Origin: Thecamonas trahens ATCC 50062
Taxonomy: Eukaryota > Protista > Apusomonadida
NCBI RefSeq assembly: GCF_000142905.1
Contig: NW_013657616.1
Location: 131,174-195,173, forward strand
DNA: 64,000 nucleotides
Direction: 5' to 3'
Each line of letters starts with the position of its first letter. Positions within the stretch are counted from its first letter, which is position 1. This document shows, piece after piece, positions 1-64,000 of the stretch. A model generated the notes under the pieces. That model was not told the DNA's origin. It did no database searches and worked only from the letters and a program-made list of their open reading frames with translations. The translations under genes were made by a program, and so were the position numbers.

Positions 1-671
1 GACGCCACTCCGCGGAGGAGGCGGACCCTCTCGGCGTGGCTCAGCACCACCTCCGAGTAGAACAGCAGCGTCCTCAGATCGGTGTGGAGGAGTTCGAGGA
101 CAATGGCCGGCGGTGAGATGGAGACTGCCAGCAGCGTCACTGTGTTGGGGTGTGCCAGCTGCGACAAGACCTTGACCTCCTCCACCAGAGCCTGCCGGAC
201 CCGCATCAGCTCGGTCGCCTCGCTCTCGTCGAGCGTCTCAGCCTCTTTCTCCGTCATGTCTTGGGTCACAGCCGTAGATGTGACTGTTTTGTTGCCGCTC
301 TGCCCATCGTCGGCATCGTCTTGGCTCTGCCCATCATGATCATGCTCGGGAGGATGATTATCAGCAACAGCATCAGCATGCTCAGGATGATGCTGATGAC
401 GACCGTGCTGCCGCCTGTGCAAGCGAAGTCGCTTGACGGCAACAGGCGTGCCCGCCCATACGCCGCGAAAAACATCGGCAAAGGCGCCCGAGCCGATGGT
501 CTCGACAATCCTCAGCTCGTCCCAAGAGATGTCGTGCGCTCGGCGAACTGAGGCCGTGTCGTCCGACGACATGCCCCCGCCGCCGGCCCCTTCCCACACA
601 TCCTCCTCGCTTCCTCGCCTTTGTCCAGCCATCGGCACGCCACTCATAGTTTCTGTAGAAAACGTTGACAT
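1..671 (-). CDS. TKL-group protein kinase, N-lobe (runs off the window's left edge; 5' end uncertain, frame open to ~800)
   Basis: Manual minus-strand translation (not in the ORF track because there is no stop in the window): ISWDELRIVETIGSGAFADVFRGVWAGTPVAVKRL ... EEVKVLSQLAHPNTVTLLAVSISPPAIVLELLHTDL, i.e. Gly-loop, VAVK lysine, alphaC Glu and HPN motif. Confidence 0.9.
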   Translation of the reverse strand, partial: MSTFSTETMSGVPMAGQRRGSEEDVWEGAGGGGMSSDDTASVRRAHDISWDELRIVETIGSGAFADVFRGVWAGTPVAVKRLRLHRRQHGRHQHHPEHADAVADNHPPEHDHDGQSQDDADDGQSGNKTVTSTAVTQDMTEKEAETLDESEATELMRVRQALVEEVKVLSQLAHPNTVTLLAVSISPPAIVLELLHTDLRTLLFYSEVVLSHAERVRLLRGVA

Positions 672-780
672 GATTCCCTCTGTAGAGTTTGATGTCTCTA
701 GCAAGACGTATCCGACCGCTGGAGCCTCCACACTGCCGGGCCTCTGCACGTCGAGTGCGACTCTCCGCGTCGCCAACCCC

Positions 781-1060
781 AACGATAACCACGGGAACGA
801 TTAACACGATAAATCCCAATGATCTCAACGATTAACCACGACAACGATGAATCCCAATGATCTCAACGATTAGCCACGACAACGATGAATCCCAATGATC
901 TCAACGATTAACCACGACAACGATGAATCCCAATGATCTCAACGATTAACCACGACAACGATAAATCCCAATGATCTCAACGATTAGCCACGACAACGAT
1001 GAATCCCAATGATCTCAACGATTAACCACGACAACGATAAATCCCAATGAACTCAACGAT
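781..1060. repeat. 38-nt minisatellite AACGATTAACCACGACAACGATRAATCCCAATGATCTC
   Basis: Six copies starting at 827, 865, 903, 941, 979 and 1017, plus degenerate flanks. Confidence 0.95.
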
Positions 1061-1172
1061 TCGATTCGAGCGATTCTTTCTTCTCTTGCACAGCTACGGC
1101 GCAGCCGACACCTCTCCCCTCCCCCCTCCCCCCCCCCCCCCCCCCTCCCGCCCATCATCCCCAACGTATATC

Positions 1173-3343
1173 ATGTTCAAAGGCCTCCTCAAAGCAAGTG
1201 GCGGTGGAGATGGCGGCGGAATAGCGGCGACCATGGAGGCGCACGCGACAGCTGAGCGATGGCCCGGACGGCCAAACATGTAGTGAAGCGAGGACACAGT
1301 GTTCGCAAGGCCATGACCAAGCTACGCAAGGCCATCACTGCGCATGCATCTGCTCTATCTGCTGCTGCTCGGCTTGATACAGATCTCATCAATGTCATCA
1401 CCATCGCCATGGACTCGGCTCAGTCTCTCCGCCTCGATTCGGCTGCTCGGGCTCTCACTCCTGCTCCTCCCCGTCCTCCTCCGCCCAGCGATCAGTTCGA
1501 TGCTGATGATCAAGAGAGCCAGCATGAGGCTTATGACGCGACTCGGGCAACTCGCTCGACCGACTCGCAGGGAAGACTGCTTGACGATGTCAATGCTGGT
1601 CTCGCTCACATCGCGGCGGTGCTCGATGATGCGAGCGCGAGAAAGACGTCTGAGGCGCAGGTCTTTGCAACCGCCCTGGTGGGACGGGTCGAGTCGCTGC
1701 TGACAGCTCTGGACGAGGCACAGGTTCGCCACAAAGCTCTGCTTGACGATCGATACAAGGCGCTCAACTCGCGAGTCGTCTCGTTTGTCAAGGAGGCGAC
1801 CAAGGCGAGGAAGCGACTCGCCCGGTTTGTGCGCAAGTACGGTTCGGATCCGGAGGAGCTCAACACTCGCCGTGTTGCGTACGAAGATCTGGTTGTTGAC
1901 ACCATCCACACCGAGCAGAACATGTTGTATGCCGCCAAGCAGGCACAGGAGTTTGCTGCCAAGCTCCTGCGCTCCGCCATTGTTGCCATTCGCTCGATCT
2001 TTACCGGCTTTGTCGACGGCCTCCACGCCTACCTCGTCACCGTTCGTGGCGTCCATCTTGCTTCGGCCGAGGCCCTCGCCCGCTCTTTCCCCGAGTGGGA
2101 GTACCTAACGCTTGCTGCCCACGTCCTCCCGCCTTCGGCTGAAGCCGCCATCTCCGATCCGGTCTCCACCGCCCAGCTCTTGCCGAGCGGGCTCGACACC
2201 CTTGTCGAAGCCGCCTTCCCAGGTGTCCTCATTGAGCCAAGCTCACTCTCTACCCAGGCTGCACTCTCGACTGCCGAGGCCGAGATCGACGCTACTGACG
2301 ATGTCGACGCCGAGGCCGAGGCCGAGGCCGGCGCCACCGACGATGTCGACGAGACCTGGGACTCGACTACGTCTGCGCTGGCCGAGCCGGTCGAGGATTT
2401 GCTCGAGGGCGCCGCGCTACCGGACCTTGGCCCGGCCAGCGCCTCGTCGACCGATCGCATCCTTCATCTCCCGCTCTTCCAGCCCGTCACCATGCTGTAT
2501 GACTACACAGCCATGACCGCCGATGAGCTCTCGTTCGCAGCCGGCGAGATCCTCATGTGGAACGGCGCCGAGTCGTCTGGCTGGGGCTATGCCATGCGCC
2601 CGGCAACTGCTGCAGAGGGCTTCTTTCCGCTCAACTACGCAGACTCGGCCGCCCTTCGCGCGCTGCCCACACCTCCGCCCATGCCCGCTTCTCGCCAGGC
2701 CTTTCCAGCCCATCCACAAGTTTTTATCTTTCCCGACCACGATGCCGACCGCGATGCCGACCGCGCCGGCCCGTCGGCATCGACGGCATCGACCACGCCG
2801 GCTGCCAGCGGCGGCGCCACCCCGCCGCCGCTGTACTCGGCCATGTTTCCCAGCGGCCCACGTGGCTCGGCCGCCGCCGCCTCGCTGCCGCCGCTTGAGA
2901 TCCCGCAGGGCATGGCGGTTGCTGAAGGTGTGCCGAGCACCCCGCCGGTCCTCAACACCCGTGCAGAACTCCTCCGCGACATCCGCGCCCAGCGTCTCGG
3001 CCGTGTTGTCCTCCGCGCGCCGGCTGAGCCTGCCGATGAGGCCGCCAGCGTCGAAGACGTCACGCCTGACACCATTGCTGCACCGACCCGCGGCGATCTT
3101 CTTGCACAGATCCGCAACGGGGCTGCTCTCCGCCGCACTCATGCTCCGGCAAGGGTAGCCGCTTCGTCATCAACAACATCCTCCCTCTTGCAAGACCTTC
3201 GCGTCGCTGCTCGGGATCGCCGCCGCGAGGCTATTACTCGGCAACTGCAAGATCATGTCGGCGCCTCATCAAGCAGGCATTACGACTATCTGCAGCGTAA
3301 CAGCCTTCCGTCGTGGTCGTCATCTGATGACGAGTCGTGGTAG
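1173..3343 (+). CDS. BAR/IMD-like helical domain + SH3 + tandem WH2 + C/acidic (VCA-like) actin regulator
   Basis: ORF 1259-3343: helical N-terminus; SH3 (LYDYTAMTADELSF...SGWGY...GFFPLNY); Pro-rich linker; WH2-like RAELLRDIR and RGDLLAQIRNGAALRRT; C-terminal SSSDDESW. The ATG at 1173 (MFKGLLK) would join only through a -1 break near 1256; otherwise the start is 1259. Confidence 0.75.
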
Positions 3344-3961
3344 GTTTCACCGGCCACCCGTCCCCCCGCTTGTAAGAGTTGCCCCTACCCTGACAGTCCG
3401 ATCATGACGCTACAACCTGATCTCCCGTGCATCATCACCTCACCGACCAGCCACTCGCACATGCGCGCGCACGGCACACGTGCACGCGATGCAAACCTCA
3501 ACAAACCACTCTCGCCGGTACCTCTCTCGCTCGCTCAGGCGCCAGAAAAAGTACGCAAAGGTGCCTGACATGGATGACTGACAACCAACCATCAATTAAC
3601 CCATACATATCATCAATGTCGTCCGGCCGCACATGCGAGTTTCTTGCCCCCCGCCCACCTGCTGCTCGCACAGGCGAGACAAGGAGACTTCCTCGCTCGC
3701 TCCCTCCCTCCCTCGCTCCCTCCCTCCCTCCCTCGCTCGCTCGCTCCCTCCTTCCCTCCCTCCTTTCCTCCTTCTTCCTCTCCCCATCCTCCTTCTATCG
3801 ATGGTGGAGGTGACTCGGCGAAAAAGGATGGCGATTCTCGGCGACACGCACGCGCTTCACAGCCCCCCCCCCCCGCCCCCCCCTCCTCCCGCCCTCCTTA
3901 CCCTCCTCACCCTCCTAACCCTCCTACCCCCCCCCCCCCCTACCGTGTAGACTAGGTCGAC

Positions 3962-6900
3962 ATGTCGTCCATAGGCGAGGTTAGCCGGAGCACTACGATT
4001 CCTAAGAGGTCTTGGCTCGGCAAGCGGAGCCACCAGACCAAGGTCTTGCTGCGGAAGAATGCCATTCTCGCCAAGCGCAACTGGAAGTCGACGCTCTCGT
4101 TTGTCATCATTCCGTCTGCAATCATGATTCTGCTCTTCCTCCTCTCGCTCATCGTCAAGACGCACTCGGATTTGACCAAGAACGTTCCCAATCCGCCGTC
4201 AAAGGCCATTTCCACTCAGCTCCCGCCGTGCAAGATCGGCGAGGGCAAGTCACATTGCTACACCTTTATCTATAACTACGCTACCGTGCCTGTGGTGGCG
4301 AGAATGATGGAAAAGGTGAGGCTCGCGGCGGGCGTGCCGGCGGCGAATGTGCATGGTATCCCAGGCGGCGATCTGGAGACGCTCAACAAGTTTATGTACG
4401 ACGAGTACAACGTGACCCAGGCCGCGTACGTGTTCAACTTTGACAACGCCACCCACTCTGATAGCCTTCCGAAGTCGGGCAACATCTACACGCTTGCCAT
4501 CAACGAGACGCTCTTCTCAGACTGCGACAACGACCTCAAGTTCTACGAGTGCGCCAGGTCGGCCGCGACATTGCCGTGCCCATGATGATGCTCCTCGACG
4601 AGGCCATTCTCGGCGAGGTGTCCGGCCGCCAGGGCGGCCCGGCGGCCTCGATTGTTGCCGCCATCACCGAGTTTGCCCACCCGGTCATCTTCAACTTTAA
4701 CGTCAAGTCCTCGAGCGCCGGCCTCTTCCTCATGTTTGCCACCATGTTCCCGCTCGTCCTCATGCTCATGCAGGTTGTGGCCGAGAAAGAGGCCAAGCTC
4801 AAGTTCTCCATGTCGCTCATCGGCGTCACCGGCGCCGCGTATTGGACCTCGTGGTGGGTCACCTTCCTCGCCATGTTCTTCACCGCAGACCTGCTCCTCA
4901 TTGCCGTCTGCTACATCTTTGACTTTGGCATTGTAACCAAGTCGGCCTTTGGCATCACCTTTTTCCTCGTTGTCCTCTTCTCGCTCTCGATGATCTCCAC
5001 CGGCTTCTTCTTCTCGACCCTTTTCCGCAACGTCAAGTCTGCCCGCATGATGGCCCTCTTCTACCTGTTCCTCTTTGGCCTCTTCTCCTCCATCGGCCAG
5101 TTTGTGTATGGCGACGGCACCTCGGTCTCGTCCTTCTGGCGCTACCTCCTCGCCCTCTTTCCGCCGGTCATCTTCAACAAGTCGCTCGTTGACCTCACCA
5201 ACGCCTCGTCCGGCCAGTCGGTTGTTGTCGGTGTCACCTGGGCCCAGCGCTCCAACTACACCGAGATCTTCCCCTTTACGCAGGTCTTCAACTGGCTCGT
5301 CTTTGACACGATTGTGTACTTTGTCCTCGCGTGGTACCTCGACATTGTCCTGCCCAATGCCATGGGTGTCCGCCGCTCGCCGTTCTACCCGTTCTCACCA
5401 CGCTATTGGGGCTTTGGCTCTTCGGCGTCGCCCAAGCCGCGGCCCGGCGCCGCCTGCGAGCTCCCGCAGGCTGACGGCTACGTCGGCGGCGACGCCGGCG
5501 TCGACGACCCGGACGTCCAGGCCGAGGCCGCCCGCGTCCGTCTCAACCAGTTCCACGAGGAGCCGGCGCTTGTCATCCACAACCTGCGCAAGGTATTTGG
5601 CTCGTTTGTGGCCGTCGACAACCTCTCCATCTCCATCGCCCGTAACTCGGTCCTCGGCCTGCTTGGCGCGAACGGCGCCGGCAAGTCGACCACCATCAAC
5701 ATGCTCACCGGTGGCGTCGAGCCCTCGTCCGGCTATGCCGTCCTCAACCTCGCTTCTGACGGAAACACGCCCGGCCGCTCACTCACTACCCTCACCGACC
5801 GCGATGCCATCCGTGACCACCTCGCCGTCGTCCCGCAGTTTGACGTCCTTTGGGACGACCTCTCTGGCGAGGAGAACCTCGCTGTCTTTGCCGGCCTCAA
5901 GGGTCTCGCCGGAGCTGACCTCGGCTACGAGGTTCGCACCCGCCTCGATGAGGTCGATCTCCAGGGCGACCGCACCGGCCTCGCTTCTTCGTACTCGGGC
6001 GGCATGCGTCGCCGCCTCTCGGTCGCCATGGGCCTCACCTGCGATCCGGCCATTGTCCTCCTCGACGAGCCGACGACGGGCATGGACCCGGTCTCGCGTC
6101 GCAAGGTCTGGGACGTCATCGAGCGCGCCAAGAAGCGGCCCAATCGTGCTCTCACTCTCACTACCCACTCGATGGAGGAGGCCGACGTCCTCTCCGACCG
6201 CATCGCCATCATGGCCAACGGCCGCATTCGCTGCATCGGCACCTCGCTTCACCTCAAGCGCAAGTTTGGCACCGGCTACCGCGTCCAGGTCGTTGCTGCT
6301 CCCGAGCACATTACCGACGTCTGGGCTGCCTTCCTCCAGCGCTTCCCGCACTACCCTGTCGTCGACACCACGCCCATGCACTTTACCGTCGAAGTCGCGT
6401 CGACCCAGGTACCCGAGCTTCCAGGCGTCTTTGAGTACCTCCAGTCTGCGGCAAACATCAAGGACTTCCACGTCTCACTCACCACTCTTGAGGACGTCTT
6501 CCTCCGCGTTGCTGAGGATGCCCAAGGCGAGGAGTTTACCACCGTCTCGGGCGAGGCGCCGCTCGAGGACCCTGCCGCCGCCTCTTCCGTCAATCACGAC
6601 ATCCCGGTTGCCCAGCCGGTTGGCGAGCAGGCACCAGGCTCGGGTTCGGGCCCGGCCTCTGCCGCAGACACGCCGCGCTCCGACACGACTGCGCCCTCGC
6701 CGCCGCCACCGCCACCCGCCGCCACCGGCCGCCTCAAGCCGCGCTACGGCCTGCAGGTCAAGGCCCTCCTCGCCAAGTCGTACCACCTGCAGAAGCGGCG
6801 CAAGGTGACCAACTGCTGCCAGATCTGCTGCCCCTCGTTCATCGTCTTTATCCTCATTATGGTGCAGCTCTTTGTCATCTCCTCGCTCAACCGCACCGTG

Positions 6901-9326
6901 CAGGCCTCGCCGAACCCGACGCCCGCGCCCATGAACTGGCTCTTCTTCCCCAACGACGACTTTCCCAACCAGCTTGGCTGGTCCGTGCCGGCCTCGCCTT
7001 CGCCCGCCGAGCTCGCCGTCGGAAACAGCTTGTACATGGCGCCTTACACCAATCCACCGCTCGAAGAGCTATCCACCAACATCTCGTTTGTCAAGACTCA
7101 GTTCAGCTCGCTCGCCGCAATGCAGTCGACGCTCTACGCCGCGCACTTTGGCGGCGGCGGTTGGGCCGGCGGCTTTGACATTCTCTCGGCTACGGACAAC
7201 GCGTTCTCGGTCAACCTCCTGTTCAACCGGACCAAGGCCAAGTTCTACGACTCGCTGCCGGCGCTCTTTGCCTCGGCCTCCACCGCTTTTTCGCAACTCG
7301 CCCTCAACGCCTCGGCGCCGTACGAGCACTCGTACGTCAAGCTCCCGGTTCGCGAGCACGAGGTCAAGATTGACATTGTCTCGTTCCTCGCCGCCATCCT
7401 CTTTCCGCTCATTCTCTTCTTCCAGTTCCCGCTTGTGGTCGGCTCCATCATGCACGACAAGGAGCACAAGCTCATTGAGATCCTCAAGATGCAGGGCATG
7501 AAGATGTCGGTTTACTGGCTCGTCAACTTTGTCTTTTCGTTCATCCTCTACATCGGCGTCCTTGTTGTGCTCTTTGCCCTTGGCTTTGTCTTCCGCTTTG
7601 ACTTTTTCATCCGCAACTCGTTCCCCACCTACTTCATCCTCTTCCTCCTCTGGGGCGCCACCATGATTGCGCTTGCCTTTGTCTTCACCACCCTCTTTGG
7701 CCGCGAGTTTATCGCCACCGTCGTCTCGTACCTCGTCGTCATTGTCTCGTGGATCTCGGGCTCCATCCTTGTCGGCCAGGTCGAGGGCAACGGCGCGCAG
7801 AGCTTCTTCTTCTCGCTCTACCCGTTCTTTGCCTTTCAGCGCGGCGTCGGCTACCTCGCCGCCGCCGCCACCGCAGGCTCGGAAGGCCTCACGCTTGCTA
7901 CGGTCAACTCGGGCGACGCCTACCTCGGCAACATCTACGGCTACCTCGCCGTCGAGCTTGTCGCCCTCCTCCTCCTTGCTTACTACCTCGACCAGGTTGT
8001 GCCGGCAGGCTTTGGCGTTACCAAGTCGCCCATCTTTTGCCTCAAGCCCTCGTACTGGCGCGGCTCCAAGGCGGGTTCGGACGCCGACGAGGAGCGCGCC
8101 CTCATGTCTGGCCCGCTTCTCCAGGACAAGTATCCCATCGAAGACGAGGACGAAGACGTCGCGGCCGAGCGGCGCTACATCCTCGACCCGAGGCACGCCG
8201 GGACCAACGCCATTGCCATGCGCCACCTCCGTAAGGTCTACGACGGCGGCAAGGTCGCCGTTCGCAACGCCACCTTTGGCATCCGCCGCGGCGAGTGCTT
8301 TGGCCTTCTCGGCCACAACGGCGCCGGCAAGACCACCATCGCCTCGATGCTTTCTGGCCTCATCGAGCCGAGCTACGGCGACGCCCTCGTCGCTGGGTAC
8401 TCGATCCGCGAGTCGATGGACGAGATCTATGGCGTCCTCGGCGTCTGTCCGCAGCACGACATCCTCTGGCCGACCATGACCGCCGAGGAGCACCTCTACC
8501 TCTACGGCCGCCTCAAGCGCATGACGGGTGCCGAGCTTAAGCGTGCTGTCGCCCGCACTCTCGACGAGCTCCACCTGACGTACGTCCGCAAGCGCCTCGT
8601 TGGCCGCTTCTCGGGCGGCATGAAGCGGCGCCTTTCCATCGGCATCGCGCTCATCGGCTCGCCGCAGGTCGTCTTCCTCGACGAGCCCACCACTGGCCTC
8701 GACCCAAGAACCGCCGCGAGGTGTGGAACATCATCTCCCGCGCCTGCCGCTCCGGGAATGCCTCGGTCGTCCTCACCTCCCACTCGCTCGAAGAGGCCGA
8801 GGCCCTCTGCTCCCGCATTGGCATCATGGCCTCAGGCGCCCTCGAGTGTGTCGGTTCGTCCGGCCACCTCAAGGCCAAGTTTGCCGCAGGCTATCGCCTC
8901 TCGCTCTCAATGCACCCCGACCACATTGACGCCGCGCCCGCCGCCGTCGCCGCTATCCTCGACCTCCTCCCGCGCGCCTCGCACATGCCGCACTCGCTCG
9001 GGCCCAACCAGCACTTCCACGTCCCCGAGGGCTCATTTGACCTCGCAGAGCTCTTCACTACCATGGAGGCTCGCAAGGACGGGCTCCACGTCGCAGAGTG
9101 GAACATCGCCCAGACCACCCTTGAAGACGTCTTTATCCGCATCGCAGAGGCCGGCTCGGCAAAGGACGCCCTCGCTCGTTCGCTCACCGACTCGACCATC
9201 TTTGCCTCAAGCACCGCCTCGCCGCCCCGTCCCGGCGCCCACGACGCCTACATCCCACCGGTGGCCATCCCCTCGCGCGTCGTCGACGACGACGACTACG
9301 AGTACGACGATGAGCCTGACCGGTGA
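3962..9326 (+). CDS. ABCA-subfamily full-size ABC transporter (two apparent frameshifts, ~4555 and ~8705)
   Basis: TMD-NBD-TMD-NBD layout; Walker A GANGAGKS and GHNGAGKT; signature YSGGMRRRLS and FSGGMKRRLS; LDEPTTG twice; THSMEEA and SHSLEEA. Pieces 3962-4585, 4549-~8705 and 8721-9326 join by one-base insertions (DPKNRREVWNII restored). Confidence 0.95.
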
Positions 9327-9520
9327 GCCTTGCCACTGAAAACCATTGAAGCCACACAAGCTATATACCGGTGTTCCGCTGCCCGGTCAATCCCGTAAAC
9401 CCCCCCCGCCCCCCGCCCCCCCCCCCCCCCCCCCACCTGCCACACACCACTCCCACACACCACTCCCACACACCACTCCCACACAACCCCCGCACCTCCC
9501 CTAACCCCCCTCTCTCTCCC

Positions 9521-12500
9521 ATGGCGTCAACGCTCACGCTCACTGCTCTAACCTTGCTCGGAATCCTACTCCTCACCCTCCCTTCCACTACGTTTTCCAG
9601 CCGGCCATGTGCCAGCGCAAATCCGGCAGGTCGTCGACTTGGTTTTCGTGCTGGCGGTGATGCCACTGTTTCATTGGCTTCTGATGTGGTCATTGGTGAC
9701 ATTGATGGTGATGGTGTGAATGATATTGTGAGTTCGGCGCCAGGTGGTGGAAGCGATGTCTTCTGGTTCAACTCGGTGGTGGCTAAGGGTCCTTCAAAGG
9801 CTCCTCAACTCGTGGCATCGTCCATGTTCAACCTTCAAACCATGGCCGTGGCTGATATGAATGCTGATAATCGTCTCGATGTCGTCATTTTTCGCATGTC
9901 TCATGTCGTTGTCGTCCTCCAAGACTCTCTCTCGCCCGTCTCGTGGCTCACGCCTGTGACTTACTCGGCCAGTGCTGTGCAGTTTGGTGAAATGGGCGAC
10001 CTCTCTGGCGATGGCCATGCGGACGTCGTCGCTGCTACTAGCGGAGGCCATTTTGCCTGGTGGTCAAACAACGGCTCCGGCGTTCTCACGAGCAAGCCGG
10101 CCATTGCTGCTGGACTAGGCCTGCGCAGACTTGTCATTGTCGACATTGATAGTGATAATGATGCTGACCTTCTGGCGGCGGACTACTCTGGCTCGGCCGT
10201 TGTTCTCGCCACCAACGATGCGGGTGACGGCTCCAGCTGGACGGTGAGCACAGTGTCTGTGACTAGTGGCGTGTGGGCGGTGGTGGTGGGCGACTTTAAC
10301 GCTGACTCTCTCCTCGATGTTGCCCATGTGTCTTCAACAACTTCCGGGCTTGGTTGGGCGATGGCGACTACGCCGGGAGTCTTCGGGCCCAAGCAGTCGG
10401 TGCCTGGGCCGTCTCAAGGGAAGGATGTTGCCGCTACTGACGCCGATGCCGATGGCGACATTGATCTTGTTGTCGCCGCTGTCTCCAAACTCGTTGTGTA
10501 CCTCAACACGGGCTCTGGCGCCTCGTTCTCGCCCGTTGAGTTATACTCGAACATCGATGACGGCCAGTTCTTGGGTGTGTTTGGCGTCGAGGTTGCCGAC
10601 GTCGATGGTGACGGCCTGTTCGATTGGATTCTTTCAGCCAATAATTCTGGGCGGGTGTTTTGGTTCTCAGCAGCGGCAACGCAGTCGGCCATGCTCTACC
10701 CGTTTGACGTCGGTACGCAGCTCGTCTCGCCGGCAGTGGCCAATGTACTGACGGTCGCCGCCGGCGACATTGATAATGACGGGTGGGAGGACGTTGTGTC
10801 GCAGCAGAGCACGGGAGTCGTGAACGTGTATCGCAACCAGGGCGGCACCGGCTCGTTTGCCAACGGTATCACGGTCATGACAATACCAGACCCGATTGCT
10901 GGCGGACTGGTACTCGCCGACCTTGATCAAGACGGGGAGCTTGATATGGTGGCCGCTTCAGCCCCCGGGAGTGGTGGGTCGATCATGGGTTGCTGGAGCC
11001 TCCCGGTGTCACTTTCCTGCGTCTTTCCCTTTTCAGTCTCTCTTGTCGACCTGCCGCGCTGGATCGAGGTGAGTGATGTCGACGCGGATGGCTTTCTTGA
11101 TGTTTTGTGGAGTGACGTCAACGGCGTGCACTGGGTCCAGAATGTGGGAAAGGAGGAAGCATGGAATAACTTTCATTTAGTTACTGCAACTGGAACAACC
11201 GCGACCAATGCCGTGGGCGACATTGACGCCGACGGCGACGTCGACGTGGCGGTTGTCTCGGGAAACGACGTGGTAGTTCTCGGCAACACCGGCAACGGCA
11301 CGTTTGCAGTGGTCGACACCGCAGTTCCGCCGCCGCCGCTGTCTACGCTCGCCGCCAATGCATTGATGATCGCCGACCTCAACGTCGACGGACTCGGTGA
11401 CATTGTGGGGTGCGGCAGCGGGGGAAATCGCTATGTCTTTGCAGCAGTGCAGATCGCGCCAGGCGTTTTCGGCCCGATCTTTGGTCTGGCGACTGTTGTG
11501 GACTTTCCCGGTGTGGGCACAGACCTTATTGTCACAGACCTCAACAGCGACTCTGTGCCAGACCTGGTTGTGGCGACGTCCAACTTGCTCTTTGCCCACG
11601 TCAACATGTACGGCGACCCGACAGGGACTTGGAGCTCGCAGCAGCTGCGCGAGACCGACCCGCAAGCGGTTTACCATGTGGTCAACCTCGACGCAGATGG
11701 CGTCGGTCTTCGCGACATTGCTTACTCGCGCTATAATGAGGTTCGCGTGGCACGGGGCCGCGAGTTTGATCGTTTTACGACCGCTCTGCGGCCGGCGAGC
11801 TTGCGGCCCATACCAGAGATGTTCCCGACATGCTCGACGCAGCTGCGTGGCGGCCGACGTTCAGTCGAGTGCTTGGCAGCGATGTCAACTGCCGGAGCTT
11901 GCGCGAGCCAGGAAGTTGTGTTTCCGGCGGCGACGTACACCAGCTGCCCGACGGCAAACCTTCAGTTGTGGAAGTCGGCCACGGTGAACGCCACAGGCGT
12001 AGTGATCGATTGCGACCACCGCAATGGGGGGCGTTCCGCATTGGCACCAATGTCTCGGTCTCGTTTGCTGGCCTCTCTGCCATCAACTCGACAGGAACTA
12101 CGATGCTCATGGTCGAAGGCGAGGGTGCAGAGCTGGTCTTGACTCACTGCCACTTTGCGACTTTGGGCTCGACATTGTCCAATGGGGCTGTGGTGTCTGT
12201 GACTTCCGGCGGAGTGCTGGTGATGACGGACTCGACGGCGGTTGACAACCTTGCGACCATTGGTGGTGCGGTGTTCGTGGTGAGTGGGACACTTCGTTTG
12301 GAGCGAGTCCACTTTTCGCTCAACCGCGCCACCATGGGTGGTGGCTCTGTTTACTCGCGAGATTCATCGTCTATCATCATTGGGTGCACGTTTGAGAACG
12401 GGTCGACGTTCTCGTTCAGCAGCTTTGGCGGTGGCATCGCTTTCGAGGGCGGAACAGCTCTTATTGCGAATTCCAAGTTTGCCAGGCTGGCATCAGGCAA

Positions 12501-15257
12501 CGGTGGCTGTGTCACGATCTATGGGAGAAGCTTTGAAGTCTCGGTCGAGATTGTCGACACGACGTTTGTCGACTGTTCTGCGCGCAGTGTCGGCGGAGCT
12601 GTCAACATTGCCTTGTCGACCAGTGTTTCACGATTTCTTATGACGCGAGTCTCCATTTCCAACTGCCATGCTGCCGAGATTGGGGGTGGCATACATATTC
12701 GGAGCGTCCAAGACGCGGTTCTGACGGATGTGACCATCTCGTCGACAAGTGCGGACCTGGCTGGCGGCGCTCTGGCCTGCGAAGATTTTTCTTCTTCCTC
12801 GGTGTCGTCTACCAAGGTTTGGGACCTGAGTCCTGTGGCATCGGGAACGTCGACTTCGTCTGTGACGATGGCTGGGTCTGGACTGTCTATGACGTCTGTG
12901 TCGGCAGGTATTGGCGGTGGCCTGTTCCTCTGCTCGTGCACTGTGAGTGGACCGATGACGATCATCGATGCTAGCGCAAGCGCGGCAGGCGGGGCCGGGT
13001 TTGGGTGTGTGAGCGAGCCTGCGGCGTTTCCGGCGTCGGGCCCGCCGGGCACGGTGTCGTCGAGCGTGGGAGCAGACGGCTACGGCCCGGGATGGGCGAC
13101 GGTGCCGGAGAAGTTTGTGTGGATCCAACCGCCGAGTGCGCGGATTGGATCGGCGCTCTTGCTGGCGGGCGTCTCGATCGAGCTTCTGGATGGAGTCGGG
13201 CAACGAGTGCGGGCGAGTGAGATTCGGATTGGAGTGACGATCCTGGACGTGGAGGAGGACAAAGTGGAGAACATCGGACCGACGGCGATTCCGCAGGCTG
13301 GCGACGGGAGCTTCTCGCTGGTCTCGTCGTCACTGGGCATGTACGGCCCGCCGTACGACGACGTGCCTCTGCGGCTCGAGGTGGGACTGACCGACGGGGT
13401 GCGGAGCGACCTGGCAAGCACGTCGACGATTGCGGTGACGCTGACGGCATGCCCGCCCGGAACCGGCGGTGGACCTGCGGACGAGTCGCCGTGGCTGGTC
13501 TGTACGGTATGCGGGGTGTCCGAGGTGTCTGAGGAGACATCGGTGGCGCCGTGCGCGCTCCGTGATCCATGCCCTGATTCGACGGTTGCGGTGGAGCAGA
13601 ACCGGACTGTGAGCTGCGTGTGCAAGGATGGTTTCTACTCGCACGCCGGGCGTGTCGAGGGTGAGGCGTGCGATGAGTGTCCTCCGGGAGGGCTGTGCGC
13701 GCTCGGCAGCGATGAGCCTGTTCCACTGGTGGGCTTTTACCCTGTGGGCGACGGCACGTTTGTGGCGTGCAGGCGTGCGGCCGGGTGCGTGGGAGGATCG
13801 AACGTGGCGCCGTGTAGGCGCGGATACTCGGGCTTTATGTGCAACGAGTGCGAGGCCGGGCACTACTCGGACGCGTCCGGGGCGTGCGTACCGTGCCCCG
13901 AGGCAGCAGTCTCGACGTTTGTGTCTGCGCAGGTGATAATTGTGCTTGTGGCCAATGGGGTGGCGGTTGGGGTTGGATGGGCACTTGTGCGGGCCGGAAT
14001 CCGGACCGGGACGGCGACGGGCGAGGTCAAGTCGCAGGCGCAGCTGATCCGGGCGTTTCGGCGGCTGACGTCGCCGGCGTCACCGTCGATGGTGCTTGTG
14101 GCCTTTCAGCTTGTGGGGCTTGTGGTGGACATAGACCTGGCGTGGAGCGGGGCGACACGCGACGTGCTCTCTTTTTCAATGTCTTTAACGTTGACGCCAA
14201 CCTGTTTGCTTCCGAGTGCGCGGTGGCGTCGTTCCACACCAAGTACGCGCTCACTGTCCTCCTCCCTGTTGTTTTTCTCGGACTTGTCTTTGGTACGCTC
14301 ATTCTGCTCAAGGTCGTGGCGCCCAAGGTGGGATTTTTCCACGGGCTGGATGAGGTGGCTGTGAGCACGCTGGCGGATGCGGTCTTGTTCACCATCACGC
14401 CGCTGCTGTACATTCCGATGTCTCGGGCGACGCTATTGATCTTTGACTGCGTGCGACTGCCAAACGGGCGGCTTGTTCTGGACACCGATCCTGGCGTGGC
14501 GTGCTTTGATGCGGCGTGGTGGGGTGTGGCTTGGTTGGGGCTCTGCTCTGTTGTGGTGTATGTTGTGGGCATCCCGCTGTACTTTGCTTACGCACTCGGA
14601 CAGCACCGTCACGAGCTCTTCTCGCCGCAGGTGACGCTCCGGTTGGGAGCGCTGTATCGGCTGTACCGGCGCAAGTTCTACTGGTGCGGCGTGGGCGAGC
14701 TCGGTAAGCGGCTAGTTATTGTGCTTGTGGCCGTCTTCTTCTCGGGCATGAAGCTGTTGCTCATCGGGACACTGCTTATGGTGCTTGTGACGTCGCTCCT
14801 CTGCGTCGCGCGGTGGCAGCCGTACTACTTTCCGCTGTACAACTCGCTAGACATGCGGCTCAACGCGGCGGTGTGTCTGGTTGTTTTCCTTGGCGCAGCG
14901 TCATACGCAGAGCGGCAGGCTTCGCCCAACTCCACCATGTTCCTCGTCTCGGCCATCGCGGCCGTCATCGTCCTCCTTGCGGTCTCGATCCACGGCATTG
15001 CCATGGACGTGATCCTTATTGTCCGTGACCGGCGGGCAACGTACCTTGCGGCCAACGATCGCCAGCGACGGCTGATGGCGGTCATTACCAGCGAGCTGCA
15101 GGACGTGGAGGCCGGACCGGACGTCCTCCGCGATGCCGGGCGCTTCCTCGCCTCGCTCGACTCTGCCGTCGCCGCCGGCGTGTCGTCGGTGGAGAACACC
15201 ACAGATGTGGGCGATCTCGGCGAGGTTGGAGAGGTGGAAATGGACGGGCTGATTTAG
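9521..15257 (+). CDS. Large surface receptor: signal peptide, FG-GAP repeats, GGA-rich beta-helix, Cys-rich repeats, multi-pass (about 7) TM region (frameshifts ~12031, ~14176)
   Basis: Signal MASTLTLTALTLLGILLL; many GDIDGDG/ADVDGDG motifs; GGAV/GGGI repeats; CxxC clusters; hydrophobic C-terminal helices in ORF 13839-15257; clear paralogy with 32935-38854 (NLFASECA, YIP...FDC.RLPNG, YFPLYN.LDMRL). Confidence 0.85.
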
Positions 15258-15535
15258 TGAAGAACAGAACACTGACTCACTGTGGAAGCAGTGGGTTGGG
15301 TTGGATGGAGTGGTCGGGCGATGAGAGTCTGTCTGTCTGGCAAGCCTCAGGCGGCCAGGCACACAATGTGTTGGTTTGGTGCGGTCGATCACTCCATCCA
15401 TCCATCCGAATAGTGCGACACAAGGGAGCCGAGGGCGACGACGAGGACGAGGAGGACGACGACGACGACAGACGGTGAAGCCACTCCCCCCCCCCCCCCC
15501 CCCCCCCCCTCCCCATATACCATATACCATATACC

Positions 15536-16888
15536 ATGGCAACTTACACGACGCCCGGAGCCATTGAGCTGCCTGCGCTGGGCATGAACCTCCACTTCCA
15601 CCCGTCCAACTATGTCCTGGCCGCCGGGTGTGTCGACGGAGCGCTCAACATGTACTCGCTGAGTGAGACGGCCGAGGCCAAGCTGATGTACACTGTGCCG
15701 TACAGCGATGGCAGCAGCAGTAGTGCTGTTGGGCAAAAGGCTGGTTCGACTTTTTCGGCTATTTCGGCTCGGGCCATCAAATCGTTGCGGGCAGCCGCGT
15801 TTTCACCCTCGGGCAATGCGATTTTTCTGGGCCATGCATCGGGCACCCTCAAGGCGGTGGATGTGGAGACGGGCAAGGGTGTGTGGACCATTCCCAACGC
15901 GACTCAGCCATCGTTGGCGCGTCGGTGGAGAAAGGCTGCGGGCGCTGCGGCAGAGACAGCGAGGGCGTTGGCGAGCGACTCGGCGGCGGCGGCGGCGTTG
16001 GCGGCAGAGGCTGCGCGCGGGCCAGACGAGTCGGTGGCAGGCGCGCTGGCAGCGATTCGGCGGTCGGGCAAGAAGGGCGGGAAGAAGAAGAAGGGCGGGA
16101 TGGCGTCGCGCGGTTTCGACTTTTACCTCGGCGGCGAGGGACAGGACGGCGGCGAGGAGGATGACGACGAGTTTGGTGGCGACGTGGCGACGCCGATCAA
16201 CGCGCTGCTTGCGCTGGGCGAGTTTGGGCTGGCTTCGGGTGACGACACAGGAACGATCCGGATCTGGGACGTCCGTGCGCCCAACTATGTGCGGACGTCT
16301 GATATGCACGAGGACTATGTGACCTCGTTTACGTCGCTCAACGACGGGTCGATGCTGATCTCGTCAGGCGGCGACGGGCGGATCGGGGCGTTTGACCTTG
16401 CGGGCAACCGGCCGCTCTCGCAGTCTGAGCCGCTCGACGACGAGATTGTGAGCGTGACAGCGCTGGCGGACGGGTCCAAGGTTGTGGCCGGGGTGCAGAC
16501 CGGTGAGCTCCATGTGTTTGAGGCCGGTTACCTCGGGGCGCCGCTCGACGAGTACGCCGCGCTCGGCTCGATCGAGGCCATGGTCAAGATCTCCGAGGGT
16601 GGGGTGGCGCTGGCGGCCGCTGATGGCTCGGTCCGTGTCTTCTCGGTCCATCCCAACAAGCTCGTCGACGTGGTCTCGGAGCACGACGTTGAGGTCTCGG
16701 CCATGGCGGTCTCGGGCGATGGCCTCCTCTTGGCGTCGACTGGTCACGACACGGTCATCCGCTTCACCAACCTCACCACCGTCCACGACAAGATCTTCCA
16801 GGCCCACTCGCATGAGCGGATGCCGCGTCGGAATGTGGTTCTGCAGTCGACCTCCGAGAAGCCCAACTCGTTCTTTGACGATCTCTAA
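15536..16888 (+). CDS. WDR55: WD repeat protein 55 / JIP5-like (ribosome biogenesis)
   Basis: N-terminal FHP motif; ASGDDTGTIRIWDVR; HEDYVT; SGGDG; SEPLDDEI; ASTGHD; C-terminal FFDDL typical of the family. Confidence 0.75.
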   Translation: MATYTTPGAIELPALGMNLHFHPSNYVLAAGCVDGALNMYSLSETAEAKLMYTVPYSDGSSSSAVGQKAGSTFSAISARAIKSLRAAAFSPSGNAIFLGHASGTLKAVDVETGKGVWTIPNATQPSLARRWRKAAGAAAETARALASDSAAAAALAAEAARGPDESVAGALAAIRRSGKKGGKKKKGGMASRGFDFYLGGEGQDGGEEDDDEFGGDVATPINALLALGEFGLASGDDTGTIRIWDVRAPNYVRTSDMHEDYVTSFTSLNDGSMLISSGGDGRIGAFDLAGNRPLSQSEPLDDEIVSVTALADGSKVVAGVQTGELHVFEAGYLGAPLDEYAALGSIEAMVKISEGGVALAAADGSVRVFSVHPNKLVDVVSEHDVEVSAMAVSGDGLLLASTGHDTVIRFTNLTTVHDKIFQAHSHERMPRRNVVLQSTSEKPNSFFDDL

Positions 16889-17880
16889 CCCTTTAGCCCT
16901 TTACGGTACGGAATGGACACATTTGTCCGTCGCGCAAGCCGCGCTCCGCGACGCTCCACAGACGTCGCCACGGCCATCAATCGCGGTAAAAGAGTAGTAC
17001 AATGCGTTAATGGCTGCCACAACAGAAAACAGTCGGCGATGCAGAGATGGACGCCGCACGCAGCGCAAAAGGTCCGCGGCCGCGATCGGTTGCCATGAAG
17101 CTTCCGGCCAGCGAGGCAGTCGCGTCGCACGGCGGCTTGTTTGGGAAAGTGGTGATGACGAGCAGCCGCTGCAGAGGGACGCTTCCGCTTGCGCGACGGC
17201 GCGGAGCTGACGGGGTCGGCGCTGGCGGGGAGGGTGTCGATGATGTCGTAGAGAAAAGCCACGCGAGTCATGGCGGGGCGTGGGATCGTGTCAGCGTAGA
17301 GCGCGTACGCGTTGATGAGCGCGGCGCCTAGAGTCCGATACAAGATGGCGTGCCACCACTTGCGCGTGCTCGGCGGCGCAGTGGAGAGCGAGGCGCGCAG
17401 GCGCGAGTTGAGGTCGACGCCGCCCATGTGGTCGCTGTACTCCGTGACGATGAGACGGCCGGGGCGGACGACGCTTTGGCGCTCACTCCGGCTCCAGCGT
17501 CGCACGGTCGTCTTGGCGAGCAACGACGATGTCGTTGAGTCTGGAGGACGAGAGCAGGTTGCCAGGAAACGGCACTCGATCGAGTCCTTCCACGCGACAA
17601 CAGCGAGGTCGTCGCCCACGTTGCACACAACGGCGTCGCTGGGACGAGCGTCGGGCGGCAGGCCCCACGTGCGAGCCACGCATCGGCCTCTGCGGACGGT
17701 GTTCGCCGCCCGATGCCCGCGCGTCGCGAGAGCGTGGAAGAGCTGCGCGCTCGAGTCGTACGAGTCCATGACAATAGTCTGCGGCGAGGCCACGGGCGCG
17801 ACGAGAGCGAGCACGGTGACGATTCGTTTGATGATAGTCTGCGGCGAGGCCACGGGCGCGACGAGAGCGAGCACGTTGTG
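16885..17880 (-). mobile_element. 5'-truncated piggyBac-like DNA transposon relic
   Basis: Translation IVMDSYDSS..LF..L..RG..AANTVRRGR, WKDS, YSDHMGGVD, RKWWHAILY...INAYALY and a C-terminal Cys-rich RTFCAACGVHLCIADCF; terminus-like CTAA|CCCTTT at 16885-16894. Confidence 0.88.
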
Positions 17881-18225
17881 TTTGATGAGAGGCATTGATT
17901 GTGTGGGGTGTGACGATTAATTTGATGAGAGGCATTGATTGTGGGGGGTGTGACGATTAATTTGATGAGAGGTATTGATTGTGGGGGTGTGGGGGGGGGG
18001 TGTGACGATTAATTTGATGAGAGGCATTGATTGTGTGGGGTGTGACGATTAATTTGATGAGAGGTATTGATTGTGGGGGGTGTGGGGGGGTGTGACGATT
18101 AATTTGATGAGAGGTATTGATTGTGTGGGGTGTGGGGGGGGTGACGATTAATTTGATGAGAGGCATTGATTGTGGGGGTGTGGGGGGTGTCGATTAATTT
18201 GATGAGAGGCATTGATTGTGGGGGT
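17881..18225. repeat. Minisatellite, core GATTAATTTGATGAGAGGYATTGATTGTG with variable G/T spacers
   Basis: Cores at 17915, 17955, 18007, 18047, 18097, 18146 and 18192, plus a partial copy at 17881. Confidence 0.95.
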
Positions 18226-18744
18226 GGCAGCGCGCGGGTCGACGAGTCGGCAGCGAGCGAAGCAAACAACGGCACACCTCACGACGGCAGCCATTTCACG
18301 AGTACGTAGCCATTGCAGGGAGGGTACCAGCAGGTAGCGAACTAGCCTCGCATACTCTCCATACTACCCTCTCTCTCCTCATCTCACTGTATCCATGGGC
18401 ATGTCCATGGGGGGTGGTACCAGAGGCTGAGGAATGGTGGTGGCGGTGGCGGTGGGGCGGCGGCGGCTAACCGACGCAGTGCGACATGGTTGGCGGGTGG
18501 CGGGGAGGGAGAGGGGAGGGGAGGGGGGAGGGGGGTGCACTCATCATTTTTTTTGAGGGTATGGTATGGGGACTCACGTGTGATACCATGTGTATGCTGC
18601 GTGGCTACTGCTTGGGGGTGTGGAAATGGTCTGCGTGTGGTCTTTGGCTCTCTTTTTCTCCCATGTCTCCTTTGCCTGTGGCGAACCTGGCGTCTGGCAT
18701 AACACCGTGAACGGACGGCGGCTGGGCTGCGGGGCTGTGGCTGG

Positions 18745-18810
18745 CGATGGCGATGGCGATGGCGATGGCGATGGCGATGATGATGGCGATGATGATGTCG
18801 ATGACGATGT
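18745..18810. repeat. (GATGGC)n/(GAT)n microsatellite
   Basis: Read directly from the sequence. Confidence 0.9.
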
Positions 18811-18823
18811 GTGGTGGTTGTAG

Positions 18824-19938
18824 TGGAGGTCCACAACGTGCTGACGGACATGGAGGTGCTGGCAAGGGCAACTGGGTACACGCTGTCGTTGGAACAGCAG
18901 GCGGCGCTGGGATCGTCGCTGGCGTTGCTGCAGACTAATCTCAAGTTTGCCTCGGTTCGGTTTGTGGGCAAAGTGCTCGGCGTGTCGGGCGACTACTTTG
19001 TGGCGCTGGGAACGGCGGCAAACGTGCTTGATGGTGAGGCGAAGCGGGCGTTCATCTCGACCGACTGTGCGTCGTGGGTGCAGCTGCCCAAGCTCGAGCC
19101 GGAGGAGCTGCCGTACATTGCTGCGGCACGTGGGCGGTTCTCGGGCGAGCCGTCTTGGGAGTTTGTGGTTCCGGTGCCGGCGGGGGCAACGCCGCCAGCG
19201 ACGCTCAAGGGCGCGCGGTCGATGGAGGACGGCGGCGGGGCTGGTGATGCGTCCGAGTACGGCGACGAGTCGTCGGCATACGGCGACGATGAGGCGTCGG
19301 AAGGCGGCGAGGGCGGAAGCAAGGTCCGACGGCACAAGTTTGTGCGAGTGTCGGAGGAGAAGCGGCTGGCGTACCTGGTGGAGACGCTCGAGTTTGACGT
19401 GGCGGTCGTTCCGCGCGGCGCGTACCTCAAGACGGCGACCGAGGTGGTGACGGCGAACCCGACGTTTGCCGGGCTTCCGGTCCCGATCTCGACCTCGCTC
19501 GCCATGTACTGCCACTTCCGGCCGGCCGTCCGCCTCCTCACCAAGTCGCTCCTCGAGCGCGAGGCCGACGATGCACACCTCGACTTTATGGACACGCTCG
19601 ACGAGGACGTGCCGGCCGGGGCGTGGTCGGTCAACTACGACGTCGCCACGCAGACCGTCACCCTCCGCTCGCTTCTCTGGCCGGGCGCCGTCGCCTTCCA
19701 CGTCGCCGGCACCCGCAAGTTTGGGTACGCCTACTTTGGCACCGGCGAGAAGAACTGGAACCTGCCGTTCATGCTGCCGACCAAGGCGGCGATCGACGCC
19801 GCTGCCGCCGCCGCCGCCGAGGCTGCTGCTGCTGCCGCCGCTGCGGCTACGGGCGCCGGCGAGGTTCCCGAAGGCGAGGCTGCTCCCGGTGGGGAAGACG
19901 ATGATGGAGTCGATGCCTACGAGTACGACGACTATTAG
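18824..19938 (+). CDS. RSPH9: Radial spoke head protein 9 homologue (probable upstream exon; first in-frame ATG 18850)
   Basis: GKVLGVSGDYFVA; RGRFSGEPSWE; EEKRLAYLVE; VVPRGAY; NPTFAGL; DFMDTLDEDVPAGAWS; LRSLLWPG; YFGTGEKNWNLPFML; TAG acceptor ending at 18823. Confidence 0.93.
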
Positions 19939-20339
19939 ATGTGTGTGTGGTAAAGGCGTATGGGCTGTGCAGCCAAGTGTGCTCGAGGCGTGGATCCCCC
20001 CTTGATCCGTCCCCCCTTGAGATCTGTCCCCCCTTGATCCCCTTGATCCGTCCCCCCTTGATCCGTCCCCCCACCAGTGCTTGACCCCCCCATCTACACC
20101 ATGCCCATCCCCCCCCNNNNNNNNNNNNNNNNNNNNNNNNNNNNNNNNNNNNNNNNNNNNNNNNNNNNNNNNNNNNNNNNNNNNNNNNNNNNNNNNNNNN
20201 NNNNNNNNNNNNNNNNCCCCCCCCCACCACGCCACCATGACGACACGACCCGATCACGACGCGTCGTCTCCCTCTCTGTACCCCCTTCCCCTCCCCTCCC
20301 TCCCCTCCGACACACTTGACTCGAGTACACCCACTGGCC

Positions 20340-23300
20340 ATGCTCCGTAGTGTTCTCCATGCAGGACGGGTGTGCAGTAGAGGTGTTGTGAGCTATGGCC
20401 TTGGTGGTGGTGGTGGTGGTGGTGGTGGCCTCTCCGCCATGGGTGTGGCGGGACGGGTGGCGCATGGCTCGTCTATTGCTGGGGTTCCCAGAGGGGAGGG
20501 TACGTAGGCAAGAGGGGGGTATGGGCATGGGTGATGGTGGAGGTGATGGGGGTGATGGTGGTGGGGGGTATGGGCATGGGTGATGGTGGAAGGTGGTGGG
20601 GGTGATGGTGGTGGGGGGTATGGGCATGGGTGATGGTGGAGGGGGGTATGGGCATGGGTGATGGTGGAGGTGATGGGGGTGATGGTGGTGGGGGGTATGG
20701 GCATGGGTGATGGTGGAGGTGATGGGGTTGATGGTGGTGGGGGGTATGGGCATGGGTGATGGTGGAGGGACTCACATCGCCGTACAATCAACGTCATCGT
20801 CGTCATCGTCAACGTCAACGTCATCATCATCGTCAACGTCATCATGGCCATCGTGCTTGTCATCGTCTTCAATGCCACAGACCGTGTCCCGCTCAACCTA
20901 GCCCGCGGCGATACGGTGGGATCGTTTGTGGTCGAGTCGGTGACGCCGGTGCCTGCGCTGGCTCTCGACGCCATCGAGCTGCGGCATCCGAGCGGGGCGA
21001 GCTATGTGCATCTCGACACGGCGGATACGCACAACACGTTTGCCATCGGCCTGCGGACGCCGCCAGAGTCAGACAATGGCGTCTTTCACATCCTCGAGCA
21101 CATGGTGCTCTGCTCGTCGGCCAAGTACGCCGCCCGCGATGTGTTCTTCAACCTCTCGCAGCGGACCCTGGCTACCTTTCTCAACGCCATGACCGCTGCC
21201 GACTCGACCATCTACCCCTTCTCCACTGTCCACGCCCAGGACTTTGCCAACATCCTCGACGTCTACTGCGATGCCGTCTTCTTCCCCAACCTCACCAAGC
21301 ACGACTTTGATCGCGAAGGCTGGCGCCTCGAGCTCGACGAGGCCTCGCCCGGCGGAGTTCGCTATCACGGCATTGTCTTTAACGAGATGAAGGGCGTGGT
21401 GACGGACCCTGCCGCTTGGTTCTACTACCAGCTCAAGGCGCTCCGTGCCGGCGCTCCGCTCGACCGGGCCAGCCTCACCGTGCCGCGCGGCGGCGCCGCC
21501 TCGCCGTACGCTTACAACTCGGGCGGCGACCCGCTTGCCATCCCGTCGCTGACCCACGACGAGCTCCGCGCCGCCCACGCCAAGTACTACTCGCCGGCGA
21601 ACGCGCTGTTCTTCTCGTACGGCGACCTCCCGCTCGCCCACCACATCGAGTACCTCGAGGACAACGTGCTCTCGCGAGTCCCGCCATCGCCTGCCGGCTC
21701 CATTGTCCTCCCGCCACTCCCGCGGACACCCGCTGCCGAGCGCGCCGTCATTGCCGGGCCCTTTGACTCGCTCTCGGCGCCCGACGCACAGGTATACCAC
21801 GGCTCCGAGTGGCTGGCTCATGACCTCGGCTCGGCCTCGCCGGCGGCCAACCTCAACTTGCAGCTCCTCTCGTCGCTCCTGCTCAACGGCGCAGCGTCGC
21901 CGGTCTACAAGGCCGTCATCGAAACCGGGCTTGCCGCCGACTACTCTCAGCGGACCGGGCAGAATACCGAGATGGCGACGGCCTCGTTGGGCATCACCTT
22001 CCAGGGCATCTCGTCCAAGGCCGGGGCGACGGACCGCATCGACGATGCCGTCGCCGCCGCCCTAGACTCGGTCCGCGCCGATGGCTTTGACCCGGCCCGC
22101 ATCGACGCCCTCCTCCACCAGATCGAGATCTCGCTCAAGGCCCGTCCTGACAACTACGGCCTCGCGCTCTCGTCGTCGCTCCTTCACTCGACCTCGCTCG
22201 GCGCCTCGCTCCCGGACCTTGTCCGCATCGAGGAGACCCTCGACGAGTTCAAGGCCGACCCACAGGGCGCGCTGGCGGCCACGCTTGACGCGCTCCTCGC
22301 CTCCCCGCCGGTCACCCTTACCATGGAGCCCGAGCCCGAGTTCCTCGCCTCCCGCGACGCCGCCGAGGCCGCCGCCCTCGAGGTTGCCGGCGCGGAACTC
22401 TCCGCGGGCGCAAAGGCCGAGCTCGAGGCGGTGACCAAGACCTTCTACGCCCGTGAGTCCGAGGACGTCTCAGCGCTCGCCGACACGCTCCCGGCCATCT
22501 CCATCGACGAGTGCTCCGAGGAGCTGACGCGGCGGAACGAGACCGTGATCGCCGCGCCGTCGGGCATCTACACCCACGACGCACCGACCAACGGCCTGGT
22601 GTACGTCCGGGCGCTGACGCGGGTGCCTGACGAGCTCGCACCCGAGTCGGCTGCGCTCCTCCCGCTCTACGCCTCGCTCCTGCCCTCGCTCGGCACCGAC
22701 GGCGGGCGCGGCAAGGTCCCGTACGCCACCATCGACCAGGAGCTCCAGATGAAGGCCGGCTCGCTCTCGGCCGGCATCTCGCTCGCCGACGCGCTCGATT
22801 CGTCGGCCCACTTTACCGAGCGGGTCAGCGTGTCGGGCTCGTTCCTTGAGGCCAAGAGCGCCGACGCGCTCAACCTCTTTGCCGAGATCCTCACTGCGCC
22901 CGACTGGACCGACACGGAGCGGATCGGGACGCTGGTGGCGTCGATTGCCGGCGAGCTCTCGTCGTCGATCCAGTTCTCGGGCCACTCGTTTGCGGCGCTC
23001 AACGCGCGCTCGCGGCTCAACCGGGTCAACGCGCGCTCGGAGCTCTTTGACGGCCTCTCGCAGCTCAACGTCCTCGTTCCGCTCGCCAACGAGCTCGCCG
23101 CCGTCGACTCGCCGGCCGAATCACCGCTCCTCGCCTCGGTCATGGACGCGCTCGGCGGCCTGCACGCCCGCATGATCGCCGGCGCCTGGGGCCAGGGCTC
23201 GGCGTTCTCGGTCGTCGCCCCGACTGCCGCCGACTACGTGGCGCCGGTGGAGGACTTTGCCGGCGCGCTTGGTGCGCCCATCACGTCGTCGCCGCTCCCG

Positions 23301-23942
23301 GCGTCCGCGCCGTCGCACCCGGCCGGTCTCCCTTCACCCGACGCCTTTGCCCCCGCCCTCCGCTCCGAGTACGTCGTCCTCCCGTATCAGGTCCACTACG
23401 TGGCGTCAGCCATCCCCACCGTTCCTGCCCTTCATCCCGACGCCACGCCGCTTTCGCTCCTTGGCTCGATCCTCTCGTCCGAGTACCTCCTCCCGGTTGT
23501 GCGGCAGAAGGGCGGTGCGTATGGCGCGGGCGCCTCGCAGTCCTCGGGCGCCTTCACCTTCTTCTCCTATCGCGATCCGCAGTCGACGGCCACCCTCGAC
23601 GCCTTTGCCGGCTCGGAGGCCTTCTGCAACTCGCTCTCCGACGCCGAGCTCGGTGCCATGCTTGCCAGGGCCAAGCTCCGCGGCGTCGCCCGCCTCGACG
23701 CCCCGCTCGCGCCCTCACAGTTTGGCGCCGCCTACTTTAACGCCGGCGTCGAGGACGACGTCCGTCAGCAGCTCCGCTCGGCTCTCTTTGCCGCCTCAGT
23801 CGACGATCTCCGCCGCGTCGCTGCCGAGCACCTCTCGGCCTCTGCCCCGCGCTCGTCGACCATCATCGGTCCTGGTGGCGCCTCGGTGCCTGCCGGCGAT
23901 GACTGGGTTGTTGTTGATCCTGCTGCCAATGCCCGTGGCTAA
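20340..23942 (+). CDS. PITRM1: Mitochondrial presequence protease (M16C; PreP/Cym1), join(20340..20499,20881..23942)
   Basis: Arg-rich presequence MLRSVLHAGRVCSR; GTACGT donor at 20500 and CAG acceptor ending 20880 are phase-compatible; HILEH inverted zincin motif; FLNAMT; GIVFNEMKG; SGGDP; PTNGLVY; VRQKGGAYG; SYRDP. Confidence 0.93.
20518..20770. repeat. Intronic GGT/GAT-rich minisatellite (GGTATGGGCATGGGTGATGGTGGA core)
   Basis: About five imperfect copies inside the presequence-protease intron. Confidence 0.85.
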
Positions 23943-23947
23943 CGGCA

Positions 23948-24120
23948 CACAATCATTGGCCAACGATCATTGTAGCTCCCCTCCCCGGCACAGACACGGA
24001 CACAATCAATGGCCTACGATTAATCACGTTCCCTCCAAGCACAGACACGGACACAATCAATGGCCAACGATTAATCACGTTCCCCCTCCCCTCCCCGACA
24101 CAATCAATGGCCAACGATAA
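23948..24120. repeat. ~50-nt imperfect tandem repeat, core CACAATCAWTGGCCWACGAT
   Basis: Copies at 23948, 24001, 24052 and 24099. Confidence 0.85.
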
Positions 24121-24183
24121 CACTCGAACAACGGGACAGCACTCGACTCAAGGGTGAGACCGCCGTGTTCCGCAGCTCTCGCC

Positions 24184-25680
24184 ATGGCGGAGACAGGCGC
24201 AGCAGGCGGAGGAGAGTCGCAGAGCAGAGGTGGAGGACACAGCAGCAGGATGATGGCTGACGCTGTCCACGCTGCCACCCAGGCCATGCTCACCGCACCA
24301 TTGCAGCCAGCAGACCAGGCAGAGCGCCCTGTCGCTGCGAGCACTGGCGAATCACTCAATTTCAGCCAAAAATCGCAATCTCGCTCATCTCCACAAATCG
24401 CTTCCGCTCCGTCTCCTGCGTCCGCTCTCGCTCCTGCGGCTGTTCCTTTATCTGCAGCGATGAGCACAAGCTCCCCATCCGGCAAGGTCGCCTCGGACGC
24501 TGCCGCCGTCATCGTCGTCAAGTCCGAGCCCATCGATGATCAGCCCGGCGCGACTGACGCCCACGGTATCAACCTTGCTGGGCCGATGGAAGACGGTGTC
24601 GCGTCGACAGTGGCGCAGGTCAAGCTCGAGGGACAGGCCAAGGTCGAGACCAAGGTCGAGGCCAAGCCTCCGCCCAAGATCAAGGCGGTTGCCACTGCGA
24701 GCGCGTCCAAGTCAGCGGCAGGTAAGGCCAAGGCGGCAGGGGCCGAGCGGAAGCGGAAGCGCAAGCCGAGCGCCAAGGTCGTTGCGGCACGGAAGCGATC
24801 CAAGCGCGGCGGAGCCAAGGTGGAGGAGGACATCCACGCGCCGTCGTCGGGCATGCGGCGATCGGGCAAGTACTACCACCCCAAGGCCGACCAAGAGAAG
24901 GGTGTGCCGACGGTAGTGCCGGTCAACGCCCTCCCGCTCCTCTTTGACCGCATCATGGTGACCTTCTCGGAGGAGGAGGCAAATCGGGTCAACGCATGGG
25001 CGGTGCAGAACGCACTGGTGGCCTACGCCATGATGTCCAAGACGTACGTCCCGCCCGAGGGCCCGCTGGTCATGATGGAGGACCTCATGGCCGAGGTCCA
25101 CTCAAATGCCATCTACGCTGTTCCCTTTGTCCGCATGGACAAGCCGCTACTCGACCCGTCGCTTGCCGCGCCGTCGATTGTTCCGCCGACCGCTCCGTCG
25201 GCTGCCGCCGTCGACGCCGCCGCCGCGGCCGCCTCGGCACACACGGCGCTACAGGACGACAGCGAGTACAACCCGCTCCTCCCGCCGCCCATCGAGCTCG
25301 CTGCTGCCCGATCATCGGCCTCCACCGCCGCCGCGGCCGCGGCCTCGCCGGCCGTCTCGGCGCTCAACGCGCAGCTCTCCAAGTTTGACAAGTTTGTCGG
25401 CTCAAAGGCCGAAGCCCGCAAGCGATCGTACCGAGCGACAGGTGACTACGAGCGCAAGTGGACGGTGCTCGAGGTTGTCCGCTTTGTCGAGGGCTACGCC
25501 GCCATCCCCTCGGGTGCCACCGCCAACCGCCGCATCGCCGAGCACATCGGCACTGACCTCTGGTCCTCGCACGTCGCCCGTATCAAGCGCGCCTACAAGA
25601 AGGATCCCACTCCGTTCGACGACATCGTCGCAAAGTACAAGGCCGGCAAGCTCCGCGACGATGCCCACGCCTACCCCTGA
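24184..25680 (+). CDS. Nuclear protein with C-terminal Myb/SANT-like domain
   Basis: Basic NLS-like ERKRKRKP; C-terminal KWTVLEVVRFVEGY...RRIAEHIGT matches the SANT/Myb helix pattern; strong GC3 codon bias. Confidence 0.6.
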   Translation: MAETGAAGGGESQSRGGGHSSRMMADAVHAATQAMLTAPLQPADQAERPVAASTGESLNFSQKSQSRSSPQIASAPSPASALAPAAVPLSAAMSTSSPSGKVASDAAAVIVVKSEPIDDQPGATDAHGINLAGPMEDGVASTVAQVKLEGQAKVETKVEAKPPPKIKAVATASASKSAAGKAKAAGAERKRKRKPSAKVVAARKRSKRGGAKVEEDIHAPSSGMRRSGKYYHPKADQEKGVPTVVPVNALPLLFDRIMVTFSEEEANRVNAWAVQNALVAYAMMSKTYVPPEGPLVMMEDLMAEVHSNAIYAVPFVRMDKPLLDPSLAAPSIVPPTAPSAAAVDAAAAAASAHTALQDDSEYNPLLPPPIELAAARSSASTAAAAAASPAVSALNAQLSKFDKFVGSKAEARKRSYRATGDYERKWTVLEVVRFVEGYAAIPSGATANRRIAEHIGTDLWSSHVARIKRAYKKDPTPFDDIVAKYKAGKLRDDAHAYP

Positions 25681-25733
25681 CACCTCTCGGTCGGGCTCGC
25701 GGCAAGCATGGCTGCCTTTACTTACCTCTCTGG

Positions 25734-26420
25734 CTATGCCGCCTTGTCTGCAGCCTTTGCCGGGGCCGGCAGATCGAATGGGCGATGGGTGACGAGCATG
25801 CGGAGGAGGAGGCAAGCCGGGACAACGAACCACGGCGAGTTGAGGCAGAGGACAAAACCAAAGTGCGGCGTGGGATGCTCACCGTAGGCCTCCTCCATCA
25901 TGATGATAAAGACGATGGTCATGATCGACGCGGCGTAGACCATGGTGACGTCCCGAATCCAGGCGCAGCCCTTGGCAAAGGCGTAGAGGCCGACCATGTA
26001 GTACGGCCCGTAGAAGAGGACATCGGGCCAGAGCGTGGCCTGCCACCACGCCGGCCGGGCGAGGAGGACCGGATCAAACGCGCGCGAGTAGGCATGGATG
26101 AGCTTGATGAAGGCCTGCGGCGGCCACGGAGCGGCGGCCACTTCGGCAGCGTTGTTTGGGTCCGCAATGATCAGCTGCTCGATGTCCACCAGATACGTCA
26201 CCAGCACCAGATTGAGCACAAAGTAGCCGAGAATGCACCAATCGGCCGGCCGCTGCGAGAGCGGGGCAGGACGCGCGGGTGCTGCGGCCACAACTTTTTT
26301 TGTCCGCTCGCAACGCCACCGCCCACCTGCCGCCACACCATCGCACATGTCGTCAGCACACTCGCCACAGGCAGAACAAGACACGAGTACGTCACCGCAG
26401 TCATCAGGTGCTCCATCCAC
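25734..26420 (-). CDS. EXPERA-domain membrane protein (TMEM97/EBP/TM6SF-like); 5' end uncertain
   Basis: RPADWCILGYF; FDPVLLARPAWW; PDVLFYGPYY; YAASIM; NSPWFVVP; four hydrophobic helices. Confidence 0.75.
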   Translation of the reverse strand: MDGAPDDCGDVLVSCSACGECADDMCDGVAAGGRWRCERTKKVVAAAPARPAPLSQRPADWCILGYFVLNLVLVTYLVDIEQLIIADPNNAAEVAAAPWPPQAFIKLIHAYSRAFDPVLLARPAWWQATLWPDVLFYGPYYMVGLYAFAKGCAWIRDVTMVYAASIMTIVFIIMMEEAYGEHPTPHFGFVLCLNSPWFVVPACLLLRMLVTHRPFDLPAPAKAADKAA

Positions 26421-26824
26421 GGCTCAAAGCCAGGAGTCGCCGTCATCCTCACCGGGGCTTTACAAAGTGAGGTGTGCCCGTGGCCTCTTTCCCGCCCCCT
26501 CCTCCCGCCCGGCCCAACGGCTGGCCGGCCGTCCCGGCGCGAGCAGATGCGCGCCGCCTGGTGGATCACGGTCGGAAAGAGGGACATCAAACTGTGGATA
26601 CCATCGCCGCGTGTGCAGTGCGCATCGCTTGTGCGTGTCGCGCGCGTGCGGATGGAGAGGGCGGGAGAGCTGATGCTGTGTGTGCGGCATGCGTGCGGCG
26701 ACGGCGGATCGAGCGAAGATCACTCATATGCTGTCGAATGCGGCGCAGGCGGCGTGAAGGGATGCTCGCGTGGCAACGGTGGCTTGTCTCATTTACTCGC
26801 CGATCGGCAACATGCGGGGGACGG

Positions 26825-29800
26825 TCAATGGGCGGCCCAGAACGAGTGACGGAGGGCGGGATCGCTGACATCGCAGCGGGAGAGGTTGGTGGTGATGGAG
26901 AGGAGACCAAGCTCAAAAGCGGCAACGAGGTCGATGTCGGCGTCGACCGCGGGCGGGGCGAGGCCCTGGATGGCAGCGGCGTGATCGACCGACTCGTAAA
27001 AGGCAATGAGATTCTCGAGGGCGAGGTTGAAGCGGGTGTAGACCGGGTCAAAGAGGTCGGTGATAAAGTTGGTTTCGACGAGGGTGCGTATAAGCGCCCG
27101 GTGCAGCCGGATGTTCCTGTTGATCGGACGCGAGAGGAGGACCTGCAAGACGATGACGCCGATAAGCATGGTCCTGGGCGTCCGCGACCTGAGCTCGTCA
27201 GTGATGTTGCGAACGAGGCCTACGAGCGCCGTGGACGAGCAGTAGGCCTGTGGGGTGACGAGGACGGCGGTGACGAGCGACCACGAGGCGATGCGTTTGG
27301 AGAACGGGGTCCAGCAAGTCGGCGCGGCGGCGCCCACAAACAGGTTGGCCAGCTGGGCGTGCCGAGCGTAGAGGATGTCAGGCACGGCGGTTGCGTCGAT
27401 CGAGACCGAGTCGGTGACGAGGGCGATCGGCACATCGGTGCACCACAGCATGGGGATGTCAGACGATGAGCCGTCCTCAGAGGTGGAGGTCATGTCGTCC
27501 ACGCCACGCCATGGATGGAGGGTGCAGTACGGGCAGGTGGCGCACATAAAGGTGCGATGAGTCGATGAGCCGCAGGTGTAGCAGTGGTTGTGCGGGGTGG
27601 TCAGCTCCGAGCCGGGAGCCTCCATGAGGGTGGCGACAACGACAGGCGCCCACCGCTCCAGGTACGTGCCGCGGAAGAGGCGCCAGTGCGACGGCGTCCA
27701 GTCGTGGAGGAGAGCGTGGACGGCGCCGATACCTGGCGCGCGGCAGTTGGCATCATCGCAGTCACAGAGTTGGTACGCTGCAGGCGACGCGCCGTCGGGA
27801 ACCTCACCATTGTTCTCGTCGAGCTCGGCCAGCCGGCGGAGCCATGACACGCCGAGCCGGTCGACGGTCGACTCGAGCGTCCGCGAGCTCGCGATGTCTT
27901 TGGGCGAGTATGGTAGCTCCTCGGCGGCCGGCTCGCGGAGAAGGAGTGAGACAAAGAGACCGGCGATGTTGAGCTTGAGACCGCCAAGCGGCTCGAGGAG
28001 GACGGCACCGGCGAGGAGGGCAAGGAGGCGGGCCGAGAGCTTGAGCACCCCGACCGCGCAGGCGAGCTTGAGAACTTTGAGGACGAGAGCGCGACCAGCG
28101 CCTGCGCGAGCCTCGACGAGGGCACGCGGAGCGGCGACGAGAAGGGCTTCGACGAGGGCTGACGGAAGCGGCGAGGACTCGGGCGAGTCTGTCCGGAGAG
28201 CGGCCAAGACAGCGTTCCAGAGCTCGACGTGCGTGACTGGATGCTTGACGGCAGCGTCTACAAGCTCGGCGACGAGCGAGGGGAGCGGCGAGGCGAGGAG
28301 AGACGGCTGGCGCATGGAGAAGGCACGAAAGGCGTAGAGGTCGCGGTAGACAAAGGCCGAGTTGAGGGAAAAGGCGTGGAGGACGTCTGCGATGGCGCGG
28401 TCTGCGTCGCCGACGTCGCGGTACATCTCTGCGCGCCAGAGGAGGACGCCGCGGTCGTAGGGGTCGAGTTCGAGGGCGGTGGTGTAGTCTGCGCGTGTTG
28501 CAGCGTAGCGGTGAAGGAGCTCTGCGGTAATGGCGCGGTTGCAGTAGGCGTCGACCATGTCTGGGGCGAGGGCGATGGCGGTGTCGTACGAGGCGAGGGA
28601 GTCCTCGCGGCGGGAGACGTTCTGGAAGCCGATGCCGAGGTTGTAGTGGAGGATGGACCGGATGTAGACGTGGCGTGGGTCGGCAACGGCTATGCCGGCG
28701 GAGCAATCGGCGATGGCGTGGTCGTACATGCCCGAGCGCGAGTGGCAGAAGCCACGGCGCGAGTGGGCCATGAGCAGACGCGGACAGAAGCAGAGGACGA
28801 GGTTGAAGAAGCGGATGGCCATGGCGTACTCGCGGAGCTGGACGTAGACTTTGCCCCAGAGGTAGAGGAAGTGGCCCTCGATCTTGGGTTTCCCGGGGAA
28901 CATGATCGGCGACATGACCTGGAGGGTGAGGCCGGCGTTGGGCGGACGCGTTGTTCGTCCGTCACGGCCGTAGACGGCGACAAGTGGGTCAAAGGCGGCG
29001 GCGCCCCATGTGGCGGCGTCGAACGGGCCGTCCAAGCTAGGGAGGGTGGCGGGATCGACGTGCTGCTCGGGAGCAGCAGTAGCAGCAGGGCGCGCAGCAG
29101 CGTCTGCGCCGGGCGATGATTCGGTGGCAGCCACTGAGTTGATGTAGCCCGCGGCGGTGTGAGCAAAGAAGGCGAGGAGGGCGTGGAGACGGGGAACGTG
29201 TTTGGACGGCGGCTCAAAGGAGAGGGCCTCGTACGGCACGGCCTCGCTCCAGTTGTACTCACCGGCCTTGAGGCGAAAGTTGAGGGTATCGACCCAGCGA
29301 TGTGTGTAAAAGGCAGCGAGGCTTTTGATGGCCCAGGCGCGGGCGGCGAGGACGTTGGAGCCCTTGTCGTGGATGACCACACAGTGACAGGGGCTCATCG
29401 GTGCCGCGATGCAAGCAAGCAGTTCGTCTGCTGGCTGCATCAGTAGCTCGTCCAGCCTGTTGGCAGCGGCTGCGTCCTTGAGCATCTCGATGATGTTGTC
29501 CACCGAGGGGAGGGTGGAGTGGCTGCGATGGTTGGGCTGGTCGGGCTGGTCGGGTTGATCATCATGTCCGACATGACCGGGCTTGTCACCTTGCCCGACG
29601 TGATCGACCTCACCGACTTGGCCACCACGGTCACCATGGTCACCACGGTCACCTTGCCCGACGTGATCGACCTCACCGACTTGGCCACCACGGTCACCAT
29701 GGTCACCACGGTCACCTTGCCCGACGTGATCGACCTCACCGACTTGGCCACCACGGTCACCATGGTCACCACGGTCACCTTGCCCGACGTGATCGACCTC

Positions 29801-30150
29801 ACCGACTTGGCCACCACGGTCACCATGGTCACCACGGTCACCTTGCCCGACGTGATCGACCTCACCGACTTGGCCACCACGGTCACCATGGTCACCACGG
29901 TCACCTTGCCCGACGTGATCGACCTCACCGACTTGGCCACCACGGTCACCATGGTCACCACGGTCACCTTGCCCGACGTGATCGACCTCACCGACTTGGC
30001 CACCACGGTCACCATGGTCACCACGGTCACCTTGCCCGACGTGATCGACCTCACCGACTTGGCCACCACGGTCACCATGGTCACCACGGTCACCTTGCCC
30101 GACGTGACCGGGCTCGTCATCTCGCCCAGCCCTCGCAGCCTCCCGTCTGG
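26825..30150 (-). CDS. TPR-repeat protein with CCHC zinc knuckle and N-terminal 21-aa Gly/Asp/His repeats (5' exons probably upstream, possibly from ATG 30786)
   Basis: TPR consensus (AHSRRGFCH..GMYDHAIAD, HYNLG..DTAIALAP, AYCNRA..DYTTALELDP); CYTCGSSTHRTFMC = CX2CX4HX4C; polypyrimidine-CAG acceptor near 30148; GTAAGT donor near 30628. Confidence 0.75.
29587..30107. repeat. Perfect 63-nt tandem repeat, 8 full copies plus a partial
   Basis: Unit CACCTTGCCCGACGTGATCGACCTCACCGACTTGGCCACCACGGTCACCATGGTCACCACGGT at 29587 + 63n. Confidence 0.97.
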
Positions 30151-30935
30151 TGGCAAAGAACAGACGATGAGGTGGCGGGGGGAGAGTGAACAGCAATGGA
30201 GAGCATCTCCCCCCACATCATCCCTCCATTCACAGGTAATAAGATGCGTAAACAACATCTCTACACAAGCCATGTGCAATTGATATTCGTGTCTCTATGT
30301 ACTTTTTCCCCTTGATGCCCTTGAAGGACAGGGTTTGGGAACCGAGTGGCGCGCGGCGAGCAGGGGAGGGGTCAGGGGTCAGGGGGGGGGGGGGGGGGCA
30401 CAGGTCGCAGGGGGCAGGAGGCGGAAGGCAGGAGGCGGGAGGCAAGACAAGGAGGCGCGCGCGGGGGGGGGGGGAGGGTACCGTTGGTATAACACTCCCT
30501 CCTGCAATCTCCTCCTTCCTCTCCCTATGCTGAGTGTGAGGTGTGGCTGTCGGCTGTCGGCTGGTGTTCCTGTCTCGATTCGGGCAAGTCGTGTTGTTCT
30601 TTGCTGTCCCGGCTCTCATTCACTTACTTGGTCGGCCGGGATTCGCTGAGGACCTACATGAAGCAACATGAAGCACCATGAAGCAGCCATCAAGTACCAT
30701 GAAGCATCATGAAACACCGTGGACACCGTGGAGGGATCAAACTGGATGAGTTTGTGCTGAATGGTGTCATCAGAGTAGATGTCCATGGTGATTGGTACTG
30801 GAAGTCGAGGGGGTATGCTATGCTGGGAACAACGAACGAGAGCAGCTGAGAGGGCGAGCAAGGAGAGGTGCACACAAGGAGCGAAAACAGGTGGTGTATT
30901 AGCTACTACCCAAAACAGCCATGGCAAGAGCGGGC

Positions 30936-31964
30936 TTAGTTGGCGACGCACAGGCGCTGGATCTCGGCCGACGGATGGAAGATGTTGGGGTCCTGCGGGG
31001 CGGCGTCAAACTCAAAGAACCGGTACTCGATGGTCTCCGACGGGCCAGTGCGACGGTCATGGACTTGGAGGTACACCGGATCACCAGTGTGTGCGTTCTC
31101 AGCGTACGTCACCGAGTTGTGGTCGTGATGATCGGCGGCATGCCAGATGTACACCGTCTGGAAGTCGATGTCACCCTCGCCGACAAACTCAAAGTGCTCA
31201 AAGTTGGGGATGGGCATAGTCCCGTTGTGCATCTTCTGCGACTCGCAGAAGACCGAGTTCATGCCGTAGAAGACCTGATCCGCCTTCTCGCGCTTAAAGT
31301 CCGCGTACTCGGAAAAGCCGTACGTCTCACCATGATGCTCCACAGCACCGTCGACACGCGCAACCTGATGCGTCTGCGAGACAAACCAGCGGAAGAACTG
31401 CGGCCGCCTGCGCTTCTCGTTGTGCGCCATGATCGTCGCCGAGTAGTCCTGGCCACTGTCTCGCCGACCGTCATCCCACCTGTAAGTGCCGCATCATGTG
31501 ACTCTCCCTCTCAGCACCCTCATACACGGCTGCACACCATCCGTGCGTGGCATACATATATATATGAATATATATGTGGCTAATACGGAGGCTAGCTGGT
31601 CGGAGGCTTGCTGGTTGGCAGGCTGCCTGGCGGCAAGCGGCGTTTTTCGCCCCCAACCCCCGCCACTTCCAAGGCTATGGAACACGAAGCTGGCCACGGC
31701 TGAACTCGCTACTAAGGAGGGACATAGCATGCGGTATCCTCCAAACCTATACAGAGTTTGAACGTCATGGCGTGGTTTAACCGCACATGTCCGCAGGGTA
31801 TGTGACGGGTGCGGAAGGAGGAAAACCTGGCACGCGTGCCGCCGCCAAGTCGCACCGCCACGCACAGCGCAAAACACCAAACGTACCACAGGCTTGGGAG
31901 GAGAGGCGGCCAAGGCCAGAGCCACAAGAGCCAGCATGACAATAATCGCCACCGTGAGCTTCAT
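30936..31964 (-). CDS. Secreted ependymin/LolA-fold-like protein, join(31964..31887,31448..30936)
   Basis: Exon 1 signal peptide MKLTVAIIVMLALVALALAASPPKPV then GTACGT; phase-0 CAG acceptor; beta-rich body ending F.PS....C as in ependymin-related proteins (the fold is inferred). Confidence 0.6.
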
Positions 31965-32934
31965 GACAAACAGAACAACAGTCAAGTGTGCTGCTTGCCC
32001 TTTGGCTCAGCTCAGGCGCGCGCTGACTGGTCAGGTTTCGGGCGAACCATCCGCCGCAGCTGGCGGCTCTGTCTACCAGCCGTCACCCAACAAACAATTA
32101 TTTCACGTTGGAATTAATGGTTCACGCCAAGACGCGTAATGGCAAGCATATGCGACACCCAAGTGCTGTCAACCCAGCCCCCCCCCCCCCCCCCCCCCCT
32201 CCGTTCACGGGCTACATAAGGCGACCACACCGCTCTCGCATCACAATAGTCTCAAGGCGCAACGCACATGTTGCGGCACATGGGTATGTTCTCAGGAGAA
32301 AGGGGGATAAGGGGAGGGGGAAGGGTGAAGGGGCTGGAGGGAAAGGGGGTGGGTGGTGATCGTCNNNNNNNNNNNNNNNNNNNNNNNNNNNNNNNNNNNN
32401 NNNNNNNNNNNNNNNNNNNNNNNNNNNNNNNNNNNNNNNNNNNNNNNNNNNNNNNNNNNNNNNNNNNNNNNNNNNNNNNNNNNNNNNNNNNNNNNNNNNN
32501 NNNNNNNNNNNNNNNNNNNNNNNNNNNNNNNNNNNNNNNNNNNNNNNNNNNNNNNNNNNNNNNNNNNNNNNNNNNNNNNNNNNNNNNNNNNNNNNNNNNN
32601 NNNNNNNNNNNNNNNNNNNNNNNNNNNNNNNNNNNNNNNNNNNNNNNNNNNNNNNNNNNNNNNNNNNNNNNNNNNNNNNNNNNNNNNNNNNNNNNNNNNN
32701 NNNNNNNNNNNNNNNNNNNNNNNNNNNNNNNNNNNNNNNNNNNNNNNNNNNNNNNNNNNNNNNNNNNNNNNNNNNNNNNNNNNNNNNNNNNNNNNNNNNN
32801 NNNNNNNNNNNNNNNNNNNNNNNNNNNNNNNNNNNNNNNNNNNNNNNNNNNNNNNNNNNNNNNNNNNNNNNNNNNNNNNNNNNNNNNNNNNNNNNNNNNN
32901 NNNNNNNNNNNNNNNNNNNNNNNNNNNNNNNNNN

Positions 32935-35900
32935 GGGGTGGCGGGCAGGCGGACGAGAAGTGTGCAACTAACGTCGCCTCGGATTTTGCGGGTGTTCGGC
33001 TGCACGCAAAATGCGTTTTGCGACCATTTTGTGTGTTGGGATCTCGCTCCGCCTCGGATACAGCTTTGCAGAGCGTTGTAGCGTTGGCTGTCGTTGTCTT
33101 GACACTTGGCTGGTGCATGGTTGGAGTGTCGGCAAGTGGCTTGTTTTGCTTGTCGGAGACAACGGTGACAGCAACCCCGTTTACATCTGTGGCTCGAGAT
33201 GACGATGGTTACTCGGCCCTGCTGGCGGCCGACTTTTTCGGATCGGGCTACAAGTCGATGGTCTATGCCGCCAACGGTGAGATCCGTTGGGTGCCGAACA
33301 CCGGGAGTGGGCCAGACGACTTTGGCTCGTCGTTTCCCGTCATGACGCTTCCAGTGGAGACCAACTTTGAGAACCGGGTGAAGCTCATGTTTGCGGTCGA
33401 TGTGGATCTTGACGGGGACCTCGACATAGTGGTTGTGCATGAGGCGATTGGCGTACGGTGGGCAAACAACACAGTCATAGACACCAGCGGTGTCTTCTCA
33501 CCGGCGGGCACCATCCATTCGTTGTTCTCGGAGGATAGTCCTGTGGCGCAGATGGCCGATGCCAACAACGACGGCCGGCCCGATATGCTCCTCTCTTACG
33601 GCTCGATAATCAAGGTTCTCACTCATCCGGGTGCCGAGCTCGTCAACGAGCTTGGGATACTCTGGCCGGAGACTGTGCTGACACCTGTGGCGAGCGCGCG
33701 GACTGCAGCGCTCGTCGATTGGGACAAGGATGGCGTACTTGACGTGTTGTACGCTGCGGATGGCCATGGCATCCGCTGGTTCCGGGCCACCAGCCCGGGC
33801 GTGTACGTCGGTTCCTCGACGAGCCTGTTGACTGTTGTCCAGCAAGTCGCTGTCAGTCATGTGGCGGACATCAATGCTGACGGGAGTGATGACCTTCTGT
33901 ATGCGACCACGGGCTCGATTCTGAGCCTGACAAGCGGAGGGCCGGCGTCGGCATCACAACTGGCCTCTGTTTTCTATGTGTATCAGATGGAGACTGGGTC
34001 TGTTTCGGGCGATGGTGATCTGGTTGACATCATTGTGTCGACGACCACGAGCGTGGGCTTTGTGCCTGCGCTTGCGCCAGGTGTTTATGGCACGTTTGTA
34101 GAAATCGGCCGACCGGCTTCGAGTGGGGGCCCAATTGTGTTCGCAGCGTACGCGTTTGACTTTGTGACTGGGCCGGGGATTTCGTTTGTAGCAGCGACGA
34201 TGGCCAACTCGACCGACAACTTGGCGATGTACCTGCGCGAGGACTCGGGGTCGTTCACGGTGCCCGTAGTGCGCGACTCGACGCCACGGGCGTGCTTGAC
34301 TGTGGTGGTGGCCGACTTTGATGGCGATCTTTCGGCCGACATTGCGCTCGGATGCACCGACGGTTTCGTGCTGTGGTATCCAAACACCGACATGAGCGGG
34401 CAGTTTTATGCGAGGCAAGTTGTGACATCATCATTGGTGACGGCGGCCATAGCAGCGACCGACATCGACCACGACGGCGACCGCGACCTTGTCCTGCTCT
34501 CATTCGACAGCCTCTATGTCTCGATCAACAGCAACGGAGCCGGCATGTTTTTGGCACCGTCAGCAGCGTTCAACGATGTTGGAATGGGGGTGCACATGGA
34601 AATGGAAGATGTGAACGGCGATGGCGCGATCGACGCTGTGGTCTTGGACGGATCCTCTGACAAAATCTATATCTACTGGGGCACGACAGCGGCGCCGTAC
34701 TTTACGGCCCGGACCGAAGTGCCGCTACCGGCGTCGTCGGTGAGCATGTTTGGCCTCGGCGACATGAGCGGTGACGGGCGGGTTGATCTTGCGTTCTCGC
34801 ACGTCAATGGCCTGACGTATCTCCCAGGTGTGGCGACGTCGCCGTACTTTTCTACGGGCAGTGCAGTTGCGATCCTCTCGACGGTCGGGTACTTGGGCAA
34901 CCAGCTCGTGATTGCCGATTTCGACGGCGATGGATACGGCGACCTGGCTGTGGCAGCGCGGAACTATAGGGCGCGTGTGTTTACCAATCCCGGCGCGACA
35001 CCGTCACCGGCGCCGTGGGGTGGACCCAATCTTTCAACCGGCACCGACTCGAGCTCGGTGGCGGTGGCTGATTTTGACGGCGACGGCGACCTTGATGCGA
35101 TCACAATCATCGATGAGACGGAGACGGCCATCGATTGGGCGCGTACAAGCCTCGGCGGCAGCATTTCGATAACCAACATCAACTCCGGCCCATCTCCGGC
35201 GCCTGCGGGCGCTTTCGTGTTGCGGTTGGCGACTTTGACGGCGACCTCGACATGGACGCAGTGGTGCTGTATAGTGTGGCGAGTCAACTAGGCACGTTTG
35301 GCACCGCCACTCACCTGCGCCGCAACGGGTACACGCTTGGCGTTCCTAAGCGGCGGAACCTTGATCTGAGCAAGAGCGAGTGCAAAGTGCAGGGCAACAC
35401 GTCGCTGGCCTGCGTGGAGGCGTCACTGGCGGGCTTGGCACGGTGCACGACAGACACGCTCCTCCTCCCAGCCGGGCGCTACACCGGGTGCCGGCGCGAC
35501 CGTGGGCTCAAGATCACGCGGCCGATTCGGATCGAGCCTGCTGAAAGTGCGCCTGCGCGAGTGGTTCTCGACTGCGAGGACTCGGGCGTGCTGTACAGCA
35601 TGGAAGTGCTCGAGACGGACTCGTTTGCCGTAGGCCAGCTCGACTTGGCGCGAGTCGACGTGCGGCGGACCAGGAGTGCGACGCATTCATTGGTGGGTGG
35701 CCAAGGGCTACGTGCCTCGGGGGCAAATACTCGCATTCTGCTTCATGACTCGTCGATCTCAGGCTCACAAGCGGCGGCGATGACGACGATGACGGCTGAT
35801 GAGGGGCGCGGTGGCTGCGTGGCCATTTCCAGCGGCGGGCGGCTCGAGGCCAGCGGTTCGACAATTGGACCGTGCACGGCAATTGACTACGGTGGCGGGG

Positions 35901-38854
35901 TCTTTGTCCGCGATCCGACGAGCTCGGTGGTGCTTGATGGCTGCCAGCTGGTGGGCTCTAGCGCCGGGCGAAGTGGTGGCGGAGTGTACGCGAGCGCCGG
36001 AGCTGCGGTAACTCTCATCTCGACCAACGTGACGAACAACCATGCCATGGCGGGCTCTGGCGGCGGGATGTATGTCGACGCGGCATCGTCTCTGCAGACG
36101 ACAGACTCATGGGTCGAGGGCAACGAGGCTTCGGCCGGCGGCGGTGGGATTTTCATTGAGCTGCCGAGCAGCGACGAAGATAGTGCTGGCGTCTCGAGAG
36201 TGGCATCGAGTGTGGTTGGCAGCAACACGGCGCGTTTTGGCGGCGGAATGGCTCTGTTCTCGCGCAGCGGCGCAGAGGCGGCAGCGCTCGCGCCGGCGTC
36301 TTGGGCGTACCCTGTGCCGGGCGCCGGAGTGGTGGGCAACGTGACGCTGGAGAGCGTGGCGTTTGTGGGCAACTCTGCGCGGCATTATGGCGGAGGCATG
36401 GCGAGCTGCCACCACAGTTCAGCGGTGCAAGTTGTGAAGAGCGGGAGCTGGAGCGGCAACCTGGCGTCGAGCTCGCGGGCGGCGCCTGCGCAGGATCTGT
36501 TTGTGTGCAACAAGTCTGTGGTGGAGATGCTGCCGAGCGGGTTGGGAGCTGGGATCTCGTGGCACGGGCCGCTGCAGCGGCTGGAGTGGGTGGAGAGAGC
36601 ATCGACGGAGTTTGCGTCGGGTCTCCGGCCAAGCGCAAAGATCCGTGGGCTGGGCACGCTCAATCATGTCCATGCGGACGGATTGGTGCGAATTGAGGTG
36701 AGCTACACGGCGGCGACGGATGCGATTCGGACAAACGCTGTGGTGCAGACGACGTTGGCTGCTGCAGATGTGGACTTGCCGCAGACGGTTGTGGCTGTGG
36801 TGACGCCTGCGCTGGATTCGGTGCCGCTTCCTGTTGGGCTCTCTGTGGGCGTGGCGTCATCGGCCAACGTTGCGCAGCTGAGAGCGACGTCTGTAGTGAC
36901 GGCCTGTCCTGCCGAGTTTGGTGCAGTGGACGCAGTTGTGGGCGGCGAGGCGAGCAAGGTTTGCATTCGGTGCGCGGATGGCACGTTTTCGACGGAGTTG
37001 TCGTTTGCGGCGTGCAAGCCTGTGAAGCCGTGTCCCGACACAGCAGTGGATGTGGCACCGAGCGGGACGACTGCGGTGGAGTGCGTGTGCCGGGCCGGGT
37101 TCATGTACGCCGGGCGGTCGGTTGTGGATCCGCTTGTGGACGACATTGTGTGTGTGCCGTGTCCTGCGGGCGGTAAGTGCTTGGGCGGCAACGGGCGACC
37201 CGAACCGCTGCCCGAGTTTTTCGCTACGGGCAACGCGTCGTTTGTGCGATGCAAGCGGCCGTCCGCGTGTCCCGGCGGGGTTGCGCGGGCGTGTGCGGTC
37301 GGACATGACGGGTACATGTGCAACGTGTGCAAGAAGGGGTACTACTCGAACTCTGCGCGCGAGTGTGTGGCGTGTCCGTCGGGCGCGTCGGGCATTCTCT
37401 CGGGCGGGCTGGTGGTCCTGCTTGCGGCGGTTGCGGCAGTGGCGGTCGGTGTTGGACTCTCTGTGGCCAAGTCGCGGGAGATGGTTGGAGGCGGGGCGGC
37501 GATGGGCGGGGCGGGCGGCGACATCGAGGGCGGAGGAGGCGAGGTCGAAGCCAAAGAGGCGTCCGAGACAGAGAAGGCCAAGGCTGCGCTTCCGCGGACG
37601 GAGCGACTGCGTATGCGGAGCGTGCCGCCGTCGATCTCGATGGTCCTGGTTGTGTTCCAGGTCATCGGGCTGCTTGCGGACGTGCCGTTTGCGTGGTCGT
37701 CGTCTGCCGAGTCAACGATGGGGACGTTCAACGTGGCCAACATCGACGTCAACTTGTTTGCGTCCGAGTGTGCGCTGGAGAACTTCCAGACCAAGTACGT
37801 GGTGAGTGTACTGTTGCCGCTCGGGCTGATGTGTGTGGCGTGCGGCGGCGTGATCCTGCTGCGTGGGCTGGTGAAGGGCGGGTGGATGCCTGGCGGGTTT
37901 GCAGCGCTGGGCGAGGCAAGCATCAAGACGGTGCTTGACGCGGCGGTGTTTGCGGTTGCACCTCTGCTGTACATTCCGCTTGCGCGGGCGACGTTTGTGC
38001 TCTTTGACTGCACGCGCTTGCCGAATGGGACGATTGTGCTCGATGTCGATCCAGGCGTGGAGTGCTTTGACAGCACGTGGTGGGGCGTGGCGCCCGTGGG
38101 CTTCTTGGGCCTCGGGTTGTTTGTGATGGGCGTACCGGGCTACTTTCTGGTGTGCCTGATGTCGCACGCGGACGATTTGCTTAATCCGAGCACGTTTGCG
38201 CGGTACGGCGGGCTGTACAAGCTCTACCGTGTCTCGCACTATTGGGGTGGGGTGGTTGATCTCGGCAAGCGTCTTGTCGTGGTGGCTGTGGCTACGTTTG
38301 CCTCTGAGCACCAGCTGGTGCTCATCGGCGTGCTCATGGCGGTGTTTTTGGCCTCGATGCTCTGGGTCTCGTCGGCGGCGCCGTTCTACTTTCCGCTGTA
38401 CAACAAGCTCGACATGCGGCTGACGCTCGTTCTGGTGGCGATCCTCGTGCTCGGCGGAGCGTCGTACGCGGAGCGGCACACGGGGAGCTCGCAGTCAGAC
38501 CAGGTCATTCTCGGCGTGCTGGTGGCGACGCTCGTGGTACTCGCGGTGGTGGCGGTCCATGCAGTGGCAACAGACCTGATGCAGATCCGCAAGGCGCGCA
38601 AGGCGCGGTACTCGGCGTTTGGCGAGCGGCAGCAGCGGATGGTAGCACAGCTGAAGCGGGAGGCACTCGAAGCCACCGGCGAGGAGAGCGTGGCGATCGA
38701 CGCGGCGCTCACAGCGCTCCGGCAACGGCAGCATGCCGGATGGAGCCCATCCGCATCGCGGATCGAGCCTGCATTCAAGCCAGCGGTCGTGTTGGATGGC
38801 GACGCGGCAGCATCGGGCTCGAGCCCATCGCCGGTGAGAGCATGGGCATGCTGA
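32935..38854 (+). CDS. Second FG-GAP/beta-helix/Cys-rich/multi-TM receptor (start probably in the gap; frameshift ~35191)
   Basis: ADFDGD/DVDLDGD repeats; GGG-V/M repeats; Cys-rich stalk; TM region paralogous to 9521-15257; ORFs 32268-35291 and 35135-38854 join by one added C. Confidence 0.85.
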
Positions 38855-39065
38855 ATGGGTCCGACTCGGCTACGTCGAGTCACTCGACGAGCTCGAGTTA
38901 AGTGAACGAAAGATCGATAGTCGATGAATTATGGTGGGTAGCGATGGGGCGGAGGGGAGGGCGCGGGAGGGGGGAGAGGGGGGGCAGCGGGCGGCCGTCG
39001 TTCGTTGGCTGGCAACGGTCACGCCACGCCAGTCAGCCATACTCGTCTTCACCGGCCAACCGACA

Positions 39066-40518
39066 ATGATGCGGCGGTCAAAGCTGAAGGTGCAGAGCAT
39101 GGTGACGACACAGGCAGAGTGGGAGGAGGCCTTGACCTTTGATGGTCTTCTTGGTATGTGACTCGAGAAGGACCGCAGGCGTGCACTTGGGAGAGGCAAC
39201 CGGTTGGCCGCGCGTGGTCGTGGTCGTGGTTGGTCGACAGGGCGGGCGGGGGCGGGCGTGGGTGACTCGGACGAGTGAGCGGGCGGAATGGTGGGTGAGC
39301 GAGCGGTGGATTCGTGGAGCGGCGCGACGAAATTTTTGTAATTTTAGTGGCTGGCGGCGTGGCTCGGCGAATGGCGGAGCGCACCAGAAAAGAAAAAGAA
39401 GAGGTACTGGGACACAGGGTAGACTCATGGAGCAAGAGTGTGTTTTGATGGAAGTGGTGGATGTTGCTGGATGGGCTGGACCGTGCGGGGCGCTGGAGCG
39501 GACGTATCGCAAGCTGTTTGTGGATCTGGGTAATGAGGGTGTGCGGTTTGTGACGGCGATGGCGAGCGGCATTGAGGAGCTTGCCGAGTTTGAGTCGCAG
39601 TCGCAGCCGACGGTGCTGATGTTCAAGCGCGGGCGGCAGTTTGCGACGATCCGTGGAGCACGGGCGGCCGAGGTGGAGGAGACGGTCGAGGTGTACCAGC
39701 CCAAGGAAGGCGATGCCGATGTGGAGCCCGAGTACGGTGCGCCGCACCTCTCGCTGCGGCAGCAGGCCGAGGCCAAGCAGCTTGCTGAGGCTGCCAAGAA
39801 CGCACCGGTGGTGGTGGTGGCGGACGAAGACGAGGAGGAAGCCAAGGCACATGCAGCAGCGACCAAGATCCAGGCCGTCTTCCGCGGGCACAAGGTCCGG
39901 ACTGGGGCGGAGCCGCTGGACGGCGACGCGTTGGTGGGATCGGCGGCAGGAGCAGCGGTCGTGCCGGGCACTGATAGCGCGGACGCGGGTGGCGAGGACG
40001 AGGCTGAGGGTGAGGCCGCGGCGGTGGGAGCAGATGCAGGCGCAGCAGGCGGCGAGAACGCGGAGCCCAACGCCGAGGCCGGCGAGGCGAGCGAGGCGAA
40101 CGGGCTGAGCGCGAGTGAGGCGCGGGCCTTCCTCAGCAGCGCCAAGCCGATGCTCGGGCTTGTGGCCAACGACAAGACCAAGCAGGTGCTGGTGACGGAC
40201 GTCAAGGCGGGGTCGCCAGCCGAGGCGGCCGGGATTGTGGTGGGCGACATCATCGAGGGAGTGGGCGGCAAGGCGGTGAAGTCGATGAAGGCGCTCTCGG
40301 CTTCGTTCCGGTTTGTCTTCCCCGGCGCCGTGACCAAGTTCCGCATTCTCCGCAAGTCCGAGGCAGGGCGGACGCACGTGGTGACCAAGGGCAAGCGACT
40401 GGCCATGCCTGTTGTCATCGGGGCCAAGGGGCTGAAGATGCCTGAGCTGGACGAGTATGTCGCCGCAGCCGGGAGCGAGTGGGTGCGGGAGCAGGCTGCC
40501 ATCCGTGCGCGTGGGTAA
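39066..40518 (+). CDS. NME8/outer-arm-dynein-type thioredoxin domain + IQ motif + PDZ-like domain, join(39066..39153,39455..40518)
   Basis: Exon 1 MMRRSKLKVQSMVTTQAEWEEAL resembles the NME8/9 N-terminus; GTATGT donor at 39154 and AAG acceptor ending 39454 give LLVVDVAGWAGPC; IQ AATKIQAVFRGHKVR; PDZ-like VTDVKAGSPAEAAGIVVGDII. Confidence 0.75.
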
Positions 40519-40762
40519 ACTTGACTTTGACGTGGCTGTGGCTGTGGCTGTGGCTGTGTGTGGGGGGTGTTGGGGTGCAGGGGATAAAATTTGTAGCTGT
40601 GATGGGGGACCACCCCCCATCTACACATGTCGTTGCAGGTCACGGGGGGGGGGGAGGGAGGAGGTGGCCGATCGTGGGAGGAGGGGGGGAGGGGAGAGGG
40701 GGGGGGGGCAGCAGGGGCAAGGCGGACGCGGGAAGACAGACTTGTCGGCGAGCCGAGTGAGT

Positions 40763-41896
40763 ATGGGTATGGGCATGTTTGCTTGTGTGTGTATGGTGGT
40801 TGTCTGGCTTGTGTGCGTATGCCTCCCCGTGGACGGGTTTTGGGGAGAGGGACACATGCTGGTGGCGACGGTGGCCGAGTTGAGCATGACGGGAGATACG
40901 CTGAGCAAGGCACAGGGAGTGGTGGGAGGAGCATCGGCATTGTTTGACAAGACACCATCGTTTGTGGCATCATCTGTTTGGATGGATGAAATCAAGGGCT
41001 CAAGCAAGGCCTTTCATGAATGGCACTACATCACGTTGCCGTACAATCCGAGCTCGTTTGAACCGGTGCCGGCGACACCGGTGCCGAATGCGGTGACGGC
41101 TCTGGCGGATGCTCTTGCTACTCTGAGCAAGGCATCAGCAGATCGTTGGACGCTTGCCTTTGCTATGAGAGTCCTTACTCATATCGTCGGTGATTTGCAT
41201 CAGCCTTGTCACTGCTGCTCGCTCTTCTCGGCTACTTTCCCCGATGGCGATCGTGGCGGCAACTCGTTCTCGGTGCAGTACGATGGCAAGACGACCAATC
41301 TGCACTCGCTCTTTGACTCGGTCTTTTACTCGTACGACACGTCGTACTCGCTTCCGCTCTCAGAGGCTGACCTCAAGACGCTCGAGGGCAAGGCGCAGGA
41401 GCTCATCGAGACCTGGCAGCCGACGCTGACCATCAACGAGCTCGACGAGCTCGATCCTGCCGTCTGGGCGCCTGTCTGCCACGACAACGCCGTCAAGTAC
41501 GCGTACCTCAACGGGTCGATTGTGCCCGGTGACGAGTACCCGGAAGCGGCGGCCAAGAACGCGGTCGACTTTTTGCACCGCAACATTGTGCTAGGCGGGA
41601 TGCGGCTTGCGCGGATCCTCGACCAGAAGATGGCCATGCACAGCCTGCCGCCGCCACCGCCGCCACCGTCGCCGCCGCCGCCGTCGCCGGCGCTTCCACC
41701 GCCACCGCCGTCGCCCATCGCGCCGGTCCCACCGCCCCCCAAGGCCTCCACTGTCTCGGTCGCCTTGTTCTCTGTCGGCGTCATCGCTGCGCTTATCTTT
41801 GGCGTTGTCGGCGGCATCCTCGGCTTTGTCACCATCTCCGCCCGTCGGGCCGCCTACGCGCAGCTCTCCGACGCCACGCCGTTGACGGCCACCTGA
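40763..41896 (+). CDS. S1/P1 (class I) nuclease with Pro-rich stalk and C-terminal TM anchor
   Basis: Signal peptide then FWGEGH; WMDEIK; WHY; HIVGDLHQPCH; GDRGGN; NLHSLFD; GGMRLA; TM helix and YAQL tail. Confidence 0.9.
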   Translation: MGMGMFACVCMVVVWLVCVCLPVDGFWGEGHMLVATVAELSMTGDTLSKAQGVVGGASALFDKTPSFVASSVWMDEIKGSSKAFHEWHYITLPYNPSSFEPVPATPVPNAVTALADALATLSKASADRWTLAFAMRVLTHIVGDLHQPCHCCSLFSATFPDGDRGGNSFSVQYDGKTTNLHSLFDSVFYSYDTSYSLPLSEADLKTLEGKAQELIETWQPTLTINELDELDPAVWAPVCHDNAVKYAYLNGSIVPGDEYPEAAAKNAVDFLHRNIVLGGMRLARILDQKMAMHSLPPPPPPPSPPPPSPALPPPPPSPIAPVPPPPKASTVSVALFSVGVIAALIFGVVGGILGFVTISARRAAYAQLSDATPLTAT

Positions 41897-42030
41897 TGGG
41901 TAAAAGCGGACCAGTTTGGTAGGATCGGGTGTGATGACGATGGTGATGGGGGAGGCGGGAGATCGGGGGTGACTGTGGTTTTGGCGAACGTGTCGCACAT
42001 ACACTCACGTGACTTTACCAACCATCAGCA

Positions 42031-44167
42031 ATGCAGGTTGTGCTTGTTGTTATGGTTGCGCTTTGCGCCATTGCCAGTGCCACAGCTGTGCACAAGACGC
42101 CCATGGCTCCGCCCGAGCAGGTACGTTTGATGTCAGCGGTATTGGTGGTGGTGGTGGTGGTGGTGGTGGTGGTGGTGGTGGTGGTGGTGGTGGTGGTGGT
42201 TGGTTGGGCACTTTGGGAGCATGCAAACAAATTGCTGTCTTCCGCATATGCGACTCTTGGTGGTGGTGGTGGTGGTGTAGGGTGGTGGTGGCATGGTCTT
42301 GGTGGCTCTTGGTGGGGGTGTGTAGCGGTAGAGGTTGGGGGGGGCTAGGGGGATTGTTCGTGGGGAACGATTATTTGAATGATGATTAATTGGTGGCAAT
42401 GATGTTGACGATGACTTATTGATGATGCGGAACGAAATTGTGAACGATGATTAATCGATGGCGGCGGGGGGGGGGGACGATTATGTGAACGATGATTAAT
42501 CGATGGCGGCGGCGGGGGGGGGGGACGATTATGTGAACGATGTTTGCGGGACGGCGACGCGGGACGGGCTAACAGTACTACGTTGAGCTCGAGGTGACGA
42601 TGCCGACGTTCCCGATCGCCAAGGAGAAGATCGAGATCTGGTATGACGGCAAGAGCGGCAACGAGTACGTGTCGTACGACGACGACCTCGACGCCAACGT
42701 GTTCATCACCCAGGACGGCCACCAGCGTGCGTACCAGATCTCGCCGCAGGGCACTTCTGCCGACGACGTCAAGTACACGTGCATCACGTCGGGCATCAAC
42801 CTCTCGCCGTTCATGTTCTCGGCCTTCCCGTACCAGCTGGAGAAGTTTGCGTACAAGCGGACCGAGTCGCTGGGAGGTGTGTCGGCTGACGTCTTTGTCT
42901 TTAACGACCCGCCGGCCGGCTTCCCCGACGCCATCAACAACATGACGTACTGGGCCGACGCGTCAACTGGCGCGCCGCTCAAGTACGAGGTCATGGGCTA
43001 CTACGGCCAGGCCGAGAACTACCTCAACGGGCCCAACTACGACTACTTTGTGACGACGTTCTCCAACTACAAGCCCAACTACGTCAACGCGTCCAAGTTT
43101 GCCCTCCCCAAGATCTGCGCCGCCGACTCGGTCGTCGTCTCGCCGTCAGTCGCCTCGCCGCGCATGGTCGCCTCGCGCTTCCACCTCGCTGCCGTCGACT
43201 CGCACGACATGCTTGTCGAGTACAAGGCCGCGGCCGGGCGGTCGTACGCGCACGACTCTGAGGAGCATGTGGCGCGCAAGGCCTCGTTTGCGCGCAACCT
43301 CGCGCAGATCCACCTCCTCAACAACGAGCACAACACGGCGCGGTTCGGGCTCGGCAACTTTGGCGACTACCACGCCGACGAGCTCAAGGCGCTCCGCATG
43401 CCGGCGACCAAGCGCGGCACGCTCGACGCCGACGCCATTGTGTACAAGCCCAAGACCAAGTCCATCGCCGAGCTGCCCAAGGCCGTCGACTGGCGGACCA
43501 AGGGCGCGGTTGGCCCGCTCAAGGAGCAGGGCCTTGTGGGCACTTGCTGGTCGTTCGGCTCGGCCGAGGCCCTCGCCACGGCGTTCTTCCTCAAGCACGG
43601 CCTGCAGGACGGCAAGTTTGTGCAGTTCTCGGAGCAGGCTCTCATCGACTGCTCGTGGGCGTACGGCAACCAGGGCGTGAACGGCGGAACTGCCAAGGGT
43701 GCGTACAAGTACGTCGAGGCCGCCGGCGGCCTGCCGACCGAGGACGACTACCCGTACCTCATGAACGACGGCATCTGCCACAACAAGGGCCCGTGGAACC
43801 TCACCATGTCGCACCACGAGGACATCACGCCGTTTGACCTCCACGCCACCCTCGACGCCGTCGCCAACCACGGCGGCCTCGCCATTGCCGTCGACACCAC
43901 CCCGGCCGTGTGGACCTGGTACCACTCGGGCGTCGTCTCGGTCAAGGGCTGCAACCCGGTCTCGCTCGATCACGAGATCATGCTCGTCGGCTACGAGATC
44001 CAGGACGACCCGCTCAACCCGGTCTTCATCGTCCGCAACTCGTGGTCCCGCGAATGGGCACCTACACCGCCAACGCCCGCAACGCCGACGGCGGTGGCTA
44101 CATGTACATCACCCACGACTCGCACTGCGGCGTCACCACCTCGGCCGTCCTGCCGTTTGTCAACTAA
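42031..44167 (+). CDS. Papain-family cysteine protease of the CfaD / 26-29 kDa proteinase type, join(42031..42120,42576..44167), frameshift ~44058
   Basis: Signal exon with GTACGT donor at 42121 and GCTAACAG acceptor; N-terminal extension; I29-like prodomain (GNFGD); catalytic QGLVGTCW, DHEIMLVGY and RNSW; one added G restores WG...GYMYI...CGV. Confidence 0.92.
42142..42200. repeat. Intronic (GGT)n microsatellite
   Basis: Read directly from the sequence. Confidence 0.95.
42439..42542. repeat. Intronic ~45-48-nt repeat TGTGAACGATGATTAATCGATGGCGGCG-polyG
   Basis: Two copies plus a partial (42439, 42484, ~42532). Confidence 0.85.
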
Positions 44168-44195
44168 GCTGTAAATGACCGCATCTTTTGTGTTG

Positions 44196-45014
44196 TCACT
44201 GTGCCGACGGCCGCAGCGGTGCGGCCGCGAGGGGCGAGGCCGCGAGTGGCGACGACGGCTCGGACGGCACGACGAGGTCGTCGGGTGGGAAGCGCCAGTC
44301 GAGGCTGCGGAAAGCCATCTGGACGCGGGTGCCGACGCCGCGGAGCGAGAGGCCCGGCACATGCGGCTGCGCATGCAGCATCGCCGCCAAAGACGCCACC
44401 TCGGCGCCGTTGATGCTAAAGGTGACAACCGTGTCGCCGTCGCCGTCGTCGACGCCGCGGGCGAGGCGGACGCCGATGACATCGCCTGCCGTCAGCGGAA
44501 GGTCGACAGCCTCGGGCAGTCGGGTGAACACCCCGCTGTCGACCAGGTGTCCCGTCGAGAGGAGGCCGAGGCCGGCGTTGGGCGCGCCGACCGAGGTCTT
44601 CCACGGCGCGCTCTGCGGGACAACGCCGAGGCACACGCCGCCGTCCGGCGGCAGCGTCAAGATGAGCGCCTCAAAGTACTCGATCGGCGCCAAAGCACGC
44701 TCGGCCAAGCCCGCATCAGCGCCGGCACAGCTTTCGGCTCCGCCCGTCTCGCCGCCAGCTACACTGGCCGAGCCTTTGAGCAGGCGATGGCGGCCGACGG
44801 TCTTTCGCGTTGCGCAGAGCGAGTTGCAGGTGACATCAAAGTCACCAGCTACATCGTCGGCCAGCAGCGAGCACGGGTCATCGCCGCAGACGGCTGCCCG
44901 AGCCGAAAATAGCAGTTCCGCGACGGCCGAGGGCGAGGCGGCAGTGGCTTCGGGCGGAGTGCGTATTGCAACAGTGTGTTCCGGAGACTGTGACAACGCA
45001 CACATTCTTGGCAT
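44196..45014 (-). CDS. SPRY/B30.2-domain protein
   Basis: EYFEA...VCLGV...GDVIGVRL...VTFSING pattern of SPRY domains. Confidence 0.7.
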   Translation of the reverse strand: MPRMCALSQSPEHTVAIRTPPEATAASPSAVAELLFSARAAVCGDDPCSLLADDVAGDFDVTCNSLCATRKTVGRHRLLKGSASVAGGETGGAESCAGADAGLAERALAPIEYFEALILTLPPDGGVCLGVVPQSAPWKTSVGAPNAGLGLLSTGHLVDSGVFTRLPEAVDLPLTAGDVIGVRLARGVDDGDGDTVVTFSINGAEVASLAAMLHAQPHVPGLSLRGVGTRVQMAFRSLDWRFPPDDLVVPSEPSSPLAASPLAAAPLRPSAQ

Positions 45015-45157
45015 GGTTAGATAGCTGAGAGTGTGAGCTCTCGACCGAGGTGAGAGTTGAGGTTGGGAGAAGAGAGTGCGAGGAGAGCGGGTGAGTTGAG
45101 TGTGGCCCGAGTCCGTTGGCGTGGTTTGCGGTGTGTTCATGACTGGTTATTGAAGGG

Positions 45158-45975
45158 TGATGGTGATGGTGATGGTGATGGTGATGGTGATGGTGATGGT
45201 GATGGTTATTGATGGTGATGGTGATGGTGATGGTGATGGTGATGGTGATGGTGATGGTTATTGATGGTGATGGTGATGGTGATGGTTATCGATGGTGATG
45301 GTGATGGTGATGGTGATGGTGGTGGTGGTGATGGTGATGGTGATGGTGATGGTGATGGTGATGGTGATGGTGATGGTGGTGGTGGTGATGGTGATGGTGA
45401 TGGTGATGGTGATGGTTATTGATGGTGATGGTGATGGTGATGGTGATGGTTATTGATGGTGATGGTGATGGTGATGGTGATGGTTATTGATGGTGATGGT
45501 GATGGTGATGGTGATGGTGATGGTGATGGTGATGGTGATGGTGATGGTTATTGATGGTGATGGTGGTGGTGATGNNNNNNNNNNNNNNNNNNNNNNNNNN
45601 NNNNNNNNNNNNNNNNNNNNNNNNNNNNNNNNNNNNNNNNNNNNNNNNNNNNNNNNNNNNNNNNNNNNNNNNNNGTGATGGTTATTGATGGTGATGGTGA
45701 TGGTGATGGTGATGGTGATGGTGATGGTGATGGTTATTGATGGTGATGGTGATGGTGATGGTGATGGTGATGGTTATTGCTGGTGATGGTGATGGTGATG
45801 GTGATGGTTATTGATGGTGATGGTGATGGTGATGGTTATTGATGGTGATGGTGATGGTGATGGTGATGGTGATGGTGATGGTGATGGTGATGGTGATGGT
45901 GATGGTGATGGTGATGGTGATGGTGATGGTGATGGTTATTGATGGTGATGGTGATGGTTATTGATGGTGATGGTC
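45158..45975. repeat. Long (GATGGT)n microsatellite interrupted by TATT units, spanning an N-gap
   Basis: Read directly from the sequence; gap at 45575-45674. Confidence 0.97.
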
Positions 45976-46317
45976 ATTGATGGCTAGCCATGATCATCAT
46001 GGGAATAGCTGGGCGTGGGTATCGTTGTCGCCAGCACTGTCCCCATCCCACAGTCTCTCATACTTTTTCATATCCATCTCTTCTCCGTCGCTGTTTCAAT
46101 CAAATCGCTGCACCGCTCTTCCTTCTATTCGCGTGCGCGGATGAGGCGGCGACGGTGGCGGCGACGACGGCAGCCACTGCTTTTGTTTTTCAGCCACCTG
46201 ATCAAAACCCGTCACTGCTGCCCCACTACACACGCCATCAACACTCGCCACACAACCAACAACAAGTTAGCTACTCGCCAGCCGCCTGGTACAACACGCA
46301 TCACATCTCAAGCAAGG

Positions 46318-46896
46318 ATGTTTGACGCAATCACCCGCATGTTCAGCTCTTTTAAGCTCAAGATCGGCAAGCTGTTCAACACGTCGTGGGGCGTTCGCAA
46401 CGCGCGCATCACCATGATCGGCCTCGATGCCGCCGGAAAGTCAACCATGCTGTACAAGCTCCGGCTCGGCGAGATCGTGTCAACCATCCCGACCATTGGC
46501 TTTAACGTGGAGACCATCGAGTTCAAGGGCGTCTGCTTCAACTGCTGGGACGTCGGAGGTCAGGACAAGATCCGCCGCCTCTGGCGGCACTACTTCAGCG
46601 GGCTTGACGGTCTCATCTTCGTCATTGACGCCAACGACCGCGATCGGCTCTCCGAGGCCCGCGATGAGCTCAACAGCGTGCTCGCTGCGCCCGAGCTCGC
46701 AGGCGTCCCGCTCCTTGTCATGGCCAACAAGATGGATCTGCCGTACGCGCTGTCCGTCCGCGACATCACCGACGCGCTTGGCCTCGTCGGTGAGAGCCGC
46801 GCCTGGCACATTCAGGGCACATCTTGCCTCTCCGGCGATGGCCTGTACGAGGGCCTCGACTGGCTCCGCACTGCCCCCTTCGGCGTTGTCTCTTGA
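46318..46896 (+). CDS. ARF-family small GTPase lacking Gly2
   Basis: GLDAAGKST; PTIGFNVE; [17 protein letters not shown]; ANKMD; [11 protein letters not shown]. Confidence 0.93.
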
Positions 46897-47451
46897 GGCA
46901 TCTGGAGCGCCCACTGCATCAACGGCCGCCTCCTTTCTCCGCCCCATCTCCTTCATCAAACACACACCGCACATCATCAAACACACTCTGCGCACACACA
47001 TGAGCTTGCTAACCACCAGCTACTTTCTGGCTCCTCTTTGCCCCTCCCCTCACTGCGATCGCTTCATCCCATCCGCCTACCGCGCCGCACGCCACCCCCC
47101 CTACCCAGCCGCCCCACCACCGATCACTCCAACCGATCACCCCAGCCAATGCCCACCACCCTTCCCTGACCCCAATCCNNNNNNNNNNNNNNNNNNNNNN
47201 NNNNNNNNNNNNNNNNNNNNNNNNNNNNNNNNNNNNNNNNNNNNNNNNNNNNNNNNNNNNNNNNNNNNNNNNNNNNNNNNNNNNNNNNNNNNNNNNNNNN
47301 NNNNNNNNNNNNNNNNNNNNNNNNNNNNNNNNNNNNNNNNNNNNNNNNNNNNNNNNNNNNNNNNNNNNNNNCAGACCCGGTCAGTCCTCCTGAGTCAGCG
47401 ACAGGACCGCGACGGCGACGGCGACACCTCACGGTCTTTGCCGAGTGAGGG

Positions 47452-50400
47452 ATGCAGAGCACCAAAGCGACACCAGCATACGCAGCATTACGACGTGAGC
47501 TCCTTCGACGACAAGGCAAGACACCGACACCGCATGGCCTTCGGTCAGCCTCTCGCCTGCCCATCCCTCCACCCGACTTTCGACCTATGGACCATACCCG
47601 TTTGAGGGACCAGATAGCCGAGCGGAGACGGCGGCATGCCGAGCTGATGGCCGATGACCATGACCATGACCATGACCATGACCATGACCATGACCATGAC
47701 CATGACCATGACCATGACCATGACCATGGCAATGACCATGATCATGGCAATGATCATGATCATGGTGATGGCGATGGCGATAGTGCTGTTGCTGCTACTG
47801 CTGGGGTGAGTCTGCTCGACGATCTGCTGGCGAGTGCAAGGAGCTCGACAGCCGGTGCGGGGAATGGCTCCGGTGGCGTGGTGGCGAGTTGGCGGAAGGG
47901 CAAGACGACGGTGGTGGTGTCGGAGATGGCGAGTGATGCGAGCGATGATGATGATGACGATGATGATGGTGATGGCTTCATTGCCGGTGTCCACGGCGAT
48001 TGGCATGCACTTCGCATTCATCCTCCGCTCGACTTGGTCGTCGCTCGTCAGGAGGCTCCCTCGCCGCGCCGTCGCATCCATCCTATTGTGGGACCGGGTT
48101 CCCACCGCTTGCGCAGCGGTGGGACGCCGCTGACGAGCAAGCTGGTCGCCGGTGGAGCTGGCTCTGGTCGCGCGCGTCTCAAGCTCCCTTTCGGCCTCGA
48201 CCGCGGCGGAGGCGCGATGGCCGATGCACGCCGTGGGCGGCCGACCGACAGGCTCCGGGCCCGGCGTCGGATGCAGAGGGCGTCCAAGGGAGCACAACCG
48301 GGGAAGAGGGCCAGGTGCACGGGCAGAGAGAGGACGAGGCCGAAGTGAGAGTCCTCGCCGACGAGCTCGGCGACGTCAATGCTGTCCTCGCCGAGAATGG
48401 AATCAAGACCACGCTGGCTGACATTGAGGCCGAGGTCCTGTCGGCGCCGCGATCAAGGACTCGCCACCGGCCGCGGGTCCGCCCGCTCAACTACACCACT
48501 CTTGGACTCGACGGTGCGGGCCGGGCCGGGAGCGGGAGCGGCCACCCGTCGGTGTCGTCGTCAAAGCTCATCACCGACGTCAGCCGCCTGCTGGAGATGG
48601 AGGACGAGGGCGAGGTCGAGACGTTCCGGACGTCGATGGCGCATGCGCGGTACTCGCGATCCAAGCGCGGACGGTTCTTGCCGGGCGAGACGCGGCCAGA
48701 CGTGGCCCGGTCCGCGCGGAGCGGGCGGGCGGTCGAGTCGGGCTGGGGCGTGCAGGAGCGGAAGCGGAGGCGGCGGCGACGGATGACGGCAGACGGGCGG
48801 CAGCGGCGGCGGCGGCGGACAACAAGCCATAGCCTTGGCCCGGACTCGCTCTCAGGCTCGAGCTCGTCGCACGAGCAGCTGGAGGCCGAGGCCATGCATG
48901 CCATCGACCTCATGACGTATATCAACTCGAGCGAAAAGATCCACCAGCTCAAGCGGGCGTTCAAGGGTGGACTCGAGCTCGAGGAGTTTATCCGAGCCAT
49001 GGTTGCATTTGTGCCCGAGAGCGACGAGCGCGCCGATGAGGAGCTCGTCTCGCAAATGACCGAGCTCTTCCGCGAGATCGACGTCAACGGCGACGGTGAG
49101 CTCTCGTGGCCCGAGTTTGTGGGCTTTATCCTCGACGCCGGGCTTGTCTCGGACTCTGCGTACCGAAGCGAGCGCGCGCACTCGTACCAGCCGTCGGCGA
49201 CAGCGATAGATAGAGTGGCGCGGAGCAAGGCGGTGACGCGGATCAAGACCTTCGACACACTTCCGAACCGGGTGGTGGTCATCTCGGCGCACTCGTTTGT
49301 GGGCATTCACGACGCGTACTCGCTCAAGCTGTTGAACAACCTCAGCGGGCACCGTGGGTGCGCGCTGGACGCGGTCTATGCGCCCGAGTACCGCTACCTC
49401 ATCACCTCGGGCACTGACTGTGCGCTGCTTTTCTGGGATGCACACCACAAGCTCCAGCGGAGGATTCACACCTCGCACCCGCAGCACGCGCTGGCGTGGA
49501 TCGGCAAGTCGCGGACGCTATGGAGCGGCGGCTCAACCGGGCGGGTACATGCGTGGGACTTTGAGAGCGGGCAGCACAAGTTCTCGTACGATGGCTACGG
49601 GCGCGGTCACGTGCTCGCCAACGATGCGGCCGTCCTTGCGTTGCAGGCCATTCCACGGCGCGGCGTGGTGGTCGCCGGCGCGCTCGACGGCTCGATTTTG
49701 GCGTGGGACCTCATCGGGCACACGGCGAGCCCCGCATGCGTCATCTCGACCCGCGAGGGCATGAACTACCGGCAACTCGAGCCGACGCAGCACGCATCGG
49801 GAGTGACGGACCTCGACTACTCGGACGAGTACTCGTTCCTGCTCTCGGCTGGATGCGACCGCGAGGCCTTTGTGTGGAACCCGTTTGTCCAACGCGGCTT
49901 TGTCGGCGTGCTCAAAGGCCACAAGGCACCACTGGTCGGCATCAAGGTCATGGGCTCGTCTCCCGAGGTGGTCACTGCCGACGAAGCCGGGGTGGTCAAG
50001 ATCTGGGACATCCGCACCCTCCGCCCACTTCAGTCGTACACCATGTCGCTCGAGGCTGCGACGGCGACCCAGGCACCGATCTCGGCCCTTGCCACCGTCG
50101 CCTCGTACGACCGCATCCTTGTCGGTGCCGACAAAGTCTTTGCGCTCGACGCGCAGCGGAGCACGCACCCGGAGCTTGCGCACTCGGGACCGGTTGTCGG
50201 CGTCCTCTTCAACGAGGTCTTCCTCTCGTTTGTGACCATGGCCGGGCGCGGCATCCGTGTGTGGAGCGCGGTGACGGGCCGGCTCGAGCGGTCGCACCCG
50301 GAGCTGATGCCGGCTGAGATCACGTGCGGCGGTCTTGACGACCGCCAGCGCAAGCTCATTCTCGGTGACTGCACGGGCGCCGTCAAGGTCTTTACCTACG

Positions 50401-52301
50401 CCACGGGCCACTTTATGAAGGACCTCGATGCGCACGGCGCCGAGGTGGCGGCGCTGCAGTACTCGTGCGGCGGGGCGGCGAGCATGAGCCCGAAGCGGCA
50501 GGTGGTGACGGCGGCGCTGGACGGGCAGCTCTGGCTGCAGAACGAAGAGTCACAGGAGCGCGGGTTCAAGCTCCCACGGTCGATGACGGCGCCGCCGCTG
50601 CCGCTGGCCGCCCGTACCCGCGAGCGGAGCCTGCACCGCATCCACTGCATGGACGTCTCATCGGCGTTTGGCCGCTGGGGCCATGTCGTGGCCGGCTGTG
50701 GTGATGGCTCGCTACGGGTGTGGGATCTGTACACCTTTGCCCTCCTCTCGGCTGAGGACGGGATGCAGACGCCGGCCGAGGCGGTGGCGGCGCGGCTGAC
50801 GACGAGCCCGACATCACCGCTTGGCCTCCGCGGGTCGCCGAGCGGAAACTCGGCCCGTAGCAGCTCGCCCGAGGAGCGCGCCAGCGCGAGTGACTCGCCG
50901 GTCCACATCACGGGCGTAGTGTGGGTCGGCACGCTCCCGCTTGTCATGGCGGCCGACTCGCTCGGCTCACTCGCGCTGTGGGGCACGCGGGCACCATTCA
51001 AGTTCCGTTGCGTGGCGCGGTGGACTAATGAGATGGCCGGCTCGATCGAGCCGCCAGTTGTCACCACTCTCACCTACGCCGGCACGCTGGCGTACTCGGA
51101 GCGAGTGCGTGAGGAGGTGAAGCAGCGGCGGACCGGCGGCGACGGAAGTGGCGGCGCTGACGGCAGCGGCGGCGCTGGTGGCGGCTTCTCAGAGTCTGAT
51201 TCGAACTATGACGTCGAGTACGAGTCCGAGTACGAATCGGACGGCGAGAGCAAGGTGGTGACCAAGTACGTTCTGGTCCGCAAGCACCACATGCTCAAGC
51301 ATGTGGCGGTGACCGGCGACGACAAGGGCGTGGTCAAGTTGTGGAAGCTCGACGCGCTGGTGCGGACGTCGACGCTGGCGAGTCCAGCGCGTGATGCGTC
51401 GGATGTGCTTGGCTACTCGCTCGACGGCATCTCGCTATCGGGCAAGGCCGAGGTGGTGCGGTCTTGGGTGGCGCACCGGCAGGAGGTGACCTCGATCGTG
51501 GTTGTCCGCGCCACCTCGCCGCCCTCGCTCTGCACCGCCTCGCTCGACGGGGCTGTCAAAGTCTGGTCGCTCACTGGCCACCTCCTCGGCGAGTTCCACC
51601 AGGGCCACGTCCGCACCGGCGCATCCGAATGGCGACTGGCCATCGACCATGCGGTGCGGGCGGCCGAGCAGGCGGCCGAGGCCAAGCTGCTGCTGGCCAA
51701 GTTTGAGCGACGGAATGGAGCGCTGCAGCGTGAGGCGGCTGAAGCCGAAGCCGTTGAGGTCGAGCCCGAGGTCGACGATATGGAGAAGAATTCGGCCGGT
51801 GGCAAGGCCAGGGCTGAGACCAATGGTGATGGACGAGACGACAACGAGGGCGATTCAGAGCTCTCGTGGCTCGAAGTTGCGTCACAGGCGTCGATGGCGA
51901 TGATCACGCCGCCGTCGACACCGTCGTCGTCGGAGGACGACTCGGACGGCGAGGTGTACGTCGAGCCGACGGCGATATACCGGGCTGTGGCGCTCGAGGA
52001 CGATGGCTCGTTGTCCGGAAGCAGCGACGACGACGAGGCGCTGGCCAAGGTCAAGCAGCTGATGCAGCGCAAGTTCATCGACTCGGCCTCGGTCTCGTCC
52101 GAGACGTTGGCCGGCGTCAAAGGCGCACGGGCAGCGATTCTCCGACAGGGCACCAGACGGCGGCTCTCAATCTACGACGCCAACACCCGCGGGCCTGCCG
52201 CAGCACTGGCACTGGCGGCATCCGAGTCTATGGCGGGGCCAAAGGTTGTCACGCCGTACTACAACCGGACGCGGCGGGACTCTGCGCCGCGGCGGCGGTG
52301 A
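47452..52301 (+). CDS. EF-hand + WD40 protein (WDR49/EFCAB8-like); probable frameshift ~48250 joins the N-terminal ORF
   Basis: LFREIDVNGDGELSWPEF EF-hand; GH..WD repeats; AFVWNPF; LDDRQRKLILGD. The core ORF 48000-52301 is secure; the 47452 extension is inferred. Confidence 0.8.
47655..47780. repeat. (CATGAC)n coding microsatellite (Asp-His repeat)
   Basis: Read directly; translates as DHDHDH in ORF 47452. Confidence 0.9.
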
Positions 52302-52333
52302 TGCGGCAGAGGGAGGATGATGTGTATTTGGTG

Positions 52334-53338
52334 CTACGGCTCGGGCGCAGGGACAGCGACACCGGCGCAGGCCAGGTCCGAGATAGCGGAGCCGACCGAC
52401 TTGAAGAGGGTGATGTGCGAGGGCTCGCGCGGCGGGCGCTGGTCGGCGGAGCAGAGCGAGGCGAGGGTGCCGCGGACGTCGTCGGGCGCGAGGACGCCGG
52501 CAGTGATGGGCGAAGCAATGTCGCCAGACTCGGCCAGTGCCTCGGAGACGTCGACGTATACCTCTGCTTTGGAGACAGCAACGTCGTCGGCCTCGCGCAT
52601 GTGTGGCGTAAACGAGCCGATGAGATCGAGGTGCTGGCCCGGGGCGAGCCACTCGCCGAGGATGATGGGCTCGCGGGCGAGAGTGGCGCACGAGATGATG
52701 TCGGCGCTCCGGACGGCGGTCTCAAGCTCGGTAGCGACGACGGCGTCAAAGCCGTCGGCAATGAGCTGGTCGACTAGGAGCTGAGCCTTCTCTTGCGAGC
52801 GGTTGTAGACGGTGACATGGTTGATGGAGGGCATGGCGGCGGCGTAGGCGTACGGCAGTTGCGAGGCGACAGCGCCCGCGCCGACGATGAGCAGCTTGGT
52901 CGAGTCGGGACGGGCGAGGAGGCTAGCGCCAAGCGCACCAACAGCCGCGGTCCGACGAGCAGTCAGCACGGCACCGTCGAGCAGAGCCACATGAGCACCA
53001 GTCATGCCATCGATGACAATGTACGAGGCCATGACCGCCGGCAGCTGCCTGGCTGAGTTGCCCGGGACGACAGTGACGATCTTGACGCCACTGATACCAC
53101 CGGATGAGCCCCATGCCGGCATGAGAAGGAGCGTGTTGTCCGGCGGCGGCGAGCTGGCTGTCGCGGTGGCGTCATCACTATCATGTGCGTCTTGATCAGC
53201 TTCTTGGGCGGGCATGGCATGATGATGGCGAGTCGGTGCCGTGAGCTGATCGCTGTGGGCCCAGCTGCTCTTGAGCGCCTCCAGCAGCGATGGGAACGGC
53301 AGCGCAGTCGCAGTTTCGGTGGCAGAGTACACGCGCAT
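52334..53338 (-). CDS. Ornithine cyclodeaminase/mu-crystallin family reductase, bacterial type
   Basis: LLLMPAW; GVKIVTVVPGN; LTARRTAA; GAGAVA; ADIISCAT; HLDLIGSFTPHMREAD; TLFKSVG; no intron. Confidence 0.92.
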   Translation of the reverse strand: MRVYSATETATALPFPSLLEALKSSWAHSDQLTAPTRHHHAMPAQEADQDAHDSDDATATASSPPPDNTLLLMPAWGSSGGISGVKIVTVVPGNSARQLPAVMASYIVIDGMTGAHVALLDGAVLTARRTAAVGALGASLLARPDSTKLLIVGAGAVASQLPYAYAAAMPSINHVTVYNRSQEKAQLLVDQLIADGFDAVVATELETAVRSADIISCATLAREPIILGEWLAPGQHLDLIGSFTPHMREADDVAVSKAEVYVDVSEALAESGDIASPITAGVLAPDDVRGTLASLCSADQRPPREPSHITLFKSVGSAISDLACAGVAVPAPEP

Positions 53339-53360
53339 GGTATGACGGATTGGCTGACTG

Positions 53361-53362
<2 letters not shown>

Positions 53363-53405
<43 letters not shown>
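53363..53405. repeat. (GT)n microsatellite
   Basis: Read directly from the sequence. Confidence 0.97.
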
Positions 53406-53408
<3 letters not shown>

Positions 53409-54791
53409 GAGGGGTGAGTACGTATTTGCCATTGTTTGGCTGGCATNNNNNNNNNNNNNNNNNNNNNNNNNNNNNNNNNNNNNNNNNNNNNNNNNNNNNN
53501 NNNNNNNNNNNNNNNNNNNNNNNNNNNNNNNNNNNNNNNNNNNNNNNNNNNNNNNNNNNNNNNNNNNNNNNNNNNNNNNNNNNNNNNNNNNNNNNNNNNN
53601 NNNNNNNNNNNNNNNNNNNNNNNNNNNNNNNNNNNNNNNNNNNNNNCTCTCCCCCCCAAAGCGAAAAAGGTAGTCGGGCGGGGCGGGTACAGTGCTTGAT
53701 TGGTTGACAATGTTGCGGCGCAGGTCGGTTTTTGTCGCGGAGAATATTGCCGACTGTAGCAAAAAACCGCACGTGTTGCCCGCGGATGCGGTCATTAAAT
53801 AGCCAATATACTTATCAACCTCCATATGCTCTTCTTTGGATGACAGACGACTGGGGAGCACTGCTAGAGCAGTGCAGGACATTAAGGCACCATCAACATG
53901 GGAGCGTTGGCCGTACCGGAGGCGGATGGAGTGTATGTATAAGTTGCTGAGCGAAGATGCAATAGATCTCGCGTCCTGGCCGGATATTCTCAGTCAACGT
54001 TGCAGAAACACGGCACGTGGAGTAGCGACCAAGTCTCGGAAACCGCAGCAGCCAGCGACCGCAAACTTCACAGAGTCATGTGCGATAAGCAGCACTGCTT
54101 CCATTATCACCGCTAGGTACAGTATAGGTACGGCTGTGCCGATGGTAGTATCGCCGAAAGGGTGTGCGGGTAGCGAGCGGAGGACAAACGCTTGATACAA
54201 CGTCTATTGCCAAAATTGGATCTTGTAATTGGCATGCAAAGTGAGCACTGAGGGGGGTTCGGAACTGTAAAGTGGGGACAGGAAGCTCAGGAAGGCACAG
54301 ACGTGCAAGCTAAGGGTACCAAGGGCAAGCGCTGTGTACAGAGCACACGGGAAAAATGTTTCTTGCGGCGAAGGGACCGTCTCTCGAGTTCCTGTGGCGT
54401 CTGTTTCCTGCGGTCGTTTTCTGGCCCTTTTGCGCCGCGAGCGGAGTGTGCGGACCTTACCCACTGCAAAAGTTTTGAAGCAAACGACTAATTACCTGCT
54501 TGTAGCCAATATCCGGGAAACCAGATCACTGAGCATACACTCGGAATACTCATGCCAGGGGTTTGCCGAGAAGCCCAACATGTAGCTCACACAGTATGCA
54601 CATAGTGAGCGCGTTTGCAAAGTGTGAGCATGATGCAGTGATGCATGGGGACTGTGTGCCAGTTTGGTGCGGAGCGTGAGGGGGGTGTGCGGATGATTCG
54701 AAAATAAATTAGCTGACCACATCTTGCCCCTGTGTCGCACAGTATTTGTGGTCTTCCGAGCCAGCACTTCACCCACCACCCACCCAAGACC

Positions 54792-57263
54792 ATGCCCTCG
54801 TGCGACAATTGTCGCAAGGGCCACCGCAAGTGCATACCAAGCACAAAGCTTACTTGCCAACTTTGTGAGAAGCGCGGGGTGCCCTGTACCTATTCGTCCC
54901 GTGCAGCCGGTTCCGCCGCCGCGTTTCAAACCGCTCTCGTGGCTGCCTCCCACAACATGACCGTGCTTGTCAACCCGACCAGTTTGGACACAGCGAACAA
55001 TGCTCTTAATTGGCACAACCATCCCGCACCCACGTTGGGCCTCGAACAGCCACCTGCCAAGCGGCACCACATACTGCCGCCAGGCAACGTCCCACCCTCG
55101 CACATACCGTACCCTTCCATCCTCGCACCATCACTTGCAGCAGCTGTGGGGCGGACGGATCTGCATCAGCTGTTCTTCACGTTTGTCAACCCCACTCTTG
55201 GTGCCGCCCAGCTGAGCGGCTCGTTCCAGGCGCTGGCCCGATTGCGGGCTCGCGAAGCTGTCTCGGCGCAAGACCTCGACGTGGACAACCTCACGCTGGA
55301 CCTCCAGCTTGTCACCATTTCGGCAGTCGCGCAGCGGCTGTGTGGCGACATGCCCGGGTCGGACCAGTCGCTCTCGACGGCCAAGGCGGCGCTGATCAAC
55401 TGCTTAGATCACGCGTCGCGCGACATGGCCATTATTCACCTCCTCCTCGCCTCCCTCTACGCCGGGTTCGACGAGTCGCAGTTTGCGGCCCACATCGGCA
55501 TGGCGTGGTCAATTCTCTCGATCATTGCCTCGCGGTCGGGCCGGACAATTTCGCGGGCAAAGGACATATCGCCAGCCGAGCTCCCGCCGCTCATGCGGGC
55601 CTTTGCTCAGCTTGACAATCCGACGCGGTGCGCGTCGATTGCCTCGCTCACGACGGCGCGCGATGTCTTCCGCGTCCGCACCCTCCTCGGCTGCTCGCGT
55701 CACCTCCTCACCGACGTCTGGTCGCCGCTGCCTACCGTGTGGTGGACCGCCATCGCTGGTACCATTTTCCCGCTTCTTGAGCGCTACCTCCTGTCGCAAG
55801 CCTTGGTCGACGTGCTGCCGCAGGAGACTGCACCGCTTGTTGCCAGCATCCACGCTCTCCCGCTCTTCACAACACTCTCCGGTACGGCATCGGCCAGCGG
55901 CGACGCGCCGGCGCCCATGAGCCTGACCTCGCCGGCTGCCGCTCCCCAGCCGATGATGACCTCGCCGCAGATGACTCCTCACCCGCATCCGTTTGGGGTC
56001 ACCCCAGTCAGCAACGCGGGTACTGGCCTGCGTGGCTTGCCACAGTCGGCAGCGCCAGGCAACTTGCCAAGCGGCGTGTTTTCCACGCCGTTCCCGGATC
56101 CGGCGTCGCGCTCAACCTCGATGTGGACGCCGTCTCTTCAGCCGAATCTTGCCGGCGGAGTTCCGGCGCGCGGCGTCGCACCGCCGCCAATGGCTTCGGG
56201 CTCAAAGTCGGACACGTCCCACTCGAACTCCAACTCCAATTCAAACTCGAGGACGCCGGCTCCGTTCTCGAACACGTTTTCGTCGTCGGCGAGCGGCACG
56301 TCGGGTCTGCCGGTCTCAGGCGGCTCGATGGCCATCCCGACCTCATTCCCACCGCCGTCGTCATCAGCGTCGTCGTCGTCGTCGGCGACGGGCGGCCAGA
56401 CGCGGCCACCGGGCGGCTCGAGCTCGGGCTCGGTCTCGAGCTCGAGCTCGACCGGGACGATGCCGGCGATCAGCGCCGCGACGCCGCTTGCGGCTGCTGC
56501 GATGGGCCTCAGCTACCACAACCTCGGAACTACGCCGACACCGGTCGCCCGCACCCGGATCTCGTCGTCACCGTCGTCGTCGAAGAACACGCCGTCAGGC
56601 TCGAACACGACGTCTGGCTCGGGCTCAGGCTCCCGCTCAGGCTCAGGCTCGGGCTCGGACTCGGAGTCGATTTCGCCAAACAGCAACAGCCAGAACCGGC
56701 ATGCGGCACAGGGACACGGACAGCAGCAAGGCGCCAACCAGGGATCGACCTCGTCGTCCTCATCCTCGCACACCCGTGCGCCGTCCGTCAACACCTCGAC
56801 TTCGCCCCTGACCAAGGCACCCGAGTACACTGTCCTCCTCGCCATCTTGCCGCTCATCTCGACAGCGGCCAACTGGCTGGAGAACGACCTGCGAAACCAC
56901 CAGGCCCACTCGAAGCTCTGCGTCGGCGTCTATACGCAGACAATGGCGGCGTTCCTCCAGAACGTCGGCGCGCACATCCACTACGTCCGCACCGGTGGCT
57001 TTGACACCCGGCACGCACTGGATACAGCTATCGCTGCAATCACCGCCATGGATGCTTCTCTCCGCTACGGAGGCGATCTAATGCGCCTTGTCATTGCCTT
57101 TACAGGCATTGTTGCCATCACCGCCTCACGCTGGGACATTATTTTCAAGCTCATCCCCCTGGCGGCCTCGAGCGAGGCCTCCGTTCCCAATCCAGTCGTC
57201 TTCCTGGCGCTCTCCCGCGTTGCGGCCGACTACGACATGGCGACGTCCGAGTCCCGGCGATGA
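54792..57263 (+). CDS. Zn(II)2Cys6 (GAL4-type) binuclear-cluster transcription factor
   Basis: MPSCDNCRKGHRKCIPSTKLTCQLCEKRGVPC = CX2CX6CX7CX2CX6C at the N-terminus; helical middle region; Ser-rich disordered region. Confidence 0.85.
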   Translation: MPSCDNCRKGHRKCIPSTKLTCQLCEKRGVPCTYSSRAAGSAAAFQTALVAASHNMTVLVNPTSLDTANNALNWHNHPAPTLGLEQPPAKRHHILPPGNVPPSHIPYPSILAPSLAAAVGRTDLHQLFFTFVNPTLGAAQLSGSFQALARLRAREAVSAQDLDVDNLTLDLQLVTISAVAQRLCGDMPGSDQSLSTAKAALINCLDHASRDMAIIHLLLASLYAGFDESQFAAHIGMAWSILSIIASRSGRTISRAKDISPAELPPLMRAFAQLDNPTRCASIASLTTARDVFRVRTLLGCSRHLLTDVWSPLPTVWWTAIAGTIFPLLERYLLSQALVDVLPQETAPLVASIHALPLFTTLSGTASASGDAPAPMSLTSPAAAPQPMMTSPQMTPHPHPFGVTPVSNAGTGLRGLPQSAAPGNLPSGVFSTPFPDPASRSTSMWTPSLQPNLAGGVPARGVAPPPMASGSKSDTSHSNSNSNSNSRTPAPFSNTFSSSASGTSGLPVSGGSMAIPTSFPPPSSSASSSSSATGGQTRPPGGSSSGSVSSSSSTGTMPAISAATPLAAAAMGLSYHNLGTTPTPVARTRISSSPSSSKNTPSGSNTTSGSGSGSRSGSGSGSDSESISPNSNSQNRHAAQGHGQQQGANQGSTSSSSSSHTRAPSVNTSTSPLTKAPEYTVLLAILPLISTAANWLENDLRNHQAHSKLCVGVYTQTMAAFLQNVGAHIHYVRTGGFDTRHALDTAIAAITAMDASLRYGGDLMRLVIAFTGIVAITASRWDIIFKLIPLAASSEASVPNPVVFLALSRVAADYDMATSESRR

Positions 57264-57409
57264 AGATGTGCGTAATAGCACGCACTACGTTGCGGTCGAG
57301 GAAGGCTTGCCACGACATCTAGCAGCGCATTCTGACCACTCGCCTAGACGTTGGCCTCGTGTTGGTGATGTACGCGGGCGTCACGGCTGATCTATTGGCC
57401 ATGACGGCC

Positions 57410-57535
57410 ACGGTGACATGGCCAAGACGGCGCCAAGTCACCTGCCGCCACCTGTGCCTGCATCAGCATAGTGTACGTAAACTCGTTGGCTGCAGCGCCG
57501 GCAGCGATCATACGCACCAACACATCCTCCGGTGT
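57410..57535 (-). pseudogene. Isolated PPR-like motif fragment
   Basis: EDVLVRMIAAGAAANEFTYTMLMQAQVAAGDL resembles the PPR consensus (M..G..PN..TY..L), with no long ORF around it. Confidence 0.4.
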
Positions 57536-57953
57536 GATGGTTGTTTTCGGGAGCGGGCCGATGGGGTCGGTGGGTGCACGCGCGGGCGGCGTGGGTGCTG
57601 CAAGTGGCAGAGTATGAGCGGTGAGCATGGGCATCGAGTGCCTGTTGATCGTCTTGCCGCAGGCGCTCTACCTCTGCCGAGATCCACTCGATCACGCACG
57701 GTGGGCACGGCCTGCTCAAGCCGTCAAAGGCGAGGGCGGCGGGTGGTCTTCCTCGACGACGGCCTCAGCGCAATCAAGGACAACCAAGGGGGTGATGGCG
57801 ATGGTGCCGTCGGTGGCGTTCATCGTGCTGGAACAGCTGTGCGGAGCCGACGAGGAGGGTTCTGACGGTGACATGTCCACCTTTGGCACGCTCCTCTGCT
57901 TGACGGCAGCAACATCATGGAGGTCGGCCGTCAAATTCTTGCCAGCAACGCTG

Positions 57954-60900
57954 CTAGCGTGATGGCGGGCGATCCAGACGCTGCTGTCTGTGGCTCATCC
58001 GACCGCGGCGGAGGATGATGGGGGGGCAGTTGGAGACGACAGCGAGGATGCGGTTGGGGTCGGAGGGGTGGGGGATGGAGAGGCCGGCGTGGTTGGCAAT
58101 GGTGATGCGGATGGAGTTGTTGCGTGGGTGGGTGGAGGTGGAGCGGCGGGCGTGGAGCCAGAAGGAGAAAGGGTGGCGGGCGTGGAGGGTGTAGCCGGTG
58201 GGGGAGGGGTGCCACTCGAACGTCTCGCCGGAGTATGAGTGGGAGACCAGGTCAGGCAGCTGGCCATCCGCACTCGGCAGCGCAATCACGCCCTCCACAC
58301 CGTAGGTGTGGCCCTTCAGCACCTCACAGGAGTCCCTGTTCGCGGTGTACCGCATGGCGCCCGTCCTGTCGTCCGCAGCATGCCACACCCGCATCGTGTT
58401 GTCGAGCGACCACGAGACCAGGACAGGCAGCTGGCCATCCGCACTCGGCAGCGCAATCACACCCCGCACATACTCGGTGTGGCCCTCCAGCACCTCGCAG
58501 GAGGCAGTGTCCGCGGTGTACCGCATGGCCTCCGTCCCGTCGTCCGCAGCATGCCACATCCGGATCGTCCTGTCCTCCGACCACGAGACCAGGACAGGCG
58601 GCTGGCCATGCGCACTCGACAGCGCAATCACACCCTGCACATCGCTGGTGTGGCCCTCTAGCACCTCACAGGAGGCACTGTCCGCGGTGTACCGCATGGT
58701 GCCCGTCCCGTCGTCCGCAGCATGCCACACCCGGATCGTGTAGTCCCCCGACCACGAGACCAGGACCGGCAGCTGGCCATCCGCACTCGGCAGCGCAATC
58801 ACACCCCACACATACTTGGTGTGGCCCTCCAGCACCTCACAGGACGCACTGTCCGCGGTGTACCGCATGGCGCCCGTCCCGTCGTCCGCAGGATACCACA
58901 CCCGGATCGTGTTGTCGAGCGACCACGAGACCAGGACAGGCAGCTGGCCATCCGCACTCGGCAGCGCAATCACACCCAGCACATACTTGGTGTGGCCATC
59001 TAGCACCTCACAGGACGCACTGTCCGCGGTGTACCGCATGGTGCCCGTCCCGTCGTCCGCAGGATACCACACCCGGATCGTGTAGTCCCCCGACCACGAG
59101 ACCAGGACCGGCAGCTGGCCATCCGCACTCGGCAGCGCAATCACACCCCACACATGGCTAGTGTGGCCCTCCAGTACCTCACAGGACGCACTGTCCGCGG
59201 TGTACCGCATGGCGCCCATCCCGTCGTCCGCAGCATGCCACACCCGAATCGTGTTGTTGTCTCTCGACCACGAGACCAGGACAGGCAGCTGGCCATCCGC
59301 ACTCGGCAGCGCAATCACACCCCACACATGGCTAGTGTGGCCCTCCAGCACCTCACAGGACGCACTGTCCGCGGTGTACCGCATGGCGCCCATCCCGTCG
59401 TCCGCAGCATGCCACACCCGAATCGTGTTGTTGTCTCTCGACCACGAGACCAGGACAGGCAGCTGGCCATCCGCACTCGGCAGCGCAATCACACCCTTCA
59501 CATACTTGGTGTGGCCCTCCAGTACCTCACAGGACGCACTGTCCGCGGTGTACCGCATGGCGCCCATCCCGTCGTCCGCAGCATGCCACACCCGAATCGT
59601 GTTGTTGTCTCTCGACCACGAGACCAGGACAGGCAGCTGGCCATCCGCACTCGGCAGCGCAATCACACCCTGCACATCGCTGGTGTGGCCCTCCAGCACC
59701 TCCACGCGTTCACCAGTTTGCACGTCAAGTACGTCCACATTGTTCCCACATCCACCAGCAACCAGCGAGCCACCGATGTTGATGACATTGCCGGACGAGC
59801 CATCAAAGCGAAAGCGCTCAGCACCACGATGCGTGACAGGGTCCACGGCTCTCGATGGAATGAGAGCCCCAGACGGGACATCTTCGCTCACAGCAGCAAC
59901 CAGGTCCTTCACCGCTTTGGACGCCTTGCCATAGGCAAGTCGCGCAACGAGCTCGGTTTCGATTTGCGACTTGCCCTTCTCAATGATGTCGCGTGAGAGC
60001 GACAGCGCACGCTCGACCTCGTCAACGTCTTTGGCTCCTTCACGGCCGAGGCGCACAACACAACGCAGATCATTGAGGAGGCCACCAAGCGAGTCGTTTG
60101 CGCGGGCATTCATCCACGGCCAGGAGAGAGCAACGGCAACGGCGGCATGGTTCGCTCCGGCTGCAATTAGGTGGGAAATACCGTGGGTGATGATCCAATC
60201 GGAGGCAGTGCCAGAGGTCATGGTCTCCTTAGCGGACTCTGGCGTGGCGCCAGGCGGAGGCACCCCGGCGACAACGGCGAGGTGACGGGCAGGAAGGGAA
60301 GGGATGTCGTCAAAGCACACCTCTAGCCGATGGCGAATGTACTCGAGGTGCAGATCGTGCAGCTCGACTACGGTTATGGTGCCGCCATCCGTGGCAACGA
60401 CGCGCAGCAACGACGTCTTGGCGAGGGCATCGAGGGCCCTAGCAAACTTGATATTGCTTGCGTCGATCGCGAAGCGGAAGTTGGCGACGTCGATGGGCGC
60501 GTCTGATGGAAAGACGGCGAGCATGGCGTAAATAGCCAGCGCCACCTTGCGGACACGCTTGGGGATGGCACCGCCGAGGGTCCAAGTGATGATGTCAAAA
60601 ATGTGGGCGTACTTGGCGTCCGATCCGCCGCAATCATCGCGGTGCTCATCCATGGCAAGCTCAGTTGCATCTGCGGCGTCCTCAACAGCGTCGTCAAGCG
60701 CAGCCTCGCCAGAAATAGACGAGCCAAGGACGGCGAGGGCGAGGGCATGGCCACGGCAAAAGGTCGCGAGGGAGACGATGCGGGAATCGTTGAGAGCAAG
60801 GGTATTTGCCCACTCAGGTGAACCCTTGGCGAGGTAGTTGCGAAGGACAACAGCAGCGTCGTCCGGGGCAAAGGTACCGAGCTCGATGGAGGAGGCGGAG

Positions 60901-62195
60901 TTGGTAGCAACAGCGGCGTTACGCGAGGTGACGAGGACGGCATGCGGGGCTGCGATGTGGTTGGTAAAGACGGAGGCCTGGCGGGTGGTCCACGCATCGT
61001 CGAGGATGAGCAGGATGCGGGTGCCGGCGGCGGCGAGGGACCGGGTCTTGGCAGCAAGAATGGGTTGGAGGTCATTGAGGCCAGCTTGTGCATCGATTGC
61101 GCAACCGAGGCCTTGCTTCAGGAAGTAGGACATGCGGCTGGCAATGGCGATGGGAGATGTCTTGTCCTCACCGAGAGGGAGCCAGAAGACGGAGAAGACC
61201 GAGGTGATGGCGGGATGGATGGCGACATCGGCAGCGAGTGACGACTTGCCGACGCCACCGAGCCCGTTGACACCGACGACTGAGACGTTGTTCGCACCAA
61301 GAAGGACATTAATGACCGCATCACGAGTGTCAGGGAGCGGGTAGTACTCGGATGGGTTAGGTGGCGGCGGCATGGGCGAGGGGCGGAGGGGTGAACTGGG
61401 AACAATGGCCTGGATGCGGTCGGCAAGATCGTCGACCATGTCAACCACGCTGTCGCGAGCCGGGGAGTACGGAGCGAGGCCGCGCTCGAGGAGGGCGTAG
61501 AGAGTGCCGATGCGGGCGACTTTGAGCTCGGGCGTGAGTTCATCGTGTTCCCAGAGATCCGTGAATCGACGGTTGTTCGGGATCTGCGGCGGGAAAGCCG
61601 CCGCCATGTACGCCAGTAGAGGGTGGCTGGCATCCCGCGGGCCGTCACGCCATGCCGGCGACGAGACGGTCTCGAGCGAGAGCTCAGCGTCGGCAAAAAC
61701 CGGAAAGACCTTGCAAGTCGGATCAGCGAGGGCTGCGTTGGCCTCTGCGATGGCCCACCGTGTGACGATTGAGTACTTTGAGACAACGACGACCACAACG
61801 TGTGAGTCACGGGCAAACCGGGCGCAGTCTGCGGGATCTTGGACAATCATGGCGTCGAGCGACTTGACGTCGAGAAAGACGCGCAGACCGAGGGCAACGA
61901 GCTTGTCGCGGAGCGAGAGCATGAGCCCCTTGTCGTTGGAGCCGTGGCAGAGGAAGACATCGTATGACTTGGTGGAGGACGGCCCGGCTGGTGACGATGA
62001 CGTCGCTTCGATATGCATGTTCTGGGGGACTGCGGAGGAAAGGGTGGCCGAGCTGGCCGAGCTGGCGTTGGCGGTGAGCAGCGGGCGGGGGCGCTTGGCG
62101 GCTCGCCCGGGGTCGGCCGGTTGCCCTGCGCGGCGCTTGGCAGAACCCTGCTGCACTGGGGGGGGGTCCCATGAGTTCCCTGGGGCGGGGTCCAT
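57954..62195 (-). CDS. TIR - NB-ARC (APAF1-like STAND) - WD40 NLR-like receptor
   Basis: TIR: YDVFLCH..DK...GLRVFLD...VVSKYSI.TRWAIAEA; Walker A GLGGVGKS; Walker B LLILDDAW; VTSRN; CRGHALAL (GLPL-like); LHD (MHD-like); nine GH..WD-type repeats. Confidence 0.93.
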   Translation of the reverse strand: MDPAPGNSWDPPPVQQGSAKRRAGQPADPGRAAKRPRPLLTANASSASSATLSSAVPQNMHIEATSSSPAGPSSTKSYDVFLCHGSNDKGLMLSLRDKLVALGLRVFLDVKSLDAMIVQDPADCARFARDSHVVVVVVSKYSIVTRWAIAEANAALADPTCKVFPVFADAELSLETVSSPAWRDGPRDASHPLLAYMAAAFPPQIPNNRRFTDLWEHDELTPELKVARIGTLYALLERGLAPYSPARDSVVDMVDDLADRIQAIVPSSPLRPSPMPPPPNPSEYYPLPDTRDAVINVLLGANNVSVVGVNGLGGVGKSSLAADVAIHPAITSVFSVFWLPLGEDKTSPIAIASRMSYFLKQGLGCAIDAQAGLNDLQPILAAKTRSLAAAGTRILLILDDAWTTRQASVFTNHIAAPHAVLVTSRNAAVATNSASSIELGTFAPDDAAVVLRNYLAKGSPEWANTLALNDSRIVSLATFCRGHALALAVLGSSISGEAALDDAVEDAADATELAMDEHRDDCGGSDAKYAHIFDIITWTLGGAIPKRVRKVALAIYAMLAVFPSDAPIDVANFRFAIDASNIKFARALDALAKTSLLRVVATDGGTITVVELHDLHLEYIRHRLEVCFDDIPSLPARHLAVVAGVPPPGATPESAKETMTSGTASDWIITHGISHLIAAGANHAAVAVALSWPWMNARANDSLGGLLNDLRCVVRLGREGAKDVDEVERALSLSRDIIEKGKSQIETELVARLAYGKASKAVKDLVAAVSEDVPSGALIPSRAVDPVTHRGAERFRFDGSSGNVINIGGSLVAGGCGNNVDVLDVQTGERVEVLEGHTSDVQGVIALPSADGQLPVLVSWSRDNNTIRVWHAADDGMGAMRYTADSASCEVLEGHTKYVKGVIALPSADGQLPVLVSWSRDNNTIRVWHAADDGMGAMRYTADSASCEVLEGHTSHVWGVIALPSADGQLPVLVSWSRDNNTIRVWHAADDGMGAMRYTADSASCEVLEGHTSHVWGVIALPSADGQLPVLVSWSGDYTIRVWYPADDGTGTMRYTADSASCEVLDGHTKYVLGVIALPSADGQLPVLVSWSLDNTIRVWYPADDGTGAMRYTADSASCEVLEGHTKYVWGVIALPSADGQLPVLVSWSGDYTIRVWHAADDGTGTMRYTADSASCEVLEGHTSDVQGVIALSSAHGQPPVLVSWSEDRTIRMWHAADDGTEAMRYTADTASCEVLEGHTEYVRGVIALPSADGQLPVLVSWSLDNTMRVWHAADDRTGAMRYTANRDSCEVLKGHTYGVEGVIALPSADGQLPDLVSHSYSGETFEWHPSPTGYTLHARHPFSFWLHARRSTSTHPRNNSIRITIANHAGLSIPHPSDPNRILAVVSNCPPIILRRGRMSHRQQRLDRPPSR
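58240..59705 (-). repeat. Highly conserved coding WD40 tandem array, 171/174-nt period
   Basis: GHT-encoding GTGTGG anchors at 58306, 58477, 58648, 58819, 58990 and 59161 (171 apart), then 59335, 59509 and 59683 (174 apart). Confidence 0.97.
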
Positions 62196-62840
62196 GGGCA
62201 CAGTGAGAGGGGTGTGCGGAGTGTGCGGTAGGTGTGACGGCGAGGGCGACAGGCGGCGTTTGGGCGATTTTTTGGATATCGGGCGAGTGCCGGGGGAAGG
62301 GCCGGGGGAGAAGGTATGATTATTTCAATGAGAGTTAATTGATGGGGCTGGGCATGATTAGTTGAACGAGAAATGATTGATGTGGCGATGGTGGGGCCAG
62401 GGGGGGTGCATGCAAGCAAGGAGGGTGTGTAGTTGGGCAAAAGAAAAAAGAATGCGTTACTCGGTATTCCCGTGTGGTCCCCCACCACAGTACTAACCAA
62501 GCCTCATGCTGCTTGACTTCCGAGAGCGAGACGGGATCGGGTATTTTCAGCATAGGATGAACGCATTCGATGTATGAGCGTGTACGTGGTAGTCATGTGG
62601 TGGAGGGCGAGGGCGAAGAGCGGTCCCGGCCAGGAGATGGCGATCGGGTGATTGAGGCAAGATGTGGCTGCATCCGGCGGGTTGCGGCTGTGAGTGGGCT
62701 CTGATCTGTGAGTGGGATAGAGGTGCTTGCATTGCTGAGTCTCACCTTGTTCGGTTCCTTCTGTGCGATGTGGCGAGAACCACAGCTCGCCGACGTCCAC
62801 GGCCTCCGTACGTACATGCACAACTGCGCTGACAACCATC

Positions 62841-62960
62841 ATGGACTTTGAATATCAAGGTCACCTCGGCTTTGTTGACTCGATCGAGGATGCGCTCGAG
62901 ACGCTTCCGGAGAGCCCGGCCGTTACCTTCTCCAACAGCGTCTACGGCGTTTGGCGCGGT
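62841..62960 (+). CDS. Possible start of a gene running into an N-gap
   Basis: ATG in ACCATCATGG context; MDFEYQGHLGFVDSIEDALETLPESP with coding-like GC3. Confidence 0.35.
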
Positions 62961-64000
62961 NNNNNNNNNNNNNNNNNNNNNNNNNNNNNNNNNNNNNNNN
63001 NNNNNNNNNNNNNNNNNNNNNNNNNNNNNNNNNNNNNNNNNNNNNNNNNNNNNNNNNNNNNNNNNNNNNNNNNNNNNNNNNNNNNNNNNNNNNNNNNNNN
63101 NNNNNNNNNNNNNNNNNNNNNNNNNNNNNNNNNNNNNNNNNNNNNNNNNNNNNNNNNNNNNNNNNNNNNNNNNNNNNNNNNNNNNNNNNNNNNNNNNNNN
63201 NNNNNNNNNNNNNNNNNNNNNNNNNNNNNNNNNNNNNNNNNNNNNNNNNNNNNNNNNNNNNNNNNNNNNNNNNNNNNNNNNNNNNNNNNNNNNNNNNNNN
63301 NNNNNNNNNNNNNNNNNNNNNNNNNNNNNNNNNNNNNNNNNNNNNNNNNNNNNNNNNNNNNNNNNNNNNNNNNNNNNNNNNNNNNNNNNNNNNNNNNNNN
63401 NNNNNNNNNNNNNNNNNNNNNNNNNNNNNNNNNNNNNNNNNNNNNNNNNNNNNNNNNNNNNNNNNNNNNNNNNNNNNNNNNNNNNNNNNNNNNNNNNNNN
63501 NNNNNNNNNNNNNNNNNNNNNNNNNNNNNNNNNNNNNNNNNNNNNNNNNNNNNNNNNNNNNNNNNNNNNNNNNNNNNNNNNNNNNNNNNNNNNNNNNNNN
63601 NNNNNNNNNNNNNNNNNNNNNNNNNNNNNNNNNNNNNNNNNNNNNNNNNNNNNNNNNNNNNNNNNNNNNNNNNNNNNNNNNNNNNNNNNNNNAGCGCGCT
63701 CTTGACGAAGAACGACGACGTTGCATCGACCGCTAGGGCGGTGGTGCCCAGGCTGCCGTGCGGCTACGGTGGACGAAGCGTGGTCGGCTTGTTGTTTGCC
63801 CAGCCCATGAACGGCGTGGCAGTCGTCATGCCAGCGGTAACGTCGGCGAGGAGGACGATGGCGTTGGCGTCAGCAGATCTCGGCTGCGAGCGAGGGTGGC
63901 AGTCGGCATGCGCAACGCCTCGATGGCAGAGATCAGATTGCGGCCGCGGGGCGTGAGCCAGGGTGCGTGTGCGGGCGGCGGCGATGAGGACAACGAGCGA

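Follow-up and report, generated by a model that had tools for sequence, protein, structure and literature searches.

Does a free-living unicellular eukaryote encode a TIR-armed, NLR-like receptor, and is such a gene a working part of a recognition system or a by-product of repeat amplification? The question is raised by a frame in a 64,000-nucleotide stretch of Thecamonas trahens ATCC 50062 DNA (the window), which an earlier note had described from its letters as a TIR–NB-ARC–WD40 immune-receptor-like gene. Apusomonads are a lineage sister to animals and fungi. Plants, animals, fungi and bacteria are believed to have put together NLR-like receptors independently of one another, and to our knowledge little is known about them in free-living protists. 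The database entry for the gene reads 'WD repeat protein', and a full-text literature search combining Thecamonas with NB-ARC or TIR domain returned no mention of the family. The reading we favour, with evenly balanced confidence, is that the frame encodes a functional member of a STAND (NLR-like) receptor family specific to the lineage of T. trahens, for which we propose a ligand-triggered TIR mechanism.

On the minus strand, positions 57954–62201 form a frame of 1415 codons that opens at GTG and is uninterrupted by stops. The ATG nearest its 5′ end, at 62195, yields 1413 codons, and the ORF of about 1410 aa originally reported at 57954–62195 was thus recovered as a single unbroken frame (Table 1). 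The deposited model comprises 1241 aa: it begins at the second Met, aa 60 (ATG 62016–62018), and its last residues, ...KGHTY, are followed by two that mismatch the frame, implying a 3′ intron. Because this end cuts a WD unit in half and the rest of that unit runs on in the frame, we consider the uninterrupted frame the better 3′ model. At the 5′ end, M1 and M60 are both candidate start codons. The leader upstream of the TIR domain retains an open frame and the ATG in five of seven paralogues, with indels in frame; its dN/dS is approximately 1.1 over few sites, and no Pfam family matched aa 1–75. The gene is probably intronless, as judged from the open frame and not from transcripts.

Table 1. 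Features of the TIR–NB-ARC–WD40 locus and its 5′ flank (window positions; aa in ATG numbering).
Feature	Position	Strand	Remarks
Whole frame	57954..62195	-	1413 codons; first ATG 62193-62195, stop 57954-57956
Low-complexity leader, aa 1-75	61971..62195	-	Basic KRR...KRPRP stretch; coding if M1 is the start
TIR cassette, aa 76-274	61374..61970	-	TIR domain plus helical extension; unit swapped among paralogues
Pfam TIR_2 match, aa 80-172	61680..61958	-	AF2 pLDDT 82; TIR folds by Foldseek and VIA-align, Z 9-10.6
Glu151 codon in WAIAEA	61743..61745	-	TIR catalytic Glu position, predicted helix alpha-C
Full STAND module, aa 276-799	59799..61370	-	NBD-HD1-WHD-HD2; LHD at 60354-60362; AF2 pLDDT 87.7, pTM 0.84
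Pfam NB-ARC match, aa 291-497	60705..61325	-	P-loop 61239-61265, Walker B LILDDAW 60990-61010, VTSR
WD40 region	58155..59798	-	9 well-kept units of 57-58 aa, degenerate last unit, one weaker blade in front
Shared 5′ flank	62202..62960	.	89-95% identity beside family copies; part of duplicated unit
5S rRNA gene, ~250 bp upstream of ORF	62449..62568	- (same strand as ORF)	Rfam RF00001, 104.9 bits versus cut-off 38

Sequencing runs X4 and X5, from the organism itself and of unknown library kind, cover intergenic DNA as well, and the RNA-library matches are confined to 150–235-nt contigs of 95–99% identity from a subsurface metatranscriptome; read matches were accordingly rejected as evidence of expression in this strain. 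Bacterial contamination was also rejected: the gene lies on a 195-kb contig beside the 5S rRNA gene and has many paralogues across the assembly, and genes next to an environmental relative have matches in Thecamonas at 53%.

Pfam recognised TIR, NB-ARC and WD40 in that order within the one frame, each above its curated cut-off (TIR_2, 36.8 versus 28; NB-ARC, 53.9 versus 23.5; WD40, 88 versus 27). The three-domain order proposed earlier is therefore borne out by the profile matches that the earlier note had suggested as a check; structure prediction, suggested alongside them, yielded a TIR fold and an APAF-1-like ATPase of four subdomains. The anatomy first described was thereby both supported and sharpened, to a catalytic-site Glu, a four-subdomain ATPase and a WD40 array hypervariable at five positions per unit.

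In a profile search of the PDB, the TIR head matched AtTIR best (8.5e-15), followed by RPV1, ROQ1 and RUN1, and Foldseek paired the TIR model with RUN1, RPV1 and RPS4 at probability 1.00. VIA-align Z scores of approximately 9–10.6 were tied for plant, animal and bacterial TIRs, and we therefore rejected the idea that the domain is especially akin to those of plants. The catalytic Glu of NADase-type TIRs occupies the position of RUN1 E100 and SARM1 E642. The Glu of WAIAEA (aa 147–152), which had been assigned to the catalytic position, lines up with the Glu in SRWCLDEL of RUN1 and with that of RPV1 and ROQ1, and also with that of BtpA (WPAREL). This assignment held: Glu151 lies within predicted helix 81–92 of the TIR model, and all 20 readable related TIRs, kinase-linked ones included, retain it. 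Sequence and model together place a Glu in alpha-C and a Trp four residues upstream, as in enzymatic NADase-type TIRs.

Outside the family, the TIR cassette is most closely related to the C-termini of two Thecamonas TKL kinases, P0016 and P0018 (41–44% identity); the P0016 match (42% over 205 aa) reaches past the TIR fold into the extension and includes WAIAEA. Ank-kinase-TIR and kinase-TIR frames, confirmed by Pfam (C10 and C1), and kinase–NB-ARC–WD40 genes (C30, C15 and C53) coexist in the genome. This kinship and coexistence speak for a TIR that serves in assembly or as an adaptor: the oligomerised receptor would recruit and proximity-activate Ank-TKL-kinase-TIR proteins of the same genome, following the logic of the Myddosome or of domain-sharing fungal NLR–effector pairs, with NAD+ cleavage secondary or absent. 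However, the Glu is also retained in the kinase-linked TIRs, which suits enzyme and scaffold alike, and we regard a purely or mainly adaptor role as unlikely.

In the ATPase module, the motifs listed in the earlier note were all located: Walker A as P-loop GLGGVGKSS (311), LDDAW within LILDDAW (396), VTSR with the sensor Arg (422), a GLPL equivalent that lacks the Pro (GHALAL, ~482) and LHD (612). With the Pfam match, these motifs assign the module to the NB-ARC (AP-ATPase) clade of STAND NTPases. The best fold matches of the module model were closed APAF-1 structures (3shf, 3sfz and 1z6t; TMq 0.68–0.70 over 519–543 columns), and all four subdomains superposed on closed, ADP-bound APAF-1 with an rmsd of 4.6–4.7 at an identity of approximately 15%; plant NLR structures covered just ~370 columns. 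The predicted model contains an HD2 between WHD and WD40, placing the module in the APAF-1-like subtype by structure. At the sequence level, Pfam gave no match to the APAF1_C helical domain and scored NACHT at 14.9 bits, under its cut-off of 26.7; phmmer with the ATPase returned no APAF-1 match, and a single-sequence PDB search matched plant NRC NB-ARCs only. The structural match to APAF-1, HD2 and WD40 context included, favours an endogenous role, either in stress-related or developmental cell death, as for APAF-1, or as a signalling scaffold, with no recognition of non-self. The copy number and variability of the family, described below, weigh against such a role.

The sensor is a WD40 array whose tandem core (58243–59702) was detected by TRF with a period of 171, 8.5 copies and 91% matches; mean nucleotide identity between units is also 91%. 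Across 51 units, variation is concentrated at unit positions 9, 10, 12, 32 and 35, with entropies of 2.1–3.0 bits, and the remaining positions reach at most 1.1 bits, except position 56 (1.7), most lying below 0.5. At the five hypervariable codons dN and dS are both raised (0.68 and 0.48), by a simple count that does not amount to formally testing for positive selection, and the rest of the unit is under purifying selection (dN 0.05, dS 0.08). In fungal NLRs, repeats are conserved and positive selection falls on few positions (PMC4986451). The array thus combines the features of HNWD-type repeats: high internal identity, few hypervariable positions and a varying repeat number.

The gene is not unique. 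Counting paralogues, as the earlier note had recommended, showed it to belong to a recombining family of genes spread over 18 contigs of the assembly, with open frames of 1271–1733 aa and varying repeat number. In blastn comparisons with copies C97 and C22, similarity at the DNA level drops sharply and exactly over the cassette, and this pattern indicates that copies exchange the TIR cassette at sharp breakpoints; the joint 61374>61984 is present in run X5. Multiple copies, varying repeat number, five-position variation and cassette swaps point to a diversifying recognition repertoire and not to a single-copy housekeeping regulator, and the endogenous role consequently appears quite improbable.

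The duplicated unit extends beyond the coding region. At least 10 copies have the 5′ flank in which the 5S rRNA gene lies, and six copies span the flank nearly whole. Low G+C at 62–64 kb, considered as a feature, was rejected: it corresponds to an N gap at 62961–63692. Nearly all family copies lie within ~15 kb of contig ends. All six contig ends that were examined fall inside family sequence (5S, WD, NB-ARC etc.), so these ends are assembly breaks; together with the lack of any TTAGGG-type repeat in the window, this led us to reject a subtelomeric location.

Duplication of flanking DNA and the 5S gene would also suit a repeat family that is decaying or has been amplified selfishly, in which the present copy does nothing for the cell and either owes its open frame to chance or has died only recently. 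Many copies contain stops or are fragmentary (C71, C70, C57, C91, C36, C49 and C38 are broken or fragmentary), and the dN/dS of the ATPase module between paralogues, 0.36–0.56, denotes only moderate constraint. Against this, the present copy has 1413 stop-free codons and at least five others are stop-free over their matched parts, all catalytic and nucleotide-binding motifs are intact, the repeats are nearly invariant in protein sequence outside the five hypervariable positions, and several apparent breaks are contig ends within repeats, i.e., assembly breaks. We consider decay very improbable.

An environmental contig of an apusomonad-like organism carries the same module fused to LRRs, and LRRs occur in the environmental relatives P0013 and P0023. 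A word-based relative search returned Thecamonas proteins only, the best environmental relative, used as query, retrieved only itself, and a JGI metagenome scan for close relatives found nothing. Among ESM-Atlas clusters, those nearest to the protein are bacterial families of the composition TIR/NB-ARC/APAF1_C(/WD40), from Cyanobacteriota, Chloroflexota and Verrucomicrobiota, and HMMER matches at 1e-10 to 1e-15 include bacterial proteins of the TIR–NB-ARC–WD40/TPR type (P0024 and P0025). One HMMER match is a Pirellulales SIR2–NB-ARC protein. PADLOC matched no defence-system STAND profile and gave only weak hits at the level of the TIR (PDC-S66, 8.2e-7; ThsB, 2.4e-5).

The receptor mechanism we propose takes several elements by analogy from APAF-1, the resistosomes of plant TNLs, SARM1 and fungal HNWD proteins: the binding of a ligand, oligomerisation, the NADase activity and what triggers the system biologically. 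At rest, the APAF-1-like NB-ARC module would be closed and hold ADP, with the WD40 propeller or propellers docked. A foreign, altered-self or conspecific-variant protein would bind the WD40 face that bears the five hypervariable positions of each unit, releasing the lock and allowing nucleotide exchange and ring-like oligomerisation. The N-terminal TIRs would thereby be brought together, and their Glu151 sites could cleave NAD+; the resulting NAD+ depletion or nucleotide signal may lead to cell death or arrest. NAD+ depletion or cell death upon a pathogen or non-self trigger, as the earlier note had proposed, is only an analogy with these systems.

At the level of the lineage, we tentatively suggest that apusomonads possess a combinatorial innate recognition repertoire: a couple of dozen TIR–NB-ARC loci whose sensors and TIR cassettes are reshuffled by gene conversion, with output through NAD+ cleavage and/or kinase-TIR partners. 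It is conceivable, with the same reserve, that this repertoire employs hypervariable WD40 sensors in Thecamonas and LRR sensors in an uncultured relative. If true, a unicellular, free-living relative of the opisthokonts would possess NLR-like immunity that is armed with TIR domains and generates its own diversity. Thecamonas, a marine, culturable flagellate near the animal–fungal root, combines a plant-like TIR, an APAF-1-like switch and a self-diversifying WD40 sensor of fungal type. It is therefore a tractable organism in which to ask whether TIR NADase signalling and STAND recognition operate in unicellular eukaryotes, whether giant viruses, bacteria or conspecifics are recognised, and by what means genes exchange their effector and sensor modules.

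Compared with known systems, the protein resembles plant TNLs (ROQ1, RPP1 and RUN1) in its N-terminal TIR with an alpha-C Glu, followed by NB-ARC and a repeat sensor, and plant TIRs are the best profile and Foldseek matches of the Thecamonas TIR, with the longest alignment (113–127 residues). It differs from them in its sensor, which is WD40 and not LRR plus C-JID (Pfam found no LRR, and the C-terminal region is WD40), and in the HD2 of its ATPase, as in APAF-1. With APAF-1 it shares the order NBD-HD1-WHD-HD2 then WD40 and the His motif LHD, whereas its effector is a TIR and not a CARD, and it is multicopy and hypervariable where APAF-1 is single-copy and conserved.

Internally identical WD repeats of varying number, few hypervariable positions and exchange among paralogues are shared with fungal HNWD/NWD proteins (HET-E, HET-D, HET-R), which have NACHT in place of NB-ARC, HET in place of a canonical TIR, and a unit of ~42 aa as opposed to 57–58. 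TEP1/NWD1 proteins of opisthokont-side eukaryotes, built as TeTIR–NACHT–WD40 with a TIR-like NADase head (bioRxiv 10.64898/2026.09.21.753143), present a TIR-like head, a STAND ATPase and WD40 in equal order, but with NACHT and an extended TeTIR of 200–350 residues where the Thecamonas protein has NB-ARC and a canonical TIR_2.

Bacterial TIR–NB-ARC(–APAF1_C)–WD40/TPR STANDs have the same domain order, but identity to them is just 25–30%, and the Thecamonas genes stand in a eukaryotic context as a large paralogous family. The red alga Chondrus crispus, compared by description, offers another eukaryotic NB-WD40 expansion: 58 of its 61 NB genes are NB-WD40, and 23 of these have a TIR (PMC7145615). 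It belongs to another supergroup, and the passages of that paper drawn on here mention neither repeat hypervariability nor cassette exchange. The TIR–NB–WD40 kind has thus already been reported in bacteria and a red alga, and the Thecamonas protein adds a member to it.

The minus-strand frame is open from 62201 to 57954 and comprises 1413 codons from the first ATG at 62195. Pfam searches identified TIR_2 at aa 80–172 (36.8 bits against a curated cut-off of 28; numbering from that ATG), NB-ARC at aa 291–497 (53.9 bits against 23.5) and WD40 (88 bits against 27). The earlier note had read this stretch as one ORF carrying these three domains, a reading borne out by the open frame and by three families above their cut-offs; every motif it had named was recovered, with the codon of the putative catalytic Glu exactly where it had been placed. 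An identical protein is deposited for Thecamonas trahens ATCC 50062 as 'WD repeat protein', with automatic domain calls. The deposited model, of 1241 aa, takes the second Met as its start (aa 60) and ends at 58301 after ...KGHTY and two residues off the frame, which imply a short 3' intron in that model. This end cuts through a WD unit whose remainder follows in the open frame, which makes that frame preferable as a model of the 3' end. Paralogue models likewise end oddly (...CGV, ...QCLL).

Positions of the receptor's motifs and modules, of upstream features and of related loci
Feature	Position	Strand	Basis or remark
GLGGVGKSS	aa 311		
LILDDAW	aa 396		
VTSR	aa 422		
GHALAL	aa ~482		
LHD	aa 612		
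WAIAEA	aa 147-152		
Glu151 codon of WAIAEA	61743-61745	-	
5' flank and leader, against copies C97/C22	up to aa 75		85-89% DNA identity
TIR cassette, against C97/C22	aa 76-274		No DNA similarity; TIR proteins 33-34% identical
Region following the cassette, against C97/C22	aa 275-833		93.6-96.1% DNA identity
5S rRNA gene	62449-62568	- (same as receptor, ~250 bp upstream)	Rfam 104.9 bits; T-run after gene
Divergent gene start (MDFEYQGH...)	62842-62960, enters N gap	+	Conserved beside paralogues C71, C57
TIR-NB-ARC-LRR locus	L056:2251-5478		Environmental contig ERZ27290035 k119_959857
TIR-NB-ARC-LRR locus	L057:430-3990		
Kinase-NB-ARC(-APAF1_C)-WD40 gene L001	G000:C30:72712-76293		
Ank-TIR-NB-ARC gene L008	G000:C70:67862-71545		

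At the 5' end, the 59 codons preceding Met60 are open, and the candidate starts are the first ATG and Met60. The first ATG is kept in five of seven paralogues, with in-frame indels, and dN/dS upstream of Met60 is about 1.1, from few sites only. At the 3' end, paralogue homology stops at 58005, about 50 nt short of the stop codon. Contigs from runs X4 and X5 ('organism A') carry an extra G after 57562 and after 57991 relative to the assembly, possibly reflecting single-base assembly errors; the second falls among the frame's 13 final codons and makes the final dozen uncertain. For the family as a whole, the annotated 3' ends seem unreliable.

Glu151 is correctly placed within a real TIR. In an alignment of 21 TIR sequences from close and distant Thecamonas paralogues and environmental relatives, it is conserved in all 20 readable rows. 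The profile of this alignment, searched against the PDB, retrieved plant TIRs foremost (AtTIR at 8.5e-15, then RPV1, ROQ1 and RUN1), with Cat1, PdTIR, BtpA, AbTIR and SARM1 lower down; profile alignments put Glu151 onto the Glu of RUN1 SRWCLDEL, and the single-sequence match to BtpA agrees. In the AF2 model (pLDDT 82, pTM 0.78) the domain folds as a TIR, and Glu151 lies in helix alpha-C. Alignment, conservation and model thus uphold the assignment of this Glu to the catalytic position, and by analogy we infer that the TIR may be an NADase. Foldseek ranked RUN1, RPV1, RPS4, SNC1 and RPP1 highest for the TIR model. VIA-align tied plant, animal and bacterial TIRs at Z 9–10.6, the plant ones merely aligning over more residues, so a special plant affinity is unsupported.

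Structure prediction, which had been proposed as a check, yielded an APAF-1-like four-subdomain ATPase in addition to the TIR fold. The AF2 model of aa 276–799 (pLDDT 87.7, pTM 0.84) superposes best on closed, ADP-bound APAF-1 (3shf, 3sfz, 1z6t; E about 1e-14), with TMq 0.68–0.70 and rmsd 4.6–4.7 over 519–543 columns; plant NLR superpositions cover only about 370 columns. The extent of the APAF-1 superposition indicates that the module is NBD-HD1-WHD-HD2. At the sequence level, the Pfam APAF1_C model detected no HD2 in the receptor, and a single-sequence PDB search with the ATPase matched plant NRC NB-ARCs only, at 1e-8.

The sensor is built of near-identical repeats with a few variable positions. 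Tandem Repeats Finder reported a 171-bp unit in 8.5 copies with 91% matches (58243–59702); at the protein level, nine good WD units of 57–58 aa are preceded by one weaker blade and followed by a degenerate final unit. Across 51 units from 11 family proteins, entropy reached 2.1–3.0 bits at unit positions 9, 10 and 12 (after GHT) and 32 and 35 (near the SWS-x-D-x-T turn); the remaining positions lay at or below 1.1 bits, save position 56 (1.7 bits), and the majority below 0.5. Within this gene, the five variable codons gave dN 0.68 and dS 0.48 and the other 53 unit codons dN 0.05 and dS 0.08, as a descriptive count. In WD40 propellers the D-A and B-C loops, in which the variable positions would lie, form the ligand-binding top face. 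Weighing these variable positions together with the APAF-1-like module, we consider it quite unlikely that the receptor has an endogenous, APAF-1-like role.

Genome-wide, at least 21 NB-ARC and at least 27 TIR_2 matches were found. The paralogue count that the earlier note had called for located pieces at least 68% identical to the gene's TIR-ATPase part on 18 contigs, with six copies free of stops over the parts matched. The receptor copy described here and the C59 copy are unbroken across all 684 query residues; those on C22, C97, C67 and C17 are unbroken from about query residue 115–153 to the end. All other copies have stops or are fragments. The copies' open frames span 1271–1733 aa, which implies that repeat numbers differ, and dN/dS of the ATPase module among copies is 0.36–0.56. 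Considering the broken copies alongside this ratio and the unbroken frames, we regard a functionless, decaying repeat as very improbable. The window end coincides with the end of the 195,173-bp contig carrying the receptor gene. No telomere repeats were found at the checked contig ends adjoining copies; because these ends fall within family sequence and lack such repeats, the clustering of copies at contig ends is attributable to assembly breaks.

Similarity to the C97 and C22 copies is sharply modular, the TIR cassette (TIR plus helical extension) being the module that differs. The alternative cassette of these copies scores 40.9 bits with TIR_2 and keeps the Glu. In run X5 one contig brings 61374 next to 61984, and contigs from the RNA libraries part from the gene at 61985, both in agreement with the cassette breakpoints seen against C97 and C22. 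The C59 copy differs from this gene at 2 of 597 nt in the cassette and by 3.5% in the adjoining ATPase, a contrast that points to recent gene conversion.

Duplication extends upstream of the ORF, where 759 bp bounded by an N gap (62961–63692) recur beside family copies at 89–95% identity. Six copies span this flank nearly whole, and its 5S rRNA segment is present in at least ten; about 11 more 5S-sized pieces are scattered elsewhere in the genome. A substantial fraction of the 5S copies that can be detected in the genome may therefore be tied to the receptor family. The divergent gene start in the same flank matched no family in a Pfam search, and its copy on C71 ends after 105 aa; it belongs to the duplicated unit.

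A HMMER search against 1.84 billion representatives returned 1070 hits at E ≤0.001, seven of them below 1e-30; five of these seven were checked, comprising four Thecamonas proteins and one environmental protein (P0013). P0013 and P0023, from one sample, are both TIR-NB-ARC-LRR, the plant-TNL domain order; P0021 (Tara) is TIR-NB-ARC-TPR. On the 7.9-kb contig of P0013, two neighbour genes are 53% identical to Thecamonas genes, one of the matches reaching E 1.6e-111, indicating that the contig derives from an uncultured apusomonad-like eukaryote. The module is therefore older than Thecamonas trahens and was joined in that relative to another sensor. More distant matches come from bacteria and carry a TIR or SIR2 head ahead of NB-ARC plus WD40 or TPR; in the ESM-Atlas, too, the closest clusters are of bacterial origin (TIR/NB-ARC/APAF1_C(/WD40) families). 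A near relative of the receptor family seems to occur in the environment and is perhaps transcribed there. The 'subsurface metagenome' metatranscriptome (runs X1, X2) holds contigs of 150–235 nt that are 95–99% identical to the receptor's NB-ARC and TIR parts, at 60114–60405 and 61624–62087.

Within Thecamonas, L008 has a TIR 52% and an ATPase 44% identical to those of the receptor and is an intermediate member tying the high-copy family to older paralogues. The kinase-NB-ARC-WD40 genes are a second STAND family, with the kinase as N-terminal effector. Besides L001, such genes are L002 (C15) and L007 (C53); one has an RWD domain. The genome has kinase-TIR genes as well. The cassette's nearest kin, at 41–49% identity, are the C-termini of Ank-TKL kinase-TIR proteins (P0016, P0018; loci L015 on C10 and L016 on C1), and one such alignment runs at 42% identity over 205 aa, WAIAEA included. 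This kinship frames the main rival explanation, in which sensor and switch are kept and the TIR is an assembly domain recruiting kinase-TIR proteins. We consider this rival unlikely, while ranking it above the endogenous role and the decaying repeat.

The likeliest mechanism, to which we give about an even chance, is by analogy that of a STAND protein: the ligand would dock on the hypervariable WD40 face, the ADP-locked APAF-1-like module would open upon binding, oligomerisation would gather the TIRs, and Glu151-dependent NAD+ cleavage would bring death, arrest or a signal. Candidate triggers are a pathogen or, as in fungal het genes, conspecific non-self.

A full-text literature search for Thecamonas with NB-ARC or TIR domain returned nothing on the receptor family. 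TIR-NB, NB-WD40 and TIR-NB-WD40 proteins are reported from bacteria and the red alga Chondrus crispus (PMC7145615), and NACHT-WD40 proteins with TIR-like NADase heads are reported from animals and a small number of protists (bioRxiv 10.64898/2026.09.21.753143). The points of note here are the fungal-type repeat regime, the exchange of TIR cassettes, the LRR-bearing relative and the 5S linkage. The receptor's module shares with APAF-1 the arrangement of NBD-HD1-WHD-HD2 ahead of WD40 repeats. For the HNWD genes of Podospora, as for many NLRs of fungi, the literature describes repeats of about 85% identity that evolve in concert while a few positions are positively selected (PMC4986451); the receptor's WD repeats, with their similar units and few variable positions, follow this described regime.
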